Sequence record: MN871446.1
DNA: 64,000 bases
Strand: one strand, 5' to 3'
DNA from: Klebsiella phage KpLz-2_45
The number at the start of each line of letters is the position of its first letter. Within the stretch, counting starts at the first letter, position 1. The notes under the pieces are model-generated. The model did no database searches. It was given only the letters and a program-made list of their open reading frames with translations, and was not told the origin of the DNA. Positions 1 to 64,000 of this stretch are shown here, piece by piece. A program made the translations under genes and the position numbers.

Positions 1-77
1 ACCGTTATGTTGAAATCGGCGAGGGCCAAGGTGCGTGGTATTCTGAAAACATTGATGACAACTCAGTTTTACTCCAC

Positions 78-1946
78 ATGCGATTTGGTGTACCGAACTA
101 TAACAGTCTGGCGAGTTTCTTCGGTAACTTCTACAGCTCCGACGATGCGCGTTTGGTTCGTACTGGACGGGCATCCGGTGTAGGGAATTTAATTGGCCGG
201 GCGATCGGCTGGGCGTTCTCTGTTCGACTTGTTCCGTTTATCATGACGTTCACCGCCATCAAATGGTTTACCGGAACGGTCAGTACGAAATTCTATTACC
301 TTAAACCGACGATGGGGCTGTACTGGAAATATGTCAACGATTTTGCCAACAACATTGCCTCCAACCTTGATCTCGCAGCAAAGCCTACTACGGATTCATG
401 GCTTAAACTTACAGAAGGTGCGAATTTAAACGGTACCACACCGATGTCTGAATCTGGTGACCCTGGTGTGGAGTCTATCGAACAAGCAACAAAAACAGCG
501 TTTGAGATTGGCGCCAGAGAGAAGTCGGTTTATGACCAGATGGTACCGGAACTTTTCCGTGCTGACGGTTTAACTGGTATCGATATCTACGCGACAGCGA
601 CACGGGCGCAGGCATACGCTAACGCGTGGCATGAGGCAATTAATGAAATTGCCGCACAAAACCAGAGTAACGGTAATGGCGTGATGTCAAGTATCTACGC
701 GTGGATGACTGGCGGAGGTGCAACGGCATCACTGAACAAGGCCAAAAAGAAAACTTACGCGACCACTGAAGAGTTCCTTAACGCTTATCTGAAAGACCCA
801 GACGGACGTCTCACTGAATCACCTGCTACGGCGGGGAATGAAGCCAGCAATGCCGAGGTTAACACCGCTCAGCAATCCACGGCGACAACGACCGATGCCA
901 ACGGTAATGCGATTAGTCCCGTGGCTGATAACGGAACTAATGAAGCGCAGAAAGGTGTTATTGAACAAGCGTACGAAAGCGTCAAAGACTATTTCACTGA
1001 TGAGGTCATTGGTCGTGCTTATGCGACCTTTAAAGCGGCGCAGCGCGATGGTTCTCAATGGCTAACCCTTCGAATCGATGGACGTGAGTCGGCCAGTGAA
1101 TCTTTCTCAAACAGTGTACGCGAGTCCGATCTCCAGTCGACGATCAACAGCACTTCTTCCAGAGCGGCCAGTATGCGTTTCAGTATGGCAGAAGGGAATT
1201 TCCTTGGTATTCCAGGGATGCAAGAGATCGTTAACACAGTGAAAGACATAGCGGGCGGGATTATGGATTCTCTTCATATCTCGGGTGTTGGCGCTATTGC
1301 AGGGAACGCCTTTGTCGATATTCCTAAACATTACGACAGTTCTTCTGCGAGTTTTAACCAGATGTCGCTAACGATTCCGTTACGAGCATGGGCGGGAGAT
1401 AACTTCAACCGTTTCCAATGTGAAATCCTTCCGCTGATCACAATGTTAGTGGGGGCGTTACCAAGGGCAACGGGGACTGGTTCGTATACAGCACCTTTCA
1501 TTGGTGAGTTTTATTGCCAGGGTCGTTGTTCGATTCCTTTGGGGATGATCACGGCCATCGATATTACTCGTGCAACCTCGAATATGCCTTGGACGAAAAA
1601 CGGGGAATACCTCGGGATTGATGTCAGGTTAACGATCACTGACCTTTCGTCAGTGGCGGCCATGAACCTTAACGAGGCATTTGGTCTGCGTAACTTTGAC
1701 CCAACGACATGGAACCGGCTGCTGTTCCCGCAAGATTCGTCGTTTGAAATGTACACTAACGTATTATCCAGTCTGGGTCTCCATGACCAGATTTACATGT
1801 TACCGCGCTTCAAGCGTAACTGGAACAGGGTAGTGAACAGTTTCGATAGATTCTTCTCGTACTCTAACCTGGCCAACACTATCTTCAGCGGTAATATGGG
1901 CGGGCAAATACTTTCTGCGCTCAGTAAAACTGACCGTGGCTTGTAA
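78..1946 (+). CDS. hypothetical protein, 622 aa, possibly virion-associated
   Basis: Long uninterrupted ORF followed immediately by a strong hairpin terminator. No recognisable catalytic motifs. Confidence 0.6.
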   Translation: MRFGVPNYNSLASFFGNFYSSDDARLVRTGRASGVGNLIGRAIGWAFSVRLVPFIMTFTAIKWFTGTVSTKFYYLKPTMGLYWKYVNDFANNIASNLDLAAKPTTDSWLKLTEGANLNGTTPMSESGDPGVESIEQATKTAFEIGAREKSVYDQMVPELFRADGLTGIDIYATATRAQAYANAWHEAINEIAAQNQSNGNGVMSSIYAWMTGGGATASLNKAKKKTYATTEEFLNAYLKDPDGRLTESPATAGNEASNAEVNTAQQSTATTTDANGNAISPVADNGTNEAQKGVIEQAYESVKDYFTDEVIGRAYATFKAAQRDGSQWLTLRIDGRESASESFSNSVRESDLQSTINSTSSRAASMRFSMAEGNFLGIPGMQEIVNTVKDIAGGIMDSLHISGVGAIAGNAFVDIPKHYDSSSASFNQMSLTIPLRAWAGDNFNRFQCEILPLITMLVGALPRATGTGSYTAPFIGEFYCQGRCSIPLGMITAIDITRATSNMPWTKNGEYLGIDVRLTITDLSSVAAMNLNEAFGLRNFDPTTWNRLLFPQDSSFEMYTNVLSSLGLHDQIYMLPRFKRNWNRVVNSFDRFFSYSNLANTIFSGNMGGQILSALSKTDRGL

Positions 1947-1963
1947 AAGTAAACAAAAAAAAA

Positions 1964-1989
1964 GAGAGGGTTTTCACCCTCTCTTTTTT
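1964..1989. terminator. intrinsic terminator hairpin GAGAGGG-ttttca-CCCTCTC + T-run, bidirectional between convergent genes
   Basis: Perfect 7-bp GC-rich stem followed by TTTTTT on plus strand and preceded by an A-run (T-run on minus strand). Confidence 0.7.
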
Positions 1990-2791
1990 ATACTGTTTCT
2001 AATTTTAACGTACTCACGGTACGTTTTGCTACCCGCGGAGCGAGTCGTTGACAACTCTCGTCTATTGGATTAAACCAGTCCTCTTTCGGCCAACCTTTCT
2101 TCACTCGATAAAGTAATGTAGTATAAGGAATTGCCTTTTCTCTGGCGAGTTCTGCAACAGAAACCTGCTGACCTTCCCACTCAACGTTGATACTTGCTAT
2201 TCTCCCTGGTTGCGTTGTGTACCGCGTATAGTCAGCGCGTCTTTCAGCGGGTGCCCAGTAACAACTCATTGCATTGAGGGGCTCATCTGTTTTTTCAATC
2301 CACAAGAAATCAGTTTCTTCTCTAGGATAACCTATTTCGTCAAACGCCTTTCTGTACGAAGTCCAATGAACTGGAAGAGTCAACGATTTCCCGCTGCGGT
2401 TCTTTATCCTTGAGAAACTTGCTCTCAATTTTGCGCGGGTCTTCGGGTGTATAATTTCTGGTCGACTCTTTTTGGCTCGGCGTTCCAATACGGTAAGAAC
2501 ACTATCTCCTCGGAATAAAGAAGATTGTGTTTTCCTGTAATCTAACCGGTACCGGACAACGATCTCACTTAACGTAAGGACTTCACTCAATACAGGATAA
2601 AGTCTTTTCTTGTACCCCACTAAATTTACGAAGAGGGGTCCGACATCCTTCATACCGGGAGTTTTTACCAACGCTCTCTTTATTCTCTGGTAAACCGTGA
2701 TTCTTTTCATACCCGTAATCTCTACGATTTCCGGGACAGTGCGTTTAACACCGTTGTAAAGATATACAGGTTGGTTTTTAACAGCAGGCAT
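1988..2791 (-). CDS. putative DNA-binding protein with 2-3 repeated helix-turn-helix-like segments
   Basis: Segments KRTVPEIVEITGMKRITVYQRIKRA and QVSVAELAREKAIPYTTLLYRVKKGW resemble HTH DNA-binding motifs. The protein is basic. No nuclease motifs (HNH or GIY-YIG) are seen. Confidence 0.5.
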   Translation of the reverse strand: MPAVKNQPVYLYNGVKRTVPEIVEITGMKRITVYQRIKRALVKTPGMKDVGPLFVNLVGYKKRLYPVLSEVLTLSEIVVRYRLDYRKTQSSLFRGDSVLTVLERRAKKSRPEIIHPKTRAKLRASFSRIKNRSGKSLTLPVHWTSYRKAFDEIGYPREETDFLWIEKTDEPLNAMSCYWAPAERRADYTRYTTQPGRIASINVEWEGQQVSVAELAREKAIPYTTLLYRVKKGWPKEDWFNPIDESCQRLAPRVAKRTVSTLKLETV

Positions 2792-2850
2792 CTCATTATC
2801 CTTATCAAAATGATATTTTCTACATCAATAAACGGTGCTGTGTAAATAGA

Positions 2851-2878
2851 GTAGAGAGGGCAATTAAGCCCTCTCTAC
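2851..2878. terminator. hairpin TAGAGAGGGC-aattaa-GCCCTCTCTA
   Basis: 10-bp perfect stem between two minus-strand genes. T-rich flank on both strands. Confidence 0.6.
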
Positions 2879-2882
2879 TGTT

Positions 2883-3950
2883 TTATGCAAGTGCGATAAA
2901 CGTGTATTGTTGTTTTGCTAATCCAACCACAGTGTTCTCTGTAAAGTGCTGAACCACTGCAATCTGATAAGCGTATTCCGGTAATGTATTCAGTACCGTT
3001 TTCGCATTGGTGGAAATATTCCGGAAGACACTCAGACGATGTCCTGTAGGAGTGAACTGCGAAGCATTCCAACGTGGGTCAATGGAGGATAAGACCGAGA
3101 CTAACTCTGTCGCGTAAGTACTGTACTGGTTCGCGTCAATGACTTTACCAAAACGATAGTTCTGGAGAATCTGTTGTACGGCATCAGGGGCTTTCTGTAA
3201 GATGTAGACACCGCCTAAACTTTCTACCATCGCCTTGACCATTGACAGGTTCCCAGAAGCCAACACCGTCGGTAGACTGTCGCCCATTGCCGCGGTCAGT
3301 GTCGGATTAGAGGAATCGCTACTGTAGACAGCGGAGACAACGTTAGAGAGTCCGAGAAATGAAGCCTGCTGGAGAATAGAAGATTTCAGTGCCGTCATCG
3401 ACAGTTTGTCTTCCAAATTCTGAAAGGTCATATCCGCATTGGCCAATAAGGTATTAACACTACTGATCAGATTATTCGCGTTCAGGATATCCCCGGCAGA
3501 GGTCAACTGGGTAACCGCGCCATTGACATCGCTAAAGGTACTATCGACGGTGCTGTTAATTTCCTGAAGCGTACTGGTAGCACCATTGATAACCTCATCA
3601 GAGATCCCTTTGACGGTACTGATACTTTGACCAATCTCGTTACTCAGCTGACTGGTATATTCGCTGATGTCTTTCTTTACTGCGCTGGCTTGAGTGAGCA
3701 GGTCATTCAACGACCCTAAATCACTGATAGTGGTGTTTAAAAGATAATTCTTTGTTTCAGCGAGTTTCCCTAAAACCATATTCTTCATGTTACTCAATAC
3801 GGTTTTCGTTTCCTTTCCGTAACCATCTACGGCCACCATCGAATCCTTAACACCCGTTGCCACTAATGAGCTTTGGGTTTGCGCGGCAGCCTTAGCAGTT
3901 TGCGCTGAGTTACTTAAGGTCTTAACGTAATTACTGACGCCTAACGCCAT
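2883..3950 (-). CDS. hypothetical structural protein, Ser/Thr/Asn/Leu-rich with coiled-coil character, 355 aa
   Basis: Excellent RBS (TAAGGAGGACATATG). Low-complexity heptad-like composition typical of virion fibrous or tape-like proteins. Confidence 0.6.
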   Translation of the reverse strand: MALGVSNYVKTLSNSAQTAKAAAQTQSSLVATGVKDSMVAVDGYGKETKTVLSNMKNMVLGKLAETKNYLLNTTISDLGSLNDLLTQASAVKKDISEYTSQLSNEIGQSISTVKGISDEVINGATSTLQEINSTVDSTFSDVNGAVTQLTSAGDILNANNLISSVNTLLANADMTFQNLEDKLSMTALKSSILQQASFLGLSNVVSAVYSSDSSNPTLTAAMGDSLPTVLASGNLSMVKAMVESLGGVYILQKAPDAVQQILQNYRFGKVIDANQYSTYATELVSVLSSIDPRWNASQFTPTGHRLSVFRNISTNAKTVLNTLPEYAYQIAVVQHFTENTVVGLAKQQYTFIALA

Positions 3951-4234
3951 ATGTCCTCCTTACTAAAAATAAAGCGAATCTTCTCCCAAAGGGTTTTTGG
4001 TGTCCTGTTACGGTATCGGGTTAAACCGTGGCTGTAGAAATGACTGGCGGCAATGGCGACGAATTCTATCTTTTCTTCTTTGGTGAAAATGGTGCTAAAA
4101 ATACGGTTATTCAACTGCTCTAGAAAATACACTGCATCCGCTTCCGAGTGACGGTCTTCCTTGAAAAAATTTTCAATGTCCTCTTCGATCGTTTTAAGTA
4201 AATTTTTTACAGCGGTAGAATTTGTTCCGGACAT
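3941..4234 (-). CDS. hypothetical protein (about 98 aa; ORF track gives 3941..4273)
   Basis: The first ATG lies inside the terminator hairpin and has no RBS. An internal ATG at 4234 is preceded by GGAG. Stop overlaps the next gene start by 10 nt. Confidence 0.4.
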   Translation of the reverse strand: MSGTNSTAVKNLLKTIEEDIENFFKEDRHSEADAVYFLEQLNNRIFSTIFTKEEKIEFVAIAASHFYSHGLTRYRNRTPKTLWEKIRFIFSKEDIWR

Positions 4235-4274
4235 AGCGGGAGCGCTCCAAAAAATAAAAGAGTGAAGGTGCATA

Positions 4275-4306
4275 AAGAAGAGTGGGGTAAAGACCCCACT
4301 CTTCTT
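4275..4306. terminator. hairpin AAGAAGAGTGGGG-taaaga-CCCCACTCTTCTT + TTTAT
   Basis: 13-bp stem with a T-run after it on the plus strand and an A-run before it. Confidence 0.6.
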
Positions 4307-4316
4307 TTATTCTCGA

Positions 4317-5072
4317 CTACTCATCCGGGTCATCAGCAACGTTCAAGAACCGGCCGTCCATTCTGACTTCATGGAATGTAACGACATCGTCCGGGAACGT
4401 CAGTTCTAACATCAGATAAACACGTAACGGGTCAATGACCTTTAACGCCTTCGTAAAGACCTTAATGGACATATCCGCATTCCGTATCCCACGGTTCAAG
4501 TTAGACCGTTCCGTACTCTGTCGGTTACGTTCAACAAAACCGTTTAACGGGTCATTGACATAACGATTAACACGTTCCGCCCAATCAGCTTCGTCTTTGA
4601 TGATTTGACGTTTAATGTCACTGAACAAACGATGGAGGACATTATACCGTGTTGGGTATTTCTCGTTATGGTATTCCGTGTATAGGTCTTCTTCGTCAAT
4701 CTCGTCGATATGAGAAGTTCGTGTTCCGTCACGATGTTCGAGGAGAAGAATAAACTTCAGATTAATGGGGCGAATTACTCGCATCCCACGAATGAAGTTA
4801 TGCAGCGTCATCTCTTGCTTTGCCAGCTCACGGTTAAGATTACTGCGTTCTGTCGATTTTCCACGGCTCGTCTGTACGACATTGTTCCGTGGATCTTTAA
4901 CGTATTGCGATAACCGATTATTCCAAAATAACGACGAAATGTTCAGGTCATTTCTGACTTCTCTGAACATTAGCGATAACAGGTTCATGGGCCCGGTGTG
5001 TTCATTTACACGGTTACGTCGCAACTCTTCTGCCAAACGAAATCGGGCTGGGATTCCTCGGCTTTTGATCAT
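4317..5072 (-). CDS. hypothetical protein with internal tandem duplication (two copies of an about 50-aa module containing STERSNLNR)
   Basis: The repeats are ...SRGKSTERSNLNRELAKQ...IRPINLKFILLLE and ...RNRQSTERSNLNRGIRNA...IDPLRVYLMLELTF. Start chosen at the internal ATG (5072) with an AAGG RBS, which avoids overlap with the upstream gene. Confidence 0.5.
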   Translation of the reverse strand: MIKSRGIPARFRLAEELRRNRVNEHTGPMNLLSLMFREVRNDLNISSLFWNNRLSQYVKDPRNNVVQTSRGKSTERSNLNRELAKQEMTLHNFIRGMRVIRPINLKFILLLEHRDGTRTSHIDEIDEEDLYTEYHNEKYPTRYNVLHRLFSDIKRQIIKDEADWAERVNRYVNDPLNGFVERNRQSTERSNLNRGIRNADMSIKVFTKALKVIDPLRVYLMLELTFPDDVVTFHEVRMDGRFLNVADDPDE

Positions 5073-5085
5073 GGAGTAGACCTTT

Positions 5086-5601
5086 TTAACGTTGACTAAA
5101 ATAACGTAGGTGTACCTCGGCGATAGACAACATATCACAGTGCACCGTATAGAGAGAAAGAAGCATCCCTTGATATTGATTTTTATTCATCCCTTTTTTC
5201 AGTTGGTCGAGCAAAAGCAAATGTTCGACAACGGAAGGGATTAACACATCAATAAACGCATAATAATCAGCGCGGCGTTTTTCGTGGTCAACTAACCACT
5301 CGTCGAGCTTATAGCGCGTGAGTGCTTGTTTCAGATTGTAGTTCTCTACAACGGCCTGATGCTCACTAAGGATTTCGTTTATTCGGTTAACGGTATCAGT
5401 GAACTCTTTCAATGGCCGGTAAAGATCTACATACTGCTCTCGGTAAGCTACGTCGTTAGGGACACTTTCACGGAGCTTGGCCATAGCGGTATAGAGGGTT
5501 TCAATGTTGTCACGAGTAACGGCATATTTCTCTCCTTTGTTGATTAATTTAAGGGCGGCTTTAACAGGGTCTAATTTCTGGCGGCGGAAGAACGAAAGCA
5601 C
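5086..5601 (-). CDS. hypothetical protein, 171 aa
   Basis: Uninterrupted ORF in the operon context. No recognisable motifs. Confidence 0.5.
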   Translation of the reverse strand: MLSFFRRQKLDPVKAALKLINKGEKYAVTRDNIETLYTAMAKLRESVPNDVAYREQYVDLYRPLKEFTDTVNRINEILSEHQAVVENYNLKQALTRYKLDEWLVDHEKRRADYYAFIDVLIPSVVEHLLLLDQLKKGMNKNQYQGMLLSLYTVHCDMLSIAEVHLRYFSQR

Positions 5602-5684
5602 AACTCCTCCTGTTATTGATTATGAAATGATTTTACTTTACATAGAAGTGAAGTCAGCATCTTTTTAAACAGATTTAAACCTTT

Positions 5685-5709
5685 CTCAATAAGGTGATAT
5701 AGTCTTGAA
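5685..5709 (+). promoter_or_regulatory. conserved motif CTCAATAAGGTGATATAGTCTTGAA, candidate phage promoter (extended -10-like TGATATAGT) upstream of the + gene at 5715
   Basis: A near-identical 25-mer recurs at 42953..42977. It contains TGnTATAGT, which resembles an extended -10 element. Confidence 0.4.
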
Positions 5710-5714
5710 AAATA

Positions 5715-6242
5715 ATGGAGTTTAACATGGCCGCGTATGAGCAAGTCGAAGAGTTTGAACCTATCCCGGAAGAAAAAGAAGGTGAAGTCCTGAGCGCCAG
5801 ACCTGCCGACGGAATGCCGCAAGACAGCGATGATCGTTTGGATTTTACCCAGAATGTTCGTGCGCTGATTGTCAATGAGATTATCAAAGGCGGGAAGGTT
5901 CCAGTTAATGACAAAGACCAGATGAGCATCCTGAAAGATGCGTTAGATGGCATCGACCGTCAGGAATTAGGGAAGAAGAAAATCTCAGCCAAGAAAGAAG
6001 AGACCGCTGCAAACATTAATAACGTGGCTAAGATGTTGGAACGCTTCAGTATGGAAGTGAGTCGTAGCACCAACGGGGCACCAATGGAAAAAATGTTGGC
6101 AGAGAAACCGAAACGCGACCCTTCCGTTTTCAATCGTGACGTAAGAGCCCAGTTCCCCGATATCAATGAATCAGAACTGGAACTGACGCGCCGTGAAGAA
6201 AGCAGTGAAGAATTCTTCGAGCGGATGAAAGAAGACGAATAG
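5715..6242 (+). CDS. acidic hypothetical protein, 175 aa
   Basis: GGAG RBS 8 nt upstream. Glu/Asp-rich. Followed by a hairpin. Confidence 0.55.
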   Translation: MEFNMAAYEQVEEFEPIPEEKEGEVLSARPADGMPQDSDDRLDFTQNVRALIVNEIIKGGKVPVNDKDQMSILKDALDGIDRQELGKKKISAKKEETAANINNVAKMLERFSMEVSRSTNGAPMEKMLAEKPKRDPSVFNRDVRAQFPDINESELELTRREESSEEFFERMKEDE

Positions 6243-6248
6243 CGCATA

Positions 6249-6276
6249 AGACAGAGAGGGGAATCCCTCTCTGTCT
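6249..6276. terminator. hairpin AGACAGAGAGGG-gaat-CCCTCTCTGTCT
   Basis: 12-bp perfect stem between convergent genes. The U-tract is weak. Confidence 0.5.
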
Positions 6277-6280
6277 ATAA

Positions 6281-6982
6281 TCAAAAGGGGGCATTGAAAT
6301 ATTCAACACTGATAAATCTGATTGTCCAGGAAGGGGAGACATATTGTTCAGACAATTGGTGAACGTCATCAAGAAGATCTTTAAAATACGCAAAATCTTC
6401 AACGTTCGGTTTGGTCTGGAATAACGCCGGACCAATCAATTCTGTATTAAGAAGATTGACCGACTCCTGTGTCTCGATATGCTCCTCCAGCCAGCCAATG
6501 ATATCGTAATGAATAAAATGCGTAAAATCACTGGCCACAGATTGCGGGGTCAGTTGTTTATCGCTTTTTCTCACCCAATCTATTTTGGTCTGCGGGTGAA
6601 GGAACGTTTTGATGGCCTTGGACAATGATTCCCTGACGTTATTGGTGAGTCGATATGGGTATTCGTTTACCGTCACGGAAACGTTGAGGTCTGTAGGTGA
6701 GATACGTGGACCTTGCTCCGACCCTTCAATAATTTCCTTAATGACCCCGATCAATTTCGATCTGACCGATTTCTTCAGGATCTCGGAATCACGTCCCCGA
6801 TAAGCCTTTCTCCATGCCTCTTCTGTAATTCCTAACCCTTCCCAAATCACCCAATCACCACGACGACGACCATAGCCCTTGGCGATCATGTTAACGGCTT
6901 TGTCAAAATTAAGACTCAATGCCACCGACATTCGAGTATCGAGTAGATCGTCTAGCCTGAGGTGGATACGTAGCGGTCTCAT
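6281..6982 (-). CDS. hypothetical protein, 233 aa (last gene of a 6-gene minus-strand operon)
   Basis: ORF with ATGA-type overlap to the upstream gene. Confidence 0.55.
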   Translation of the reverse strand: MRPLRIHLRLDDLLDTRMSVALSLNFDKAVNMIAKGYGRRRGDWVIWEGLGITEEAWRKAYRGRDSEILKKSVRSKLIGVIKEIIEGSEQGPRISPTDLNVSVTVNEYPYRLTNNVRESLSKAIKTFLHPQTKIDWVRKSDKQLTPQSVASDFTHFIHYDIIGWLEEHIETQESVNLLNTELIGPALFQTKPNVEDFAYFKDLLDDVHQLSEQYVSPSWTIRFISVEYFNAPF

Positions 6983-7455
6983 CCCTGTTCACCCAGTTCA
7001 GTGAAACTCGGGTAAACAAACCCAAGGGACATCAACGGAATAATCCACGTGTTCGCTTCGTAGAGCGAGAGGATTTCGTTAAACTTCACAGTCCACATCT
7101 GAGCGTCATTAGGGACAACAGAAAGGTCTTGTATTTCTGACTGCGTCGGTCGATTCGCTGACGCGTTAGCAAACGAGTCAATGATCTGACTGAGTTCTTT
7201 ACGCGTGAATGGGCTCAATGCAAAGAACCGTAAACCAAATACGTAGTTAACCAGTATATCCCGGGAATGAATCTCATTTTGAACCGAGATTAACTGATCA
7301 CGGGTAACCAGTAATGGTTGCGCAGTTACGGAATAATATTGCGATACAAACCCGGTAAAGACATCGATGTCAGTTGGGTCTTTCAGGTCGTTCTTAAAAG
7401 CCAGTGTGAACTGATGTGCCTGGCCAGAGAGAATTTCAATTTCTTCTTTGATCAT
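6979..7455 (-). CDS. hypothetical protein, 158 aa
   Basis: ORF translationally coupled to its neighbours. Confidence 0.55.
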   Translation of the reverse strand: MIKEEIEILSGQAHQFTLAFKNDLKDPTDIDVFTGFVSQYYSVTAQPLLVTRDQLISVQNEIHSRDILVNYVFGLRFFALSPFTRKELSQIIDSFANASANRPTQSEIQDLSVVPNDAQMWTVKFNEILSLYEANTWIIPLMSLGFVYPSFTELGEQG

Positions 7456-7457
7456 GG

Positions 7458-8129
7458 CTATTTATCCAACGTGGTGTCGAGGTGAGCTGTACGCAGGAGC
7501 GTGGCGAAGTTTTTCGTGGCAGTAACGCCTGTACCCCATTCTTTGGCGTTCGCCACAGTTCCTTCACCGGTAAGCGAGATATCGGTTTCCAGTTTCTGGT
7601 TAGCGCCTTCATCACCCCCACGTACCGAGATCAGTTCGCGGATTAATACATTACCGCCCAGGGATTCAATGTTGTTGAGTTCCGGGAAGGAAATACGTGA
7701 GCCTTTCGACGGACCCGTCACCTGGCCAGTGAGATCATCCACGTGTGTATTATCGTCGGGGATACTCTGCTTATCTTCGATCATCTGCTGTAAGCGAATA
7801 ACGCCCTCACGAATGACCATATAGCGAACAGGCGTAGTAAAGACCTTTTTCGTTTCCGGGTCTTCCATTTCAAGGTACTGGAAGAATTCCACACCCCAGC
7901 GTTTTGCCACGGCCTTAAGATGGGCGTTGTCGTAGATTGGTGACGTTAGGTTAGGTAAGGTAGCGGAGATCATGGGTTTTCCTTGGCGGATACCTTCCAT
8001 GATGCCGTCAAACTCTTCGTCACTCAGTGCTTCCAGATCTTTGCCAATTTGCATGGCGTTTCCTGATCCGGGAAAGAGTTCTTCCATCAGCCTTACGCAA
8101 ACCGCTGTGGCGGCGACGCGGTTTTTCAT
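7458..8129 (-). CDS. hypothetical protein, about 223 aa (ORF track gives 7458..8222)
   Basis: The internal ATG at 8129 has a strong RBS (AAAGAGGTTAAAATG). Using the first ATG would give a 200-nt overlap with the upstream gene. Confidence 0.5.
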   Translation of the reverse strand: MKNRVAATAVCVRLMEELFPGSGNAMQIGKDLEALSDEEFDGIMEGIRQGKPMISATLPNLTSPIYDNAHLKAVAKRWGVEFFQYLEMEDPETKKVFTTPVRYMVIREGVIRLQQMIEDKQSIPDDNTHVDDLTGQVTGPSKGSRISFPELNNIESLGGNVLIRELISVRGGDEGANQKLETDISLTGEGTVANAKEWGTGVTATKNFATLLRTAHLDTTLDK

Positions 8130-8505
8130 TTTTAACCTCTTTAGGAATAGTGATACTGCGATGGGAAACGCGGTATTCGGATATCCGGCGAACCACGTCA
8201 CCTGTCCCCTTAGATTCCCCATCCCAGAACGTTACACAGTGTGTAGCCACTGCCATCATTTCGGCATTACGAATAAATCCTGCGCCTTTCCCCTTTCCGT
8301 CCCAATCTGCTGGGAAGGTTAAACAACGGAGTCCTCTCCGTAATGCATATAGGAACGCCAGGTAATCCGTCCCGTTAGCACCGCCTTCCAGAATGACAAT
8401 TTCTTCTGGGGGGAACCGAGACGTGAGTTTATCCATATGTTTTGCAAACTGGTAATAGTTACGGTAATGACGGCAACCCGAAACCATCACCTTGAACCGT
8501 GCCAT
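8020..8505 (-). CDS. DUF2493 / SLOG-family (YspA-like) protein with a basic C-terminal tail
   Basis: The pattern VMVSGCRHY..IVILEGGANGTDYLA..FPADWDGKGKGAGFIRNAEM..FWDGESKGTGD matches the conserved SLOG-cluster DUF2493 layout (SG.R, GGA.G.D, ADW, AG..RN, WDG.S.GT). Confidence 0.55.
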   Translation of the reverse strand: MARFKVMVSGCRHYRNYYQFAKHMDKLTSRFPPEEIVILEGGANGTDYLAFLYALRRGLRCLTFPADWDGKGKGAGFIRNAEMMAVATHCVTFWDGESKGTGDVVRRISEYRVSHRSITIPKEVKNEKPRRRHSGLRKADGRTLSRIRKRHANWQRSGSTE

Positions 8506-8792
8506 TATTTACCCCAACGGAAAATAATATCTGGGAGGACACGGTCTGAGAAATCCGATAGCCAGGCATCGATGCCGTTATCGGTTGAAATCTGTAGTAC
8601 ATTACGAGACGCTCTCGGAGAGATGGTTTTTAGTTCCTTCTCCCAGAACGCATTGATCTCTTGCATCTCGACCCGATTACTGGAGCGTACTCGCTCTTCG
8701 TGATTAAATTTGCGATCAAACAAATTCGCCACGCCGTGCGAGTACTGCGACAGTAACATGGTCATGTGAAAACGTGCTTCTTGACGTACCAT
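8505..8792 (-). CDS. hypothetical protein, 95 aa
   Basis: ORF with a TAATG overlap to the downstream SLOG gene. Confidence 0.45.
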   Translation of the reverse strand: MVRQEARFHMTMLLSQYSHGVANLFDRKFNHEERVRSSNRVEMQEINAFWEKELKTISPRASRNVLQISTDNGIDAWLSDFSDRVLPDIIFRWGK

Positions 8793-8812
8793 GTTACACC
8801 TCGATAACTACA

Positions 8813-10228
8813 TTACTGTTTCCAGTAAGGTTTGTATTTACCCATTGCAATTCTGATCAGGTCATAGCTGCTCAGGAAATGTTTCTCTTCTTTGATTTCC
8901 TTGAACTGCCAATGGCCGCGAGTTTCCCCTAACAGCTCGTCCCAATCGTAACCTTGCTCTTTGATCTTTTCGAAGATCTCTGGCGGGGTCATCGCGTAAC
9001 CTTCCAATTTCCACATGAAGTTACGAATCTGACACAGACCAGAGGTCAGCTCTAACGCACGGCGCAGTTTATAGTCGTCGTCGATTTTGTCACGGACGGC
9101 GTTACGCGTGAAAGATACTTCCGGGTAGATCGCCAGAGAGAGGTTAGTTGTATTACTACCCATCCCGTAATACTTATTCGTTTCGCGCAGGTAGTGTAGC
9201 TGAGTTAAGTGAACGAGTAAGCCTTCTGCCTGAGAGAAGACCAGCTCAAACGGTGCACCGGATTGACCGTATTTACCGCGCAGGTTCATACAACGGACTT
9301 TAACGAGGTCTTTGTCTTCCTTCGATCCCATTTCACCGCGACCGTAAAGCGGAAGACGCGAGCCGTCAGTTAGCGGAGAACGACCGTGAACAAACCACAT
9401 GTTATTCGGAATAAAGGTGAATTTTTCGGTGGCGTTCTTGATCGTCTTACCGGACTGGAGGTCGGCCATGATCTTGTGCGGTGGCGCATTCGGGTCCATG
9501 TTCGCTTTCGCCCCGATATGGGCAGTTAACATGGAATAGAACGAATGGCGGCCATTGAGCCCCGGCATCTGCATCATGATCTGGGTTTTGTAACGCCCGT
9601 CGTTCATGAAGATCATGTTGTTGTCTTTCGAGCCGATTTCGTTATCGCCAAATTTTTCTTCAATGGCATCAAAAGACATCATTGACCAGGAATCGATTTC
9701 TTCCATGGTTGGCGGATACATCTTGATCAGCTGTCCGTCATGGTTAGGGAACGGAGTGGTCAACATAGGGACTTTCGTTTTCTTATCGACTTTCATTTCG
9801 CCGTATTTTTTACGGACGTCCCAATAGTCGTTCCCGGACATTTTTAACATGTTAGTGAAGAGAAACTTTTCATTCTCTTCGAGACCGTGTTCGGTGATAC
9901 GCGGCATTCTGGCAGCACGGTACCCTAAACCTTCAATATCTTTAGAGCCTTCGGTCTCGTAGAAAAAGCTGTTGACGGCATCGTAGTACAGTTCCTGAGG
10001 CTGTAACATCATGAAATCAGCCAGGGTCGATTTAAACTGGTTGTTCTCGCCTACGACGGCGTTGATATTCGCCACCCCACCGTTTAAATACATTTCCCCG
10101 GCTTCGCCTTCGACGTAACGACCAGAGAAATGATCAAACAAACAGTTGGTGTTCAGTTTAGGGGTAGAGGCATCGGCTTTCTTATCTTCGCTCATGACAC
10201 CCGCCGGGCTCAGTGAAAATCCGCTCAT
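8813..10228 (-). CDS. hypothetical protein, 471 aa (first gene of the operon)
   Basis: Long ORF with an AAGGA RBS. Fairly optimised codon usage. No recognised motifs. Confidence 0.6.
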   Translation of the reverse strand: MSGFSLSPAGVMSEDKKADASTPKLNTNCLFDHFSGRYVEGEAGEMYLNGGVANINAVVGENNQFKSTLADFMMLQPQELYYDAVNSFFYETEGSKDIEGLGYRAARMPRITEHGLEENEKFLFTNMLKMSGNDYWDVRKKYGEMKVDKKTKVPMLTTPFPNHDGQLIKMYPPTMEEIDSWSMMSFDAIEEKFGDNEIGSKDNNMIFMNDGRYKTQIMMQMPGLNGRHSFYSMLTAHIGAKANMDPNAPPHKIMADLQSGKTIKNATEKFTFIPNNMWFVHGRSPLTDGSRLPLYGRGEMGSKEDKDLVKVRCMNLRGKYGQSGAPFELVFSQAEGLLVHLTQLHYLRETNKYYGMGSNTTNLSLAIYPEVSFTRNAVRDKIDDDYKLRRALELTSGLCQIRNFMWKLEGYAMTPPEIFEKIKEQGYDWDELLGETRGHWQFKEIKEEKHFLSSYDLIRIAMGKYKPYWKQ

Positions 10229-10334
10229 TGATAATCCTTGGTTCTGTTTTATGAATTGTCTTCATTACAATTAAGGAAGGTATTTAATTTTATGTTAACG
10301 CTCTTTAGATTACTGACTACATAAGGTATAGATC
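10229..10334. promoter_or_regulatory. divergent intergenic region between the minus-strand operon and the + gene at 10335
   Basis: 106-nt AT-rich spacer containing TTGTCT..TATTTAAT-like elements and RBSs on both sides. A promoter is inferred from position only. Confidence 0.3.
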
Positions 10335-11207
10335 ATGCCATTCTCAATGGAATATTTGAACGCTGAAAAAAATGCTATTATTGCAATGACCAAAGAAATC
10401 CCTGTCCACTCCACGCCCAGTAACGAAGCGCTCTCTATCCAACGGGCAGCGATGGGTGTCGTCGATCGCTTTGCTGGGTTCCTGAATAAAATTGCGGGGC
10501 GCTTTAGCAGTCCAGTTGATAAACTGAGCGATTTTAAAGACAGTGCGAAACCTAAAACCAGTCAACAGATCAAACTGGAAAAAGCACTGGATTCTATACT
10601 GTACGCGGATATCACCGGTCAGCGTGTACAAGTGGTTCCGGGTTTATCTGGTACCTGGCTGGAACTGCTAGATTCATGGAGACTCCCGGTGAAATTTTCC
10701 GTGGACTTTTACGACGATTACCTGAATCCGTTTGAAAAATTCCTGGCAGTCGCCATTACTGACCCAGAAAAATTCACTACCGTAGGGACAGTGAATCGTA
10801 TCAGTCAAATTGACATTGATTCTCACATTCAGTCGTTGACCGCTTATCTGAAAGGGAATGTGAAAACTAACCTTCGCGCTTACGGTGAATGTACCGAACG
10901 TAACGGTGATACGGTTAAGGTTTACGCTAAGACCCAAGAGATTTCTACCGCACTTCATAAGGGTAATTTGGACCTCGTGAAAGGCACCGTTGATCGCTGT
11001 GCAGAGATGTTGGAAACTCTGTCTAAACAAATCAAGGACAGTAACTTACCCTATCGTCTTAATGCTAAGACCATTAACGATCTGACCGAGGTCGTTTTCC
11101 AGATGGCGAAAATGGCGGAGCTTTACGCAGCGACTTACACCTACGTTGAATCCCAACGGACGGCAATGGATGAAACTGCTGAGAAACTGATTGCTTTAGC
11201 AAAATAA
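10335..11207 (+). CDS. hypothetical protein, 290 aa
   Basis: ORF with an AAGG RBS, followed by a hairpin terminator. Confidence 0.55.
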   Translation: MPFSMEYLNAEKNAIIAMTKEIPVHSTPSNEALSIQRAAMGVVDRFAGFLNKIAGRFSSPVDKLSDFKDSAKPKTSQQIKLEKALDSILYADITGQRVQVVPGLSGTWLELLDSWRLPVKFSVDFYDDYLNPFEKFLAVAITDPEKFTTVGTVNRISQIDIDSHIQSLTAYLKGNVKTNLRAYGECTERNGDTVKVYAKTQEISTALHKGNLDLVKGTVDRCAEMLETLSKQIKDSNLPYRLNAKTINDLTEVVFQMAKMAELYAATYTYVESQRTAMDETAEKLIALAK

Positions 11208-11213
11208 ACATAA

Positions 11214-11246
11214 GAGAATGGGAGAGGGTTGACCTCTCCCATTCTC
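11214..11246. terminator. hairpin GAGAATGGGAGAGG-gttgac-CCTCTCCCATTCTC
   Basis: 14-bp perfect stem between convergent genes. Confidence 0.6.
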
Positions 11247-11249
11247 ACT

Positions 11250-11627
11250 TTATGACACTGCCGACAACGAATGCATGTTGACAATATTTTTCAGTTCCTG
11301 ACGAAGTGTGAACTCGCCATCCTCCACGCCTTCTTTTAACCAGCGGGGGATCATCTCTTCGAAGTAATTAGCGACCTTTTCGTGCGGTAAGGTTCTAATC
11401 GCTTCGCACTGTTTTTCATCCCAAAGAATCTCAGGGAGAATCGTACCTAGCAATAATCCTTTGGAATCCGTTGTCAAGTTTAAGCGACGATTCATACTCG
11501 AAGCTAATCGTTGACATCCACCCGAACGACCAGAGAGTAGCGTGTAAAAAGAACCCAATATTAAAACACGTCGACCTTTCGTCGTAAAGAGTTTAGGTCC
11601 GAAGACCGCTAAAAGTATTTTGATCAT
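11250..11627 (-). CDS. hypothetical protein, 125 aa
   Basis: ORF whose start overlaps the stop of the upstream gene by 4 nt. Confidence 0.45.
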   Translation of the reverse strand: MIKILLAVFGPKLFTTKGRRVLILGSFYTLLSGRSGGCQRLASSMNRRLNLTTDSKGLLLGTILPEILWDEKQCEAIRTLPHEKVANYFEEMIPRWLKEGVEDGEFTLRQELKNIVNMHSLSAVS

Positions 11628-13282
11628 AGTTTACCCGTGATCTCAAAAAGGTTAGAATTGAGCGACGCAGTAAACAGCGTGTCACCGTCCACTTCCATTA
11701 ACGTGGCGTAACGGAAAGCACGCGTGCCATCTGGCCATGTGATGACGCGTATTCTGAGGTCTTCAGAACCCAACGCGTTGACCGTATTCCTTAACGGGAT
11801 ATCTTGTCCTATTTTTAATTTGATTGTGGCTTTCCCTGTTGTCCCGTCAGCCAGTTGGTAATTAGCTGTAACAGAAATTGCCTTATTCGGCGGGTCCATG
11901 GCCTCAGTGGGTTTTGTAACAGGTTTCTTTTTCCCTTCTTGGGTCGTCTTCACACAGTATGAAGTGATATCCGTGATCGTCGTTTTTCCCTTGCCTGTAA
12001 ACCCGTATCCTAACATGGTCAGAAGTGTCTCAAACCGCGTCAACAGACGGAAACCTAAAAAGGTCGGTCTCAGCTCCTCAATAAGCGCAACTTTATCCGG
12101 AGACCGGATAGTGCTCTTCTCGGCGTCGTCCCATAAGACAGAACGTTTGTCCTGTATCAGACTGACGTATCGATCTGCGTTAAGGATATTTTCAAGATGA
12201 CCCAGCGTCATGATCTGAGTGCCGTCGTAGTACCGGCTCTTCAGAAACTCTCCGAGTAATTCCAGGACAGGTTCTTTTTCCTTAGCGAAGAGGATGGCTA
12301 CTTTAGCAGTGGCAGTGGCCTTACCGATCATGTCGACTTCGGTGTCGTTACCGTGGTTCCCGAAGAAATAAACGTAGCGATCGTCATAGTCAACTTTGTA
12401 ATGTGTCCGGTCAGTTAACGCATACCACCAACGTTGTTCCAGTAAGCGATTACTGGTTTTGGTGTTTTGTACGTATCCTTTACGGTCTGAAATGAGATAA
12501 ACGGTTTTACCGGGTTCATCGCGTTCCAGAATCATTCCGCGGTTGGCGTTGTAATCAGCACGTTCATTCCCTGTATAACCAGCGTGACCTGGGATATACC
12601 CAAATAACATTCTGGTTTTCCCTTCCTCAACAATACTGTCGAAGAGAGAACAGAGCAATTGCCAAAGATCTTTGTTTTGGACAGGTCGACGGTCAGCAGT
12701 TAACCAACCGTTTCTTTCCCAGTTAACACGATAGAAAAGTAACCCTTCTAAAACATATTTCGAGTCCGCAAAAATAACAGACTCTTTTGGGCTCTTTTCT
12801 TTGACAATTGTGAGACTGTTTAACATCCCCATTAACTCAGTAAAGTTATTACTGGTTTTGTACTGACCACCGTATGCATCAATAAAGCTGATGGGGTTGA
12901 CAGGCTTCACCGTTTTATTTTCATCGGCGTGTAAGATAAGATAGTTTTTATCTACCTGCCCAGTGAAGCCCGTCTCTTCATCTGCCTTAGTGACGACATC
13001 TTTACACCGGTGTTGTCTACCGTCGACATAACCGATGTTAGTAAACGCACCCTTAGCCTTTTTAATCTTCGCTTCTTTCTTGTCCGCAACCGGGTACGAA
13101 TATCCGTGAATGCCCCAGCCAGAAAGTAACGTTTGGGTATTACTTCCGCCGTCGCAGAATAAAACAAGATTAAAACTGCCCGGTTCTGGGAATTCACCTT
13201 CCCACGGTTGCTCAATCTTCATGTTCAGAAGTTCCTGTTTCAAAGTATGTTCAGAAGAATAAAGCGTCGCGTAAGAAATCAA
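11624..13282 (-). CDS. RNase H1-type nuclease domain with insertions, fused to an about 290-aa C-terminal domain of unknown function
   Basis: RNase H motifs appear in order: LFCDGGS..GWG (DG..GG.G), TELMGM (catalytic E), FADSKYV (TDSQYV-like), GHAGYTGNERADYNA (GHAG..NE.AD). All DEDD and His residues are present. Confidence 0.65.
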   Translation of the reverse strand: MISYATLYSSEHTLKQELLNMKIEQPWEGEFPEPGSFNLVLFCDGGSNTQTLLSGWGIHGYSYPVADKKEAKIKKAKGAFTNIGYVDGRQHRCKDVVTKADEETGFTGQVDKNYLILHADENKTVKPVNPISFIDAYGGQYKTSNNFTELMGMLNSLTIVKEKSPKESVIFADSKYVLEGLLFYRVNWERNGWLTADRRPVQNKDLWQLLCSLFDSIVEEGKTRMLFGYIPGHAGYTGNERADYNANRGMILERDEPGKTVYLISDRKGYVQNTKTSNRLLEQRWWYALTDRTHYKVDYDDRYVYFFGNHGNDTEVDMIGKATATAKVAILFAKEKEPVLELLGEFLKSRYYDGTQIMTLGHLENILNADRYVSLIQDKRSVLWDDAEKSTIRSPDKVALIEELRPTFLGFRLLTRFETLLTMLGYGFTGKGKTTITDITSYCVKTTQEGKKKPVTKPTEAMDPPNKAISVTANYQLADGTTGKATIKLKIGQDIPLRNTVNALGSEDLRIRVITWPDGTRAFRYATLMEVDGDTLFTASLNSNLFEITGKL

Positions 13283-13704
13283 GGGTGACGGCGTTGAAAT
13301 TCCTCAATGATGTGATGGCTTTGGGCGTCGCACGCGCTGGGCGTCTTGGTACAAATTCTCTGGAGTTCAGAGAGTTCCAGACGGGCGTCATTTTCCCAGC
13401 CAAATTTTTCCATGGTCAACGTATGAATATCGGCTTCATAACGATCGCGGCTGATTCCTGATACCGGTTGATTACTGGCATCGGAAAGACGTTTTAACGC
13501 GGCATTATAATTACGATATAATTCACGGTATTTGACATAACCTACCGTTGACGACAAACCAAGAGTGAAAATTAAAATGGTTATTATCGTACGATAGAAG
13601 TAACGCTTCCTTTTCGGGGGTGGTTCTCTGGTATTATCCAAACGGTATTGCTCCCGTATGAAATAATACAAGTACGGTAAAAAACGCAAGAAAAAGTAAT
13701 TCAC
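13279..13704 (-). CDS. small membrane protein, 141 aa, one TM helix
   Basis: Hydrophobic stretch IITILIFTLGLSSTVGYV. ATGA overlap with the downstream gene. Confidence 0.45.
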   Translation of the reverse strand: MNYFFLRFLPYLYYFIREQYRLDNTREPPPKRKRYFYRTIITILIFTLGLSSTVGYVKYRELYRNYNAALKRLSDASNQPVSGISRDRYEADIHTLTMEKFGWENDARLELSELQRICTKTPSACDAQSHHIIEEFQRRHP

Positions 13705-13763
13705 GGCGGTACCTCCGCTGACAGGTTCTTTTCCTGTTTAATAATAATTATGGAGTAGAAACA

Positions 13764-15065
13764 ATGTTGAATGTGTATAGTTTTGTAACTATTAAAAATT
13801 TTATCAATAACGCAGTGGGACAGACTGCAAAAGTAGGTGAACTTACCACCCACGGTGAAACCTACAGCACAGACGTAGGGACATATTCTGTTGCCGATTA
13901 CACCGATGTCATTTTAAAGACGCTGTCTGTCACCCGCGACGGTACCAAAAGTAATCTAGGGTTGACTTACTACACGCAGATCCTGGAAGTCTCACAGTGG
14001 CTCTATCAGCGAAGCATTAATGGTCTGATCACCACAGACACCGCCGCACTACTTCAGAACCTGAACGCGCAGTTTTCGGATTACCTCACTGTAAAATCAG
14101 TTGGGGCAATTGTCAACAATGGATCATATAATTTTCCTTCTAATCTCCAAATGTCCTTTAGTAACTCTGGGGAAGAGAACGAACTGTTTGTCTGGTACGC
14201 GATCGATAATTTCCTGGTGGAATATCCGCTTTATGAACTTAGCGTCGTAATGCCGTTTGATGACATTGATCTGTTGGTTGGTGATTCTGACGCTGCGGTG
14301 GCGGCGATCAAAGCTATTACCCCGGTGAGTAACACCGCACGCATCACGAACGCTATCGGTCAGAACCCGCAGACGGATATCTGGACCGGCTACTTTACGT
14401 GGGTGGCAAAAGATAACGACGAAGTCACGTTGCAAATTCCGATCAACGTCGTGATCTACGGGTCTGCCGGTAAGAACCTTGATTACATCAAAAACGCGAT
14501 TCGTGAACATATCCTAGGGAACAGCACGGCAGGTACTGACACGTGGGAGATTGTATTACCAGATCTCTTTACACCGACTGAATATTACGTGGTGCCGGTT
14601 TGGGACAGAATCTCTCTCCCTAATCAGCTGGATACTACCGCGCTCTATTCCCCGGTGTTACCGTATAAGGATTTCCTGACTTATACCGATAAGTACATGG
14701 CGGACTATGAACAACAGCATGTCATTGACGCTGGGGAAATTGCGTTTAACACGTATCAGAACCTTCAGCTCTTGGTTTGTGGTCACGTAAGGAACTATAA
14801 CGTTTCCTACGTCTTCTCCGAACTCTGGCCGCGCTATGCAGCAATCGCACCAACCAGCTCTGAATTCGGTAAGATTCCAGAAGCGACCCGAAACTTCATT
14901 ATCAACTTGATTGCGCTTCTGAAGATTGCAGAAACGGCAACGGCTACTTCTATCCTGCCGACAGGATACACTCGTGCCACGCGTAACGGGGTGGTTTACA
15001 TCACCATGACGGTCAATACCGTTCAGTATCTGGTTCCGGTGAAAAACGGTTTCAGTAAGGATTAA
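13764..15065 (+). CDS. hypothetical protein, 433 aa (probable structural)
   Basis: ORF with a GGAG RBS on a plus-strand islet. Confidence 0.55.
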   Translation: MLNVYSFVTIKNFINNAVGQTAKVGELTTHGETYSTDVGTYSVADYTDVILKTLSVTRDGTKSNLGLTYYTQILEVSQWLYQRSINGLITTDTAALLQNLNAQFSDYLTVKSVGAIVNNGSYNFPSNLQMSFSNSGEENELFVWYAIDNFLVEYPLYELSVVMPFDDIDLLVGDSDAAVAAIKAITPVSNTARITNAIGQNPQTDIWTGYFTWVAKDNDEVTLQIPINVVIYGSAGKNLDYIKNAIREHILGNSTAGTDTWEIVLPDLFTPTEYYVVPVWDRISLPNQLDTTALYSPVLPYKDFLTYTDKYMADYEQQHVIDAGEIAFNTYQNLQLLVCGHVRNYNVSYVFSELWPRYAAIAPTSSEFGKIPEATRNFIINLIALLKIAETATATSILPTGYTRATRNGVVYITMTVNTVQYLVPVKNGFSKD

Positions 15066-15070
15066 AACGA

Positions 15071-15670
15071 ATGGCTAAGACACGTAACACCCCTGCCTTA
15101 GGGTTGAAAGGGAAATGGTCATTAATACAACCGTGGACCGCCAGCCAGTCGTTAATTTATCAATGTACCGCTATTCGTTTCTTTACCGAGATGGTAGCGG
15201 AAGGGATTGATATCTTTAACGTCTACTATTCTCCTAAGGGCCTCACGGAGTCTGACTATAACGCAGACCTGTCTGCTGGCGCGGCGATGTGTGTACTGTA
15301 TTCGTCCTCTGGTAGTGTCATTACGGTTCCCGATACCTACATTGAAACTTTCCCGGGGATCGGGATGTCGAACTGGGGGCAGGTGATCCTCTCTGCGTCT
15401 TTGGGTCCGATGCGTTTAGACCTCGATTACTCGTTCTTGAAAGAACAGATGGGCAACTTGATCTCTGACACGATCGGCGTTGTTCCTGAGATCTACGTAG
15501 ATCAACTGGCCACAATTGAAGCGATCAGTACGGAAGAGGCAGACGCGATCGAAGCAGCGAGACTGTCAGCTATCACCAATCGCACGTCGACCTACGCGCA
15601 GAACTTGGCGCTACAAAAAGAGAACGCTGAGTTACGTATCAAGATTCAGGCGTTATTGGCAGCAAAATAA
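15071..15670 (+). CDS. hypothetical protein, 199 aa, coiled-coil C-terminus
   Basis: ORF 5 nt after the previous stop. Ends ...QKENAELRIKIQALLAAK. Confidence 0.5.
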   Translation: MAKTRNTPALGLKGKWSLIQPWTASQSLIYQCTAIRFFTEMVAEGIDIFNVYYSPKGLTESDYNADLSAGAAMCVLYSSSGSVITVPDTYIETFPGIGMSNWGQVILSASLGPMRLDLDYSFLKEQMGNLISDTIGVVPEIYVDQLATIEAISTEEADAIEAARLSAITNRTSTYAQNLALQKENAELRIKIQALLAAK

Positions 15671-15690
15671 AAAAAAGAAGCATAGAGACT

Positions 15691-15716
15691 CTCTCCTCCG
15701 CAGAAGCGGAGGAGAG
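15691..15716. terminator. hairpin CTCTCCTCCGC-agaa-GCGGAGGAGAG
   Basis: 11-bp perfect stem between convergent genes. Flanked by A8 on the plus strand (T-run on the minus strand). Confidence 0.55.
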
Positions 15717-15740
15717 AGCTTATGTTCCTAATACGCAGAA

Positions 15741-15995
15741 TTACTCTGCGTCAGGCGCTTCGTCGGTGGACGGGCGATAGAGTTCGTTCAGCACTTCGGT
15801 TGCCGGGTAGAACTCTTCTTCTACCCAACCGTCGTCAGAGGCTTTTGCAGCCATGACGCTTTTACCCTGGTCAAGTGAAGACTTAACCCAGGTCAGCGAA
15901 TCGACTGCCATGTCAATGACCGTTTCAGCAGAGACGGTATCGGTGGTCAGCGCATTGATCTTTTCAGCGGTAGTTTCGTTCAGAGTTACTTTCAT
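15741..15995 (-). CDS. small acidic protein, 84 aa
   Basis: ORF only. Confidence 0.4.
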   Translation of the reverse strand: MKVTLNETTAEKINALTTDTVSAETVIDMAVDSLTWVKSSLDQGKSVMAAKASDDGWVEEEFYPATEVLNELYRPSTDEAPDAE

Positions 15996-16094
15996 GTTCA
16001 GTTTCCTGTATACGTGTTAATAGTCACATGTGTGTTATGGTTTGTTCAAAAGATAACCGAGCGGTTTAAAACTTGAAATTGACGGAGGGGATAA

Positions 16095-16334
16095 TTAAGC
16101 CTGCGATAGTAACGGCTGATTCATCAGCATTTTCAGACGAGTGATTTCCGCTAAGAGTTGTTCTTCTTTCACGGTTGTCTCGACTTCACGTACGACAACC
16201 TTATAGCCGTTATCCGCTAAGACGAGAGACTCTCTCTTCAACTTGATGATCTCTTCCGGCTTTCGGTTCGCCTTCAATTCAACGAGTTGACGTTTCAGCT
16301 CTCTGCGCTTCCTCATTAATTCAAAGTAGTCCAT
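16095..16334 (-). CDS. small coiled-coil protein, 79 aa
   Basis: ORF with charged heptad-like sequence. Confidence 0.4.
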   Translation of the reverse strand: MDYFELMRKRRELKRQLVELKANRKPEEIIKLKRESLVLADNGYKVVVREVETTVKEEQLLAEITRLKMLMNQPLLSQA

Positions 16335-16335
16335 G

Positions 16336-16659
16336 TTAACCTCTTTGGTTCTCGTCAGGGGAATCGCCTATAACCGTATTCAGATCGCTCTCAAAGAGCG
16401 TTTCGTTCCCAATGTAGATTGGGAAGGGATTAGGCTGTTCGAGCTTCTCCGTGAGGTTGACGAGCTCTGGGATAATCATCGGCGTATACCCCAGGAACTT
16501 AACGACTTTCTTCGCCGCTAAGGTCTTAACGGTCTCGTCGTAACCTCTGACTTCCGCACGAATGACCTGGATATAAGGTAGATTTTCAGCGGCGCGACTT
16601 TCACGCGTTCTTTCTAACGCCAGCAGGATTTCTCCGGCTTCAGATTCCTTAAAGCGCAT
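16336..16659 (-). CDS. hypothetical protein, about 108 aa (ORF track gives 16336..16737)
   Basis: The internal ATG at 16659 gives an 11-nt coupled overlap with the upstream stop. Using the first ATG would overlap by 89 nt. Confidence 0.4.
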   Translation of the reverse strand: MRFKESEAGEILLALERTRESRAAENLPYIQVIRAEVRGYDETVKTLAAKKVVKFLGYTPMIIPELVNLTEKLEQPNPFPIYIGNETLFESDLNTVIGDSPDENQRG

Positions 16660-17290
16660 AGCGGTTATCTCGCGTGATTTGACTGAAGTTACCGATAACC
16701 CGGCCCGGTACAAACATGGCTTCTTTTGCGGTCTCACGCAGCAGAATGCTGAGGATCGTCATGACCTCATACATCTGACTGAGTGTGGTCGAGGTATGAC
16801 AGGTAAAGATCAGATTGACCGTTTCTGCCGGGAGATCGTTTTCCGCCAACATCTGACGGAACTGGTCTTCAAACTCGGTTACGTCCTTTTTATTCTTCAC
16901 GAAATAATAGACGTTCTGAGAGAAGACCTGCGCCTGGCGAATTTCAATGCGCAAATCTGAAATTTCAGGCAGCGTTTTAACGACCGTCTGACGGAGCTTT
17001 TCGTAACCCGCATTGAAATCAATGACCGGGAAGAATTGCTCGTCGACATTGGCGACGTTGTCTTCGAAACATTGCGCGATGTTGTTGACGGCTACCTGGA
17101 ACGGTGCAGAATGAAGGATGTCAGTGAGTCGGGCATCGGAAAAACCCGAGTAGTTATTGTCGACCAGATCATCGTCACCTAACGCTGCGGTACGAATGAA
17201 CACGGTCTGATGTTGGATCGCAATTTCACCGGTACGTGTCGGCTTCCCGTAACTGGTTAAACGGTCTGTCATTTTCGAAATGTTTTGCAT
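16649..17290 (-). CDS. hypothetical protein, about 214 aa (ORF track gives 16649..17458)
   Basis: The internal ATG at 17290 has an AAAGGAG RBS. The N-terminal part of the longer ORF would run through the terminator hairpin. Confidence 0.5.
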   Translation of the reverse strand: MQNISKMTDRLTSYGKPTRTGEIAIQHQTVFIRTAALGDDDLVDNNYSGFSDARLTDILHSAPFQVAVNNIAQCFEDNVANVDEQFFPVIDFNAGYEKLRQTVVKTLPEISDLRIEIRQAQVFSQNVYYFVKNKKDVTEFEDQFRQMLAENDLPAETVNLIFTCHTSTTLSQMYEVMTILSILLRETAKEAMFVPGRVIGNFSQITRDNRYAL

Positions 17291-17342
17291 GATTGCAACT
17301 CCTTTAGTTGGGGTAATTACACTAGAGTGATATATGCATAAA

Positions 17343-17366
17343 GCGGACTGGAAAAGACCAGTCCGT
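17343..17366. terminator. hairpin CGGACTGG-aaaaga-CCAGTCCG + TTTAT
   Basis: 8-bp stem located between the Rad50-like gene end (17373) and the next gene start (17290). Confidence 0.5.
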
Positions 17367-17372
17367 TTATGT

Positions 17373-19844
17373 TCAGTAAAATTCAGCCACGGTGTTGACA
17401 CCGTCTTTAGGGTGACGGAAATCAAAGTCAATGATGTCCGAGAAAGGCAAAGCGCCATGCGATACTGCGTGATGCGAAATCAAGAACACCTGTGAGAATC
17501 GCCCGTTCTCAACACCGCGTGTAATGAACTGCATCAGTCTCGCTTTGTGCTCAGGCGAAAGAGGGCGGTCGACTTCGTCTAAACAGAGTGGGACATTGTT
17601 CAGGTTCAGGTAGAGCATCGCTGTGATCTGAAACGCGAAATCAATGATCTTCTGTTGACCGTCTGACCCAGTCCGCATATCCGGTACAATGTAATCGTCG
17701 GAGTCATGGAGACGTAACGGGAACTCGTACGACAGATCACTGTCGTTTGGCTTCCCAATTAACAGTTCCATCGAATGCGTCCAGATATCCGCAATGACTT
17801 CGTTGACCTGACCGATAAAGACTTTGATAAATTCGTTCATCTGCTCGGCCACTGCCCCTGACTTTGGTGACAGTGTCCCAACCAACAGACGGTAACAATC
17901 CACTTTCTCTTTTTGTTTCTCCAGTTGTTTCCGGGTATCGTTAATCTGGTCTTCCAGTGTCTTGGCATCATTAAGGGTTTTGGTCAATGTGCCAATATGA
18001 CCCTGTAAGTCCTGAATGAGCAGTAAACGGGTTTCGTTGAACAAGTATTGAATACCACTGACAGTATCCTTGACCAGTTTTTCGTAGTTACCCGTGACTG
18101 CCTCGACAGCGTTGGTATATTGGTCAGCCAGATTCAACCCTCTTTCGTAGAGTTTTCCTTCCTCTTTAGAACGCGCTAATTCGCTATAGATGTCCTCCAG
18201 CGTCTCTTTGACTTTGACGAAACGTACTCTGACTCCATCAATCCCGGTGACGACGTTCTCTTGTAATTGCGAAAGCACTAATTGCGCTTCTCGTAATTTA
18301 TTTTTTGCCCGATATACCTCAAGGTGTTTTTCCAGGTCTTCTTTGAGTAACAACATCACCTGGACGGCTCGTAACGGTTCGTCTTTTAACGTGACTTGTT
18401 TATCCAATTGAGCAAAAAGACCTTTGGCGGCAGGGGCTTGGTTCCGCAGTCCTATCAAATTACGGTACTGGGACAACCACTGTTCAACCTCTTCAATGTT
18501 CCGTTGGTTTTCGGCAATGGCCTTTTCACCCTGTATCATGCTCTCCTTGAGTTCCTCTGCCTGCTTAGTTAACCGCGGGCGTGAGTCCGAAGATACTCCA
18601 GGGATAAACTGAAAACGACATTGTGGACACTGAACTTCTTTCCCTTGATTGATGTGGTCAATCTGCTCTAACGTTTGCGCGTACTTAGCAGAGAGGCTAT
18701 TGTAATGCTCCTGGAAACGCTGGCGGTTATTCAAGAGTATTTCGTAGCCTTGTCGAGTAAACCGTCCTTCTGGGTCAGGTTGAATTTCCGTCAGGGTTTT
18801 TGACCACTCCGGGAAGATCATGGCGAGTTGTTCTAACGCCATTTCCAGAGTGGTCTCTTCGATGGCCATTTCTGGGGCGTAGAGCTTTTCCAGTGACGCC
18901 TGTTGAAACTGCCGATCCCAATGATTCACTTCGTTACGCAACCGTGCTAAGTTTTCTTCACTGGCATCGGCATTCCGTTTTAGTATCAGTTCCAGTTCGT
19001 CATATTCTTCCTGTAATGCCTTCTTACGCGTTTCTAAACCAAAGACATACTCTTTTAGCTTATTTATCTTTTCAAGCCATAGAGAGCGATTGGTGGCGTT
19101 TAACGGGGTATCTGGTAATTGTTTTAAGGTTTCTTTTATTTGTTGGGGCAATTGTTGCCACTGGTACTGGATTCCGGCGGAGTCTTGACTGCGGTTTTGC
19201 TCCTCATTGTAATCCTTTAATACCTCAGTAACGATACTTTGGTATTCCGTCAGACGAGCGGTAAGAGTGGTTCTCTCGTCGTCAGACATTCGTTGGGTTT
19301 CTTTTTCTGCTAACGACTCCTCTAGCGCATTAACTGCGCCGATAGAGTGTGACAGTTTCTTTCTGGCTTTACCGAATAATGAGTTAGCGAACGACATATC
19401 GGAATCGGCCAAGGCAGTTAATACTTCCTGGCGTTTTGCCGCGCCGGCACCAGAGAATGAGAACTGCCCTGCCTGGATCATCGCGGAGAGTTTATCAACC
19501 GCCAGATATTTCTGCACCAGATCTTTTTGAACGGTAGAAGTTCCGCCGTCGTTTAGGTTTTCCCCGTTCAACCAAAACTCGTGTTTAACATCACTGCCGA
19601 CAATGGTTTTCGTTTCAATTAACCCGTGATCAGTTTCTAACAAAAGGCGAGAGAAACCATTTTTATCGAACATGTTAGACGCAGAAGGGAAAGCCGTGAT
19701 TTCGTCTAAGAGTGCAGATTTCCCAAAACCGTTGGGGCCGATGATAATTTGATAAGGACTTTTTGGTTTGTAAAGGATACGCTCAATCAACCCGGATCGC
19801 AGGCGCTTGTTATGAGAAATTTCGGTTTCAATCACTTTGATCAT
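17373..19844 (-). CDS. Rad50/SbcC-like SMC-family ATPase, 823 aa
   Basis: N-terminal Walker A GPNGFGKS. Long coiled-coil middle with a CPQC zinc-hook motif. C-terminal Walker B/D-loop CLDEVDRPL and H-loop FLISHH. The signature motif is variant (GSDGQQ). Confidence 0.7.
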   Translation of the reverse strand: MIKVIETEISHNKRLRSGLIERILYKPKSPYQIIIGPNGFGKSALLDEITAFPSASNMFDKNGFSRLLLETDHGLIETKTIVGSDVKHEFWLNGENLNDGGTSTVQKDLVQKYLAVDKLSAMIQAGQFSFSGAGAAKRQEVLTALADSDMSFANSLFGKARKKLSHSIGAVNALEESLAEKETQRMSDDERTTLTARLTEYQSIVTEVLKDYNEEQNRSQDSAGIQYQWQQLPQQIKETLKQLPDTPLNATNRSLWLEKINKLKEYVFGLETRKKALQEEYDELELILKRNADASEENLARLRNEVNHWDRQFQQASLEKLYAPEMAIEETTLEMALEQLAMIFPEWSKTLTEIQPDPEGRFTRQGYEILLNNRQRFQEHYNSLSAKYAQTLEQIDHINQGKEVQCPQCRFQFIPGVSSDSRPRLTKQAEELKESMIQGEKAIAENQRNIEEVEQWLSQYRNLIGLRNQAPAAKGLFAQLDKQVTLKDEPLRAVQVMLLLKEDLEKHLEVYRAKNKLREAQLVLSQLQENVVTGIDGVRVRFVKVKETLEDIYSELARSKEEGKLYERGLNLADQYTNAVEAVTGNYEKLVKDTVSGIQYLFNETRLLLIQDLQGHIGTLTKTLNDAKTLEDQINDTRKQLEKQKEKVDCYRLLVGTLSPKSGAVAEQMNEFIKVFIGQVNEVIADIWTHSMELLIGKPNDSDLSYEFPLRLHDSDDYIVPDMRTGSDGQQKIIDFAFQITAMLYLNLNNVPLCLDEVDRPLSPEHKARLMQFITRGVENGRFSQVFLISHHAVSHGALPFSDIIDFDFRHPKDGVNTVAEFY

Positions 19845-19915
19845 TTATTCGTACCGTAACAAAAAGTGGACTCTATTACAATAGCCGGAAAAGTGAAAAA
19901 TAATAAGGGGACTTA

Positions 19916-20905
19916 ATGAACAACCACGATATCGTCGAGAGGACGTTTGGCATCGTTGCCGAGAATAAACCCCTAGGACAAAACAACATTTTAGTCTGGG
20001 CTCACCAGAAGACACCGTGGATGCAAGGGGACGTACAAAGCCAGTTACAGAAACTTACTGTTGAGAGCGTCGATGCTTCGGGGAAAAAGATTGAAGCTAC
20101 TGCGGTGACCGACACCGCGATCGAAGCTCAGTGGCGACCAGTGGACAGCAGTTGGAGTACTGCCCCTGATGTTCAGCGTGGCGAGGTAGTAGAACTGATT
20201 CGTTACGCAGACATGAATACCTACTACTGGCGTGAGCGCGGTGACGGTGCGGTTGCCAGACGACTCGAAACCAAACGGCTGTTGGTCTCTGCGAATCGAG
20301 AAGCGGGTATCCCTAGTCCTGACACCCATTACATGATTGAAATCTCCGGCCATACCGGCGCGATCAATATTACCACCTCAAAAGCCAATGGCGAGATCAG
20401 TAAGTACCATATCACTTTGAATGGGGCGGGAGGTGCGATTAGCCTTGGCGACGATGAAGGGAATGAGTTTTATCTCGAGACCAAAGAGAAGCTTATTCGT
20501 ACCCGAAACAGTTCGGGATCAATGGTGGAAATGAGCGACAAGAAAATTGGCGTCTTTTGCTTAGAGGATTTGATTCTGGTTGGTAAAGAAAAAATCATCA
20601 TGCAAGCGGAAAATATTCTGATTGAAGCGACGGAGAATTTGGAAGTAGAGGCAGGAAAAAGGATCGCGTTGACTGCCGGGGAGCGGTTTGATACAACCGC
20701 GCCGATTATTGCCTTAAACGGCGCTATCCAATTAAACGGACCGATCAGTCAAGAAACGACAGACAGTAACTACGATGCAACGTTGAAAGGTACTGTGACC
20801 ACCACCGTGGACGTTATTGCCGCGGGCGTGAGTCTGGTTAAACACCCGCACAAAGGCGTGGAAAGAGGTAACGACGAATCGGGATCACCGGTACCAACAG
20901 CATAA
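19916..20905 (+). CDS. putative baseplate central spike / beta-helical protein, 329 aa
   Basis: AAGGGG RBS. The C-terminal half is made of short beta-strand-like repeats (ITLNGAGGAISLG, IALNGAIQLNG) and ends in VKHPHKGVERG (HxH). This resembles spike-tip proteins. The assignment is by architecture only. Confidence 0.4.
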   Translation: MNNHDIVERTFGIVAENKPLGQNNILVWAHQKTPWMQGDVQSQLQKLTVESVDASGKKIEATAVTDTAIEAQWRPVDSSWSTAPDVQRGEVVELIRYADMNTYYWRERGDGAVARRLETKRLLVSANREAGIPSPDTHYMIEISGHTGAINITTSKANGEISKYHITLNGAGGAISLGDDEGNEFYLETKEKLIRTRNSSGSMVEMSDKKIGVFCLEDLILVGKEKIIMQAENILIEATENLEVEAGKRIALTAGERFDTTAPIIALNGAIQLNGPISQETTDSNYDATLKGTVTTTVDVIAAGVSLVKHPHKGVERGNDESGSPVPTA

Positions 20906-20908
20906 AAG

Positions 20909-20937
20909 GAGACTGGAGGACGAAAGTCCTCCAGTCT
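20909..20937. terminator. hairpin GAGACTGGAGGAC-gaaa-GTCCTCCAGTCT (GNRA loop)
   Basis: 12-13-bp stem between convergent genes. Confidence 0.55.
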
Positions 20938-20943
20938 GTGATG

Positions 20944-21474
20944 TCAACCGTAAATCACATCCACTAATGTAATATTACGCAAGTTCTTTCCGTCACCTTT
21001 GTCAGATCCACCGCCGTATGCCCAGACTGTGATTCTTTCACCGGCCGCGAATGAACACGGTAAAACAGGGGAACGTTTTACCCCGGAACCCGACGGGGCA
21101 TCCCAGGACCAATCACCCGGTCGAGTTTGGTTCGCACCGTATTTACCTCCAGAACCGTGCCATCCGCCCTGGTTACCATCGAGGGTAATGTCGATGACCA
21201 CGCCCACGACTCGCTTCGCTGTCGGGAGATCCCAATACGTGGAGTAAACCGAGTTACCCCAAAGAACCCCGCCGATAGAACCGCTTCGTCCACCTTCGTG
21301 CGTGCTGTTCCAGAAACTCTGCGGAAGATCGATCTTATCCCACAGTGGTTGCCACACACCGCCATTAACTACCCAGGCATTATCAACACGATGCCAACTT
21401 CCGCCGTTAACGATCCACGGAAGATCAACACCACGCCAGCCGCCACCATTGACTAATCTAGGGTAACTACGCAT
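20944..21474 (-). CDS. tail fibre tip or accessory protein with W-containing tandem repeats, 176 aa
   Basis: N-terminal repeats VNGGGWRGVDLPW / VNGGSWHRVDNAW / VNGGVWQPLWDKIDLP. Located immediately downstream of the fibre genes. Confidence 0.45.
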   Translation of the reverse strand: MRSYPRLVNGGGWRGVDLPWIVNGGSWHRVDNAWVVNGGVWQPLWDKIDLPQSFWNSTHEGGRSGSIGGVLWGNSVYSTYWDLPTAKRVVGVVIDITLDGNQGGWHGSGGKYGANQTRPGDWSWDAPSGSGVKRSPVLPCSFAAGERITVWAYGGGSDKGDGKNLRNITLVDVIYG

Positions 21475-21487
21475 TTACTCTACTCCC

Positions 21488-22843
21488 TTAGAAAAGTTTA
21501 TACCAGATGTGGCCTTCGCGGTAACCCGATGTACTACCAGGCGGGGTGCTGTAAGAGAACGTACGGTAACCGTCTGTGTAACGTCGAATACTGTACGGCG
21601 TAGCGAAGACGCTCCCGGCATTACCATCATAGTTTTCCTGATCGGTAGCTTCTCGCCAGTTTGGGACACTTCCTAAACCCACTTGCGCTTTAGTAACGCT
21701 GTGGGGGTTAGACTTATTATTCGCGTGCGAGGCAATATTCGGGTCCGGCTGATTCGTGGTGTGTACGCGACCCATCGAGGTGTTGTCAACCTGCGCCAGA
21801 ATTTGCGTGCCATCCCACCCAATACGAATCGTGTTGGTTAACATGTTCGTGCCACCACCACGAATTACCTGCGCGTTATTCGTCACGTTACCTAACCCGA
21901 CTTGGGCGGCAGTGGTGTTATGCGGGTTACTGGTGTTTTGTACGTGGCTCGTTATGGTTGGAGTGACGTTGGTCGCAATGTACTTAGTGATCTGTTGGAT
22001 CCCGCGTAAAGGGGTCATAATCACGTTCAGTGCTGTGCCAGCTTCCGCCTCATCCTGCGTCGCGGGACGATAGTTCTCAACTGCCCCCAGCCCCACTTGT
22101 GCCTTGGTAACTTTATGGGGATTGCTAACATCGTCGATATGCGTGGTCAAATTCGTTTGAACACCATTGATGCTGTTAATCACCCCGTCAATCCGATTAT
22201 CTAAACGCTCAATTTCTGCGTAAAGATCTGTATCGGTCTGGTGCAGGGCATCGAGATTATCGTCGAGGTACGCTTTGATACGGTCGATGTAGTTGTAAAG
22301 AACATCATGCGAAGAAACGTCACCGGTATAGGCCGCCTGAACCAATTCTTCTAAGGCCAACACCACGTACTCAAGACCGTAAAGGTCAGTCGCGGAGTGA
22401 AGGTGTTTAGACGGGTTAAACTCAATCGGTTTACCGAGAATGGCGTCCCACGTCACCGCACGGTTGTCCTGCTGTAGATCAGAGATCAACTGAACAAGGA
22501 CATCGCGGGCAGTGGTGTAGGGACCCCCTACACATTGGTAAGTCAGATAGACTGCGGTCACGTTAGCGTTGAGAATCTGTACGATCGTACAAATAGGTTT
22601 ACCGATTTCCAATTCCGCTTCTTGATACGGATAAAGGATTTTATAATCGGTATTCAGGGTCAACACTGCGCCCGTGGCCTGATCGACCACAACCATGCTC
22701 TTGGTAAAGAATGCGCCAGCGTAAGGCGCAATGGCGCGATAAACTTCGCGCCCTACCGTACGTGCCTCGTTGATAATTTTATTACTCGCTGCGGCGCCTG
22801 TCCGATCAAGCGGGTATTTCAAAGCTGCCGTACTTACTGTCAT
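21488..22843 (-). CDS. tail fibre protein with phage-fibre repeats, 451 aa
   Basis: At least three copies of NPH[KNS]VT[KA]AQVGLG[AN]V.N, corresponding to the phage tail fibre repeat family. Multiple ...T.L...I. spacing. Confidence 0.7.
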   Translation of the reverse strand: MTVSTAALKYPLDRTGAAASNKIINEARTVGREVYRAIAPYAGAFFTKSMVVVDQATGAVLTLNTDYKILYPYQEAELEIGKPICTIVQILNANVTAVYLTYQCVGGPYTTARDVLVQLISDLQQDNRAVTWDAILGKPIEFNPSKHLHSATDLYGLEYVVLALEELVQAAYTGDVSSHDVLYNYIDRIKAYLDDNLDALHQTDTDLYAEIERLDNRIDGVINSINGVQTNLTTHIDDVSNPHKVTKAQVGLGAVENYRPATQDEAEAGTALNVIMTPLRGIQQITKYIATNVTPTITSHVQNTSNPHNTTAAQVGLGNVTNNAQVIRGGGTNMLTNTIRIGWDGTQILAQVDNTSMGRVHTTNQPDPNIASHANNKSNPHSVTKAQVGLGSVPNWREATDQENYDGNAGSVFATPYSIRRYTDGYRTFSYSTPPGSTSGYREGHIWYKLF

Positions 22844-24320
22844 TTTAAACCTCGCTTAAAGGGAAGTCGGTGGATTCAGGACCGCAAATTGATTGTTGGG
22901 TAAAGGCATGAAAACTTCTTTGGACCCTAAGTTACAAATAGTACGTCCTACGCGCAGATCGGTGTCCAACGTAGTCATGTCAGCGGTTTCGTCGATCGCC
23001 CAAGCGGAACCGGAATATTTATAACTTTGACGAGAGATCACATCGACAATACTATAAACCAAACCACCGAAGGTAGTAGGCGTAAAGATCAGCGAATCTT
23101 TACCATTGACGATAAACCCACCCATGTTCGCAAAAGCGGATGAACTGAAGGTCACCGAACTCACGTCAACCGTGACGGTCGTAGAGGCTACGGTCACGGA
23201 CATACTGGTCCCGGATTTCGTACAGGTAACCTGAATAGAGGAACCCGTTAACGCCGCGATTGCAACGTCACTTCCTTTGGTCCAAGTACCGGCGATATAC
23301 GTACCGAGATAGACCGCACCGTTTTTAAAGAAGATACCGGCGTAATTGTCATTACCGCTAGTGTCTTGATAGTAACCGAAAATAAACCCAGGTACTGAAG
23401 TACCCGTCGCCACATCGACATACCCTTTCTGGGAGTAAGTAGAAGGCGCCGCAATCAACAATGCCGATACTTTATCCGCGGCCTGTAACGGGGAAGTCAA
23501 CGTACGCAGGGTAGCATCCCACGTTTTGTTAATCCCCGTTGAATGCGTTACCGCCGCATCGAGTAGCCCGCCGGCCGGGAACCCGGCCGTGAGTTTAGCG
23601 ATATAACTCGGCTGGCAGGAATAATCACGAACGATTACGTTGTTCTTAATAGCCGTCACCACACCTGCGGGATCGACGTATTTCTGAGTGACGGTACCGG
23701 CGGCGTTCTCTGCACTTGAGGCAAAGCCGGCATTAACCACGTTTCCTAAGCCTACATCCGCTGCCGTTAAGTTAGTCCCTTGTTCAATCGCTTGGTCGAC
23801 ATAAATTTTCGCAGCATTGGTCCACCAATACGCAATTCCCGCTGGAGTGGTATAGAGGTTGGCGGCAGTCCCTAAAACGGTTTGGTCGTTCGTTGCCGTT
23901 CCGTAGTTCTGAACGTTACCTAACCCGACTTGGGCCGCGGTCACACTGTGCGGATTATTTTTATCCAGTAAGTGCGCGGCCAGCGGTTGGTCAGTTGAGT
24001 TTGTCAACATCAGGTTGGCCAGATACGGGGTCAGTAAAGTCGTTTTACTCACACCCGCTAACGCTTCTTCTTCCGTTGCTGTGGTGTAGTTAGGGACATT
24101 CCCCAAGCCCACTTGTGCTTTAGTGACGCCATGCGGGTTATTGGTGTTCGTGGTGTGGAACTCCATGATACCCGGAACCAGCGCGTTTGCCAGAATCCTG
24201 CCGCCCGACGGGGTCAGGTACAGGTTATCCGCTACCCCTGCCGAAGATTCGAGGGTGTTCGCAACACGGTAGTTTTGTACCAGATCTAACCCAACTTGGG
24301 CTTTATTCACCTTGTGCGGG
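21650..24320 (-). repeat. dispersed about 40-nt degenerate repeat (encoding NPH.VT.AQVGLGNV) occurring at least 8 times across the two adjacent fibre genes
   Basis: Copies near 21661, 21885, 22085, 23915, 24095 and 24275 share AACCC.CA.........GC.CA.GT.GG..T.GG on the coding strand. Confidence 0.55.
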
Positions 24321-25099
24321 TTACTGTCGTCGTTCTCGTGTGCTTCCAGTAACGGCAAGTAAATTGCCTGGAATTGCTGAGACGTTCTTAAAGACGTCAT
24401 GTAGTACGTATTATCTGTACCGCCTTCTGCCTGCTCTTTATTCGCCGGAACCAGATTACCCAGATCGTCAATACCCAAATCGGCCAATGTGATTTTGTGT
24501 GGGTTGTTGTGGTCGGCAATGTGTTCTAGCAAAGATTGCATGGCTTTATTAAAGCCGGCAGATTGTGCATCAGAAAGCGAATAGATCGCAGAAATCACTT
24601 CGCTGAAGCCCGTCATGTCATCAACGTCATGACGGTGGGCGATAGTCGGGAATTCCGTTGGGAGATCAACCACGGCACCCCATTGCAAGGAACGCGGGTC
24701 TTGCGCTTTGTTCGCCATGAGCTGGAGAATTTTATTCTCGTCTAAACAGAATTCTCCCCCTAGGGTGTGGTATTCAATTTCGATATTGGCGCTGAGTGAT
24801 TTATCGTTAAAGACAATCGCACCGTAGACCGGTAACTGACTTCCAGAAACCGTAATTTGGTCGAAACGGAAACCAAAGAAATAATCGACGTCAGGGCGTA
24901 AGGTGACGCCGGTGGTCGTATTGCGGCAGACAAAGCCGCGACGGAAGAACGGTGCGTAACGCGGGACAATAAAGTTAAAGTCGGTTCCGTTAGCTGCTGT
25001 TATCGTATGAGCCTCACCTGAGATCTGGTTACTTTCATTCTCTTGGTAAGGATCGAAGTCATATGGGAATACAATTTCGTCGCTCATGATTATCCTCAA
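22856..25099 (-). CDS. large tail fibre protein with phage-fibre repeats, 747 aa
   Basis: At least five copies of NPH.VT.AQVGLGNV.NY. Gly/Thr/Ser-rich C-terminal region. Adjacent paralogous fibre gene. Confidence 0.7.
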   Translation of the reverse strand: MRIIMSDEIVFPYDFDPYQENESNQISGEAHTITAANGTDFNFIVPRYAPFFRRGFVCRNTTTGVTLRPDVDYFFGFRFDQITVSGSQLPVYGAIVFNDKSLSANIEIEYHTLGGEFCLDENKILQLMANKAQDPRSLQWGAVVDLPTEFPTIAHRHDVDDMTGFSEVISAIYSLSDAQSAGFNKAMQSLLEHIADHNNPHKITLADLGIDDLGNLVPANKEQAEGGTDNTYYMTSLRTSQQFQAIYLPLLEAHENDDSNPHKVNKAQVGLDLVQNYRVANTLESSAGVADNLYLTPSGGRILANALVPGIMEFHTTNTNNPHGVTKAQVGLGNVPNYTTATEEEALAGVSKTTLLTPYLANLMLTNSTDQPLAAHLLDKNNPHSVTAAQVGLGNVQNYGTATNDQTVLGTAANLYTTPAGIAYWWTNAAKIYVDQAIEQGTNLTAADVGLGNVVNAGFASSAENAAGTVTQKYVDPAGVVTAIKNNVIVRDYSCQPSYIAKLTAGFPAGGLLDAAVTHSTGINKTWDATLRTLTSPLQAADKVSALLIAAPSTYSQKGYVDVATGTSVPGFIFGYYQDTSGNDNYAGIFFKNGAVYLGTYIAGTWTKGSDVAIAALTGSSIQVTCTKSGTSMSVTVASTTVTVDVSSVTFSSSAFANMGGFIVNGKDSLIFTPTTFGGLVYSIVDVISRQSYKYSGSAWAIDETADMTTLDTDLRVGRTICNLGSKEVFMPLPNNQFAVLNPPTSL

Positions 25100-25152
25100 T
25101 GTACCATCGGCCGATGGATCAACATACCAATACTCATCAAAAAGGACCGGAC

Positions 25153-26397
25153 ATGTATCAGCTTATTCAGGCACAAACACGAACGAAAGGTAGTTTTAAT
25201 GATTGGGAAGAAAAGGCACTGGGTGAAGTACGACTGATTACCATCTTCACTTTGTACAGTAATGTTCTGGTTTACCTCTTCGACGCGACTAACGAGAAGA
25301 ACGGATGGCTGGATCTCTATAGCCTCCCGGTGTCGGTGCGCGATTCTGTCGCCACGTTAAATCAATACCTTGAATTAGCATCTGGTCTGACTTTGGTGGA
25401 AGACGACCCTCGTGGTCAACGCGGTGACAGTTACGTTCGCTTTCTGAATGCAATGGCGTACAAGTTCACCTTTAAAGGGACTAACGCTAATTTCAGTACC
25501 GACGAAAACCTGTTACCAGATCAACGTATTGACCTTCTGGTGCAACGGGACGGCATTACCGATTACAGTACTATTGTTGACCAATCTCTTTGGACAGTCA
25601 ACGGACTCTGTTTCCGAGCATGGCCGATTGATGGCGAAGGGATTACACTGAACCACGCTGGTAAGTTTGCGTCCAAGTTTAACGACTTACGTGTAGGGAT
25701 TCTGGATTTTAGTTCAATTGGGAAAGTAGAGACTTACCCTATTTCGGCGAGTATGATTCAGGGCGGTGGGGAAGCGTTACCATTAGCTAAAGGGTTTTAC
25801 TTACGTTCTCCGGTGGCGCTGACCGGGAAAACCGTTGGTCTGGTAGTAGCGGGGAAACTGTATCTTCTCGATAAAGAAGTCTCTGTTACTGGGGAAACCC
25901 GTATCCAAGTCCATATGCAGAATATCAACCTGATCAACCACTTTTTTGAAACGCACCAATATTTGGACTACAGTGACATTCCGCTTTCTAAAGATGAGAA
26001 TGAAACAGAACAGGTGGTTGCAAATCAGTTCATCACTGACGCAGTGATCAAAGCGTTTATGACTTCGGTTTATTCTTTCCTGGTGGTGATCGACAGCGTG
26101 AACCTTGAGAAAGAATACCTCAGTTTGAAACGGACGTTGATTGATGGGACTTATCTCTCGCCGGGCGAGGCTTTACCAGACCTTCCGGCACAAATCGGTA
26201 ACGGGTATCTGGCGGAGTATACCTTGTGGAAGCAAGATGGGTTCTACGCACTGCGTCTCCCGCATTCGTTAGTCAGTCGTTGGTTTTACGAAACCATTCC
26301 AATGAATGAGCGCCAACTGGTTCAGAACCAACGTTACGGTTATAAACCGACGTTCTCTTCTGAAGCACGGCTTCTCTTAATTAAAAAGGTGGCCTGA
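25153..26397 (+). CDS. hypothetical protein, about 414 aa (ORF track start 25099), probably tail-associated
   Basis: The internal ATG at 25153 is preceded by AAAAAGGACCGGAC. The upstream ATG overlaps the divergent fibre gene. Confidence 0.5.
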   Translation: MYQLIQAQTRTKGSFNDWEEKALGEVRLITIFTLYSNVLVYLFDATNEKNGWLDLYSLPVSVRDSVATLNQYLELASGLTLVEDDPRGQRGDSYVRFLNAMAYKFTFKGTNANFSTDENLLPDQRIDLLVQRDGITDYSTIVDQSLWTVNGLCFRAWPIDGEGITLNHAGKFASKFNDLRVGILDFSSIGKVETYPISASMIQGGGEALPLAKGFYLRSPVALTGKTVGLVVAGKLYLLDKEVSVTGETRIQVHMQNINLINHFFETHQYLDYSDIPLSKDENETEQVVANQFITDAVIKAFMTSVYSFLVVIDSVNLEKEYLSLKRTLIDGTYLSPGEALPDLPAQIGNGYLAEYTLWKQDGFYALRLPHSLVSRWFYETIPMNERQLVQNQRYGYKPTFSSEARLLLIKKVA

Positions 26398-26399
26398 GT

Positions 26400-26999
26400 A
26401 TGTGGACTTCATTTTTCAACAACAAGTTGGTCAGGTGGCTTCTGGTCATTCTCTCTATTTTGCTCTTTATCTACGGTGTATTTAAAGCCGGGGAATACGC
26501 ACAGAAAAAGATCACTGAAACAATCGCCGACGTCACGAACCAAATGACGCAAACCATCCAAAAGAATTTGCAACAGTCGCTTGATGAGCACATGGGCGTG
26601 TTACAAAACGAATTGGATAATAACTTGTCTTCAATCAATGGTAAATTCGATGAACAACAAAAAGCGATTAAAAATACTCAGTCTAAGCTTGATGGTATTG
26701 GTGATGTGTGGTTGCGCGTCGAAAGAGTACGTACCGACCAAAAACACGTCGGTAACGCTCAAGGTACCGGAAGTCAAACTCCCGGAAGTTCGGGAGGAAG
26801 TGATGGAACCTATTACGCCAAACTTCCAGCTGAGAATGTGCAATTTCTTAAAGGGGAAGCCTTTAGAGCAGATCAATGCGCCGTGCGATTAAACGCCGCG
26901 CAGCAGGTCATCGTTCAGTATAAAGGGGCGTTTGTAAAATACCAGGAACTCGTGGAAGTTTACCTTAACGCCGCCCAACTTGACGGTAAGACAAAATAA
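26400..26999 (+). CDS. type-II membrane coiled-coil protein; candidate i-spanin (Rz-like)
   Basis: N-terminal TM helix LVRWLLVILSILLFIYGVF followed by a long coiled-coil periplasmic-type domain. Contains an embedded +1-frame lipoprotein ORF. Confidence 0.45.
   Translation: MWTSFFNNKLVRWLLVILSILLFIYGVFKAGEYAQKKITETIADVTNQMTQTIQKNLQQSLDEHMGVLQNELDNNLSSINGKFDEQQKAIKNTQSKLDGIGDVWLRVERVRTDQKHVGNAQGTGSQTPGSSGGSDGTYYAKLPAENVQFLKGEAFRADQCAVRLNAAQQVIVQYKGAFVKYQELVEVYLNAAQLDGKTK
26650..26892 (+). CDS. embedded +1-frame ORF encoding a candidate o-spanin (Rz1-like) lipoprotein, about 80 aa
   Basis: Translation MNNKKRLKILSLSLMVLVMCGCASKE... has a classic signal peptide (basic n-region, hydrophobic core, Cys lipobox-like VMCGC) and a Pro-rich mature part ending in a Cys. 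Confidence 0.35.
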   Translation: MNNKKRLKILSLSLMVLVMCGCASKEYVPTKNTSVTLKVPEVKLPEVREEVMEPITPNFQLRMCNFLKGKPLEQINAPCD

Positions 27000-27004
27000 A
27001 ATAA

Positions 27005-27033
27005 AGGTAGAGGGTCAAACCCTCTACCTTTTA
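27005..27033. terminator. hairpin AGGTAGAGGG-tcaaa-CCCTCTACCT + TTTAT
   Basis: 10-bp stem with a T-run after it. Lies between convergent genes. Confidence 0.65.
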
Positions 27034-27037
27034 TAAT

Positions 27038-27634
27038 CTATCGTCTGCTACGTAACGCGGTGATAACGTCTGCTACTACACTGCTGTTGATCTTATCGCC
27101 TACCACTGCCGAAAGGATATCTCGGCGCTCTCGGTTAATGATGCCCATGTAATACCACGTCACCATCATCGTCGGTAAGATAATGATCCCTGCTAACGTC
27201 GCCGAGGGGAGTTCTTTTCTATCGATACACACCACGGCCACTACTGAGGTGAAGATCAAAATAGTGAAGGCCAGTACCATTGCGAACATAGCACCAACCA
27301 AACGCCGTGACCTGACTTCGTATTTATCCGGTTTAGCGATCGCACCAATCACTTCTGGATGAATACCGGGTACCGTCTTATCTGTTTGGTCATTAACTGG
27401 TTCTTCTTTTCCTTGTTCCGGTAAAGGTGCGATTTCCATTTCTAACCATATTGTCTTGTTATCGTCATCGGGATGACTGTCCAGATATTCCCGCAGGTCT
27501 TTCACGGTGGCGGTTTCTGGGTGAATAGCGGGCGCAAAAAGATGCGCGCGATCCGCAAGCGAGATACCATCCTTATCAACGTAATTACCCAGGACGGTAT
27601 CGTCAGGGAGTGAAAGGAGTTCATTTAATGTCAT
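27038..27634 (-). CDS. membrane protein, 198 aa, acidic N-terminal domain and two C-terminal TM helices
   Basis: Hydrophobic segments LVGAMFAMVLAFTILIFTSVVAVVCI and LAGIIILPTMMVTWYYMGII. ATGA overlap with tmk. Confidence 0.5.
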   Translation of the reverse strand: MTLNELLSLPDDTVLGNYVDKDGISLADRAHLFAPAIHPETATVKDLREYLDSHPDDDNKTIWLEMEIAPLPEQGKEEPVNDQTDKTVPGIHPEVIGAIAKPDKYEVRSRRLVGAMFAMVLAFTILIFTSVVAVVCIDRKELPSATLAGIIILPTMMVTWYYMGIINRERRDILSAVVGDKINSSVVADVITALRSRR

Positions 27635-28251
27635 TGATAGACCTCATCATAACTTGCCATCAGTTGAAGAAAGACCTCGGACAACGGACGAGTGGCGTCA
27701 ATGAGGGCGACCTTTCCGTTAGCCTCAGGCGCAAGGTCATTCAAAACCGTTAAGTAACGGTCACGGTAGAAATCAAATTGAGTCGCCAATTCTTCTTCGA
27801 TGACATCTTTTTTGCGGCGTCCTAACCGAGCAACGTGGGTGGCGTAATCGATATCCAAGAAAAAGATTGAGTGGTGGTGATCGAAGAGTCCTAATCCTTC
27901 GTGGAGATTGAAAATCCAATCCCATTCTTCTTTCGGACTATAGGCGAAAGTCGAAGGCCATGAGCGGTCAAGAATAACGGTATGTCCACCCTCCAGAGCA
28001 AAGTTAACTTGACTGTCGAAGATCTCTTTACGTGCCGAGACGAACAGCAGAGCACGAGCAGCGGGGGAAGACGGGCGATCAGACGACTGTGTTAATTCGC
28101 GGATTTTTTCTGCAGGGACATTGCCGCCAGGCTCACGAAACACCACGACAGATTCACCACGTTCTTTCAACGCCTGTCGGAGTAATGAGACCGCTTCTGT
28201 TTTCCCTGCGCCATCGAGTCCTTCAATGATCAATAGTTTTGCTCTTGCCAT
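27631..28251 (-). CDS. tmk: thymidylate (dTMP) kinase
   Basis: P-loop IEGLDGAGKT, REPGG motif, DRS...AY lid region and IDATRPL. The protein is colinear with bacterial Tmk over its full length. Confidence 0.85.
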   Translation of the reverse strand: MARAKLLIIEGLDGAGKTEAVSLLRQALKERGESVVVFREPGGNVPAEKIRELTQSSDRPSSPAARALLFVSARKEIFDSQVNFALEGGHTVILDRSWPSTFAYSPKEEWDWIFNLHEGLGLFDHHHSIFFLDIDYATHVARLGRRKKDVIEEELATQFDFYRDRYLTVLNDLAPEANGKVALIDATRPLSEVFLQLMASYDEVYQ

Positions 28252-28261
28252 GTTTACCTTC

Positions 28262-28843
28262 TTAAATTATACCCGTTAATTCCCGTTTCCATTTAAGGAA
28301 CAACCAATACCCGATGGCGATTGAATCGATGCTGTGTTCATCGAGTTCATCGATATCTAATTCGCTATCAACATACAACGTCTTTTCTGCAATCAATTTT
28401 TTCACCGCTTTACGAACGGCTTCTTTGTCCCCGCCTTTACCTGGTGCACCAACCGCCTTTTTTGCCGTGGGTGGATCAACTAAAAATAACGGTAATGTAT
28501 TTTTAAAATCCCAGACTGCCTCGCGCGCCATCACAATCCCTTCTACCAGAGACTGGAAAGCGGAGACAAATTTCAATTTCATGAACGCCGATTCGCAAGA
28601 GACTAAGACAGGGTTAAAATAATGCAAACGTTCGATAAGGAACTCTCTGCACTTTGCATGTCGCGCACCTCGGTCCCCTAAGACCAATTCCGGACTAACG
28701 TCAGTTAAGAAGCGATCAGCGTGGAAAGTCTCAGCGTGACGGAGGTAAACTTTCCCGGTATCGAGATCGTAATCTAAAATCGAAATCCCAAAACAACGAC
28801 TCCCTGGGTCAATACCCATGATTCTAAAAAATTGGTCATTCAT
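28262..28843 (-). CDS. RuvC-like Holliday junction resolvase, 193 aa
   Basis: N-terminal MGIDPGSRCFGISIL (RuvC motif I with catalytic Asp), CESAF (Glu), and C-terminal DEHSIDSIAIG (Asp/His pair as in RuvC DAADALAIA). Confidence 0.7.
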   Translation of the reverse strand: MNDQFFRIMGIDPGSRCFGISILDYDLDTGKVYLRHAETFHADRFLTDVSPELVLGDRGARHAKCREFLIERLHYFNPVLVSCESAFMKLKFVSAFQSLVEGIVMAREAVWDFKNTLPLFLVDPPTAKKAVGAPGKGGDKEAVRKAVKKLIAEKTLYVDSELDIDELDEHSIDSIAIGYWLFLKWKRELTGII

Positions 28844-28891
28844 TGTCGTTCCTTAACACTATTTCAAAATAAATACATGGTCTATAAAATA

Positions 28892-28919
28892 AGAAAGGGG
28901 ACCGAAGCCCCCTTTCTTT
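28892..28919. terminator. hairpin AGAAAGGGG-accgaagc-CCCCTTTCT + TTTG
   Basis: 9-bp stem with a T-run after it. Confidence 0.55.
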
Positions 28920-28925
28920 TGTCTG

Positions 28926-30071
28926 TTATTCTTCGGTTTCGATATCGTAACGCAGTGAAGCCTGACCGACAACAAACGACACCGTAGACGGCGTCACATT
29001 GACTGTCTCTGTCCAGCCATGAATAGACCGTTTACGCGTGATCGAGGTGACTCTGGCGTTAGTGAACGCGGTGGTCAATTTCGCTTTGTTCGCTTCGGTA
29101 TTCATCGTAGCCCAGTTTGCGGCAATCATGTTCACGATTGCTTTAACCAGACTAGCGTCCGTGATTTCACTGCCTACACGGAACTGCTGAATCGCATTCT
29201 GATAATCCGAGAAATCCAGAGGACGAGTCAAGACCAAGGCCGAGTAACGATTGGTACCGACACCAGTCGGATAATCAAATCCTACCAACGCACCCGTGCG
29301 CAGGCTGCTCAGGTCAATCACCGGCGGGTATTCCAAGCCATTGAGTTCGGAAGTGAAATTATTCAGGGCGATGTCACTTGGGTACTCAAGGCCATTAAGT
29401 TCTGTAACCGTGATTAACGTATTGAGGTCCTGACTTCCTGGGTACTCCAGACCGTTCAGATCAGTTTCAACAATCACCTTATCAAGATCAAAGATCGACG
29501 GGTAGTATAACCCTTCCATCGCCGTCTGACGAATTGACCACGTAATACCCGAGAAACTATTGCCTTTGAAGGCATCCAGATTATCGGTAATAATGCTGCT
29601 GAGAGAAGTTTTCGTATTACGGAGGTAAAACTCGACAGAGCCTGTCCAACTCCAGCTGGTTTCTGCAATCGGCCACGAGATAAAGATTTCTTCATCTCCG
29701 GCATCCGTGTTCAGATCCAACAAGCCGGCGGCAAAATCGCTGTCCTCAAATGGTGGTAGACCATACGTTTCACAGAGCGACGCGAGGATTTTCCGATTAT
29801 TTAATCCTGAGCCTGCCTGAACGTGTAATTCAATCCCTTTGAACAACGTTTGGAAGTTACGTTTAAACAACGAGATATCATCACGGACACCGTAATACTT
29901 GCCCGAGGTGTCTTTAACGATGAACTTCTGACGTGCCTCGAAACTATCGTATTCGCCCCTTTCAATTGATAACGTATCAACTGTGAACGCTGCGCCGTGA
30001 TCCGCGTTAGCTTTGTTGATGAGACCAACAATTTCTGCTTCAATCGTAGGGTAACCAAAAACGGTACTCAT
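28926..30071 (-). CDS. hypothetical structural protein, 381 aa
   Basis: ORF in the structural block. Contains repeated LNGLEYP segments. Confidence 0.55.
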   Translation of the reverse strand: MSTVFGYPTIEAEIVGLINKANADHGAAFTVDTLSIERGEYDSFEARQKFIVKDTSGKYYGVRDDISLFKRNFQTLFKGIELHVQAGSGLNNRKILASLCETYGLPPFEDSDFAAGLLDLNTDAGDEEIFISWPIAETSWSWTGSVEFYLRNTKTSLSSIITDNLDAFKGNSFSGITWSIRQTAMEGLYYPSIFDLDKVIVETDLNGLEYPGSQDLNTLITVTELNGLEYPSDIALNNFTSELNGLEYPPVIDLSSLRTGALVGFDYPTGVGTNRYSALVLTRPLDFSDYQNAIQQFRVGSEITDASLVKAIVNMIAANWATMNTEANKAKLTTAFTNARVTSITRKRSIHGWTETVNVTPSTVSFVVGQASLRYDIETEE

Positions 30072-30084
30072 TGGTCACCTCCTG

Positions 30085-31002
30085 TTAAGCCAGTGAACGG
30101 ATGGTGGCCGTAATGCTGGATGTTGTAGACAGGGTCGCTACGCTATTCGAGGTCAGCATCGGTTCGTTAGCGCCCATTTCCAGCGTGATAACAAAGCCTT
30201 GGTTATCGAAGGACAGCTGGCGATACGTCGACAGCCAGGTCAATACCTGGGCGTAGATCGCTTCATTCATGTTGATTTGCGCGCCGCCCGGACCCACCGC
30301 TTGTACAGTACGCTGGATAGCGGAAACCAAACCGATCTCCGAGATAATCGCACGCTTCTGTGAACCGTAGAGAATGCTGGCGACATTATTCAGTTCCGCA
30401 ACATCGTTCTCGTCGAAAGGTACGTCAACTTCCATACTGGCAGTCAGGTACTCAGAGTTCGTTGTGGTCGCCTGGGCAGAGGTCAGCGTTGGGCGGGTCG
30501 GGAACAGGTTCGATGAGTTCGGGACAAATTCGGTAGTGGTTGCTTCCCCGTCCACTACAACGGTATGGCGCAAGGTCGGTTTCGCAGCAGAGAGATCAAC
30601 CTTTTTCAAATAGTAAGAAAAATAGTTCACGCCGTTCAGATTCTCTAATTTACGGAGACCGTAGTTCGCCCGTTCAGCAACAGAGAGATCATTGGTTTCC
30701 AGACGCATGACAAACGGGATCATGTTGAACGGCCCAAAGTCGGCGGCGGTGTGTTGCGCAGGTTCGATAATGATTTCGTTATCGGCGGTCGGGACGTTAT
30801 AATGTCCTTTATCACCGATACAGTAGTAAGCAAACGTAGGACGATCAGTGGTAGCAATTTGGGCATCGCTATTTACCGCGAGTCTTTCGTTTAGCGTGGT
30901 GTACTTTAATGCAGTCAACGGCAGGCCCGCTAACAGATGGGTCTGGAGCAGTCCGCTTAACGCCGTCCGGGCGATGAGATTCGTATTTGTGCTGGCACTC
31001 AT
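30085..31002 (-). CDS. hypothetical structural protein, 305 aa
   Basis: ORF only. Confidence 0.55.
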   Translation of the reverse strand: MSASTNTNLIARTALSGLLQTHLLAGLPLTALKYTTLNERLAVNSDAQIATTDRPTFAYYCIGDKGHYNVPTADNEIIIEPAQHTAADFGPFNMIPFVMRLETNDLSVAERANYGLRKLENLNGVNYFSYYLKKVDLSAAKPTLRHTVVVDGEATTTEFVPNSSNLFPTRPTLTSAQATTTNSEYLTASMEVDVPFDENDVAELNNVASILYGSQKRAIISEIGLVSAIQRTVQAVGPGGAQINMNEAIYAQVLTWLSTYRQLSFDNQGFVITLEMGANEPMLTSNSVATLSTTSSITATIRSLA

Positions 31003-31074
31003 GTTTAAGTCCTATGCGAAAAATTCAATCGAGAAGAAGGTACGCCGACTCAGGACGGCGAATGTCATAAAAAG

Positions 31075-31101
31075 CGAAGGAGAGCGCTAAGCGCTCTCCT
31101 T
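31075..31101. terminator. hairpin GAAGGAGAGCGC-taa-GCGCTCTCCTTC, bidirectional
   Basis: 12-bp perfect palindromic stem with T-runs on both sides. Confidence 0.65.
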
Positions 31102-31118
31102 CCGTATCTTTTTCTTAA

Positions 31119-31655
31119 TTAGCTACCAAAGCCATCCTGGGTACCAGGGATGTCGGTGGTGTTCATTCGCGTTTCAGCGGCGGTGATGGTCAGAGTGATC
31201 GTACCGAAAAGGGTCAGGTGGTTTTCAGCCATCGTCACTTTAACGGAAACGGTACTATCTTCATTGGTGACCGGCGCGTCGACGACAATGTCACTCGCTA
31301 CCATTGAAGAGGAAAATTTATCGACCAGGTACGCTAACGCACTGGCGGCGGCATCAGCTTCGTCCCAATTAGCCAGGTCATCAGTGATCGCCTTTTCAAT
31401 AGCGTAACCCGCGATATCTTTACGGAGGTAATACACCGTTTTCGCTTCACCGTAAACCAGCGTTGAACTGGCCACCGGGGTTAACAGTACTGATGTGTTC
31501 GCGCCATCTTCACGTCCAGAAACGGCGGTGATATTGGACGCGGTCAAATCGGCGTCAGTGAATACTTCACCCTCAGGGAGAGCAGTGGTTGATTTAGTCA
31601 ATAAATCATAGAAGGCCGCTTTGGGGGTTTTCGTTAAATCTAATGAGACCGCCAT
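31119..31655 (-). CDS. hypothetical structural protein, 178 aa
   Basis: ORF with AAGAGGAAAA RBS. Confidence 0.55.
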   Translation of the reverse strand: MAVSLDLTKTPKAAFYDLLTKSTTALPEGEVFTDADLTASNITAVSGREDGANTSVLLTPVASSTLVYGEAKTVYYLRKDIAGYAIEKAITDDLANWDEADAAASALAYLVDKFSSSMVASDIVVDAPVTNEDSTVSVKVTMAENHLTLFGTITLTITAAETRMNTTDIPGTQDGFGS

Positions 31656-31674
31656 CGTCTATTTTCCTCTTTGA

Positions 31675-32529
31675 TCAACTTAAATTGTAGTGCAGAATTA
31701 AATGTCCTGCAACATTAGTACATAAGGTACTGTCTAAATGGATCACGACGCAACGCTCGTAGTTAGTGTTGACGTAAACGGGAGCAGAGGTTGTTAGTCC
31801 GTTAAAGTACACGGTGGCGCCAGCCATGTTCCATGCGGCGGGTGTTGGGGTATTAACCCAGGCTTCTGGAGACTTACGGTTGAGGATCGTGAGGAGTTCC
31901 CCCTCGATCAAATCACCGTAACCAAACCGCTGCATGTTATCGGCGTCGTAAGTGTAATCCTGAGCATAGAGGTAGAGCGGGCCCTGAATCTTCACTGACT
32001 GGTTTGTTGGGTAAGCTAAACCGTCGAGGTCTTTGTTCCGAATAACCGTATCGATGGCCTTTTTCGGATCGCCGATGTTGACTTCCAGAATCCCCGTAAA
32101 CGCCGGACAGGTTGGGCGAATACGAATCTGGGTCACAGTCGGAACGATGCTGAGGTTGAGTACTTCGTCGTAAATGTCTTCTGCGGCTAATTGAAAACCA
32201 AAGTTAAGATTGATCTCTGGTAACAGATCAGATTTCTTAAACTTGTTGCTGGCGGAGACATAAACGTCAACTTCAGCAAAGATTTCAGCGATATCTGGAC
32301 GGTTCCAGGTCAGGGCAATTTCCCCTTCGCGGCCCATCCCTAAGATCGCAACAAGTTTACCCGCGGTGTTGCGCTTGGGATCCCCGTTTGTATTTTCGGT
32401 AAAATTGGTCAGGCGGACCTGATCTTGCGTAAAGTCGCTTTCTGGGTTCGCTTCTTTGATCAAATCAAAGACGAGTTCGTCGGTGGGTTTATTGTAGTAA
32501 CCGTTCGGTGTGGCCATTATAGACTCCAA
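31675..32529 (-). CDS. hypothetical structural protein, 284 aa
   Basis: ORF with GGAG RBS, preceded by a terminator. Confidence 0.55.
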   Translation of the reverse strand: MESIMATPNGYYNKPTDELVFDLIKEANPESDFTQDQVRLTNFTENTNGDPKRNTAGKLVAILGMGREGEIALTWNRPDIAEIFAEVDVYVSASNKFKKSDLLPEINLNFGFQLAAEDIYDEVLNLSIVPTVTQIRIRPTCPAFTGILEVNIGDPKKAIDTVIRNKDLDGLAYPTNQSVKIQGPLYLYAQDYTYDADNMQRFGYGDLIEGELLTILNRKSPEAWVNTPTPAAWNMAGATVYFNGLTTSAPVYVNTNYERCVVIHLDSTLCTNVAGHLILHYNLS

Positions 32530-32553
32530 GTGAAAACTGTTATGTCATAACAA

Positions 32554-32576
32554 AAAAGGCGGTGACCCGCCTTTTC
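32554..32576. terminator. hairpin AAAAGGCGG-tgac-CCGCCTTTT
   Basis: Short GC stem flanked by an A-run and a T-run. Bidirectional. Confidence 0.6.
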
Positions 32577-32591
32577 CGTAGCACAATCTTT

Positions 32592-35036
32592 TTATTCGAA
32601 AGGCAATAAAACCGACGTCGGGAAAAACTCATCGAGTAACAGCGGCTCAGTGAACCCCAAGAGTCTATCTGGCATAACTTGCCACAACTGAACACGCGGG
32701 ATCTTCCTTACCCATATACCGTCGAGAGTCGTTTCCCCTAAAACAATCTCAGGATCACGTTCGATCTTTTTCACCCAGAGACCGTCCAGATTTCGAACGA
32801 GGACTTCCGTTTGAAGCAGGTCGTCGGCTTCCGGCGGGTAAACCCAAAGACCGGGGAGCGCCAATGTTTTAATGATGTCGTCAAGAGGACGGTAATCGAC
32901 ATGGTACAGCCACAACCCATTGAGCTCGGTGTTCTTCACGTCAATAGTGATATCTTCTGTCAGACTTCCTTTAAAGCGTACCTCGGCAATCGGGATTCGA
33001 TGAATCGTTTTGATCGCTGTATCGCAAAGTAATCCGATACCCCAATCCAGTCGGTAATAGTAGTTAGCGTAGATCTCTTTAACATTGAGATCAATCGCTT
33101 TAAACGACGGGATCACCGTACTACTTTTTCCTTTCTGTTTTTGACCAATGACCTCTACACGCGAAGGCAGCTGAACTTTACCGTACCCCTTACTTTCCAC
33201 TTTACCGTAACGGACTGCCAGGTTGTCTAAAACGATACCCGGAGCAGCGATCGTTTTGTGGACGTACTGAACGCCGTAAGAAGAAAGTTGAGTCATGATC
33301 CCGATCATTGCGCTGTGAATATCCGAGATACTGATTGTCGACCGGAGATCTGAACCTGTCGCAATAGTGAATATACTCAGTGCAAAATCTGACCATTCCT
33401 GCGGGGTTGACATGGACAATGTCCAGTTCTTTTCTTTAAACCACGTCGCGTATGTTGTCGGTTGATCGACCAGCGTACAAGGTTCGTCACAATAGAATTT
33501 CCGACAGAGGACTTCCCACTCACCACGTTGGTAAAGATCTTCCATTGACGTATACATCATCCGGTGGGCTGACAAGTTCCCTTGTATAGCAACTGCCGTG
33601 GAATAAAAGGCTTCCGTAGAGATGATCGTACTTACTGAGGTCGTCTCTGTCATTGCCACTTGTATTCCGAGTTCTGTCACATACGTTTTCTGCGTTGCTT
33701 TACGCAGCTCTGAGAACGTTGGACTTGGAATACGTTGCGCGAAAAAAGCGGTCAGCTTAGGAATGTCCGTGAGCGTTATTTCAAACTGCTGCATCACCGC
33801 GTAGACCCAAAGTACCAATGCCTCCTTCACTGACATTGACATCGCTTCCTGCGAAATAGGGTCAGTTAAGATAATATTGGCAGTGTACTTTCCGTGAGAG
33901 GCGAGGTAGATCCATTCCGTTAATAACGTATCGGTCAGCTTCCGCGGCATGGCATCAGACTGGTCGACCATCACCGATTCGAGTACCTTCGTGGGGAGTA
34001 TGTTTGTGATCGCGTTTTTGACCATATTCGGCACGGTAGATTTTTGCGTCTCAAGATAATCGGCGTTATCTTTTGCGGAGTCGACTTCATTCTCTAACGC
34101 GTCTTCGATCGTGATATACTGAATACCGCTGACAGATTCAGCCAACGTATTCTGCGGGATCTTAGCCACGGTACCGGTGCTGTAAATCCCTTCGCCGATA
34201 CTTGACGTATCTTGTTGTAATTCGTACGCGGTGAGCGGGATACGTCGCTCCGTCAGGATGTTCGCGATAAGATCAACAAAGGTACTGGTTTTCCCGGCGT
34301 GCGCCTCGATGTATTCAATGTTACGGTACAGGTACAGCGCCTGTTTGAGGCTCGTGTAGTCTTTGAACTTATTGAGTCGACCATGCGACCCCAGATAACA
34401 CCAAAGATGATAACTGTGCACTTGGGGCGTTCTTACGTACCGATTTCGGATATTAATAATTTCGCCAGGAAGGTGAGAAAACATTAAACCGAAAAAGGTC
34501 GCCGGATATTGCAGTTGTACACGAGCAGGGAGCGGCATGTACCAGCGGTTGGTAAAATTATTAATCCACTCTTGCAGGTCGCTGATTAAATACACCTCTT
34601 GTGACTCAACGTGCTCTGAATCGTAATAGAGGATTTCCCAACTCTTCGCGCTCAGAATCGTCTCCATGGGAACCGGGTTGAGAATCCCACGTATCAGCGT
34701 TTCTTGATTAGGGTAACGGGAGAGTAGATTCTGATAATAACTTGTCCCGTACGCGTAGGCTTTACGCGTGGCGCGGTGTAATAGTAAGTTATCATATGTG
34801 AACTCGATCGTCTCGAGTGTATCTAAAGAAACAACCGTCATTGGGGTATCGCTGGCATGGTATTGTCCTGCCAGATTCATATAGTACGCCCATGTGCTAG
34901 GTGCACTTGGGTCGACGTTATACCCGATAAGTGAAAGGTATTCGTTACGCATCGTGGCGGCGGCAGGAAATTTAATCGTCAATGTCTGTGCCAATGCCAT
35001 AACGCTATCTAAATATAACTTCTGCGTGGTATCCAC
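32592..35036 (-). CDS. large hypothetical virion protein, 814 aa
   Basis: Long ORF with no recognised motifs. Confidence 0.6.
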   Translation of the reverse strand: MDTTQKLYLDSVMALAQTLTIKFPAAATMRNEYLSLIGYNVDPSAPSTWAYYMNLAGQYHASDTPMTVVSLDTLETIEFTYDNLLLHRATRKAYAYGTSYYQNLLSRYPNQETLIRGILNPVPMETILSAKSWEILYYDSEHVESQEVYLISDLQEWINNFTNRWYMPLPARVQLQYPATFFGLMFSHLPGEIINIRNRYVRTPQVHSYHLWCYLGSHGRLNKFKDYTSLKQALYLYRNIEYIEAHAGKTSTFVDLIANILTERRIPLTAYELQQDTSSIGEGIYSTGTVAKIPQNTLAESVSGIQYITIEDALENEVDSAKDNADYLETQKSTVPNMVKNAITNILPTKVLESVMVDQSDAMPRKLTDTLLTEWIYLASHGKYTANIILTDPISQEAMSMSVKEALVLWVYAVMQQFEITLTDIPKLTAFFAQRIPSPTFSELRKATQKTYVTELGIQVAMTETTSVSTIISTEAFYSTAVAIQGNLSAHRMMYTSMEDLYQRGEWEVLCRKFYCDEPCTLVDQPTTYATWFKEKNWTLSMSTPQEWSDFALSIFTIATGSDLRSTISISDIHSAMIGIMTQLSSYGVQYVHKTIAAPGIVLDNLAVRYGKVESKGYGKVQLPSRVEVIGQKQKGKSSTVIPSFKAIDLNVKEIYANYYYRLDWGIGLLCDTAIKTIHRIPIAEVRFKGSLTEDITIDVKNTELNGLWLYHVDYRPLDDIIKTLALPGLWVYPPEADDLLQTEVLVRNLDGLWVKKIERDPEIVLGETTLDGIWVRKIPRVQLWQVMPDRLLGFTEPLLLDEFFPTSVLLPFE

Positions 35037-35100
35037 CGAGCAGTCTCCTCAATAGAACAATCGATTCCCCTTTTCAGAGTGAGAGAAGGATTCTGAATTT

Positions 35101-37899
35101 ATGAATAGTTACGAAAAGAAAACGGTGAATCCTACCGGGATCAAAGTTTCCAGTCGTCCACAGGATTGGCTCCAACGCACCCCTTCGGCTACGGCAATTA
35201 TGTCGAAACTGGTTCAGGATGCGGTACATCGTACGACTACACCTGGAAATGGTGTCGATGTTCCCGACCCAACGATTTTCGACCGTCTCGTCAGTCGTCG
35301 CGCCAGAAAGAACCTGGACGCAGAAACAATCATCTCTTTAGCGCCCGACATTAAATTGATTAAACAGATGATTGTTTCCACTACCCTTTCTCCGGTCGAT
35401 ATGACCCAAGGAGAGTTAGGATTTAAAACCGAGGCGTCAGAGATCCCGCCAAGCGTCCTCAATCAAGTCACAGAGGTCATACGGGATCATTTTGAGTCAT
35501 ACTACCCCTTACGCGATAAACTCCCTGAGATCATCGGAGAGGCGTTATTTGAAACAGGTGCGTGGGTCGGTGTAATTGTCCCGGAAGCTGTTATCGATGA
35601 CATCATCAACCTTCGCGAAGTCGGCAGTTATCTGGCCACGGAAAGTTTCAACGAGAAACTGAAAACGCATTTCGTTGACGGAACCTTAAAATCTGTCGGC
35701 ATCTTAGGTGACCCAGGAATTACCGATCAGGAAATCCGTGATGCGAATAAAGGTAAAAAGAACATTCGCAGTAGTGCACCGGCACCGTCTTTAGAAAGCA
35801 TGTTCTCCATGCCGGTTATGAACCCTAATCAGGTTCGTATTAATGACAGTGCCACCATCACCGATAACCTCGGAATTATGGGTTTGAGCCATATCCGTAA
35901 CCAGATTAATGAAGAGCGTTTGAGAAACAAATACCGCTACGGACGTAGCGGAGCAGGGATGGAGGCGTACCGGTCAAGAAACGGTCATAACAACGTCTCG
36001 ACGGTCGCGAGAACGCTTTACAACTCACGGTCTGGTCAAACTAGCGTTAACCCTGTTAAAGTCATTCCTGCGGCCTCAGAAGCCAGCAGAAGCAGTATTG
36101 GTCATCCGCTGGTCATTAAGTGCCCCTCAGAATCGGTGATTCCGTGTTACCCGAAAGGCGATGAGCGAAACCACATCGGTTACGTCATTGTCCTGGATGA
36201 GCTGGGTAACCCGATCAACTTAACCGATGAACTGAACCAGGCGGCCACTAATGGTCAGATCGGTACAATGGGTGCTCAGCAACAACTGGACATGACCTCC
36301 AGTTTAATCCAGCAAACCCGCATTGCGCAGAACGGTATCTGTATGGATACCGACAAAATGGCGGCGGAAGAACGTATTCGCGTCTATAACCAGGTCTTAG
36401 AGGAAAACATCCTCAACCGTATTAAAAACGGTTTGATCGGTCGTAACGTGAAGATGGCCTGGAACGAAGATATCATGCGTATCATGATGTTCCGTCAGTT
36501 TGCGAACCAACGTACTAACCTCGTCTTTGTCCCTGCTGAACAAGTCGCGTATTTCGCTTACGACTACGACAGTAACGGGATGGGGAAATCGTTGCTTGAT
36601 GACATCAAACAGGTCTCTGCACTGCGAGCCATGACCACCTTCGCTAACTTTATGGCGGGCGTGAAGAATGCGGTAGGACGAACCAAAGTAACGATGAACA
36701 TCGACCCGCGTACACCTGACCCCGAGAAAGCTTATGCGATCTTGATTGATGAGTATCAACGAATGACCAGCACCGTTACTCCTACGGATGTCAGTTCTTC
36801 GGCGGAAATGTTCCGCGTACTCAGAATGATGGGGACGACGATTGAGGTACAGGGTAACCCACGTATCCCGAATACCACTGTGGACATTAATGAGTACCAA
36901 TCTCAGAAACAGATCATTGATGAGAACTTTACCAATGATCTTCGTCGTCAACAGTATATGGGTCTCTTTGTTACACCGGCGATGGTGGACATGACTGACG
37001 AGGCAGACTTTGCTATCACCCGTTGGACGTCTAACCAGCTCTACGCTAAACGCATCATGATGATTCAAGACGACACCTGTAAGCACGGGAAGAAGCTCGT
37101 CAGATCATACGTGAACTCGGACGGTGTTTTAATCGGACGTATTCAGAAGATCTTTGCCGAGAACAACGATAAGCTCCCTGAAGAATATCGTCTCGATAAA
37201 GAAAGTCAAATCCCGGAAGATTTAAAATACCTCGATGCGATCGACGCTTATTTTGACGCATTCTACCTTGAGTTACCTCGTCCGGAAAATAACCGGATTG
37301 AGAAACAAAAAGAAGAATTCGACAAAGTGAAAGATATGATTGACGACATTGTCGACTGTTACATCTCGAGCGAACTTCTGGGGGCATTTGCACCGGAAGA
37401 TCAATCTAAGATCGATATGCTCAGGGCACACATGACAGCGTACCTGAAACGCGACTGGTTACAGAGTCAAGGCTTCGATATGGGCTTTGTGAAGATCCTG
37501 TCGCCGGTCACGGAAGAAGATCCATCGCTGGATATGATCAAAGTCTTTACTACCGACATTGTCAATATGCTGCATAACTTTGGCGATTTCAGTTCGGCAT
37601 TGGCGGCCACCCGTGACGCGTTACTGAAACGGATGGAAGTAGAGAACCCGAAACAACATGAGATCCTTACAGCCAATAATGACGCTGGCGGCGGTTGGGA
37701 CAATGGCAGTTCCGGAAACGATTGGGACAACAACGATTCCGGTGGTGGCGACGCCTTTGGCGGTGGCGACTTCGGTTCCTTCGAAGATACCGAGGAAGAT
37801 CCTTTCGCCACGGACGAGTTAGAAGGAGGAGGAGAAACTTCCACTGAAGAGGAAGCAGATCCTTTCGCTACACCAGAAGAAACAAACGGACCTGAATAA
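35101..37899 (+). CDS. large hypothetical virion protein, 932 aa, with a Gly/Asp-rich acidic disordered C-terminus (possibly portal-like)
   Basis: AAGGA RBS. C-terminal about 90 aa GGGWDNGSSGNDWDNNDSGGGDAFGGGDFGSFEDTEEDPFATDE...DPFATPEE. Portal assignment is speculative and rests on size and the acidic tail. Confidence 0.55.
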   Translation: MNSYEKKTVNPTGIKVSSRPQDWLQRTPSATAIMSKLVQDAVHRTTTPGNGVDVPDPTIFDRLVSRRARKNLDAETIISLAPDIKLIKQMIVSTTLSPVDMTQGELGFKTEASEIPPSVLNQVTEVIRDHFESYYPLRDKLPEIIGEALFETGAWVGVIVPEAVIDDIINLREVGSYLATESFNEKLKTHFVDGTLKSVGILGDPGITDQEIRDANKGKKNIRSSAPAPSLESMFSMPVMNPNQVRINDSATITDNLGIMGLSHIRNQINEERLRNKYRYGRSGAGMEAYRSRNGHNNVSTVARTLYNSRSGQTSVNPVKVIPAASEASRSSIGHPLVIKCPSESVIPCYPKGDERNHIGYVIVLDELGNPINLTDELNQAATNGQIGTMGAQQQLDMTSSLIQQTRIAQNGICMDTDKMAAEERIRVYNQVLEENILNRIKNGLIGRNVKMAWNEDIMRIMMFRQFANQRTNLVFVPAEQVAYFAYDYDSNGMGKSLLDDIKQVSALRAMTTFANFMAGVKNAVGRTKVTMNIDPRTPDPEKAYAILIDEYQRMTSTVTPTDVSSSAEMFRVLRMMGTTIEVQGNPRIPNTTVDINEYQSQKQIIDENFTNDLRRQQYMGLFVTPAMVDMTDEADFAITRWTSNQLYAKRIMMIQDDTCKHGKKLVRSYVNSDGVLIGRIQKIFAENNDKLPEEYRLDKESQIPEDLKYLDAIDAYFDAFYLELPRPENNRIEKQKEEFDKVKDMIDDIVDCYISSELLGAFAPEDQSKIDMLRAHMTAYLKRDWLQSQGFDMGFVKILSPVTEEDPSLDMIKVFTTDIVNMLHNFGDFSSALAATRDALLKRMEVENPKQHEILTANNDAGGGWDNGSSGNDWDNNDSGGGDAFGGGDFGSFEDTEEDPFATDELEGGGETSTEEEADPFATPEETNGPE

Positions 37900-37906
37900 A
37901 AAAAAA

Positions 37907-37961
37907 AGAGGGCACAAACCCTCTTCCCTCCCACAGAGAGCGAAAGCTCTCTGTGGGAGGG
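37907..37961. terminator. double hairpin: AGAGGG-cacaaa-CCCTCT and CCCTCCCACAGAGAGC-gaaa-GCTCTCTGTGGGAGGG
   Basis: Two consecutive perfect stems (6 bp and 16 bp with a GAAA loop) between convergent genes. A9 before and a T-run on the minus strand. Confidence 0.7.
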
Positions 37962-37971
37962 TTATTACCGA

Positions 37972-40191
37972 TTAGTCTTGACGACGCAGAGCCAGTACAA
38001 AGCTATCGGATTTAGCATCCTGATAATCTTTGCGGACTTCTAACCAGCTGTTATCGGCGAACCAGATATAGTTCAGGCACGCGATATCGCTACCGGCATT
38101 AAAGTTCATGGCTTTCAGCGCGTTATGCAGTTTAGGTGAGGTTTCTTGGGACACGAAGAAGATTTCACCCGGCTGAGCATCAGCACTGATTCTCAGTTTC
38201 AGGTCGTTAACCAGCATCGGGGCGATAACCATATTGATACGTTTTACCACATAGATGGTACGCGCATCGGTGGTTTCGTTGACACCGGCACCAATAATCC
38301 CTGAACCCAATTTAAACATCTGGAAGTTAGCCAGGTGGAACGAGAACGCGCCAGCCAGTTTCTTCGCAAACTCAGCGCCACGTGCTTTAGTGACGTCATC
38401 CGCCAACGTCGCCAGATCTTCAAAGCTTTCAATGCGCAGACCGCAACCCATTTCCAGACGGAAGATAGAGTTCACCAGTTCGACGATATGGCGTTTCGCA
38501 GCCACTACCAGCGCAACAGGAACACGATCGATGACACGCTTCAGGTTATCGTGGATATCCTGAATATAGCTCAGTTCAATATTGTCATTGAAGTTGAGGC
38601 CCGTCATCTCCAGTTGACGCAGCGTGAACCGTGCTTCTTCCGGCGTAGCGCAAGTGTAAATCGGTTCGTAGGATTCCGCGGCGGTTTGGAACGCATTGAA
38701 GTTGGTGTGCAGGTGACCGTTCTGATCGTTGGTCATTTCTTCGGTACGAGACATTTCCTGCATACGGATATGACCCAGACCGAACCCCTTCACCGTTTCA
38801 TCTGAACGGAGAATATTCTCGAACGAGATTGTTCCCGCGTTCGGGGCTTCAGGAACCACCTTCTGTTCTTCCGGCGGCAGGGCGCTGTTTTCTTCCTTGA
38901 TACTGGCAACCACGGCTTCGTACTCCTGACGGTCCTGGTCACGAAGTTCGCGGTTAGCTTTCACGTTAAAACGTGGGCCGGCGATCGCTTTACGGATCTC
39001 GGCGTTTTTCGGGTGATAACGATTATCGGCTTCTTTTGCGCCGATGACGTTCAGTTCGTGAATTTTACGATCCACTTCTTTTACCTCTTCAGCGGTTAAC
39101 GGTTCAAACGCCATGTAACGATAACCGTCACTGGTGATGTCCCATACAGGGCGAACAGAGTCCACTTCCCATGCGATTGGGCGGTGGTTATTCGCTTCGT
39201 TCGGATGGAGCGGGATAGACATGACCACTTCGTAATCGTCTAATTTGATCAGACCCGATTCAATGTCTTCACGGGTAATAGGACGATTCGCTAAGCGGTT
39301 ACCTTTTGATGAGTAACCCGGTGCAGATTCAGCCGGCGCGGCTTTCTTTTTACTGAATGAAGCGGGGCGAGTGACTTCATGCGGTTCTACTCGCTCGTAC
39401 GCCGGCGCGGCGTTCGCAGTGCGTGGGTCTGGCATTTCGAAATCGTCACGTTCGTCACGATTCACTTCATTCCCATTTGCTTGTTCGCGCATACGGGCGG
39501 TGGCGACATACGGGTTAACACGACGGCGATTGTTACGGGCAGCATTAATATCTACCGCAGGTTCCCGACGAGAGTCGGCACGACCACGAGTAGGGATAGC
39601 GCTTTCGTAACGGCCGGGGCGAGAACCGAAACCACCGGAACTTCGTCCACGATCATCGCGATCTTCGTAACGACCTCTGCGTTCATCACGACCACGGCCT
39701 TCATAACGCCCACGACGCTCTTCTTCGCGTCCACGACCGAAGCCGCCACTGCTACGACCAAAACCACCACGACGGTCGTCGCGTCCACGGTCACCAAAGC
39801 GACGACCACGATCAGCTTCTTCCGCATACTCTTCCAGTGCACGACGCAGTTTATTAGCATTGTCAGCCAAAAACAGCATGTCGTCTTCTGTACGGCGATC
39901 GGGGATATCGACACTACGGTCTTCTTTGATCAGTGCCCCGGCAAAGAATGAGGCGAGTTCAATTGCTCCTTCCCAAAGGTCATCTGGTTCTTTACGGAGG
40001 TCAACTAACATTTCCATGGAGTCGAAAACGAAGTTGATTAAGTTTTCACGGGTCTGACGACTGCGACGAATCGCATCGTCAAGGTATTCGAAGAACGGAT
40101 CGTCACGGGACAGTTCGCTGATGCGTTCATCCAGGAAAGCAGCCAGGTTGCGATCGTTAAAATCCATCTCATTACGACGACGGTTATACAT
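37972..40191 (-). CDS. hypothetical protein, 739 aa, with a central RG/RGG-rich low-complexity linker
   Basis: Residues about 128-215 read RGRRFGDRGRDDRRGGFGRSSGGFGRGREEERRGRYEGRGRDERRGRYEDRDDRGRSSGGFGSRPGRYE. Flanking domains have ordinary globular composition. Confidence 0.6.
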   Translation of the reverse strand: MYNRRRNEMDFNDRNLAAFLDERISELSRDDPFFEYLDDAIRRSRQTRENLINFVFDSMEMLVDLRKEPDDLWEGAIELASFFAGALIKEDRSVDIPDRRTEDDMLFLADNANKLRRALEEYAEEADRGRRFGDRGRDDRRGGFGRSSGGFGRGREEERRGRYEGRGRDERRGRYEDRDDRGRSSGGFGSRPGRYESAIPTRGRADSRREPAVDINAARNNRRRVNPYVATARMREQANGNEVNRDERDDFEMPDPRTANAAPAYERVEPHEVTRPASFSKKKAAPAESAPGYSSKGNRLANRPITREDIESGLIKLDDYEVVMSIPLHPNEANNHRPIAWEVDSVRPVWDITSDGYRYMAFEPLTAEEVKEVDRKIHELNVIGAKEADNRYHPKNAEIRKAIAGPRFNVKANRELRDQDRQEYEAVVASIKEENSALPPEEQKVVPEAPNAGTISFENILRSDETVKGFGLGHIRMQEMSRTEEMTNDQNGHLHTNFNAFQTAAESYEPIYTCATPEEARFTLRQLEMTGLNFNDNIELSYIQDIHDNLKRVIDRVPVALVVAAKRHIVELVNSIFRLEMGCGLRIESFEDLATLADDVTKARGAEFAKKLAGAFSFHLANFQMFKLGSGIIGAGVNETTDARTIYVVKRINMVIAPMLVNDLKLRISADAQPGEIFFVSQETSPKLHNALKAMNFNAGSDIACLNYIWFADNSWLEVRKDYQDAKSDSFVLALRRQD

Positions 40192-40233
40192 GTAGAATTA
40201 CTCCTGCGAGATTAGTTAATTATTTAAAATGGT

Positions 40234-41850
40234 TTATTCGGTAATTTCCCGCTGTACCATATCGAGGAGTTCAATGTTTTTCGGATTACGAATAAATTTC
40301 CCAGCGTCGTCGGTGTGGGCGTAAACGTTTAGACGTCCACGGCCGTCGGGGATACCTTTCGCAAAGTTGCACACTGAACCACATTCCATGATACTTGAAT
40401 GCAGGTGGTAAGCCGTTTCGTTAGGTTTGAAACTTTTTGTCTTACCTTTACCGATAACAGCATTGACTTGACGGATAGCGATACACGTGTGTTTGAAAAT
40501 CATGTTATCGCCCGGGTACTGAACAGAGTTAAGTTCGCCGTGTCCCCGTTGGATACCGAGGAATGCGTTAGTGGTTAGGAAACTAGACAGCTTCCATGTT
40601 AACCGCTTCAGTCGCAGCGTTTTCTGTTCTTTTTCTAACTGCCAGGTAAAGTTAAAGATACTCTCCGTGATGCCCGATAACGCATACCGTTTCACCAGGA
40701 GATATTTCCCCCACATGTTACCCGAATTATCGTCTTTCAGTCGATCCTGGATTGTTTCAAGGATATGGATAAACAACTCGTAAAGGTCATTGGCCATGAT
40801 CCCTTCTTGACGAAGATTTTTCTTCGTCTCGCCATCGACGTAAGAGTCGAGCGACTTAAGATGGAGATCAACCTTGTTGAGCAGTTTCCCTTCGTTCTCG
40901 TTCCCCTGATGCAGAATAAAACCCATGATAATGCGCCACGTGTCTGGCATATCGATGTACTGCAAATTGAAGCGTTGCGGGTAACGATCGACGACGTAGA
41001 AGAAATGCGTCGCCAGTAACTGAACACCTATGTTGTTCAACACCGCTTCACGCGGAATGATCAACGCCAGGTTCGTGGGTTTCCAATCGCTGATTGCGCG
41101 GCGGCGTTCCGGCGGCGGTAACCCTTGCGTGGTAAAGATCACGTAGTCTTGCTCTGGGTAATCCTCACGTAAGTTGTGACGGTTCTCTTCGATCACGACG
41201 TCAATGTCGTAGAAACGTTTAAAGGTTTCCGTTACGCCATACTTACAGAACAGGTAATGACCCAGCGTCGAGTTAAACGACGATTTCTTCCCTTCGTTCC
41301 CTGTTTTACCTTGATAGATATTTCCGTAGACTACAAAGGACGGGATTGATTCGCCGTCTTGTAGGACACTGTAAATACTCCGTTTCAAAGTGAACTTCGC
41401 TCGGAAGAGGATCGTGAACAAATCATTCCCGGCTACCGAGAAAACCAAATCCGCCAGGATCGGATGAATTGTTGCACGTGAGCCGCCTAACCATAACGTC
41501 CCTGCTTCCCTGACAAACGGAATATTGATGTTCCGTGGTAGGATGTGGATTTTCTGAAAACGCAGTTTCATTTCCGACATCACCGCGTCAGTTTGCGCAA
41601 TATCAACTTCCCCGCGACGTTCCGCCTTTTCATTCCCTTTAATGATCGCCTGAGACTCTTCGTAGGGCGTCAGTCTACGCATCCCCAGGTATTCGACATC
41701 GGGAGGAAAGTCCTGTGCCGCACAATGCGCAATTCGATCGATATACTGTTCGGCATCCTCTAAATCCTTAACAGCAAATCCACCGGCAATGTCTTTGTTG
41801 AACTTGGGTAACGGTTCAACAATGTCATTAAACAATGCTATATCAGCCAC
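40234..41850 (-). CDS. hypothetical protein, 538 aa
   Basis: ORF only. Confidence 0.6.
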   Translation of the reverse strand: MADIALFNDIVEPLPKFNKDIAGGFAVKDLEDAEQYIDRIAHCAAQDFPPDVEYLGMRRLTPYEESQAIIKGNEKAERRGEVDIAQTDAVMSEMKLRFQKIHILPRNINIPFVREAGTLWLGGSRATIHPILADLVFSVAGNDLFTILFRAKFTLKRSIYSVLQDGESIPSFVVYGNIYQGKTGNEGKKSSFNSTLGHYLFCKYGVTETFKRFYDIDVVIEENRHNLREDYPEQDYVIFTTQGLPPPERRRAISDWKPTNLALIIPREAVLNNIGVQLLATHFFYVVDRYPQRFNLQYIDMPDTWRIIMGFILHQGNENEGKLLNKVDLHLKSLDSYVDGETKKNLRQEGIMANDLYELFIHILETIQDRLKDDNSGNMWGKYLLVKRYALSGITESIFNFTWQLEKEQKTLRLKRLTWKLSSFLTTNAFLGIQRGHGELNSVQYPGDNMIFKHTCIAIRQVNAVIGKGKTKSFKPNETAYHLHSSIMECGSVCNFAKGIPDGRGRLNVYAHTDDAGKFIRNPKNIELLDMVQREITE

Positions 41851-41873
41851 ACATGCATCCTTATTTCAATCAA

Positions 41874-42872
41874 CTATAACACAACCGCGGCCGCGGTCGC
41901 ACCCAACACCGCCTTCTTCGTCAAGAAAGACAGTAACCATTTTCCGGCTTTCATCATAGTCGGTAGAATGGATTTAATAAATTCTCCGCCGGCTTTAATC
42001 CAGGCTGAGACCACTTTCGCTTTCTTCTCTTTATCTTCGCTTTGCTTCCCTTCCTTTAACGACGCCTTTTCCATCTCAAGTTCTTTCAAAGCTGCTTCTC
42101 GGGACGTATGGAACTTAATCCCTAACGGATTGTTTCCCGATATTGCATCTTCGAAAGAAAAGAAGCTTTTAGTCGCTAATAAGCGAAGTCCCTCCTTAAT
42201 TTTGCCGTAGTTTTGAACAGTGACGCCATCGGGCTCGTTAGACGCACGAGAGATATTGACTTTCAATACCTGGTTACCGATGGTATAATAAAGCCCTTCG
42301 ACAAATCGTTCTTTGTCGACAGCACTCACGACAATACCTGACACCTTACTGATTTTACACCCGATATCATCCTGGACAATATCGTGAATGGTTTCTTCAC
42401 GATCAACCAATGACGCTTTAGAAATCCGCATCCCTAAACCCGGGACGCTAATCTCCGACCCTAACGTATCGAAATCGCTTTCGTCTATCAAGAACACCAT
42501 ACGGTATTTGTAATGGTTTCTCGAGCAACGTAGGTCCTCGTCAAAGTGCACCATGCAGTTACCTTTGACAGCATCATAAAGGCCGAAGCTCGCCTCAGCA
42601 TAATTATTCTTCGGGTCGTCAATATTGACCGTATCAGTGCAATAGAGTACGGTAAGGTGGATGATCAAATACCCACGTAACTTTGCCGTTCCGTGAGAAA
42701 ATACAACATTGTCAGTCCCATCGGATTTCTGTACAGCAAGATCGTACCGATAGTTGTTAGTGATCTCCATGGTAACGGATAAATCACAATTCCCTGTACG
42801 GTAATCATTTGCCATCACTAGAAACTCATGGGGCATCTTTTCTTTTCGAGGATTATCTCTCTTATAGACCAT
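41874..42872 (-). CDS. hypothetical protein, 332 aa
   Basis: ORF only. Confidence 0.55.
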   Translation of the reverse strand: MVYKRDNPRKEKMPHEFLVMANDYRTGNCDLSVTMEITNNYRYDLAVQKSDGTDNVVFSHGTAKLRGYLIIHLTVLYCTDTVNIDDPKNNYAEASFGLYDAVKGNCMVHFDEDLRCSRNHYKYRMVFLIDESDFDTLGSEISVPGLGMRISKASLVDREETIHDIVQDDIGCKISKVSGIVVSAVDKERFVEGLYYTIGNQVLKVNISRASNEPDGVTVQNYGKIKEGLRLLATKSFFSFEDAISGNNPLGIKFHTSREAALKELEMEKASLKEGKQSEDKEKKAKVVSAWIKAGGEFIKSILPTMMKAGKWLLSFLTKKAVLGATAAAVVL

Positions 42873-42952
42873 CCGTACTTCCTGTTAGTGAATTGAAATG
42901 GAACTTTCGTTCCGGCCAGTTTGGATCTTTCTCAAGGATCCTTCTATACACT

Positions 42953-42977
42953 CTCAATAAGGTAATATAGGTCTGAA
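42953..42977 (+). promoter_or_regulatory. second copy of motif CTCAATAAGGTAATATAGGTCTGAA (compare 5685..5709)
   Basis: 21 of 25 nt are identical to the 5685 copy. A partial half-copy CTTTCTCAAGG lies 20 nt upstream. Located in the 194-nt spacer downstream of the capsid gene. Confidence 0.35.
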
Positions 42978-43002
42978 CATTTTTCGATTTGACGGACATA
43001 GA

Positions 43003-43032
43003 CCCAGTCTCCCGCCGAAGCGGGAGACTGGG
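43003..43032. terminator. hairpin CCCAGTCTCCCGC-cgaa-GCGGGAGACTGGG
   Basis: 13-bp perfect stem directly after the capsid gene stop. Confidence 0.6.
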
Positions 43033-43066
43033 CTAAGAGTTAGTAAACTAACTTACGCGCGTTAAC

Positions 43067-45352
43067 TTAGGACGCAGGAACAACCTGAGTTTCGTTAACG
43101 TCGAGCGCGGTACGCTGTGCGATCGCTTCTTCCAGGTTGACCACGTTGATGACCAGCATGATCGGCAGGAAGTTGAAATAGCGGTAGCGCGGGGTCAGGC
43201 GGATTTCTTTACCGATACGTTGGTTACGGATCATGTTGAAATCAACCAGGTATTCCGGGATGAAGCCCAGAACGCCGTGCTGCAGCGGATGCGGTTCAGA
43301 CTCGTTCGGCAGGATGAAAGTCATGACGATCTTGTCTTTCATACGCAGATCGGAGATACGCGCGATGGTGTAATCGTAACCGATACCCACGGTGCGGTCG
43401 TCGCCGTTGATCTGGATGTACTGCGGCAGACGCATGTCAGTACCGATCGCTACGTGCGGCTTCGGAGAACGGCCAGAGAAGGCAGCTTCCAGAGCAGCGG
43501 TGTAACCGGTCAGCTGATCTGCGGTGTAAACCATTTCGTTGATCTTGGACACGATCAGGCCCTGAATATCGCTCTGTTTTGCAGCAGAGGTCAGGCTGTT
43601 CAGATCGTTCAGAACATCGATGGTCGCTTCGTTGAAGTACGGACGCACGTAATACTGACCAACACCTTCCAGGCCCAGGTTGGACTCGATCGGGTGCGGA
43701 ACGCCAACGCCCAGATAGGACTTCAGGGTGTCTGCGCGGTTCAGCAGGGTGGTTACGGCGTTGTTACGCATCTGGATACGATACGCGGTGGTCAGAGCTT
43801 CCAGGCGCGGATAGGTTTTGTCGTCTTCAACCATGGCCGGTTTAACGATAACCAGCGGCGGCAGAGTCGGGATCATGAAACCTTGTTTCTGTACGTCGGA
43901 GTCAATCAGCAGACCCATTTCCAGCTGGTTGATGTTGGTCAGACGAGCTTCCAGGCTATAGCCTTCGCCTTTCACTTCCAGACCGGACAGTACCGCAGCA
44001 ACGCGCGAATCGGTCAGCGCGATTTCTTTACCGTCTTTGTCGAATACGCGAGCAACGCGCAGAGAACGCAGAGAGGTGTCGCCATTACCGTTTTCAACGT
44101 TCATTTCGCCGTCGATTTTCACGTCCAGCTCAACGCGATAACCCTGATCGAACAGAGAACCGAAGAGTTGGGATTCAGCGCCGTTCACCAGACGAGTCTG
44201 ATCGCCCAGACCGATAGCGGTGTGGAATTTCAGCTGCATCTGACGGAAGTTGTATTCGCGGGTCGCGGTGTACGCAGCGTACTGGTTCTGGTTAACGTCC
44301 AGCGCCAGCAGTTCAGTGGTGCCGCCTTTGGTGACGGAGACCAGCAGTTGTTTCAGGGCAATACGGCTGTCCAGGGAGTCGGTAAAGGTCATGGAACCTT
44401 TTTTCAGACGGGACGGCGTTTGCGCCAGCATCAGCAGGTTGAAGCCTTCGCCATTTTCGCTGAATTTCAGGAAGTTGGTATCGAAGGTGTCTTTACCCTG
44501 TTTCACGGTCTGCGCAGCCAGAACCGACGGGGCGATGAACTGGTCGTCGTTTTCGCCAGACTGGATAACCGGGATCAGCTCGGTGCTGTTGGTTTCCAGA
44601 GTGGTGTAATCCAGCAGGCCCTGCAGGATGTTACGCTTGATGATTTCTTGTTTCTCGCCGCCCAGACCTTCACCGGTCCAGCCTTCCCACACCATGTTAC
44701 GACGGATAGACAGCTGGAAGCCAGCCTGGTCCGGGGTCACGATATAGGTGCGATAGAACAGTTCAGCGAACTCGTGTTGTTTCGCTACGATCATGTTGAT
44801 CGCGTAGGAGTGTTCGCGCCATTTTTCGGTTTCTTTCTCGTCGAAAGATTCCAGAGACGGCAAGGAACCGGCCGGCAGGGTCGCGATGGAACCGTTAGCA
44901 CCCGCAGAAACGAATTCGTTAACACGAACGTCGTTTTCAAAGGACGGAATGCTGTAACCGTCACGGTAGTAAGCACGCGGTGCGTTGTGAGACATCGCCA
45001 GGACAGCAGCTGCTTCAACTGCAACTTCTTTCTGGTGTTCACGCAGTTCTTCACCGCCGTCAACAAAGCCTTCGCCTTCGCCGTCTACTGCATCAGCAGA
45101 TTCGGTGATGGAGCTGATCTGATCGACCGCGTCGTTCAGGGACTCTTTGACCGCTTCCAGGGTGGATTCTACTTCTTCCGGGTTTACGCCCAGTTCACCG
45201 TAGCTTTCCAGCGCAACAGACATGACACCAGCGGCAGCGCCCTGCGGCAGCAGGGTGTGGTTCTTTTCAACGGACTGGCGAACGCTGTCGACCAGTGATT
45301 TAATAGCACCAGCAGCGCCGGCGCCCAGTAGACCTTTTTTAGGACGTGCCAT
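43067..45352 (-). CDS. probable major capsid protein (jumbo-phage type, 761 aa) or other highly expressed virion protein
   Basis: Markedly different codon usage (CTG, CGT, GGT, GAA, AAC, TTC dominate; high GC3) versus neighbours implies very high expression. Size matches phiKZ-like MCPs. Strong TTGACA..TAAAAT promoter upstream and terminator downstream. The Ala/Gly/Glu-rich N-terminal about 130 aa looks like a propeptide. Confidence 0.5.
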   Translation of the reverse strand: MARPKKGLLGAGAAGAIKSLVDSVRQSVEKNHTLLPQGAAAGVMSVALESYGELGVNPEEVESTLEAVKESLNDAVDQISSITESADAVDGEGEGFVDGGEELREHQKEVAVEAAAVLAMSHNAPRAYYRDGYSIPSFENDVRVNEFVSAGANGSIATLPAGSLPSLESFDEKETEKWREHSYAINMIVAKQHEFAELFYRTYIVTPDQAGFQLSIRRNMVWEGWTGEGLGGEKQEIIKRNILQGLLDYTTLETNSTELIPVIQSGENDDQFIAPSVLAAQTVKQGKDTFDTNFLKFSENGEGFNLLMLAQTPSRLKKGSMTFTDSLDSRIALKQLLVSVTKGGTTELLALDVNQNQYAAYTATREYNFRQMQLKFHTAIGLGDQTRLVNGAESQLFGSLFDQGYRVELDVKIDGEMNVENGNGDTSLRSLRVARVFDKDGKEIALTDSRVAAVLSGLEVKGEGYSLEARLTNINQLEMGLLIDSDVQKQGFMIPTLPPLVIVKPAMVEDDKTYPRLEALTTAYRIQMRNNAVTTLLNRADTLKSYLGVGVPHPIESNLGLEGVGQYYVRPYFNEATIDVLNDLNSLTSAAKQSDIQGLIVSKINEMVYTADQLTGYTAALEAAFSGRSPKPHVAIGTDMRLPQYIQINGDDRTVGIGYDYTIARISDLRMKDKIVMTFILPNESEPHPLQHGVLGFIPEYLVDFNMIRNQRIGKEIRLTPRYRYFNFLPIMLVINVVNLEEAIAQRTALDVNETQVVPAS

Positions 45353-45377
45353 TTTATTACGTTCCTTTAATAACGTT

Positions 45378-45408
45378 ATTTTAGAAACTCTCTCGACAGC
45401 GCTGTCAA
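45378..45408 (-). promoter_or_regulatory. sigma70-like promoter TTGACA-N19-TAAAAT upstream of the capsid gene, overlapped by 12-bp perfect palindrome GACAGCGCTGTC
   Basis: Minus-strand reading is TTGACAGCGCTGTCGAGAGAGTTTCTAAAAT, 40 nt upstream of the ATG. The palindrome begins within the -35 hexamer. Confidence 0.45.
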
Positions 45409-45466
45409 GAAATTGTCATATGATTCAATAAACACGAATGCAGTAATGTTTCATAATATACTACAA

Positions 45467-46027
45467 TTAGCCGGATACCGCTACACGAAGGTAACGTTTA
45501 AAGAATTCGTATTGTTTGAATTCCCCGTACTCCAATTTACCACCGACGGTTTCCAATAAAGCATTGAAGAAAGCACGCTCATCCTGAAAAACCGGGACAC
45601 GGCTCCCTATAAGAACTAATGTATCGGAATCCACCAGTAACGGCAGGTAATACTCTTTCGCCATCAAACCCGTTGCCTGGAATGAGAGCGGCGATTCGTT
45701 CTTTTCGGCTAGAGCGTCTGACACATTAACAGAGATACGCACGTTCTCAACCTTTTTACTGCGATCGGCGAGGAACAGCGCGTTGGCATCGGTCGAAGCA
45801 ATAGAAGGAATATCTTCGAAAGCGCGATCCGTGAAGGCATTCACGAAATTCTGCGTCAGCGCATAAATAATGACTTGCTCCTCTGATAATATAGAAGACT
45901 TCGTCTCCAACAATTTAGAAAAGCAAAGAAGATCTTGATAGCTGAGGTCCGGGGATGCGGTGACTACCTCATCCAACCAACTCGGAACCACCGCGACACG
46001 AAGACGTTTTATTGGTGTGATCTTCAT
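45467..46027 (-). CDS. hypothetical protein, 186 aa
   Basis: ORF only. Confidence 0.5.
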   Translation of the reverse strand: MKITPIKRLRVAVVPSWLDEVVTASPDLSYQDLLCFSKLLETKSSILSEEQVIIYALTQNFVNAFTDRAFEDIPSIASTDANALFLADRSKKVENVRISVNVSDALAEKNESPLSFQATGLMAKEYYLPLLVDSDTLVLIGSRVPVFQDERAFFNALLETVGGKLEYGEFKQYEFFKRYLRVAVSG

Positions 46028-46084
46028 AACGGCCCCTGTGGGTGAAAAATATTTTTTAACATAAAATTTGAGTGAGATGGAACC

Positions 46085-47644
46085 ATGAATTATAAAATGA
46101 CGATTGTGAACGCCTTGGCGCTGTTGTTCTGGGAAAACCAGATTAGTTCAGGAAGCGATAGTAAGGCACTCGTCAAGAATATCATGCAGTATGCTAACCC
46201 CGGTAAAAACTCCACCGACAGTGACAGAGTAAAAGAAATTTACGAAGGGTTACAAGTTCTCATTCTTAAGATGACGTCACGTCAGGATCTTTGTAAGAAT
46301 AGAGAACTCATTGTACAGAACGTCAGAATGATTGCAGCGGATGAACCTTACGTTGTCGACATTGTTGAAGGGGCACTCGATTTACACTTAGACGAAGCCG
46401 CCATCAAAAACCATTGTCGTCTCCTGATTCAGGAGTTAAACGACGTCATACGTAAAGCAGAGTTTCGCAAACGCTTCCAAGAATTCAGTAAAGATGTGCT
46501 TTACGGTGACGGGGAATTTCAGCTGAACGAAGTCGCCAGAAGCATGATCACGCATTTTGAAGGTTATGCGCACGATAAAAGTGATAAGCCTGAACATACA
46601 CCAGGCGTTATGGATTTCGTTGACTTCAACGATGAAGAATCCCTGAAAGCAATCTTCACCCGAGCCCGTGACCAGATCTCTCCGGACGAGATTATCAAGT
46701 TTGGTCTCCAGGGGCTCAACCGGATGTTTGGTGAGCAAATGGGTGGTCGTCGCGGTGAGATGGTTTTAGTCGGGGGTTTACAACACCATTTCAAATCGGG
46801 TCTGACAATGATGATGACTCGGGGCGCAGCACTTTATAATATCCCTAAATTAAAAGACCCGACGAAGAAACCGGCAATCGTACTGATATCGTCTGAGAAC
46901 GACCTGCCGATCAACATGCAAACCATGTATAAGCAATGTGTTGAACCGACGTTAGGACGTCAGATTAAGAAGAACGAAATTGATCCTAATATTGCAGCAC
47001 AGTTCATGAAAGAGAAGTTTGCCGAGAATGGTTGGCATTTCTTGATGTTCCGCATTAACCCGGATGAATTCACTTTCTCTTCACTGCAATCGTTGACGTT
47101 AGGTCTCGAAGCAGACGGTTACGAAATTGTCGTCATGACGTTCGACTATTTGGCGATGATGTCCAGTAAAGGTTTTGATAACGGTGGAATCACTGGACGT
47201 GAGAAACAAGCCATGTTTAAACGCACCCGTAACTTTATGGTCATGCGTCATGTTCTGTTTATCACGCCTCACCAGTTGTCAACCGAAGCCTTGAGCATCG
47301 AACGTGATCGCCCTGGGCAGTTCCTTAATGAGATACTTAACCGAGCTTACTATAACGAATGTAAAACCATCGCTCAGGAAGTAGACTTTGAAGTCAATAT
47401 CCAAAAACAAATTGTCGATGGCGTCGCGTATTTAAACTTGGGGCGCGGTAAACACCGTGGGGTAGATAACACACCAATTCAGGATCAACGTTGTACCTAC
47501 CGCTTTACGGACATTGGGATTCCTGATGACATTTACACCGAAGACCAATCGATGAAAAAACCAGGTGCCCAGACCGCAGGACAGGGTGGGGGTGCAGCTT
47601 GGTTCCAAACTAACGACCAACTCAACGATTTCGTACTCAACTAA
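46085..47644 (+). CDS. DnaB-family (RecA-fold) replicative helicase-like protein with a degenerate Walker A
   Basis: The C-terminal half is colinear with DnaB helicase motifs: GEMVLVGGLQHHFKSG (H1 position), KPAIVLISSEND (H1a), IVVMTFDYLAMM (H2/Walker B), FITPHQLSTEALSIER (H3), KTIAQEVDFEVNI (H4). The N-terminal GLNRMFG aligns to the DnaB linker. The P-loop glycine before Lys is replaced (HHFKS). Confidence 0.5.
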   Translation: MNYKMTIVNALALLFWENQISSGSDSKALVKNIMQYANPGKNSTDSDRVKEIYEGLQVLILKMTSRQDLCKNRELIVQNVRMIAADEPYVVDIVEGALDLHLDEAAIKNHCRLLIQELNDVIRKAEFRKRFQEFSKDVLYGDGEFQLNEVARSMITHFEGYAHDKSDKPEHTPGVMDFVDFNDEESLKAIFTRARDQISPDEIIKFGLQGLNRMFGEQMGGRRGEMVLVGGLQHHFKSGLTMMMTRGAALYNIPKLKDPTKKPAIVLISSENDLPINMQTMYKQCVEPTLGRQIKKNEIDPNIAAQFMKEKFAENGWHFLMFRINPDEFTFSSLQSLTLGLEADGYEIVVMTFDYLAMMSSKGFDNGGITGREKQAMFKRTRNFMVMRHVLFITPHQLSTEALSIERDRPGQFLNEILNRAYYNECKTIAQEVDFEVNIQKQIVDGVAYLNLGRGKHRGVDNTPIQDQRCTYRFTDIGIPDDIYTEDQSMKKPGAQTAGQGGGAAWFQTNDQLNDFVLN

Positions 47645-47684
47645 TTCATTCATAACCTTTTCACTCAATAACGGCATAGTGCCG

Positions 47685-47716
47685 CTCCCATGGATAGCGA
47701 AAGCTATCCATGGGAG
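47685..47716 (+). terminator. hairpin CTCCCATGGATAGC-gaaa-GCTATCCATGGGAG + GCTTTTTAG
   Basis: 14-bp perfect stem with a GAAA loop and T5 after it. Downstream of the + gene. Confidence 0.7.
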
Positions 47717-47726
47717 GCTTTTTAGT

Positions 47727-48089
47727 TTATACGCTTTTTAGCGGATTCAGTTTGTCTACTTCGGGGTTACACGGGTACTGCTGTTTGAGCTTGCGGTAAA
47801 GACACCCTTTATACCGTGTCAGGTTATCCTCCACCAACTTCAGTAATTCATCGCCGGTATAGTCCGCACCTTCGTCTCCCGTAAAGAAACCGACGTAGAT
47901 CAGATGGAGACAGATAGCGGCGGTACTGTCCTGCTGTTGATGTTTGTATTTGAGCAGTTCTAACATTTCACTGGCCGACTTGATCACGAAATGATCTATT
48001 TTATCGATGAGTCGGTAGACGTGTTCTATCTGTTCTGTTGTTGTCATACGTTCCATACGACGTTCGCCAAGATTAATCAAGTCAGCCAT
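47727..48089 (-). CDS. hypothetical protein, 120 aa
   Basis: ORF with GAAGGA RBS. Confidence 0.5.
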   Translation of the reverse strand: MADLINLGERRMERMTTTEQIEHVYRLIDKIDHFVIKSASEMLELLKYKHQQQDSTAAICLHLIYVGFFTGDEGADYTGDELLKLVEDNLTRYKGCLYRKLKQQYPCNPEVDKLNPLKSV

Positions 48090-48095
48090 AGATTA

Positions 48096-48266
48096 TCCTT
48101 CAGTTAGTTCTGCATACCGTTGTGCGATTTGATTGTCAGACATATTGGCCAGTTGAGCTTCGGTATAACCGAAACGATACTGTAACACGGTTTCCTGGTA
48201 GGCACGTGGAGAGAGTTCAACCTCACCGCCCGCGTCGATATGGTAAGATACCTTATTATCGCTCAT
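48096..48266 (-). CDS. small unlisted ORF, 57 aa (MSDNKVSYHIDAGGEVELSPRAYQETVLQYRFGYTEAQLANMSDNQIAQRYAELTEG)
   Basis: Hand-translated. GAGGA RBS 9 nt upstream. The stop overlaps the RBS of the downstream gene. Below the 60-aa cutoff of the ORF track. Confidence 0.35.
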
Positions 48267-48298
48267 TCTCGTGATTCCTCATTAAGAAATAAAAAGTC

Positions 48299-48324
48299 CA
48301 CTGGTGAGGAAACCCTCACCAGTG
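48299..48324 (-). terminator. hairpin CACTGGTGAGG-aaac-CCTCACCAGTG with a T-run on the minus strand
   Basis: 11-bp stem immediately downstream of the gene ending at 48348. Confidence 0.6.
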
Positions 48325-48347
48325 TAACCAAATGGTTTCTAATCTCA

Positions 48348-49175
48348 TCAGAAGTCGAAACGTAGGATATACGACAGAACAGGATTGCAGTAAACTGCCG
48401 CATCGGTCAATACCGCTAAACGCCGTGACCAGAATTGCTTTGTCAATTTCGTTTTATCGGTTAAGGCTTTCGCCATTACCCCATAAAGCGAATAAGCGAT
48501 GCCTCTGGCCTGCGACTGCATTTCAAATGCAGCACGTTCTTTACCGAAACTATAACCTTGTCCTGGGAAGTAAAGACTGAAGCTTTCTTCCTGATACGGG
48601 AAACGATTGACGGCAAAAGCCGACCAATCATCGATCTTCGTTAACCACGTTTCAATTTCATAATAATCCTTCCCGCGTAAAAAGAAATCCGGGGATTCAT
48701 TATTCACTAACGCAGCACGTTCCGCGTAAGTGGGTGGATCGTTACCGAACAGCACTTTGACACAGATATCTTCCGGATGAACTTTGTCTACCCAGACCAA
48801 CTCCGTATTCCACGCATAGAGCCATGAAAAGAGTTTTTGAATATGGGTACGAATGAGTTCATCGCTTTGATCGGTATCAAAACTGACGGTCTCCAAAAAG
48901 TTAACAATTTCTTGCGTGGCTTCGATAGCCATAGGGTAACGATCAAGTAAAGGTTCGTAGACCCCGTCCTTTGGAAACGTCGGCATGATATAGCCATCGA
49001 CTAATGAAATCGCGTAATTGATCGTGTTGTGTCCCCACGGGTCGCTGAAACACGGATTCAGTACTTCGTCGATAGTGAGAAGCTGGCGTTGATTGTACGT
49101 CTTGGTTCGGGCCAAGGAGTCAGTAATCCATTCCTTGACCTTCGGTACCCATTTCTGGTTCTCGGGATAAAGCAT
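48348..49175 (-). CDS. hypothetical protein, 275 aa
   Basis: AGGAG RBS. The start overlaps the upstream GNAT gene by 56 nt. Confidence 0.55.
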   Translation of the reverse strand: MLYPENQKWVPKVKEWITDSLARTKTYNQRQLLTIDEVLNPCFSDPWGHNTINYAISLVDGYIMPTFPKDGVYEPLLDRYPMAIEATQEIVNFLETVSFDTDQSDELIRTHIQKLFSWLYAWNTELVWVDKVHPEDICVKVLFGNDPPTYAERAALVNNESPDFFLRGKDYYEIETWLTKIDDWSAFAVNRFPYQEESFSLYFPGQGYSFGKERAAFEMQSQARGIAYSLYGVMAKALTDKTKLTKQFWSRRLAVLTDAAVYCNPVLSYILRFDF

Positions 49176-49755
49176 AAAGACTCCTGTCTGACGACAAAGG
49201 CGGGAAAATGATTAAGTGCGTAAAACGAGAAAGATGATCAAAGTCAACGAAGCCACCTTGGGCGAGATAGAACCCTAAAGCAACCTTGTCTTTGCGCACA
49301 ACGATTAACTTGATTGCGTGATTCTTTTTCGCCGCTCGAATCGATTGGAGTAATTTAGTTCCTAATCCTTGTCCTCGATATTTTTGACCGATGATCAATG
49401 TGTCGATGACGGGGTGTTGATCAATCAAACTGACTGCATACCCGACGACTCTTCCGCCATCGCGCAGCAGCCATAATTCAACTGATTTCTGATGGACGTC
49501 CATCACCTCAAGTACGGCTTCAGTAAACGTCTGGATTTGTAACCGATGACAATTGACTTTATTAAGATGCTGTTGTAGTTCCGACGTGAGTTTATTCAGC
49601 TGGGCGAGTTCACTCCCGTTTAAATTAAATTCTTCGTCTGGATTTAATACCCTGTGCTCTACCTGTAGTTCGGTTAAGGTTTCGCCAGGAAAAAGGTGAG
49701 TAAAGCGGCTGATACTTGTAATTTTTGCATCAGCCCTGGAGTTTCCGTGTTCCAC
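49120..49755 (-). CDS. GNAT-family N-acetyltransferase, up to 211 aa; true start uncertain
   Basis: Acetyl-CoA binding motif IIGQKYRGQGLGTKLLQ (Q/R-x-x-G-x-G/A) followed by KLIVVRKDKVALGFYLAQGF. The first ATG overlaps the upstream gene by 82 nt and no alternative start codon was found. Confidence 0.6.
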   Translation of the reverse strand: MEHGNSRADAKITSISRFTHLFPGETLTELQVEHRVLNPDEEFNLNGSELAQLNKLTSELQQHLNKVNCHRLQIQTFTEAVLEVMDVHQKSVELWLLRDGGRVVGYAVSLIDQHPVIDTLIIGQKYRGQGLGTKLLQSIRAAKKNHAIKLIVVRKDKVALGFYLAQGGFVDFDHLSRFTHLIIFPPLSSDRSLYALSREPEMGTEGQGMDY

Positions 49756-51017
49756 TGTTCTTCTGCCCGTATAAGTGTACCTTCAAGGATCGTTGTCACT
49801 GACCCATTGTCGTAGTAAACGCGAACTGGCATTCCGGGGGTAAGTAACCGGATGTCAGACCGCTCCCATTTCACTGCCATGATCAGCCCGTCGTACGCAG
49901 CGATACGCGATTGTTCTCTCGCTAGGTTATCCGTAATAGGATTATCTGAAACATGGGCAATTGTTAACCCGTCGCTACGGGGCTTGCGCATGATATCGAC
50001 AGAGACCGCTTCACGGTTGTAAACCGCGCGGTTATCGCCATCAACCACCACCGGACTCTCAAAGAAATTACTGGCTTTCTGGAAGTGAACACCGTTACCA
50101 GACGACACGTTACCGGAGACAGAGATATCTTGTGTCTTTGCGCCACCGGTGGCGATGACCTTTAACGTTGACCCTTCCCACTTATACGTGCAATCTGCCG
50201 TGGGGAGTTTTAGCGAATCCGCCACAAAGACCGAGAGGCGTTTTTCGGTTTTAGTAAACCGTTGCGTGTTGTACAACGGGAAAATAAACCACCGCTGATT
50301 CTCAATAAACGAACCGATACCGTGGTTATACAACCCGCCCTCTTTCACCTGAAGATAATGCGGTAAACTCGTCATCTTCACTTGATGGTCAACGATGATC
50401 TGTTCACGGATCGCGCTTTCTCCGGTGACATCAGCATCAACCATCTCCAGCCCTAAGAGCGGCGGAAGACCCGCTTGCTTGTCCTCGTTCGTTTTCGCAA
50501 TGATATACGCCCGTAGGACGTCACTGGCGGTACTGAAGCGGAATACACCCTGTGCCGATTTAGCCGACATGCTCAATGCGATCGGGTCGACTAACTGTAC
50601 GTGAAAGATTCGGAGATCATCAGAACCGTCTGTGTAAGGCGTCGATTGTAATCCGGGTGTCCCGCCTAATGAGGCGATTTCGTTATTCGAAAAGAATGCC
50701 CGGTATGTCGTCTGAATGGTAAGGCCATTACTGAACTTCACTTCGGACACCGCATCCACCTGTTCCTGGAACAGTGTCAGGTAGAGATTGTCTCTGACTG
50801 CAAAGAGCTGATTAAAGTCTTTTGTAATCATGGCAATCTCAAGGGTGATATTCGAACAAAAACGCTCACCGTACTCCGATCGGATTCGTTTCCCGATAAC
50901 AGCCTTTACGGGATACTGAACGCCTTGCACCGTAAAGATTGCCCGGAGTTGGTAACGAGGGTTGGCGCCACTCGCCGCCAATGTCATGATTTGCTGGCGA
51001 AGTAATTGAGTATTCAT
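49674..51017 (-). CDS. hypothetical virion protein, 447 aa
   Basis: ORF with ATGA overlap to the downstream gene. Confidence 0.6.
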   Translation of the reverse strand: MNTQLLRQQIMTLAASGANPRYQLRAIFTVQGVQYPVKAVIGKRIRSEYGERFCSNITLEIAMITKDFNQLFAVRDNLYLTLFQEQVDAVSEVKFSNGLTIQTTYRAFFSNNEIASLGGTPGLQSTPYTDGSDDLRIFHVQLVDPIALSMSAKSAQGVFRFSTASDVLRAYIIAKTNEDKQAGLPPLLGLEMVDADVTGESAIREQIIVDHQVKMTSLPHYLQVKEGGLYNHGIGSFIENQRWFIFPLYNTQRFTKTEKRLSVFVADSLKLPTADCTYKWEGSTLKVIATGGAKTQDISVSGNVSSGNGVHFQKASNFFESPVVVDGDNRAVYNREAVSVDIMRKPRSDGLTIAHVSDNPITDNLAREQSRIAAYDGLIMAVKWERSDIRLLTPGMPVRVYYDNGSVTTILEGTLIRAEEQWNTETPGLMQKLQVSAALLTFFLAKP

Positions 51018-51637
51018 GAACGGTACCTCTTACGTTTCTTGAGGACGTCGTAATCAATACGTTCTTCGATAGGGATATAATCCGCCGCACTGCGTTTAGA
51101 GACCACCGCTTTTTGACCGAAAGGATCGAGGCCGATCGCGGGTGCAGCACTCTTGATAACCTTAGCCAATCCAGTGACGTTATCGTCTTTGCCGTGTTGA
51201 CGGACTTTGTTGTAAATCTGGCGAGCGAATTCGTCCATCTTACGAAGATCTTCTAAACGCTGCTGTGTGACACTTGGGTCTTCTCTGCGAAGGCCGTACT
51301 GCTGCGATTGGTGCCAACGCGTACAGTCTGCTAAATGTTCCTGTATGATTTTGTTGATCTTCTCGGCATCAACCATACCGTTGACCAGCTCCATCGCCAC
51401 GCCGTCATGCCATAACTCCACCATCTCCGCAATCGTTCGCCAGACCACGGTAGGACGTTTTGCTGCCTGTGCATCAATATCCGCATAACCGGTTGTAAAC
51501 ATCCCGCGAGAATGAACATCGTTTTCGTCCATGGCATCCACAACGGACATCCTCACGCTAAACATTTTGTCAAAGATAATCTGACCTGCAGTTTTTGGTT
51601 TGGTGCGTGCGGTTTCAATGACCACGGTTGTCGTCAT
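51014..51637 (-). CDS. hypothetical protein, about 208 aa (ORF track gives 51014..51715)
   Basis: The internal ATG at 51637 has an AAGAGGG RBS and a TAATG overlap with the upstream stop. Confidence 0.5.
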   Translation of the reverse strand: MTTTVVIETARTKPKTAGQIIFDKMFSVRMSVVDAMDENDVHSRGMFTTGYADIDAQAAKRPTVVWRTIAEMVELWHDGVAMELVNGMVDAEKINKIIQEHLADCTRWHQSQQYGLRREDPSVTQQRLEDLRKMDEFARQIYNKVRQHGKDDNVTGLAKVIKSAAPAIGLDPFGQKAVVSKRSAADYIPIEERIDYDVLKKRKRYRS

Positions 51638-53010
51638 TACGATAACCCTCTTAAAGCGGCAGGGATCAACGCGTAAAGGATCGGCAAGTAATAGAACTGG
51701 TTCAAGTCGTCCCAATTGCGTGCGTCGTTAAACAACGCCATAACGTCCTGTGCCGATACTTGTCCTTTTTCGATGGCCTGCCAAACTAACGTTTCGAGAA
51801 CGGAAAGTTCCCCTGTCCGACGTCCGTAGAAGTCTTCACTAAAAATGTAGTAATCGTCAATCGTAACGTCTTTGATCCCTTTGTTCCATCCCTGGGAATA
51901 CGGAATGAGCACCTCTTCCGGGAAATACTGCTCAAGGGTATAACGTACTTTTGGTCGGGTACGGTAGCCTTGTTTCAACGAAACTGCTTTCGGTTTCACC
52001 TCCCAACTGTTCCGATACCGGTCAGACCGATTAGGGAAACAGACATACGGGATACCCATGTACTGTGGGCCACGGAAGAACGGATCATTCAAAAAGAAGT
52101 TTGAAGCGACGGCAGGGATCTTCGTCTCGACGATATCCATCATGATATCTTCTTGATCTAATAGCGCATCGAATACGGTTTTGATCTCTCTGATGGTACC
52201 GTCCATCACGTTAAGGAAAGCCATCCCGTGAAACGAGCCGATATTTTCATGGGACCAGAGCGCTGCTACAAAGGTGGTCAGGAAAGGATCGTAAATGACA
52301 TTCCGTCCTTGACCCGGTAAGGTCAGCGTGGCGTATTCCTTATCGTAGAACTTACTGAGATGGAACATCGGGATCTTTTCTCGCCATTCCATCAGACTTT
52401 GGTAGTCGCCATGCGCAGAGTCTGAAATAACGGGGTTAATCCCGGAATCCAGGAAGCTGGGAATAAAGAAGTATTCTTCGACCGTTTTGTCAGCGAGCTT
52501 CTTTGCGTAATCAGCGTTAAGGAAATCCCGCATGACGTATTCAATGCGGTACGTGGACTGCATGTAGATAGAGCGTTGCTCCGGTGGCGCTGACACTTGG
52601 AAAATCCCTACACGCCCGTCTAACAGAGTTGCCGTGAAAAGGTCTCCCACGTTTGGCCGTACGCCCGGGTACATGTTCGCTCCACCACGAACAGTGAATT
52701 CCTGGATTTCTGGTCGGAATTCTGGACTGACTTGAATAGGTTCTGTTACTTTCAGTTCAAGGTTATTGATCTTCTTGTACTGTTGGTTGATTTCAAGACG
52801 AGAAACCTGTAAGCCCGCTGGCGCGTTATCGCCGTTCAGAATTTGACTGTACCACGTCACCGGCCAACGTTTCCCTTCTATCGTCGTCAGGATTGTTCCT
52901 ACGGGCGTATAGGCGGTATCGATGGCAATATCCCGATACGGGGTTTTGTTCGCTTTAAACTGGGGAAGGGGCTGTGACGGTGCATCGTCTTCTTCGTTAA
53001 ACAGGGACAT
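51637..53010 (-). CDS. hypothetical virion protein, 457 aa
   Basis: ORF only. Confidence 0.6.
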   Translation of the reverse strand: MSLFNEEDDAPSQPLPQFKANKTPYRDIAIDTAYTPVGTILTTIEGKRWPVTWYSQILNGDNAPAGLQVSRLEINQQYKKINNLELKVTEPIQVSPEFRPEIQEFTVRGGANMYPGVRPNVGDLFTATLLDGRVGIFQVSAPPEQRSIYMQSTYRIEYVMRDFLNADYAKKLADKTVEEYFFIPSFLDSGINPVISDSAHGDYQSLMEWREKIPMFHLSKFYDKEYATLTLPGQGRNVIYDPFLTTFVAALWSHENIGSFHGMAFLNVMDGTIREIKTVFDALLDQEDIMMDIVETKIPAVASNFFLNDPFFRGPQYMGIPYVCFPNRSDRYRNSWEVKPKAVSLKQGYRTRPKVRYTLEQYFPEEVLIPYSQGWNKGIKDVTIDDYYIFSEDFYGRRTGELSVLETLVWQAIEKGQVSAQDVMALFNDARNWDDLNQFYYLPILYALIPAALRGLS

Positions 53011-53021
53011 TTACCGTGCTC

Positions 53022-54563
53022 CTATTGGAATGTGAATAAAGTGTTGAGTTGAGTCGGGAGAAGAATGTACCGGTATTTTGGCGAGTAGAACCTTCTGGCG
53101 GTGACGGCCAGATTACGGGCGGCGTCAACATAGTCCAGTTTCGATACTAATCTCCCCGGTTTAGCCGTCGGGTAGCTATATTTCTTACCGTACTCTGGGT
53201 CAAGACCATCGATGGCCATTTTAAGGTACTCAGGACGTTTTCTAAGAAGATCTACGGCAAAAGGCTGTAATGACATCAACTGAGTAAATAAACTGATTCT
53301 GACGTGATACAGGGACCTTAAATCAAGTTCTGTGTCCACCCAGATAGTCAGGTCTTCGTCAATCGTTATTGAACGAGGATCTAAAGGACGGTCATTTTGG
53401 TAGACGGCGACATGCACCCAACTACCCGTACGTTTGGTTAAGTACGCACGAGTTTCCTTCATGTATTCGACCAGTAGCGGATCGAAAGACATCTTAGGGA
53501 GGTCCGTGAGCGACAAGACCTTCTTCCGGTTCGTGGTATCGACTTGAATCAGGAACTGGGTCAGGTTCGCAGTATCGGCAGCCACCTGTGTCGGCATCCA
53601 GTCGTCAAACGAAGGGACAATGTTCCCTCTGTTTAAATTCTTGTAGAAATACTGCTCCTGGAATAGTTTACGGTAACGGGTCGAACTGATTGACCCGCGA
53701 CCCGTTAGAGGGTCAGCGTCATACCACGAAGTTTGAGTCCGGTGAGTTCTCGGAACAATCTGATTGTGGATAACTAACGGGTGTTTCATCATAAAGCCGA
53801 TAGGACGGTCAAAACCAAATCGATAACTGAACTCGATTTCGTACGCGGTACCGTCATCGACCTTATCTTCAATGGGTGGGGTATCAAACTCAAAGTTCCC
53901 TAAGATATCGAGCTGGGTCTCACGGAAAACGAACTGAGGTTTTTCAGCCCCTTGCGTAACCAGTACGGTGTTGTCAGCCAACAGTCCTTGTTTGAACCAC
54001 TCGCTAAAGCTGTCACCGTAACCTTCGACCTTTTCTCGCATTTTGTAAAAGAGATCGAAGAAGTCAAACAGTGTGTACGGTAATACGTAATTGAAATCGG
54101 CGTAGAACGATTGGTCGATAAAATGGTTGCGCATTAGTTTACGCATTCTACTTTGCCAATTCTTGGCTTCGTTTTTATCTTTAGTTCGGTAAGTAAACGT
54201 CAGGCGTGCTTTGACCGGTTCACGGAAGGTGGTCAGGTACGTGTTGATTTTGGGATCCGCCCAGACAATGTTATTGTCCGGGTAGTAGTACGCACTGGTT
54301 AGAATGTTATCCGGTTCCGGTTCTTCGCTGTAGGCGACCTTTACCTTCCCGTAGAACCCAAACCTTGCGGTATCAGTAGGATCCCATTCTTGCTGATTGA
54401 GCGTGGTTCGCCAAGTGGGGATTCCTCGCTCATCGCCCGCGTATTCGATAAAGGTGTCTTCGGGCATACCGGTTACACCGATGATCGAGCGAGTGACCGC
54501 CATCACGATTGGGCGGGTAATCATGACGTCAACGTCAGGTAACTCATATGTGAAACGTGGCAT
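53022..54563 (-). CDS. hypothetical virion protein, 513 aa
   Basis: ORF only. Confidence 0.6.
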   Translation of the reverse strand: MPRFTYELPDVDVMITRPIVMAVTRSIIGVTGMPEDTFIEYAGDERGIPTWRTTLNQQEWDPTDTARFGFYGKVKVAYSEEPEPDNILTSAYYYPDNNIVWADPKINTYLTTFREPVKARLTFTYRTKDKNEAKNWQSRMRKLMRNHFIDQSFYADFNYVLPYTLFDFFDLFYKMREKVEGYGDSFSEWFKQGLLADNTVLVTQGAEKPQFVFRETQLDILGNFEFDTPPIEDKVDDGTAYEIEFSYRFGFDRPIGFMMKHPLVIHNQIVPRTHRTQTSWYDADPLTGRGSISSTRYRKLFQEQYFYKNLNRGNIVPSFDDWMPTQVAADTANLTQFLIQVDTTNRKKVLSLTDLPKMSFDPLLVEYMKETRAYLTKRTGSWVHVAVYQNDRPLDPRSITIDEDLTIWVDTELDLRSLYHVRISLFTQLMSLQPFAVDLLRKRPEYLKMAIDGLDPEYGKKYSYPTAKPGRLVSKLDYVDAARNLAVTARRFYSPKYRYILLPTQLNTLFTFQ

Positions 54564-54631
54564 TATTCTTCCCTCTGGGGCCCGAAAAAGTCATAGGAAT
54601 GCAAGGCCAGAAGCCTTGCATTCCGGGTTTC

Positions 54632-55531
54632 TTAGAGGTAGATACGGCCTGGGACTTCTTTTCCTGGGAGATATTCTTCCCGACCAAACTCGGTGCCTTC
54701 CAGCGCGTTGTGGTCTTGTACTGCGGAACGGATCAAGTCCTCGAAACGGGACGCTTGTGCCTCAGAGACTGCCAACAGACGACGTCCGTTATCGGCCGTG
54801 GTGAGGACACCGTTCTGATCGAGATACCCTTTTAGTGTCTCAGCGAATGCAGTGGTCTGAAGACGATGTGCGATAGGGGAACGCAGCACAACTTCAATGA
54901 TAGGGTTTCCGATCCGACAAACCAGAATCCCTAATTCCTGCATTTTCTCTTCGCGTTGAGCGGCGACAACAGGGCGACCGTTTTTTACTTCCACCGGCAC
55001 ACGAGGCGCGACTTCAGTCTCAGGAGTGAAGAGAGGTTCTGCTGCCGGTGCTTCTTTTGGTACCGGGGGCACAGCGGTGTCCGCAGGGAAATCGTTACGA
55101 ACGGAGATCAGGAATTGCTCGAAGATCTCAAACATCGCTCGAGAACCTCTGATGTAGTTCAGGACATGATCGACAGAGTTCTGCGAATTGATTTGACAGG
55201 TAAATGAATCGATCCCGCCAACTTTGAACTGGTACGTATAAAGACCGTTATCTACGCTGGTGTTTCCTTCGAACTGGTCGTTCTTAATTCGAAGAAGACG
55301 AGGGTCAGCTTTACTGACCAGGTCGAACAGTTTCTTGTACAGCGCCGACCCGCTCACACCAAACTCAGTGGAGATACCTGACGGAGTAACGTTAAAGATG
55401 TTTTCCCCGGCTTTGTCGACGTTGACCAAATTACGGATAGTATAAATCCCCCTTTGGAATTCCTCGATGGTACCTTCGTAGGAAAACGATTGCTCAAAGG
55501 GAGCGGCGATAAAGTGAATAACAATAGACAT
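54632..55531 (-). CDS. hypothetical protein, 299 aa, Pro/Ala-rich linker
   Basis: ORF with a central PPVPKEAPAAEPLFTPETEVAPRVP linker. Confidence 0.55.
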   Translation of the reverse strand: MSIVIHFIAAPFEQSFSYEGTIEEFQRGIYTIRNLVNVDKAGENIFNVTPSGISTEFGVSGSALYKKLFDLVSKADPRLLRIKNDQFEGNTSVDNGLYTYQFKVGGIDSFTCQINSQNSVDHVLNYIRGSRAMFEIFEQFLISVRNDFPADTAVPPVPKEAPAAEPLFTPETEVAPRVPVEVKNGRPVVAAQREEKMQELGILVCRIGNPIIEVVLRSPIAHRLQTTAFAETLKGYLDQNGVLTTADNGRRLLAVSEAQASRFEDLIRSAVQDHNALEGTEFGREEYLPGKEVPGRIYL

Positions 55532-55586
55532 AGTGTTTCCTTATTGAACGACGTGTCAAATTAAACTGATAAAAAGTCAAAAATAA

Positions 55587-55610
55587 CAGAAGGACCTAAC
55601 GGTCCTTCTG
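55587..55610 (-). terminator. hairpin CAGAAGGACC-taac-GGTCCTTCTG
   Basis: 10-bp stem right after the gene ending at 55612. A-run on the plus strand gives a T-run on the minus strand. Confidence 0.6.
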
Positions 55611-55611
55611 C

Positions 55612-56841
55612 TTATGCTTTTAATAGTGACTCTTTTGCAAGCTGTTGCAAGGTGCGGGAAACATCGAGCAGTAAACTCGACAGTTCTACAGCCGGCGTTT
55701 TGACCCAGCGACTATAAGCGATCGGATAATCGATCAGGGTACTTAGCCGAACGTTCCTCGGTTCCTGAAGACCGTCTAGTTTCCGGTACGCGTCTTTCGT
55801 GAATTGTTTCACGCGACGCTCTAACCCAGTGAAGTTTTGATCCTCGATAAAACCGAGTACCGATAACCCAACCGATTTCACGTCGTCCATCAAATCGATT
55901 ACCTCTTGCGGTTGGAAAGGCGTAAAGGCGATCTTTTCTTTATCGATATAATCGGGGTCAGAGATCATGATCACTTTCTGTCGTTGGAGTTCTTTTGCGA
56001 GTTCCAACGTAGAGGCGGCCACAACATCCGTTCGGTCTACGACTAACGAAACACCCCCTAAGAGCGAGAGTGGCGTCTGGAGTTCACGTGGGAGTTTCTT
56101 CCAGAGTTCCTTAGCGAGTTCGTTCTGGTGCTCAATTGCGTTCAGTACGTTCTCGTGGCCTTCACTGGTGATTTTTTCAACAGACTTTTCACCTTGGTCA
56201 GCGACGTCCTTACACCACCCTTTGAGAATATCCAATATGGTTTTTTGGAGGGTACTATACTGCTTACGGACAGCACCGAAATCCTTAACCGTATTATTGC
56301 CAACAGAAAGGTGACGGATTGTTTTACCGGAAACAATCGACAATTTCTTATTAGAGTAGGATCGACCGATCTTCTCTTCTGCCATATTACGAATGGCGGT
56401 AGAGAGGTTAATCATACCGCGAATACGAATACGGTGGTGTTCCCAATAATCTGTGAGTTTCCCCCAGAGCGTATCGAGTAAAGCAGCGGCGGCTTTCAAG
56501 AGCTCCGAGAGTAATGAATTCAGTGACTCTAATGCAGGGTGACCCGATAATGCCGATTCTGAAGAAGGCATCACGGCGGCGTACTGTGCACCGGTGCCTT
56601 CAGCAAGGGATTCAGTGAATGCGAGGATAATATCCATTTCTTCTTGGGTAATTTCCTCAGGGGCGATTTGCAACCGCCCCTTCTGTTCTTCCTGGGTCAA
56701 ATAACGTTGACCCAGTTCTTCGCGTTCACGTATTTCGCTTATTTCAGAATCAATCTCATCAAGATCACGGCGGGTTTCAACACTGCCTTCGGCAGCGGTG
56801 ATCTCCTCCTCAAGAGAAGGAGCGCTAAATTGATCTTGCAT
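55612..56841 (-). CDS. paralog 1 of a 4-member tandem family (acidic N-terminus, possible internal head or scaffold protein), 409 aa
   Basis: Shares the ILAF/ILNIF...ESL..L..LW...DYW pattern with the three upstream genes. Confidence 0.55.
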   Translation of the reverse strand: MQDQFSAPSLEEEITAAEGSVETRRDLDEIDSEISEIREREELGQRYLTQEEQKGRLQIAPEEITQEEMDIILAFTESLAEGTGAQYAAVMPSSESALSGHPALESLNSLLSELLKAAAALLDTLWGKLTDYWEHHRIRIRGMINLSTAIRNMAEEKIGRSYSNKKLSIVSGKTIRHLSVGNNTVKDFGAVRKQYSTLQKTILDILKGWCKDVADQGEKSVEKITSEGHENVLNAIEHQNELAKELWKKLPRELQTPLSLLGGVSLVVDRTDVVAASTLELAKELQRQKVIMISDPDYIDKEKIAFTPFQPQEVIDLMDDVKSVGLSVLGFIEDQNFTGLERRVKQFTKDAYRKLDGLQEPRNVRLSTLIDYPIAYSRWVKTPAVELSSLLLDVSRTLQQLAKESLLKA

Positions 56842-56853
56842 TTTACCTCCCGA

Positions 56854-58113
56854 CTACGCTGGCGCGTTCAGGCGCATCGAAGTTGAGACCGCCTCTGGCG
56901 CAGTAGACTCAACAGAAGCAGAAATATACCGGAGCGAAGCCCTTACTGTTTTAACAACGTAACGGTAGGTTTTAAAACGGTCGCCTTCGATCAGTTTCAC
57001 CGAAGAACGCATTAAAGAACCCAGTCGAGAGATATTAATACTGGTTTGACTTTTCTTGTCTTCCAGAGTCTGAATAATAGCTTTAAACTGTTTTTCTACT
57101 TTATCGTAGCTACCTGAACTTTCGCGGCTGTTTTTTACGATATTGAGTAAATTTACCCCTTCGTCAATAATAATTTTTGCTTTGGCGGCGTTCAACGGTG
57201 CGCCGGAGAAAGTAATTCCACTTTGATATACTTTCACAAGGTTAGGTGAGAGCCCATCGAGCATTTTTATTAATGTATCAACAGCATTAACGAAAGAGTC
57301 GTCCATGCCCATAAAACCTTGACCGTTGATCTTTTTAACTAAAATAGAAGTCACTGCATAACCACCCGGTAATGGGAGGGATGCGACGTCTTGTACTTTT
57401 TCAAAGTTTCTACCGCCGAAGATAGCTTCGTTATGTGCGCGATTAGGGCCCGAAAATGTTTTTGATTCATTAGGTTGAGTCAGCACTCTCGAAATAGGTT
57501 CAGCGACTTTGGCGTAGCTCTGAATGACTGCGGCGGCTTCTTTCGATTCCTGGCCCGTGAAATGATCCTCTGCGTTAATCCATTTTTCAGCGACCGCCAT
57601 CGCGTTCTCGGCCAAGTCGGACAAACCATCGCGAACGTTAACCATCATTTCAAGTACGCCGCGAAGATTTACAAACTTATTCGGGAAGCTTTCATCTAAA
57701 GAACCTTGTACAGCTAACGCTCCTGTCACCGTTGGCAATAACGTAATCTTTTCTGTTTTAAAGTTACGATGCTCTGACAGCAGACCTTTTGCGGCTTCAA
57801 TTTCTTTTTCCGCCTGCTCTACGCCAATCAGATACGTTCTGGCCCAGTCTTTGAAATCACGGAAACGTTCCATGACCCACTCGATGAGGTTTTTGAGTGT
57901 TTCTTTGATTCTACTCGAAATTTTACCGAGTGTGCTATTTTTATCCCCATCGATTGTCACGGATTCGCGGTCGGCTTCGACAGATACTTCTGAACGCTCG
58001 CCCATGAAAATACCCAGAATTTTTTGGGCATCGGTAGGAATCGCTTGACAGGATTCCAAAGAAGCCTTTACTTCGCTGTAAACCGCTAAGTCTTTTAAAA
58101 GTTGTTCGCTCAT
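56854..58113 (-). CDS. paralog 2 of the tandem family, 419 aa
   Basis: Shares KILGIFMGE, the EAAKGL segment and the C-terminal RASLRYISAS with paralogs 3 and 4. Confidence 0.6.
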   Translation of the reverse strand: MSEQLLKDLAVYSEVKASLESCQAIPTDAQKILGIFMGERSEVSVEADRESVTIDGDKNSTLGKISSRIKETLKNLIEWVMERFRDFKDWARTYLIGVEQAEKEIEAAKGLLSEHRNFKTEKITLLPTVTGALAVQGSLDESFPNKFVNLRGVLEMMVNVRDGLSDLAENAMAVAEKWINAEDHFTGQESKEAAAVIQSYAKVAEPISRVLTQPNESKTFSGPNRAHNEAIFGGRNFEKVQDVASLPLPGGYAVTSILVKKINGQGFMGMDDSFVNAVDTLIKMLDGLSPNLVKVYQSGITFSGAPLNAAKAKIIIDEGVNLLNIVKNSRESSGSYDKVEKQFKAIIQTLEDKKSQTSINISRLGSLMRSSVKLIEGDRFKTYRYVVKTVRASLRYISASVESTAPEAVSTSMRLNAPA

Positions 58114-58130
58114 TTTTTCTACCTTAAGAA

Positions 58131-59618
58131 TTAATTTGGTTTCTGGCTATTTTCGTTTTCGTCTTGCTTCTCACCTTCAAGGGAAGCTTTAGCGTATTTC
58201 AACGCAGCACGCGAAGTGGAACCGAAGAAACTCACTAAGCTACTGGTCACTGAGGATGGCATACTTGCAACGGTAGAAACGATGGAGCGTAACGCTGAGG
58301 AGATACTGCCGCCGCCTTCGCTGGTTTCGTTAATGTTCATGTTAGCGATGTTCTGGCCAGCCTGATCAACGGCGCGATCGACTTGGGACTTCTTACTTCC
58401 CGAGTTCTTCAGTTTTAACATCGCGTTCGCTACCGCCAAGGCACCGTCTGCGATCTTCGCGGCGTCTGTCGGGGAACAGCGTGAGACTTCTTTGTCCTCA
58501 ACCTGGTGGTTACGTGAGTTCCAAAGTTTATTCTCTGCCGACAGATCAACTACGATAACCTTAGAGAACTTATACGCCTTTTCCAGCGCTCTGATTCCTT
58601 CGATCGGATTTTCTGTCGGGTTAACGGTGACCACAACTGCCGCTAATCGCGCGTTACCTAAGAAAGGTTCGGACGCTTCAACAACGGCATTAACAGAATC
58701 GTCGCCTTTGAGTAACACTTCATTAGCATCGCCTGGTAAACGAATGGTGAGTTCACCTGCAATCGCTTCGGACGGATGTTTTACGCTTTCGGCGAGCGTT
58801 TTAAACAATTGATTGAACGACGCTTCGCCGCCCGGCTGGTAGCTACCAATCGCGCTTGCTACCGCCTGTGCGTTACTGTAGGTATCCTCGATGACATTGT
58901 TCAATACCATGTCGGAGATACGACCCAGGCGCATCATTTCATTCGGAACATTAGGCCAGTTACCCTCGATGAGCAGTTTACCTTTCTCAGAGAATTCAAT
59001 GTCACCAGAGCCGGGCCTGGCGTGGGTGACTTCTTCTTTGAGTTGTTCAGCTAAACTCTTAAGTTGTTCAGCGCCGTTAAAGGCGTTTTCAAGCCAGTGA
59101 CCGAACCGACTGCGGGCTTCTTTCAAAAAGGCGGAGAATTTCTGCCACCATTCACGAAGGACTTCTTTAATCCCTTCCAGTGCAACTTTCGATTCATACG
59201 GCGTGATATGCGACGCAGACTCATTGGCGACAAAGGCACGGGCAGTTTGGATACCCATGCTGTTCGAGAAAATATTCAGAATCACAGCGGCTTCGGTAGA
59301 GAGAGATTGCCCTGCATTGATCTCTGGCGCGATGGCGTCGTAAACCGCTTGGTATTTATTCGTGGTTTCAGTCAAAGACGTCAAGCCCATGATGTCGGCA
59401 TCTACCGGATCAAGAGCGTTATCAATTTCGTCGGGTAATTCGCTTTCATTGGAGTCGAAGCCGATGGGACGTTCGTCGAACGATTCGACGGATTGTTTTT
59501 CTGGTTCTACAACGGCGGACTCAATCGAGACTTGTGGACGTCGTGCGAGGACGTTTTTAATCTTGGTCATTTTAAGTATTCCTTTCCCGGGAGAAGGCGT
59601 GTTAGGAAGAAAAGTCAT
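58131..59618 (-). CDS. paralog 3 of the tandem family, 495 aa
   Basis: VILNIFSNSMG...KVALEGIKEVLREWWQKFSAFLKE...AEQLKSL...RAALKYAKAS aligns with paralogs 2 and 4. Confidence 0.6.
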   Translation of the reverse strand: MTFLPNTPSPGKGILKMTKIKNVLARRPQVSIESAVVEPEKQSVESFDERPIGFDSNESELPDEIDNALDPVDADIMGLTSLTETTNKYQAVYDAIAPEINAGQSLSTEAAVILNIFSNSMGIQTARAFVANESASHITPYESKVALEGIKEVLREWWQKFSAFLKEARSRFGHWLENAFNGAEQLKSLAEQLKEEVTHARPGSGDIEFSEKGKLLIEGNWPNVPNEMMRLGRISDMVLNNVIEDTYSNAQAVASAIGSYQPGGEASFNQLFKTLAESVKHPSEAIAGELTIRLPGDANEVLLKGDDSVNAVVEASEPFLGNARLAAVVVTVNPTENPIEGIRALEKAYKFSKVIVVDLSAENKLWNSRNHQVEDKEVSRCSPTDAAKIADGALAVANAMLKLKNSGSKKSQVDRAVDQAGQNIANMNINETSEGGGSISSALRSIVSTVASMPSSVTSSLVSFFGSTSRAALKYAKASLEGEKQDENENSQKPN

Positions 59619-59619
59619 A

Positions 59620-59652
59620 CAAACCTACCGTCCACCAGGGACGGTAGGTTTG
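59620..59652. terminator. hairpin AACCTACCGTCC-accag-GGACGGTAGGTT
   Basis: 12-bp stem between paralogs 3 and 4. Confidence 0.55.
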
Positions 59653-59669
59653 GAAGTATGCATGTTTAA

Positions 59670-61928
59670 TTACGCAGCGGTTTTCGCTGAGGCTACAGCA
59701 TAATTCAGTGCTGCATTCACTGTACGAATAGACAGAGAGACCGTACTAGAACTGAACGCGTTCAAGAAACTAACGGTGTTTTGGAAATATGCGCGCAGCG
59801 CAGTGATTTCCTGTTTAACGTTTTCACCGGTCCCTTCAACGTTGTTCGACAGTTTCAGTAAACGATCGAGGTCGGGGAGCAGCGCACTCTCAGTTTTGCT
59901 GATATCGTCTGCCAGAGAAGAGTTTTTGATTTTCTTCAGAATCTCAATAGCGCTCTCGGCAACGGCGTTGATATCAGCCACAGAAAGCGCGGGCGCTTCT
60001 TTGACTTCACTACTTTCAGTGGCGACACGGAAAGCAGGTTCTTTCGCCCACTCGTGACCAGTGACGATGACAGTAAACACGTTGCCGCCTAACAGATTAG
60101 CGGTGTATTTAAACCCTTCGCCATCGACGTCAAACGGGCCGCGTTTAAGTACGTTGCTGTATTTCTCGTAAAGAGAGCTCAGGACTTCGCGTGTACCGCC
60201 ATTACCGCTGTAGTCTTCACCGTTCATGACTTTATCAAGAACGTTCTGACGAACCGCTTTGTGGATTTCGTTAGACGCGTCAATGACAAACCCTACGGTA
60301 TCGATCATGCCGGTTGATTTGTTTTTGAACTCATTGAACGCTTTAGCGAAGTTACCGTCAACTTTCCCGCCGGTAGTTAACTGAGAAAGAAACTCGCCTG
60401 AGACAGATCCGTTTGGTGTTTTACCCTGGTCGAGACCTTTCAGCGCTTCTGCTTTACGAATCAAAATGTCAGTGCGGCTAAAGGCGGAACGGATGAATTC
60501 TTTCCCTTTGGCCATTTTATCTTTGATGAACGCGATAATACGTTCGAACCACACTTTCATGTCTTCTTGAATTGACTCAACCGCTAAGCGAGTCTGGGTA
60601 CGAGAAGTGAAGTTGTAGTTCTCCAGGGAGACATCAGACTGCAGCGGGTTACCGTCGCGTTTCATGAAGATGTTCAGAATCATCATGGCTTCAACAGAAA
60701 CACCCTTACCGTCGAGGGATTTTTCCAGGACGTCAACCACCTGAGGATAGGTGTCAAGGGCTTCGGTCAGGATACTTTCTTCATCTTCGGTGCCGGTGGT
60801 GAAATCTTCAATCACCAGGTCGCCGTCGTCAGATTCCGGTGACAGGTCAACGGGTTCTTCCGCAACCGCTTCGACAACACCTTCTGCCGGTGCTTCCGCT
60901 GCCGGGGTCTCTGCTTCCGGGGTCTCGGTGACGACTTCTTCGACTACCGGGACTTCGCCTTCCACAACAGCAGCAACTTCTTCTGGGGTGTTTTCAGACG
61001 GCGCATCAACAACCTGCTCTTCCACAACCTCAGCACTTTCAGCGGAAACAATTTCGCCATCGTGCGTGTTTTCGCCTTTACCTTCGTCCACCACTTCACT
61101 TTCGCACGGTAGAGTTTCTTCACCCTGACCTTCTGCGGCAGGTTTTTCCTGGTCGACTTCGATATCGGATTCACCGGTGCCTTCGTCTACCGGTTTTTCC
61201 TGGACGGGTTTAACTTCTTCGCCTTTACCTTCGTCGACTGCAACCTGTTCAGACGGGAGATGCTGTTCACCCGCACCGGTACCGCCTTCATTCGGCGGAT
61301 TAGTGCCGTCAGATTCACACGCGCAATCTTCAGAGGAAACTTCTTCCACAACTTCTTCGGTATCGCCAACCACTTCGTCACTTGAAGGGACTTCGCCTTC
61401 TGGGGTGACGTCAGCAACGTCAACTGGCGCTTCTTCGGTTTCGGTCAGTTCTTCGGTGGCTTCTGGGGTGACATCGACTTCGTCGGTTTCCGCCGGTGCT
61501 TCCGCTTCGACTTCTTCTGCTTCCTCGATCACTTCTTCAGCAGTGGTGTCACCGCCTTCTGCGTTGTCGACTTCTGCAACAACTTCAGCAGCTGCTTCTG
61601 GGTCGCCTGCGGCGATGGCTTCAACCTGATCGACTGTGGCTTCGCCTGAGTCAGTTACCGGAACCACCTGCGGGGGTTCGATCGGCTCAATACCGTCTAC
61701 CGGGGCATCAGTCGCTACTGGCTCTTCTACGGTGGTTTCTTCCACAACTTCTTCGGCAGGGTCTTCGCTAACAACCGTTTCATCAACGGTGACGTCATCG
61801 GATACCGGAATATCTTCAGACGGCTGGGCATCGATAACTGCTTGATCGACGACTTCTTCCGTGTTCTCATTCTCAAGCGCTGGGCTTGCTTTACGTGAAA
61901 GAACACGTTGAGTGTAAGATAATTTCAT
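59670..61928 (-). CDS. paralog 4 of the tandem family, with an about 370-aa highly acidic repetitive N-terminal extension, 752 aa
   Basis: N-terminal E/D/V/P-rich imperfect repeats (VDEGKGEE.KPV.EKPVDEGTGE). C-terminal 380 aa are homologous to the paralogs (MILNIFMKRDG...RLAVESIQEDMKVWFERIIAFIKD...NAALNYAVASA). Confidence 0.6.
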   Translation of the reverse strand: MKLSYTQRVLSRKASPALENENTEEVVDQAVIDAQPSEDIPVSDDVTVDETVVSEDPAEEVVEETTVEEPVATDAPVDGIEPIEPPQVVPVTDSGEATVDQVEAIAAGDPEAAAEVVAEVDNAEGGDTTAEEVIEEAEEVEAEAPAETDEVDVTPEATEELTETEEAPVDVADVTPEGEVPSSDEVVGDTEEVVEEVSSEDCACESDGTNPPNEGGTGAGEQHLPSEQVAVDEGKGEEVKPVQEKPVDEGTGESDIEVDQEKPAAEGQGEETLPCESEVVDEGKGENTHDGEIVSAESAEVVEEQVVDAPSENTPEEVAAVVEGEVPVVEEVVTETPEAETPAAEAPAEGVVEAVAEEPVDLSPESDDGDLVIEDFTTGTEDEESILTEALDTYPQVVDVLEKSLDGKGVSVEAMMILNIFMKRDGNPLQSDVSLENYNFTSRTQTRLAVESIQEDMKVWFERIIAFIKDKMAKGKEFIRSAFSRTDILIRKAEALKGLDQGKTPNGSVSGEFLSQLTTGGKVDGNFAKAFNEFKNKSTGMIDTVGFVIDASNEIHKAVRQNVLDKVMNGEDYSGNGGTREVLSSLYEKYSNVLKRGPFDVDGEGFKYTANLLGGNVFTVIVTGHEWAKEPAFRVATESSEVKEAPALSVADINAVAESAIEILKKIKNSSLADDISKTESALLPDLDRLLKLSNNVEGTGENVKQEITALRAYFQNTVSFLNAFSSSTVSLSIRTVNAALNYAVASAKTAA
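61100..61330 (-). repeat. imperfect tandem coding repeats (about 45-60 nt units) encoding acidic VDEGKGE/KPV units
   Basis: Repeated GTCGAC.TCG, TTCACCGGTGCCTTCGTC and CGGTTTTTCCTGG segments on the plus strand. Protein-level repeats in paralog 4. Confidence 0.45.
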
Positions 61929-61953
61929 TTACAAATTCTCCTGGAGAGGGGGT

Positions 61954-62481
61954 TTACCGGCTACTACCGGCGACGTGACTTATTTCGCCGAAGATGACGT
62001 TGACGGTCGCCAAGAGGTCTTCAAAGCCGTTATCGTGCTTCAACCAATGATACATATAATCTTTGCCGTCGATATTCAACATCATTTTAAGTTTTGGTGT
62101 TGAACGACCACGGCGGTATTTTGGTTTGTTCGGTAGCTCTCGTTCTGCCTGTAGACAGTAAGCGCGAGAGACGATTGCCATCCGGCGACGACCTGTATTA
62201 ATAAAGGAAAGTGTATCCTCTAAAAAGGCGCGCATATGAGGCGTGAGTTTTGGGTTTTCTTCTTGCGCCTGTAACCACTCAGGGAAGAAACGGAACAGAT
62301 CCATCGCCCGGTTAATAACCTTACGGCGAAATTCCCAGGAACTGGCGTCACCTTTCGGGTCAGTCGTCAACTTTTCCCATGCGGCAGTAATCAGGTCATC
62401 CGGTTCAGGTTCGGTTTTACCCCCCTCATAGAGGGGGGAGCGGAAGCCAATCGGACTGAATTGGTAAGACTGAATGTTCAT
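61954..62481 (-). CDS. hypothetical protein, about 175 aa (ORF track gives 61954..62511)
   Basis: The internal ATG at 62481 avoids a 25-nt overlap. Either start is possible. Confidence 0.45.
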   Translation of the reverse strand: MNIQSYQFSPIGFRSPLYEGGKTEPEPDDLITAAWEKLTTDPKGDASSWEFRRKVINRAMDLFRFFPEWLQAQEENPKLTPHMRAFLEDTLSFINTGRRRMAIVSRAYCLQAERELPNKPKYRRGRSTPKLKMMLNIDGKDYMYHWLKHDNGFEDLLATVNVIFGEISHVAGSSR

Positions 62482-62486
62482 CGTAC

Positions 62487-63392
62487 TTACACTCCGTATT
62501 CGCGTTCCCATTTGGAAATCTTATAGTTAAGGTCACGGAGCCGTTGTTCGGTGACTTCAATGACTTTATCCTGTGCAGCGTCGCCTTGACCTTGTTTTGC
62601 CGCCATCATCTGTGCCAGACGAAGTTCCAGCGCACGACGTTCTTCTTTGGCACGTTTGAAGCTCTCGGCCTGGTACTCAACGTAATGGGAACCGATGAAC
62701 CAGATGATGTCAGAGACAACAGGAACGAATCCCATGCGCAGCGGGTCGACTTTCTGTTTCCCAACCATCGCATTCACGTCGTCTTCTTTACCCGGATCGT
62801 AAACGATATCGGGCACGGACTCAAGGGTGTTCAGAACCTGGCGCATAGGTTGCGCAAAGACTTTCGCACAACGGCAGAAGTTCACTAGGTGATCTTCGAG
62901 CCATTTCACTTCGCCTTTGGTAAACGGTTCAACCGTAGCACCATAATCTTTACCCAGCTCCGGAATCTCTTTACCGTAAGTGTACAGCAGTACCCGGCGC
63001 GAGTAGAGACTGAAGAAATTGATCAGACTGACAACGCGCATCAACGAGATCTTGTTGTACGTCAGACCATTTTTCATAATGGCTTCGGTTTTAAACGACG
63101 AATCTAAAGCAGCCTCTAAATTCGGCATCCCTTCAGCCAGGTTACTGATAACCATCGCCAGTGAATTCACGAAATTAGAACGCGCACCCGTTTCACGAAC
63201 GTACAAAGCGTTGATACGTTTGATCGCTGGTGATTTAAACGGGTTGTTCCCGATGAAGAGTTTGTTCTCTGCGGCTGTTTTATACGGCGGCAGGGTTTCT
63301 TCAATAAGGCTCTTTCTGGCCAGCTCATATTCTTCGATAATGCGCGAGCGCTCGAAGTTAGGGACCAGTGATCTGAAAAAATCTTTCAACAT
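62487..63392 (-). CDS. hypothetical protein, 301 aa
   Basis: ORF only. Confidence 0.55.
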   Translation of the reverse strand: MLKDFFRSLVPNFERSRIIEEYELARKSLIEETLPPYKTAAENKLFIGNNPFKSPAIKRINALYVRETGARSNFVNSLAMVISNLAEGMPNLEAALDSSFKTEAIMKNGLTYNKISLMRVVSLINFFSLYSRRVLLYTYGKEIPELGKDYGATVEPFTKGEVKWLEDHLVNFCRCAKVFAQPMRQVLNTLESVPDIVYDPGKEDDVNAMVGKQKVDPLRMGFVPVVSDIIWFIGSHYVEYQAESFKRAKEERRALELRLAQMMAAKQGQGDAAQDKVIEVTEQRLRDLNYKISKWEREYGV

Positions 63393-63406
63393 GATTTTGC
63401 TCTCCC

Positions 63407-64000
63407 TTAGAAAGTAGGCGCTTTCATTGATTTGTACATCTCGAAAATCTTCATGACGTCTGGCCCGGTATTCTTCGAGGCATTTTTCATGGCGTTGATT
63501 GACAGCTCAGTAGACCCTTCAATCCCGCGGTGGAAGATTTCAACTTGTTCGAAACTCCGATCAACGACGACCAATAACATAATACCGGAGTTACGTTCGA
63601 GCGTACGGCGACCTGCTAAAGTGGAGAGTTTAATGTTCAGTTCGCGTTCCAGGATTACGCGCTGTTCCTCTGTGATGACCACGATGTTTGAAGCGGAGGC
63701 AACGGACGGACGACCGGAGATCAGACCAGCCAGGGTGTTCTTACGCTTCTGCTGAATCTGTTTCAGGTAAAGGCCGGTTTCATCTTTAATGATGTTTTTA
63801 CGGTGCTCGTCTAACAGATCGCGGACGCCAATCAGGTCAGCGAAGAAAGTCAGTTTATCCGCTTTGAATTCGTACCAGCGTTCTTTGAGGTTGCGGTTCT
63901 GAGCGCCAGCGGTCAGGAAGAGAGTCATGCTGCGCGTGGGGACCGGGACAGTCTGCAGACGAACGTTGACCGGAACTTTTATTTGGCTCTCGTCAACTGC
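63407..64000 (-). CDS. hypothetical protein, 3-prime part; reading frame stays open upstream to the window edge (at least 197 aa)
   Basis: The ATG at 63928 has no RBS, and the frame continues without a stop to position 64000. The gene is probably N-terminally truncated by the window. Confidence 0.4.
   Translation of the reverse strand, partial: AVDESQIKVPVNVRLQTVPVPTRSMTLFLTAGAQNRNLKERWYEFKADKLTFFADLIGVRDLLDEHRKNIIKDETGLYLKQIQQKRKNTLAGLISGRPSVASASNIVVITEEQRVILERELNIKLSTLAGRRTLERNSGIMLLVVVDRSFEQVEIFHRGIEGSTELSINAMKNASKNTGPDVMKIFEMYKSMKAPTF

What the first reader, a model, noticed from the sequence alone, without database searches (positions are those of the whole stretch)
26400..26999. Rz/Rz1-like embedded spanin pair sitting inside the tail-fibre block
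The 199-aa ORF has an N-terminal TM helix plus a long coiled coil (i-spanin architecture). Entirely within it, in the +1 frame, lies an ORF whose product MNNKKRLKILSLSLMVLVMCGCASKE... has a textbook lipoprotein signal peptide and a short Pro-rich mature region. This is o-spanin architecture embedded lambda-style. An embedded frame with a perfect n-h-c signal peptide is very unlikely by chance. No endolysin or holin is obvious nearby. The convergent 198-aa two-TM protein at 27038..27634 is the only other membrane protein in the vicinity. Either this phage scatters its lysis genes, or this is a different membrane-anchored device that uses a nested lipoprotein, for example superinfection exclusion or fibre assembly.
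Basis: partly seen in the sequence, partly recalled or inferred. Interest (0 to 1): 0.6.

Follow-up and report, generated by a model that had tools for sequence, protein, structure and literature searches.

The report
Nested spanin lysis gene pair
A giant Klebsiella phage carries a gene-within-a-gene pair encoding the two proteins that break the host's outer membrane at the end of infection; this is an ordinary, already annotated kind of lysis module, but the membrane protein next door looks like its so far unrecognised holin partner.

Summary
ORF 26400..26999 (199 aa) has an N-terminal TM helix, a long helix, a disordered linker and a second helix. It fully contains a +1-frame ORF, 26650..26892 (80 aa), with a lipoprotein signal peptide (lipobox VMCGC, Cys22).

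The inner frame is under selection:
- It is intact in all 13 lineages examined (outer identity down to about 30%).
- Synonymous change in the outer frame collapses inside the overlap (4/64 versus 51/72 codons, p=1e-15).

A profile of the outer family reaches proteins of which 41 of 66 are Pfam Rz (PF03245). The inner protein matches the ORF nested in the Rz gene of a canonical holin-lysozyme-Rz cassette.

The window is a roughly 300-kb phiKZ-like Klebsiella phage. The orthologous pair in Serratia phage Moabite was published as i-spanin/o-spanin in 2019, so the spanin reading is supported but not new.

Lysis genes are partly scattered. The gp144-like endolysin lies about 112 kb away in relatives and carries a secretion signal.

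The convergent 2-TM protein (27038..27634) is always linked to the spanins. Its N-terminal domain aligns with that of the proven phiKZ holin gp142 (hhalign 70%, P=4e-5). It is a plausible missing holin.

The parts
26400..26999 (+). i-spanin gene (199 aa). Layout: N-in TM anchor, periplasmic helix 1, Gly/Ser-rich linker, helix 2 with conserved Cys160.
   Evidence: ORF and translation. TM. Secondary structure. PHROG Rz-like spanin phrog_2466, E=8.5e-6, nearly full length. A family profile reaches PF03245 proteins (41 of 66). Annotated 'Rz-like spanin' or 'putative spanin' in MJ359 and FBKp24, and 'i-spanin' in Moabite.
26427..26483 (+). Codons 10-28 of the i-spanin: the transmembrane anchor.
   Evidence: Kyte-Doolittle maximum 2.45. 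It lies within the predicted helix 9-98.
26650..26892 (+). o-spanin gene (80 aa precursor, 59 aa mature lipoprotein), fully embedded in frame +1 of the i-spanin gene.
   Evidence: Conserved in 13 lineages, with start position, lipobox Cys and C-terminal motif MEPITPNFQxRxCNFLKGKPxEQINxPC. Dual-coding signature. tblastn E=6e-5 to the ORF nested in the Alexa 'Rz lysis protein'. Annotated o-spanin in Moabite.
26650..26715 (+). Signal peptide and lipobox (MNNKKRLKILSLSLMVLVMCG-C). The Cys22 codon is 26713-26715.
   Evidence: PROSITE-type lipobox match. The second Cys is the conserved one: relatives have (A/V)MSGC.
26640..26642 (+). Weak Shine-Dalgarno-like GGT, 7 nt upstream of the inner ATG.
   Evidence: GGT, AAGG or AGGG lies 7-10 nt upstream of the inner start in most of the 8 lineages inspected. 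One lineage (DRR240551) has only a poor GTGG match. This is weak evidence.
27003..27031 (.). Bidirectional intrinsic terminator hairpin (13-bp stem) between the convergent spanin and 2-TM genes.
   Evidence: Terminator scan. Fold dG -20.8 kcal/mol, z=-7.3, 0 of 200 shuffles as stable.
27038..27634 (-). 198-aa protein: cytoplasmic N-domain of about 75 aa, variable acidic linker, two TM helices, basic C-tail. Candidate holin, a distant homolog of phiKZ gp142.
   Evidence: Family alignments. AF2 TM hairpin 104-139/145-181. Convergent with, or close to, the spanin pair in every lineage. hhalign versus the gp142 family gives 47, 60 and 70% as the alignment deepens, P=4e-5. Controls.
25153..26397 (+). 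phiKZ gp130-like virion protein. Its stop lies 2 nt before the i-spanin ATG, so the genes are probably co-transcribed (context).
   Evidence: tblastn with gp130, E=1.4e-19. phrog_3337. The annotated start in MJ359 corresponds to 25153.
27631..28843 (-). Thymidylate kinase (27631..28251) and RuvC-like gp140 homolog (28262..28843). These are synteny anchors. In phiKZ, gp140 is followed directly by the lysis cassette.
   Evidence: Pfam/PHROG. tblastn with gp140, E=8e-26. phiKZ-like gene order.

Best explanation
The locus encodes a two-component spanin of the embedded (lambda Rz/Rz1) architecture in a phiKZ-like Klebsiella jumbo phage.

Proposed mechanism:
1. The 199-aa i-spanin is anchored in the inner membrane by its N-terminal TM helix. 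It projects a helix-linker-helix domain into the periplasm.
2. The nested +1 ORF is translated from its own ATG (26650), exported, and cleaved by signal peptidase II at Cys22. It is then lipidated and sorted by Lol (Ala at +2) to the inner leaflet of the outer membrane.
3. The conserved C-terminal parts of the two proteins bind each other. The resulting complex spans the periplasm through the peptidoglycan mesh.
4. Once the endolysin has degraded the peptidoglycan, the complexes are freed. They collapse and fuse the inner and outer membranes, which completes lysis.

Shown here: both genes exist, both are under purifying selection, and they have spanin architecture and remote Rz/Rz1 homology.

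Inferred from lambda Rz/Rz1 and phiKZ gp141/141.1: complex formation, membrane fusion and timing.

The pair is probably co-transcribed with the upstream late virion gene. It faces a conserved 2-TM protein that is the likely holin. The endolysin is encoded elsewhere in the genome.
For: Anatomy.

Inner ORF conservation:
- The inner ORF is intact in frame +1, with lipobox and a conserved C-terminus, in 13 lineages. These are the window, FBKp24, Moabite, Totoro, ParM-25, seven metagenome contigs and pEa_SNUABM_54. PhiEaH1 and podophage Alexa also carry it.
- Outer-frame third-position divergence, window versus FBKp24, is 0.098 inside the overlap and 0.701 outside.
- Synonymous codon differences at identical residues are 4/64 inside versus 51/72 outside, Fisher p=1e-15.
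- The only stretch that megablast aligns between the window and FBKp24 is 26630..26932, which is essentially the overlap.

Homology:
- PHROG hits to two 'Rz-like spanin' families, outer E=8.5e-6 and inner E=6e-4.
- An exhaustive profile search gives 87 hits at E<=1e-3. Of the 66 single-domain ones, 41 are Pfam PF03245 Rz, best E=3e-18.
- The inner protein hits the ORF nested in the Rz gene of phage Alexa with E=6e-5. That gene sits in a holin-lysozyme-Rz cassette and is itself PF03245 with E=6e-10.

Annotation and literature:
- The Moabite ortholog is annotated i-spanin/o-spanin and published (PMC6639629).
- phiKZ gp141/141.1 spanins were proven by complementation (PMC12894885).
Against: - There is no experimental evidence for this family: no translation data for the inner ATG, no complementation.
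- The window's outer protein has no Pfam hit on its own. The inner protein has no Pfam or NCBIfam spanin hit.
- There is no detectable homology to the proven phiKZ spanins. hhalign gives 16%, covering the TM only.
- The Shine-Dalgarno sequence before the inner ATG is weak.
- The AF2 model has low confidence (pLDDT 60).
- LipoP and SignalP were not available. Lipobox recognition rests on the PROSITE-type pattern.
- The endolysin is not adjacent.
Confidence: 0.9

Rival explanations
1. The pair is a non-lytic envelope device. Examples would be superinfection exclusion, or assembly or anchoring of the hyperbranched tail fibres. It would use an IM-anchored coiled-coil protein and a nested lipoprotein, and would sit among virion genes for that reason.
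For: The flanking genes are virion and tail-fibre genes. No endolysin lies within the 64-kb window. In 201phi2-1 the gp141-143 homologs were detected in virions by mass spectrometry, according to record notes.
Against: The outer family is homologous to Rz (PF03245). The inner protein matches the nested ORF of a canonical holin-lysozyme-Rz cassette. In phiKZ the proven lysis cassette also sits among virion genes, next to the RuvC-like gene. So the neighbourhood is not evidence against lysis. No similarity to any Sie or assembly family was found.
Confidence: 0.05
2. Only the outer gene is functional. The inner frame is an untranslated by-product that stays open because the outer protein sequence constrains it.
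For: Synonymous shuffles of the outer gene keep an alternative-frame ORF of at least 80 aa in 25% of cases, and a lipobox-type ORF in about 2%. The SD is weak. The inner ORF is unannotated in all Klebsiella-phage records.
Against: Synonymous substitutions in the outer frame are depleted about 11-fold inside the overlap only. The signal peptide and lipobox persist where the outer protein is only about 49% conserved. The start codon position, the distance to Cys and the two further Cys are conserved in lineages down to about 30% outer identity.
Confidence: 0.02
3. The pair is a genuine spanin, but the convergent 2-TM protein is unrelated to lysis. It would be, for example, a membrane protein of the nucleotide-metabolism operon. 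The real holin would lie elsewhere, or would be unnecessary because the endolysin is Sec-exported.
For: - The 2-TM gene overlaps the Tmk stop (ATGA) and follows RuvC and Tmk.
- hmmsearch with the gp142 profile does not find it among the window ORFs.
- Foldseek does not link it significantly to gp142 homologs.
- It has 2 TMDs where gp142 has 1.
- The relatives' endolysin has an N-terminal secretion signal.
Against: hhalign of the N-domains is co-linear from residue 1. Probability rises from 47 to 60 to 70% with deeper alignments, P=4e-5. The score of 35 compares with a maximum of 22 in 240 column shuffles, and 14-16 for reversed controls. The gene is linked to the spanin pair in all genera examined. 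It occupies the position of the phiKZ cassette after the gp140 homolog.
Confidence: 0.4

Closest known systems
Serratia phage Moabite i-spanin/o-spanin (CPT_Moabite_142/143; QDB71172/QDB71173)
   Same: Ortholog: outer 42% and inner about 67% identical. Same +1 embedding, same start-to-Cys distance, same C-terminal motif. The flanking genes are the same: gp130-like upstream, then a convergent 2-TM protein, Tmk and RuvC.
   Different: Different host genus (Klebsiella versus Serratia). In the Klebsiella phages only the outer gene is annotated. Neither pair has been tested experimentally.
Lambda Rz/Rz1 (Pfam PF03245 for Rz): the prototype embedded two-component spanin
   Same: Type-II TM i-spanin with two helical segments and a linker. 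The OM lipoprotein o-spanin is wholly nested in frame +1 over the linker-coding region. Periplasmic Cys residues are present. Homology at profile level: 41 of 66 remote hits are PF03245.
   Different: The window protein itself is below the Pfam threshold. It is longer (199 versus about 153 aa). The mature o-spanin is 59 aa with two extra conserved Cys. It is not adjacent to an endolysin.
phiKZ lysis cassette gp141 / gp141.1 / gp142 / gp143 / gp144 (Manohar et al. 2026, PMC12894885)
   Same: Same phage group and same genomic neighbourhood, downstream of the gp139 and gp140 (RuvC-like) homologs. Both have a two-component spanin next to a membrane protein with a large cytoplasmic N-domain. The N-domain of the 2-TM protein aligns with that of holin gp142.
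   Different: - There is no detectable sequence homology between the spanins.
- The phiKZ o-spanin overlaps gp141 and extends beyond it, rather than being embedded.
- Here the spanin pair is inverted (convergent), and Tmk is inserted.
- gp143 is absent from the window.
- The endolysin lies about 112 kb away and has a signal sequence instead of a PG-binding domain.
- The holin candidate has 2 TMDs, not 1.
Acinetobacter podophage vB_AbaP_Alexa Rz, with its unannotated nested Rz1-like ORF
   Same: The best cross-clade sequence link. Inner proteins are 33-36% identical over about 90% of their length (tblastn E=6e-5). The C-terminal halves of the outer proteins are 45% identical over 67 aa. Same +1 embedding.
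   Different: A small T7-like phage with a contiguous holin-lysozyme-Rz cassette. The Alexa o-spanin lacks the two C-terminal Cys.

Membership tests
Two-component spanin (i-spanin/o-spanin), embedded Rz/Rz1 architecture | The i-spanin has a single N-terminal TM anchor in N-in/C-out (type II) orientation. | tested here: met
   Kyte-Doolittle maximum 2.45 at residues 10-28, with K9/R12 upstream and no other hydrophobic segment. Predicted helix 9-98. No dedicated topology predictor was available.
Two-component spanin (i-spanin/o-spanin), embedded Rz/Rz1 architecture | The periplasmic domain of the i-spanin is mostly alpha-helical: two coiled-coil-prone helices separated by a flexible linker. | tested here: met
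   AF2 gives helix 9-98, disorder 108-137 and helix 144-193, at pLDDT 60. Heptad periodicity p about 0.014 for helix 1 and 0.076 for helix 2.
Two-component spanin (i-spanin/o-spanin), embedded Rz/Rz1 architecture | The o-spanin is a small outer-membrane lipoprotein with an SPase II signal peptide and lipobox Cys, no Asp at +2, and a short Pro-rich mature part without a TM. | tested here: met
   PROSITE-type lipobox at Cys22, Ala at +2, mature 59 aa with 7 Pro. The lipobox is conserved in 13 lineages. LipoP and SignalP were not run.
Two-component spanin (i-spanin/o-spanin), embedded Rz/Rz1 architecture | The o-spanin gene is embedded in, overlaps, or immediately follows the i-spanin gene. | tested here: met
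   26650..26892 lies wholly inside 26400..26999, in frame +1.
Two-component spanin (i-spanin/o-spanin), embedded Rz/Rz1 architecture | Both reading frames are maintained by selection. | tested here: met
   Synonymous differences 4/64 in the overlap versus 51/72 outside, p=1e-15. Third-position divergence 0.10 versus 0.70.
Two-component spanin (i-spanin/o-spanin), embedded Rz/Rz1 architecture | Function: needed for outer-membrane disruption, and complements lambda Rz-am/Rz1-am. | not testable with these tools
   This needs wet-lab complementation, as was done for phiKZ 141/141.1 (PMC12894885).
Pfam PF03245 (Bacteriophage Rz lysis protein) | The sequence scores above the family's gathering threshold. 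| tested here: not met
   No PF03245 hit for the window protein, even at E<=5. Profile-level transitive homology does exist: 41 of 66 remote profile hits are PF03245. PhiEaH1 ortholog E=0.058.
phiKZ-type lysis cassette (gp141-gp144) | Spanins homologous to gp141/gp141.1. | tested here: not met
   tblastn gives nothing. hhalign gives 16% probability, TM segment only.
phiKZ-type lysis cassette (gp141-gp144) | Located directly downstream of the gp139 and gp140 (RuvC-like) homologs. | tested here: met
   gp139 and gp140 homologs lie at 30975..30139 and 28843..28262. They are followed on the same strand by Tmk and the 2-TM protein, then by the convergent spanins.
phiKZ-type lysis cassette (gp141-gp144) | A class IIIb holin (gp142 homolog) is adjacent to the spanins. 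| tested here: inconclusive
   N-domain hhalign up to 70% probability, P=4e-5, far above the shuffle and reversal controls. Against this: 2 TMDs instead of 1, no HMM-to-sequence hit, and no significant fold hit.
phiKZ-type lysis cassette (gp141-gp144) | Contiguous gp143 regulator and gp144 endolysin. | tested here: not met
   No homolog of either in the window. The gp144-like transglycosylase lies about 112 kb away in MJ359, and likewise in Moabite. The gene upstream of it is unrelated to gp143.
Unimolecular spanin (u-spanin, T1 gp11 type) | A single protein with an N-terminal lipobox and a C-terminal TM anchor. | tested here: not met
   The inner protein has no C-terminal hydrophobic segment. 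Its only hydrophobic stretch is the signal peptide.

The most novel reading that the evidence does not exclude
The 1.2-kb locus 26400..27634 may be a rearranged remnant of the phiKZ-type lysis cassette.

On this reading, the convergent 198-aa protein is the holin that was reported as 'not identified' for Moabite-like phages. It would be a gp142 relative that keeps the cytoplasmic regulatory N-domain but has two TM helices (N-in/C-in) instead of one.

In this enterobacterial clade the cassette would have been split. The spanins were inverted. The gp143 regulator was lost. The endolysin was moved about 112 kb away and acquired a Sec/SAR-type signal in place of the peptidoglycan-binding domain. 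That would imply a pinholin-like or otherwise altered mode of lysis control in nucleus-forming jumbo phages of Enterobacterales.
Probability: 0.5. Interest if true: 0.45.

Novelty: already known. Interest (0 to 1): 0.2.

Why it matters
The spanin pair matters mainly for annotation. Every deposited Klebsiella-phage relative that carries annotation (MJ359, LPKP23, FBKp24, Centimanus) lacks the nested o-spanin CDS, and several label the outer gene 'hypothetical'.

The locus is a clean textbook example of dual coding. It has an 11-fold depletion of synonymous change, and even a four-residue peptide, FLKG, that is encoded identically in both frames.

The more useful outcome is the side result, a concrete and testable holin candidate for the Moabite, FBKp24, PhiEaH1 and Goslar group of jumbo phages. 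No holin was identified in the Moabite announcement, and the Pseudomonas phiKZ holin was only defined in 2026. That result would bear on how lysis timing is controlled in phages considered for Klebsiella therapy.

Tried and rejected
1. Synonymous-codon shuffling as a null for the inner ORF. It is uninformative, because 25% of shuffles keep a long alternative-frame ORF. I replaced it with comparative tests.
2. Direct Pfam and NCBIfam hits for the outer and inner proteins. There were none beyond coiled-coil or lipoprotein noise.
3. Homology of the spanins to phiKZ gp141/141.1. None was found.
4. A search for gp143 or gp144 homologs in the window. None was found.
5. Whether the gene upstream of the relocated endolysin is a gp143 relative. 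It is not: hhalign score 11.7.
6. Foldseek of the 2-TM model against viral structures. It returned only its own family. The 201phi2-1 gp142 homolog appears at rank 24 with E=4, which is not significant.
7. hmmsearch of gp142 and gp141 profiles against all window ORFs. The 2-TM ORF was not among the gp142-profile hits. The gp141 profile ranked the i-spanin ORF first, but only at E=0.09.
8. The search for related loci for gp142 and for Alexa Rz in viral contigs. These gave one identical locus and no locus, respectively.
9. The sigma-70 promoter scan gave no excess over shuffles. It is not applicable to phiKZ-like phages, which use their own RNA polymerases.
Full report
**What is there**

Nested inside it, in frame +1, is an 80-aa ORF that starts at ATG 26650 and ends at 26892.

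The outer protein has one strongly hydrophobic segment, residues 10-28, with a Kyte-Doolittle score of 2.45. Basic residues precede it. AlphaFold2 on an 8-sequence alignment predicts helix 9-98, a disordered Gly/Ser-rich stretch at 108-137, and helix 144-193. Confidence is low, at pLDDT 60. Heptad periodicity is significant in the first helix and borderline in the second.

The inner protein, MNNKKRLKILSLSLMVLVMCG-CASKE..., satisfies the PROSITE lipoprotein rule at Cys22. Ala at +2 indicates outer-membrane sorting. The mature part is 59 aa with 7 Pro and two further Cys. Applying the same rule to all 654 ATG-ORFs of at least 40 aa in the six frames of the window finds this ORF and one poor candidate.

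**Is the inner frame real?**

A synonymous shuffle of the outer gene is a weak null: 25% of shuffles retain a long alternative-frame ORF. I therefore relied on comparison with relatives.

- The outer protein family is small, with 20 clusters among 5.8 billion proteins.
- In every lineage I could read there is a +1 ORF of 67-90 aa that ends about 90-115 nt before the outer stop. The lineages are the window, FBKp24, Moabite, Totoro, ParM-25, seven metagenome contigs and Erwinia phage pEa_SNUABM_54, with outer identity down to about 30%.
- Each of these ORFs has a lipobox. In the enterobacterial lineages the tail MEPITPNFQxRxCNFLKGKPxEQINxPC is almost invariant.
- In the eight closest lineages the distance from the start codon to the lipobox Cys is constant.
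- The substitution pattern is the classical dual-coding signature. Between the window and FBKp24, outer-frame third positions differ at 9.8% of sites inside the overlap and 70% outside.
- Codons for identical residues differ in 4/64 cases inside versus 51/72 outside (Fisher p=1e-15). The same holds for all 11 pairs tested.
- The only part of the gene that megablast aligns between the two phages is 26630..26932, which is the overlap.
- The signal-peptide region stays hydrophobic and keeps its lipobox where the outer protein is only about 49% conserved.

**What it is**

The window is 98% identical to roughly 300-kb Klebsiella jumbo phages (KpSz_1, LPKP23, MJ359). It is more distantly related to FBKp24 and to Serratia phage Moabite, which are phiKZ-like phages.

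- MJ359 and FBKp24 annotate the outer gene as 'Rz-like spanin' or 'putative spanin'.
- Moabite annotates both the i-spanin and the nested o-spanin. Its genome announcement states so explicitly (PMC6639629).
- The window proteins alone hit only PHROG 'Rz-like spanin' families weakly, and no Pfam family.
- A 17-sequence profile searched exhaustively against 1.84 billion representatives finds 87 proteins at E<=1e-3. Of the 66 single-domain ones, 41 are Pfam PF03245 (Rz), best E=3e-18.
- Independently, the inner protein matches (tblastn E=6e-5) an unannotated lipoprotein ORF nested in the PF03245 'Rz lysis protein' of Acinetobacter podophage Alexa. That gene is the third gene of a holin-lysozyme-Rz cassette.

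The pair is therefore a divergent branch of the Rz/Rz1 spanins with lambda-style embedding. The nested gene lies over the region that encodes the i-spanin linker.

**How it most likely works**

This part is inferred from lambda Rz/Rz1 and from the complementation data for phiKZ gp141/141.1 (PMC12894885).

The i-spanin sits in the inner membrane. The lipidated o-spanin sits in the inner leaflet of the outer membrane. Their C-terminal parts bind across the periplasm, and these are the most conserved segments in both frames (85-87% mean identity). After the endolysin removes the peptidoglycan, the complexes collapse and fuse the two membranes.

The conserved Cys160 of the i-spanin, and Cys64/Cys79 of the o-spanin, could form the disulfide links known from Rz/Rz1. 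This is inference only.

The i-spanin ATG lies 2 nt after the stop of the gp130-like virion gene. A strong bidirectional terminator (27003..27031, dG -20.8, z=-7.3) follows the pair. That arrangement suggests late co-transcription.

**Where are the other lysis genes?**

In Pseudomonas phiKZ-like phages the order is gp139, gp140 (RuvC-like), i-spanin, o-spanin, holin gp142, regulator gp143, endolysin gp144. All of these functions were shown experimentally in 2026 (PMC12894885).

In the window, the gp139 and gp140 homologs are followed on the minus strand by thymidylate kinase and the 198-aa 2-TM protein. The spanin pair then faces them. So the 'tail-fibre block' position is in fact the ancestral lysis-cassette position.

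No gp143 or gp144 homolog is in the window. The gp144-like transglycosylase lies about 112 kb away in the 98%-identical MJ359, and likewise in Moabite. It begins with a secretion-signal-like segment, MPNYFWALVLCLVSIIATPATA|SVS, instead of the phiKZ peptidoglycan-binding domain.

**The neighbour**

The 198-aa protein has these parts:
- a cytoplasmic N-domain of about 75 aa;
- a variable acidic linker;
- two TM helices;
- a very conserved juxtamembrane motif, WYYMGIINRERRDILSA;
- a basic tail.

It is convergent with the spanin pair in all Klebsiella, Serratia and Pectobacterium lineages, in the metagenomic lineages whose contigs extend past the spanin genes, and in pEa_SNUABM_54. In PhiEaH1 it lies 3 kb away. 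It always follows Tmk where Tmk is present.

Profile-profile comparison with the gp142 holin family aligns the two N-domains co-linearly from residue 1. Probability rises from 47% to 60% to 70% as the alignment is deepened, with P=4e-5. The score of 35 compares with a mean of 12, sd 2.2 and maximum 22 in 240 column shuffles. Reversed controls score 14-16, and an unrelated pair scores 12.

Three points count against it. An HMM-to-sequence search and Foldseek do not see the link. The TM number differs. The Moabite authors found no holin. I rate it a roughly 50-60% holin candidate. The phiKZ paper does not mention these phages.

**Verdict**

The module is an ordinary member of a well-known class, and its ortholog has been published. 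It scores low for novelty and interest.

Two things are worth passing on. The nested o-spanin is missing from the annotations of all the Klebsiella-phage records that carry annotation. The convergent 2-TM gene is a testable holin candidate, which implies a split, rearranged phiKZ-type lysis cassette with a secreted endolysin.

Noticed in passing
window 27038..27634 (-): A conserved 198-aa protein with a cytoplasmic N-domain and two TM helices, always linked to the spanin pair. Its N-domain aligns with that of the proven phiKZ holin gp142 (hhalign up to 70%, P=4e-5). It is a likely unrecognised holin. No holin was identified in the Moabite genome announcement.
   Followed up: yes
window 26839..26851 (tttcttaaagggg): The same tetrapeptide, F-L-K-G, is encoded in both overlapping frames from the same bases: outer VQFLKGEA and inner CNFLKGKP. 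This segment is the most conserved part of both proteins (85-87% mean identity).
   Followed up: partly
window 27003..27031: A perfect 13-bp hairpin flanked by an A-run and a T-run. It is a bidirectional intrinsic terminator between the convergent spanin and 2-TM/Tmk/RuvC operons (dG -20.8, z=-7.3).
   Followed up: yes
L014 2489..3169 (Klebsiella phage MJ359 38558..39238; outside the window): The gp144-like transglycosylase (endolysin) of this clade lies about 112 kb from the spanins. It starts with a signal-peptide or SAR-like segment (…ATPATA|SVS) instead of the phiKZ PG-binding domain. This suggests Sec-dependent export.
   Followed up: partly
window 27631..27634: The thymidylate kinase stop and the 2-TM gene start overlap (ATGA). 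The holin candidate is therefore translationally coupled to a nucleotide-metabolism gene, which is unusual company for a lysis gene.
   Followed up: no
window 22856..25099 (-): The 743-747-aa tail-fibre-like protein contains four or five copies of a motif of about 20 residues (…NNPHxVTxAQVGLGNVxN…). It hits many PHROG tail-fibre families through these repeats. Relatives annotate the start at MSDEIVF (25087), not at the upstream TTG.
   Followed up: no
window 9663..9827 (+): The only other ORF in the window that passes the lipobox pattern (MASKDIIDQESISSMVGGYILISC…). It has acidic residues in the n/h-region and lies antisense to an annotated gene in MJ359. It is probably spurious.
   Followed up: partly
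window 25099..25152: The listed ORF for the gp130-like virion protein starts at 25099. Homologs and the MJ359 annotation start at 25153 (MYQLIQ…). That leaves a divergent intergenic region of about 65 bp between it and the tail-fibre gene.
   Followed up: no
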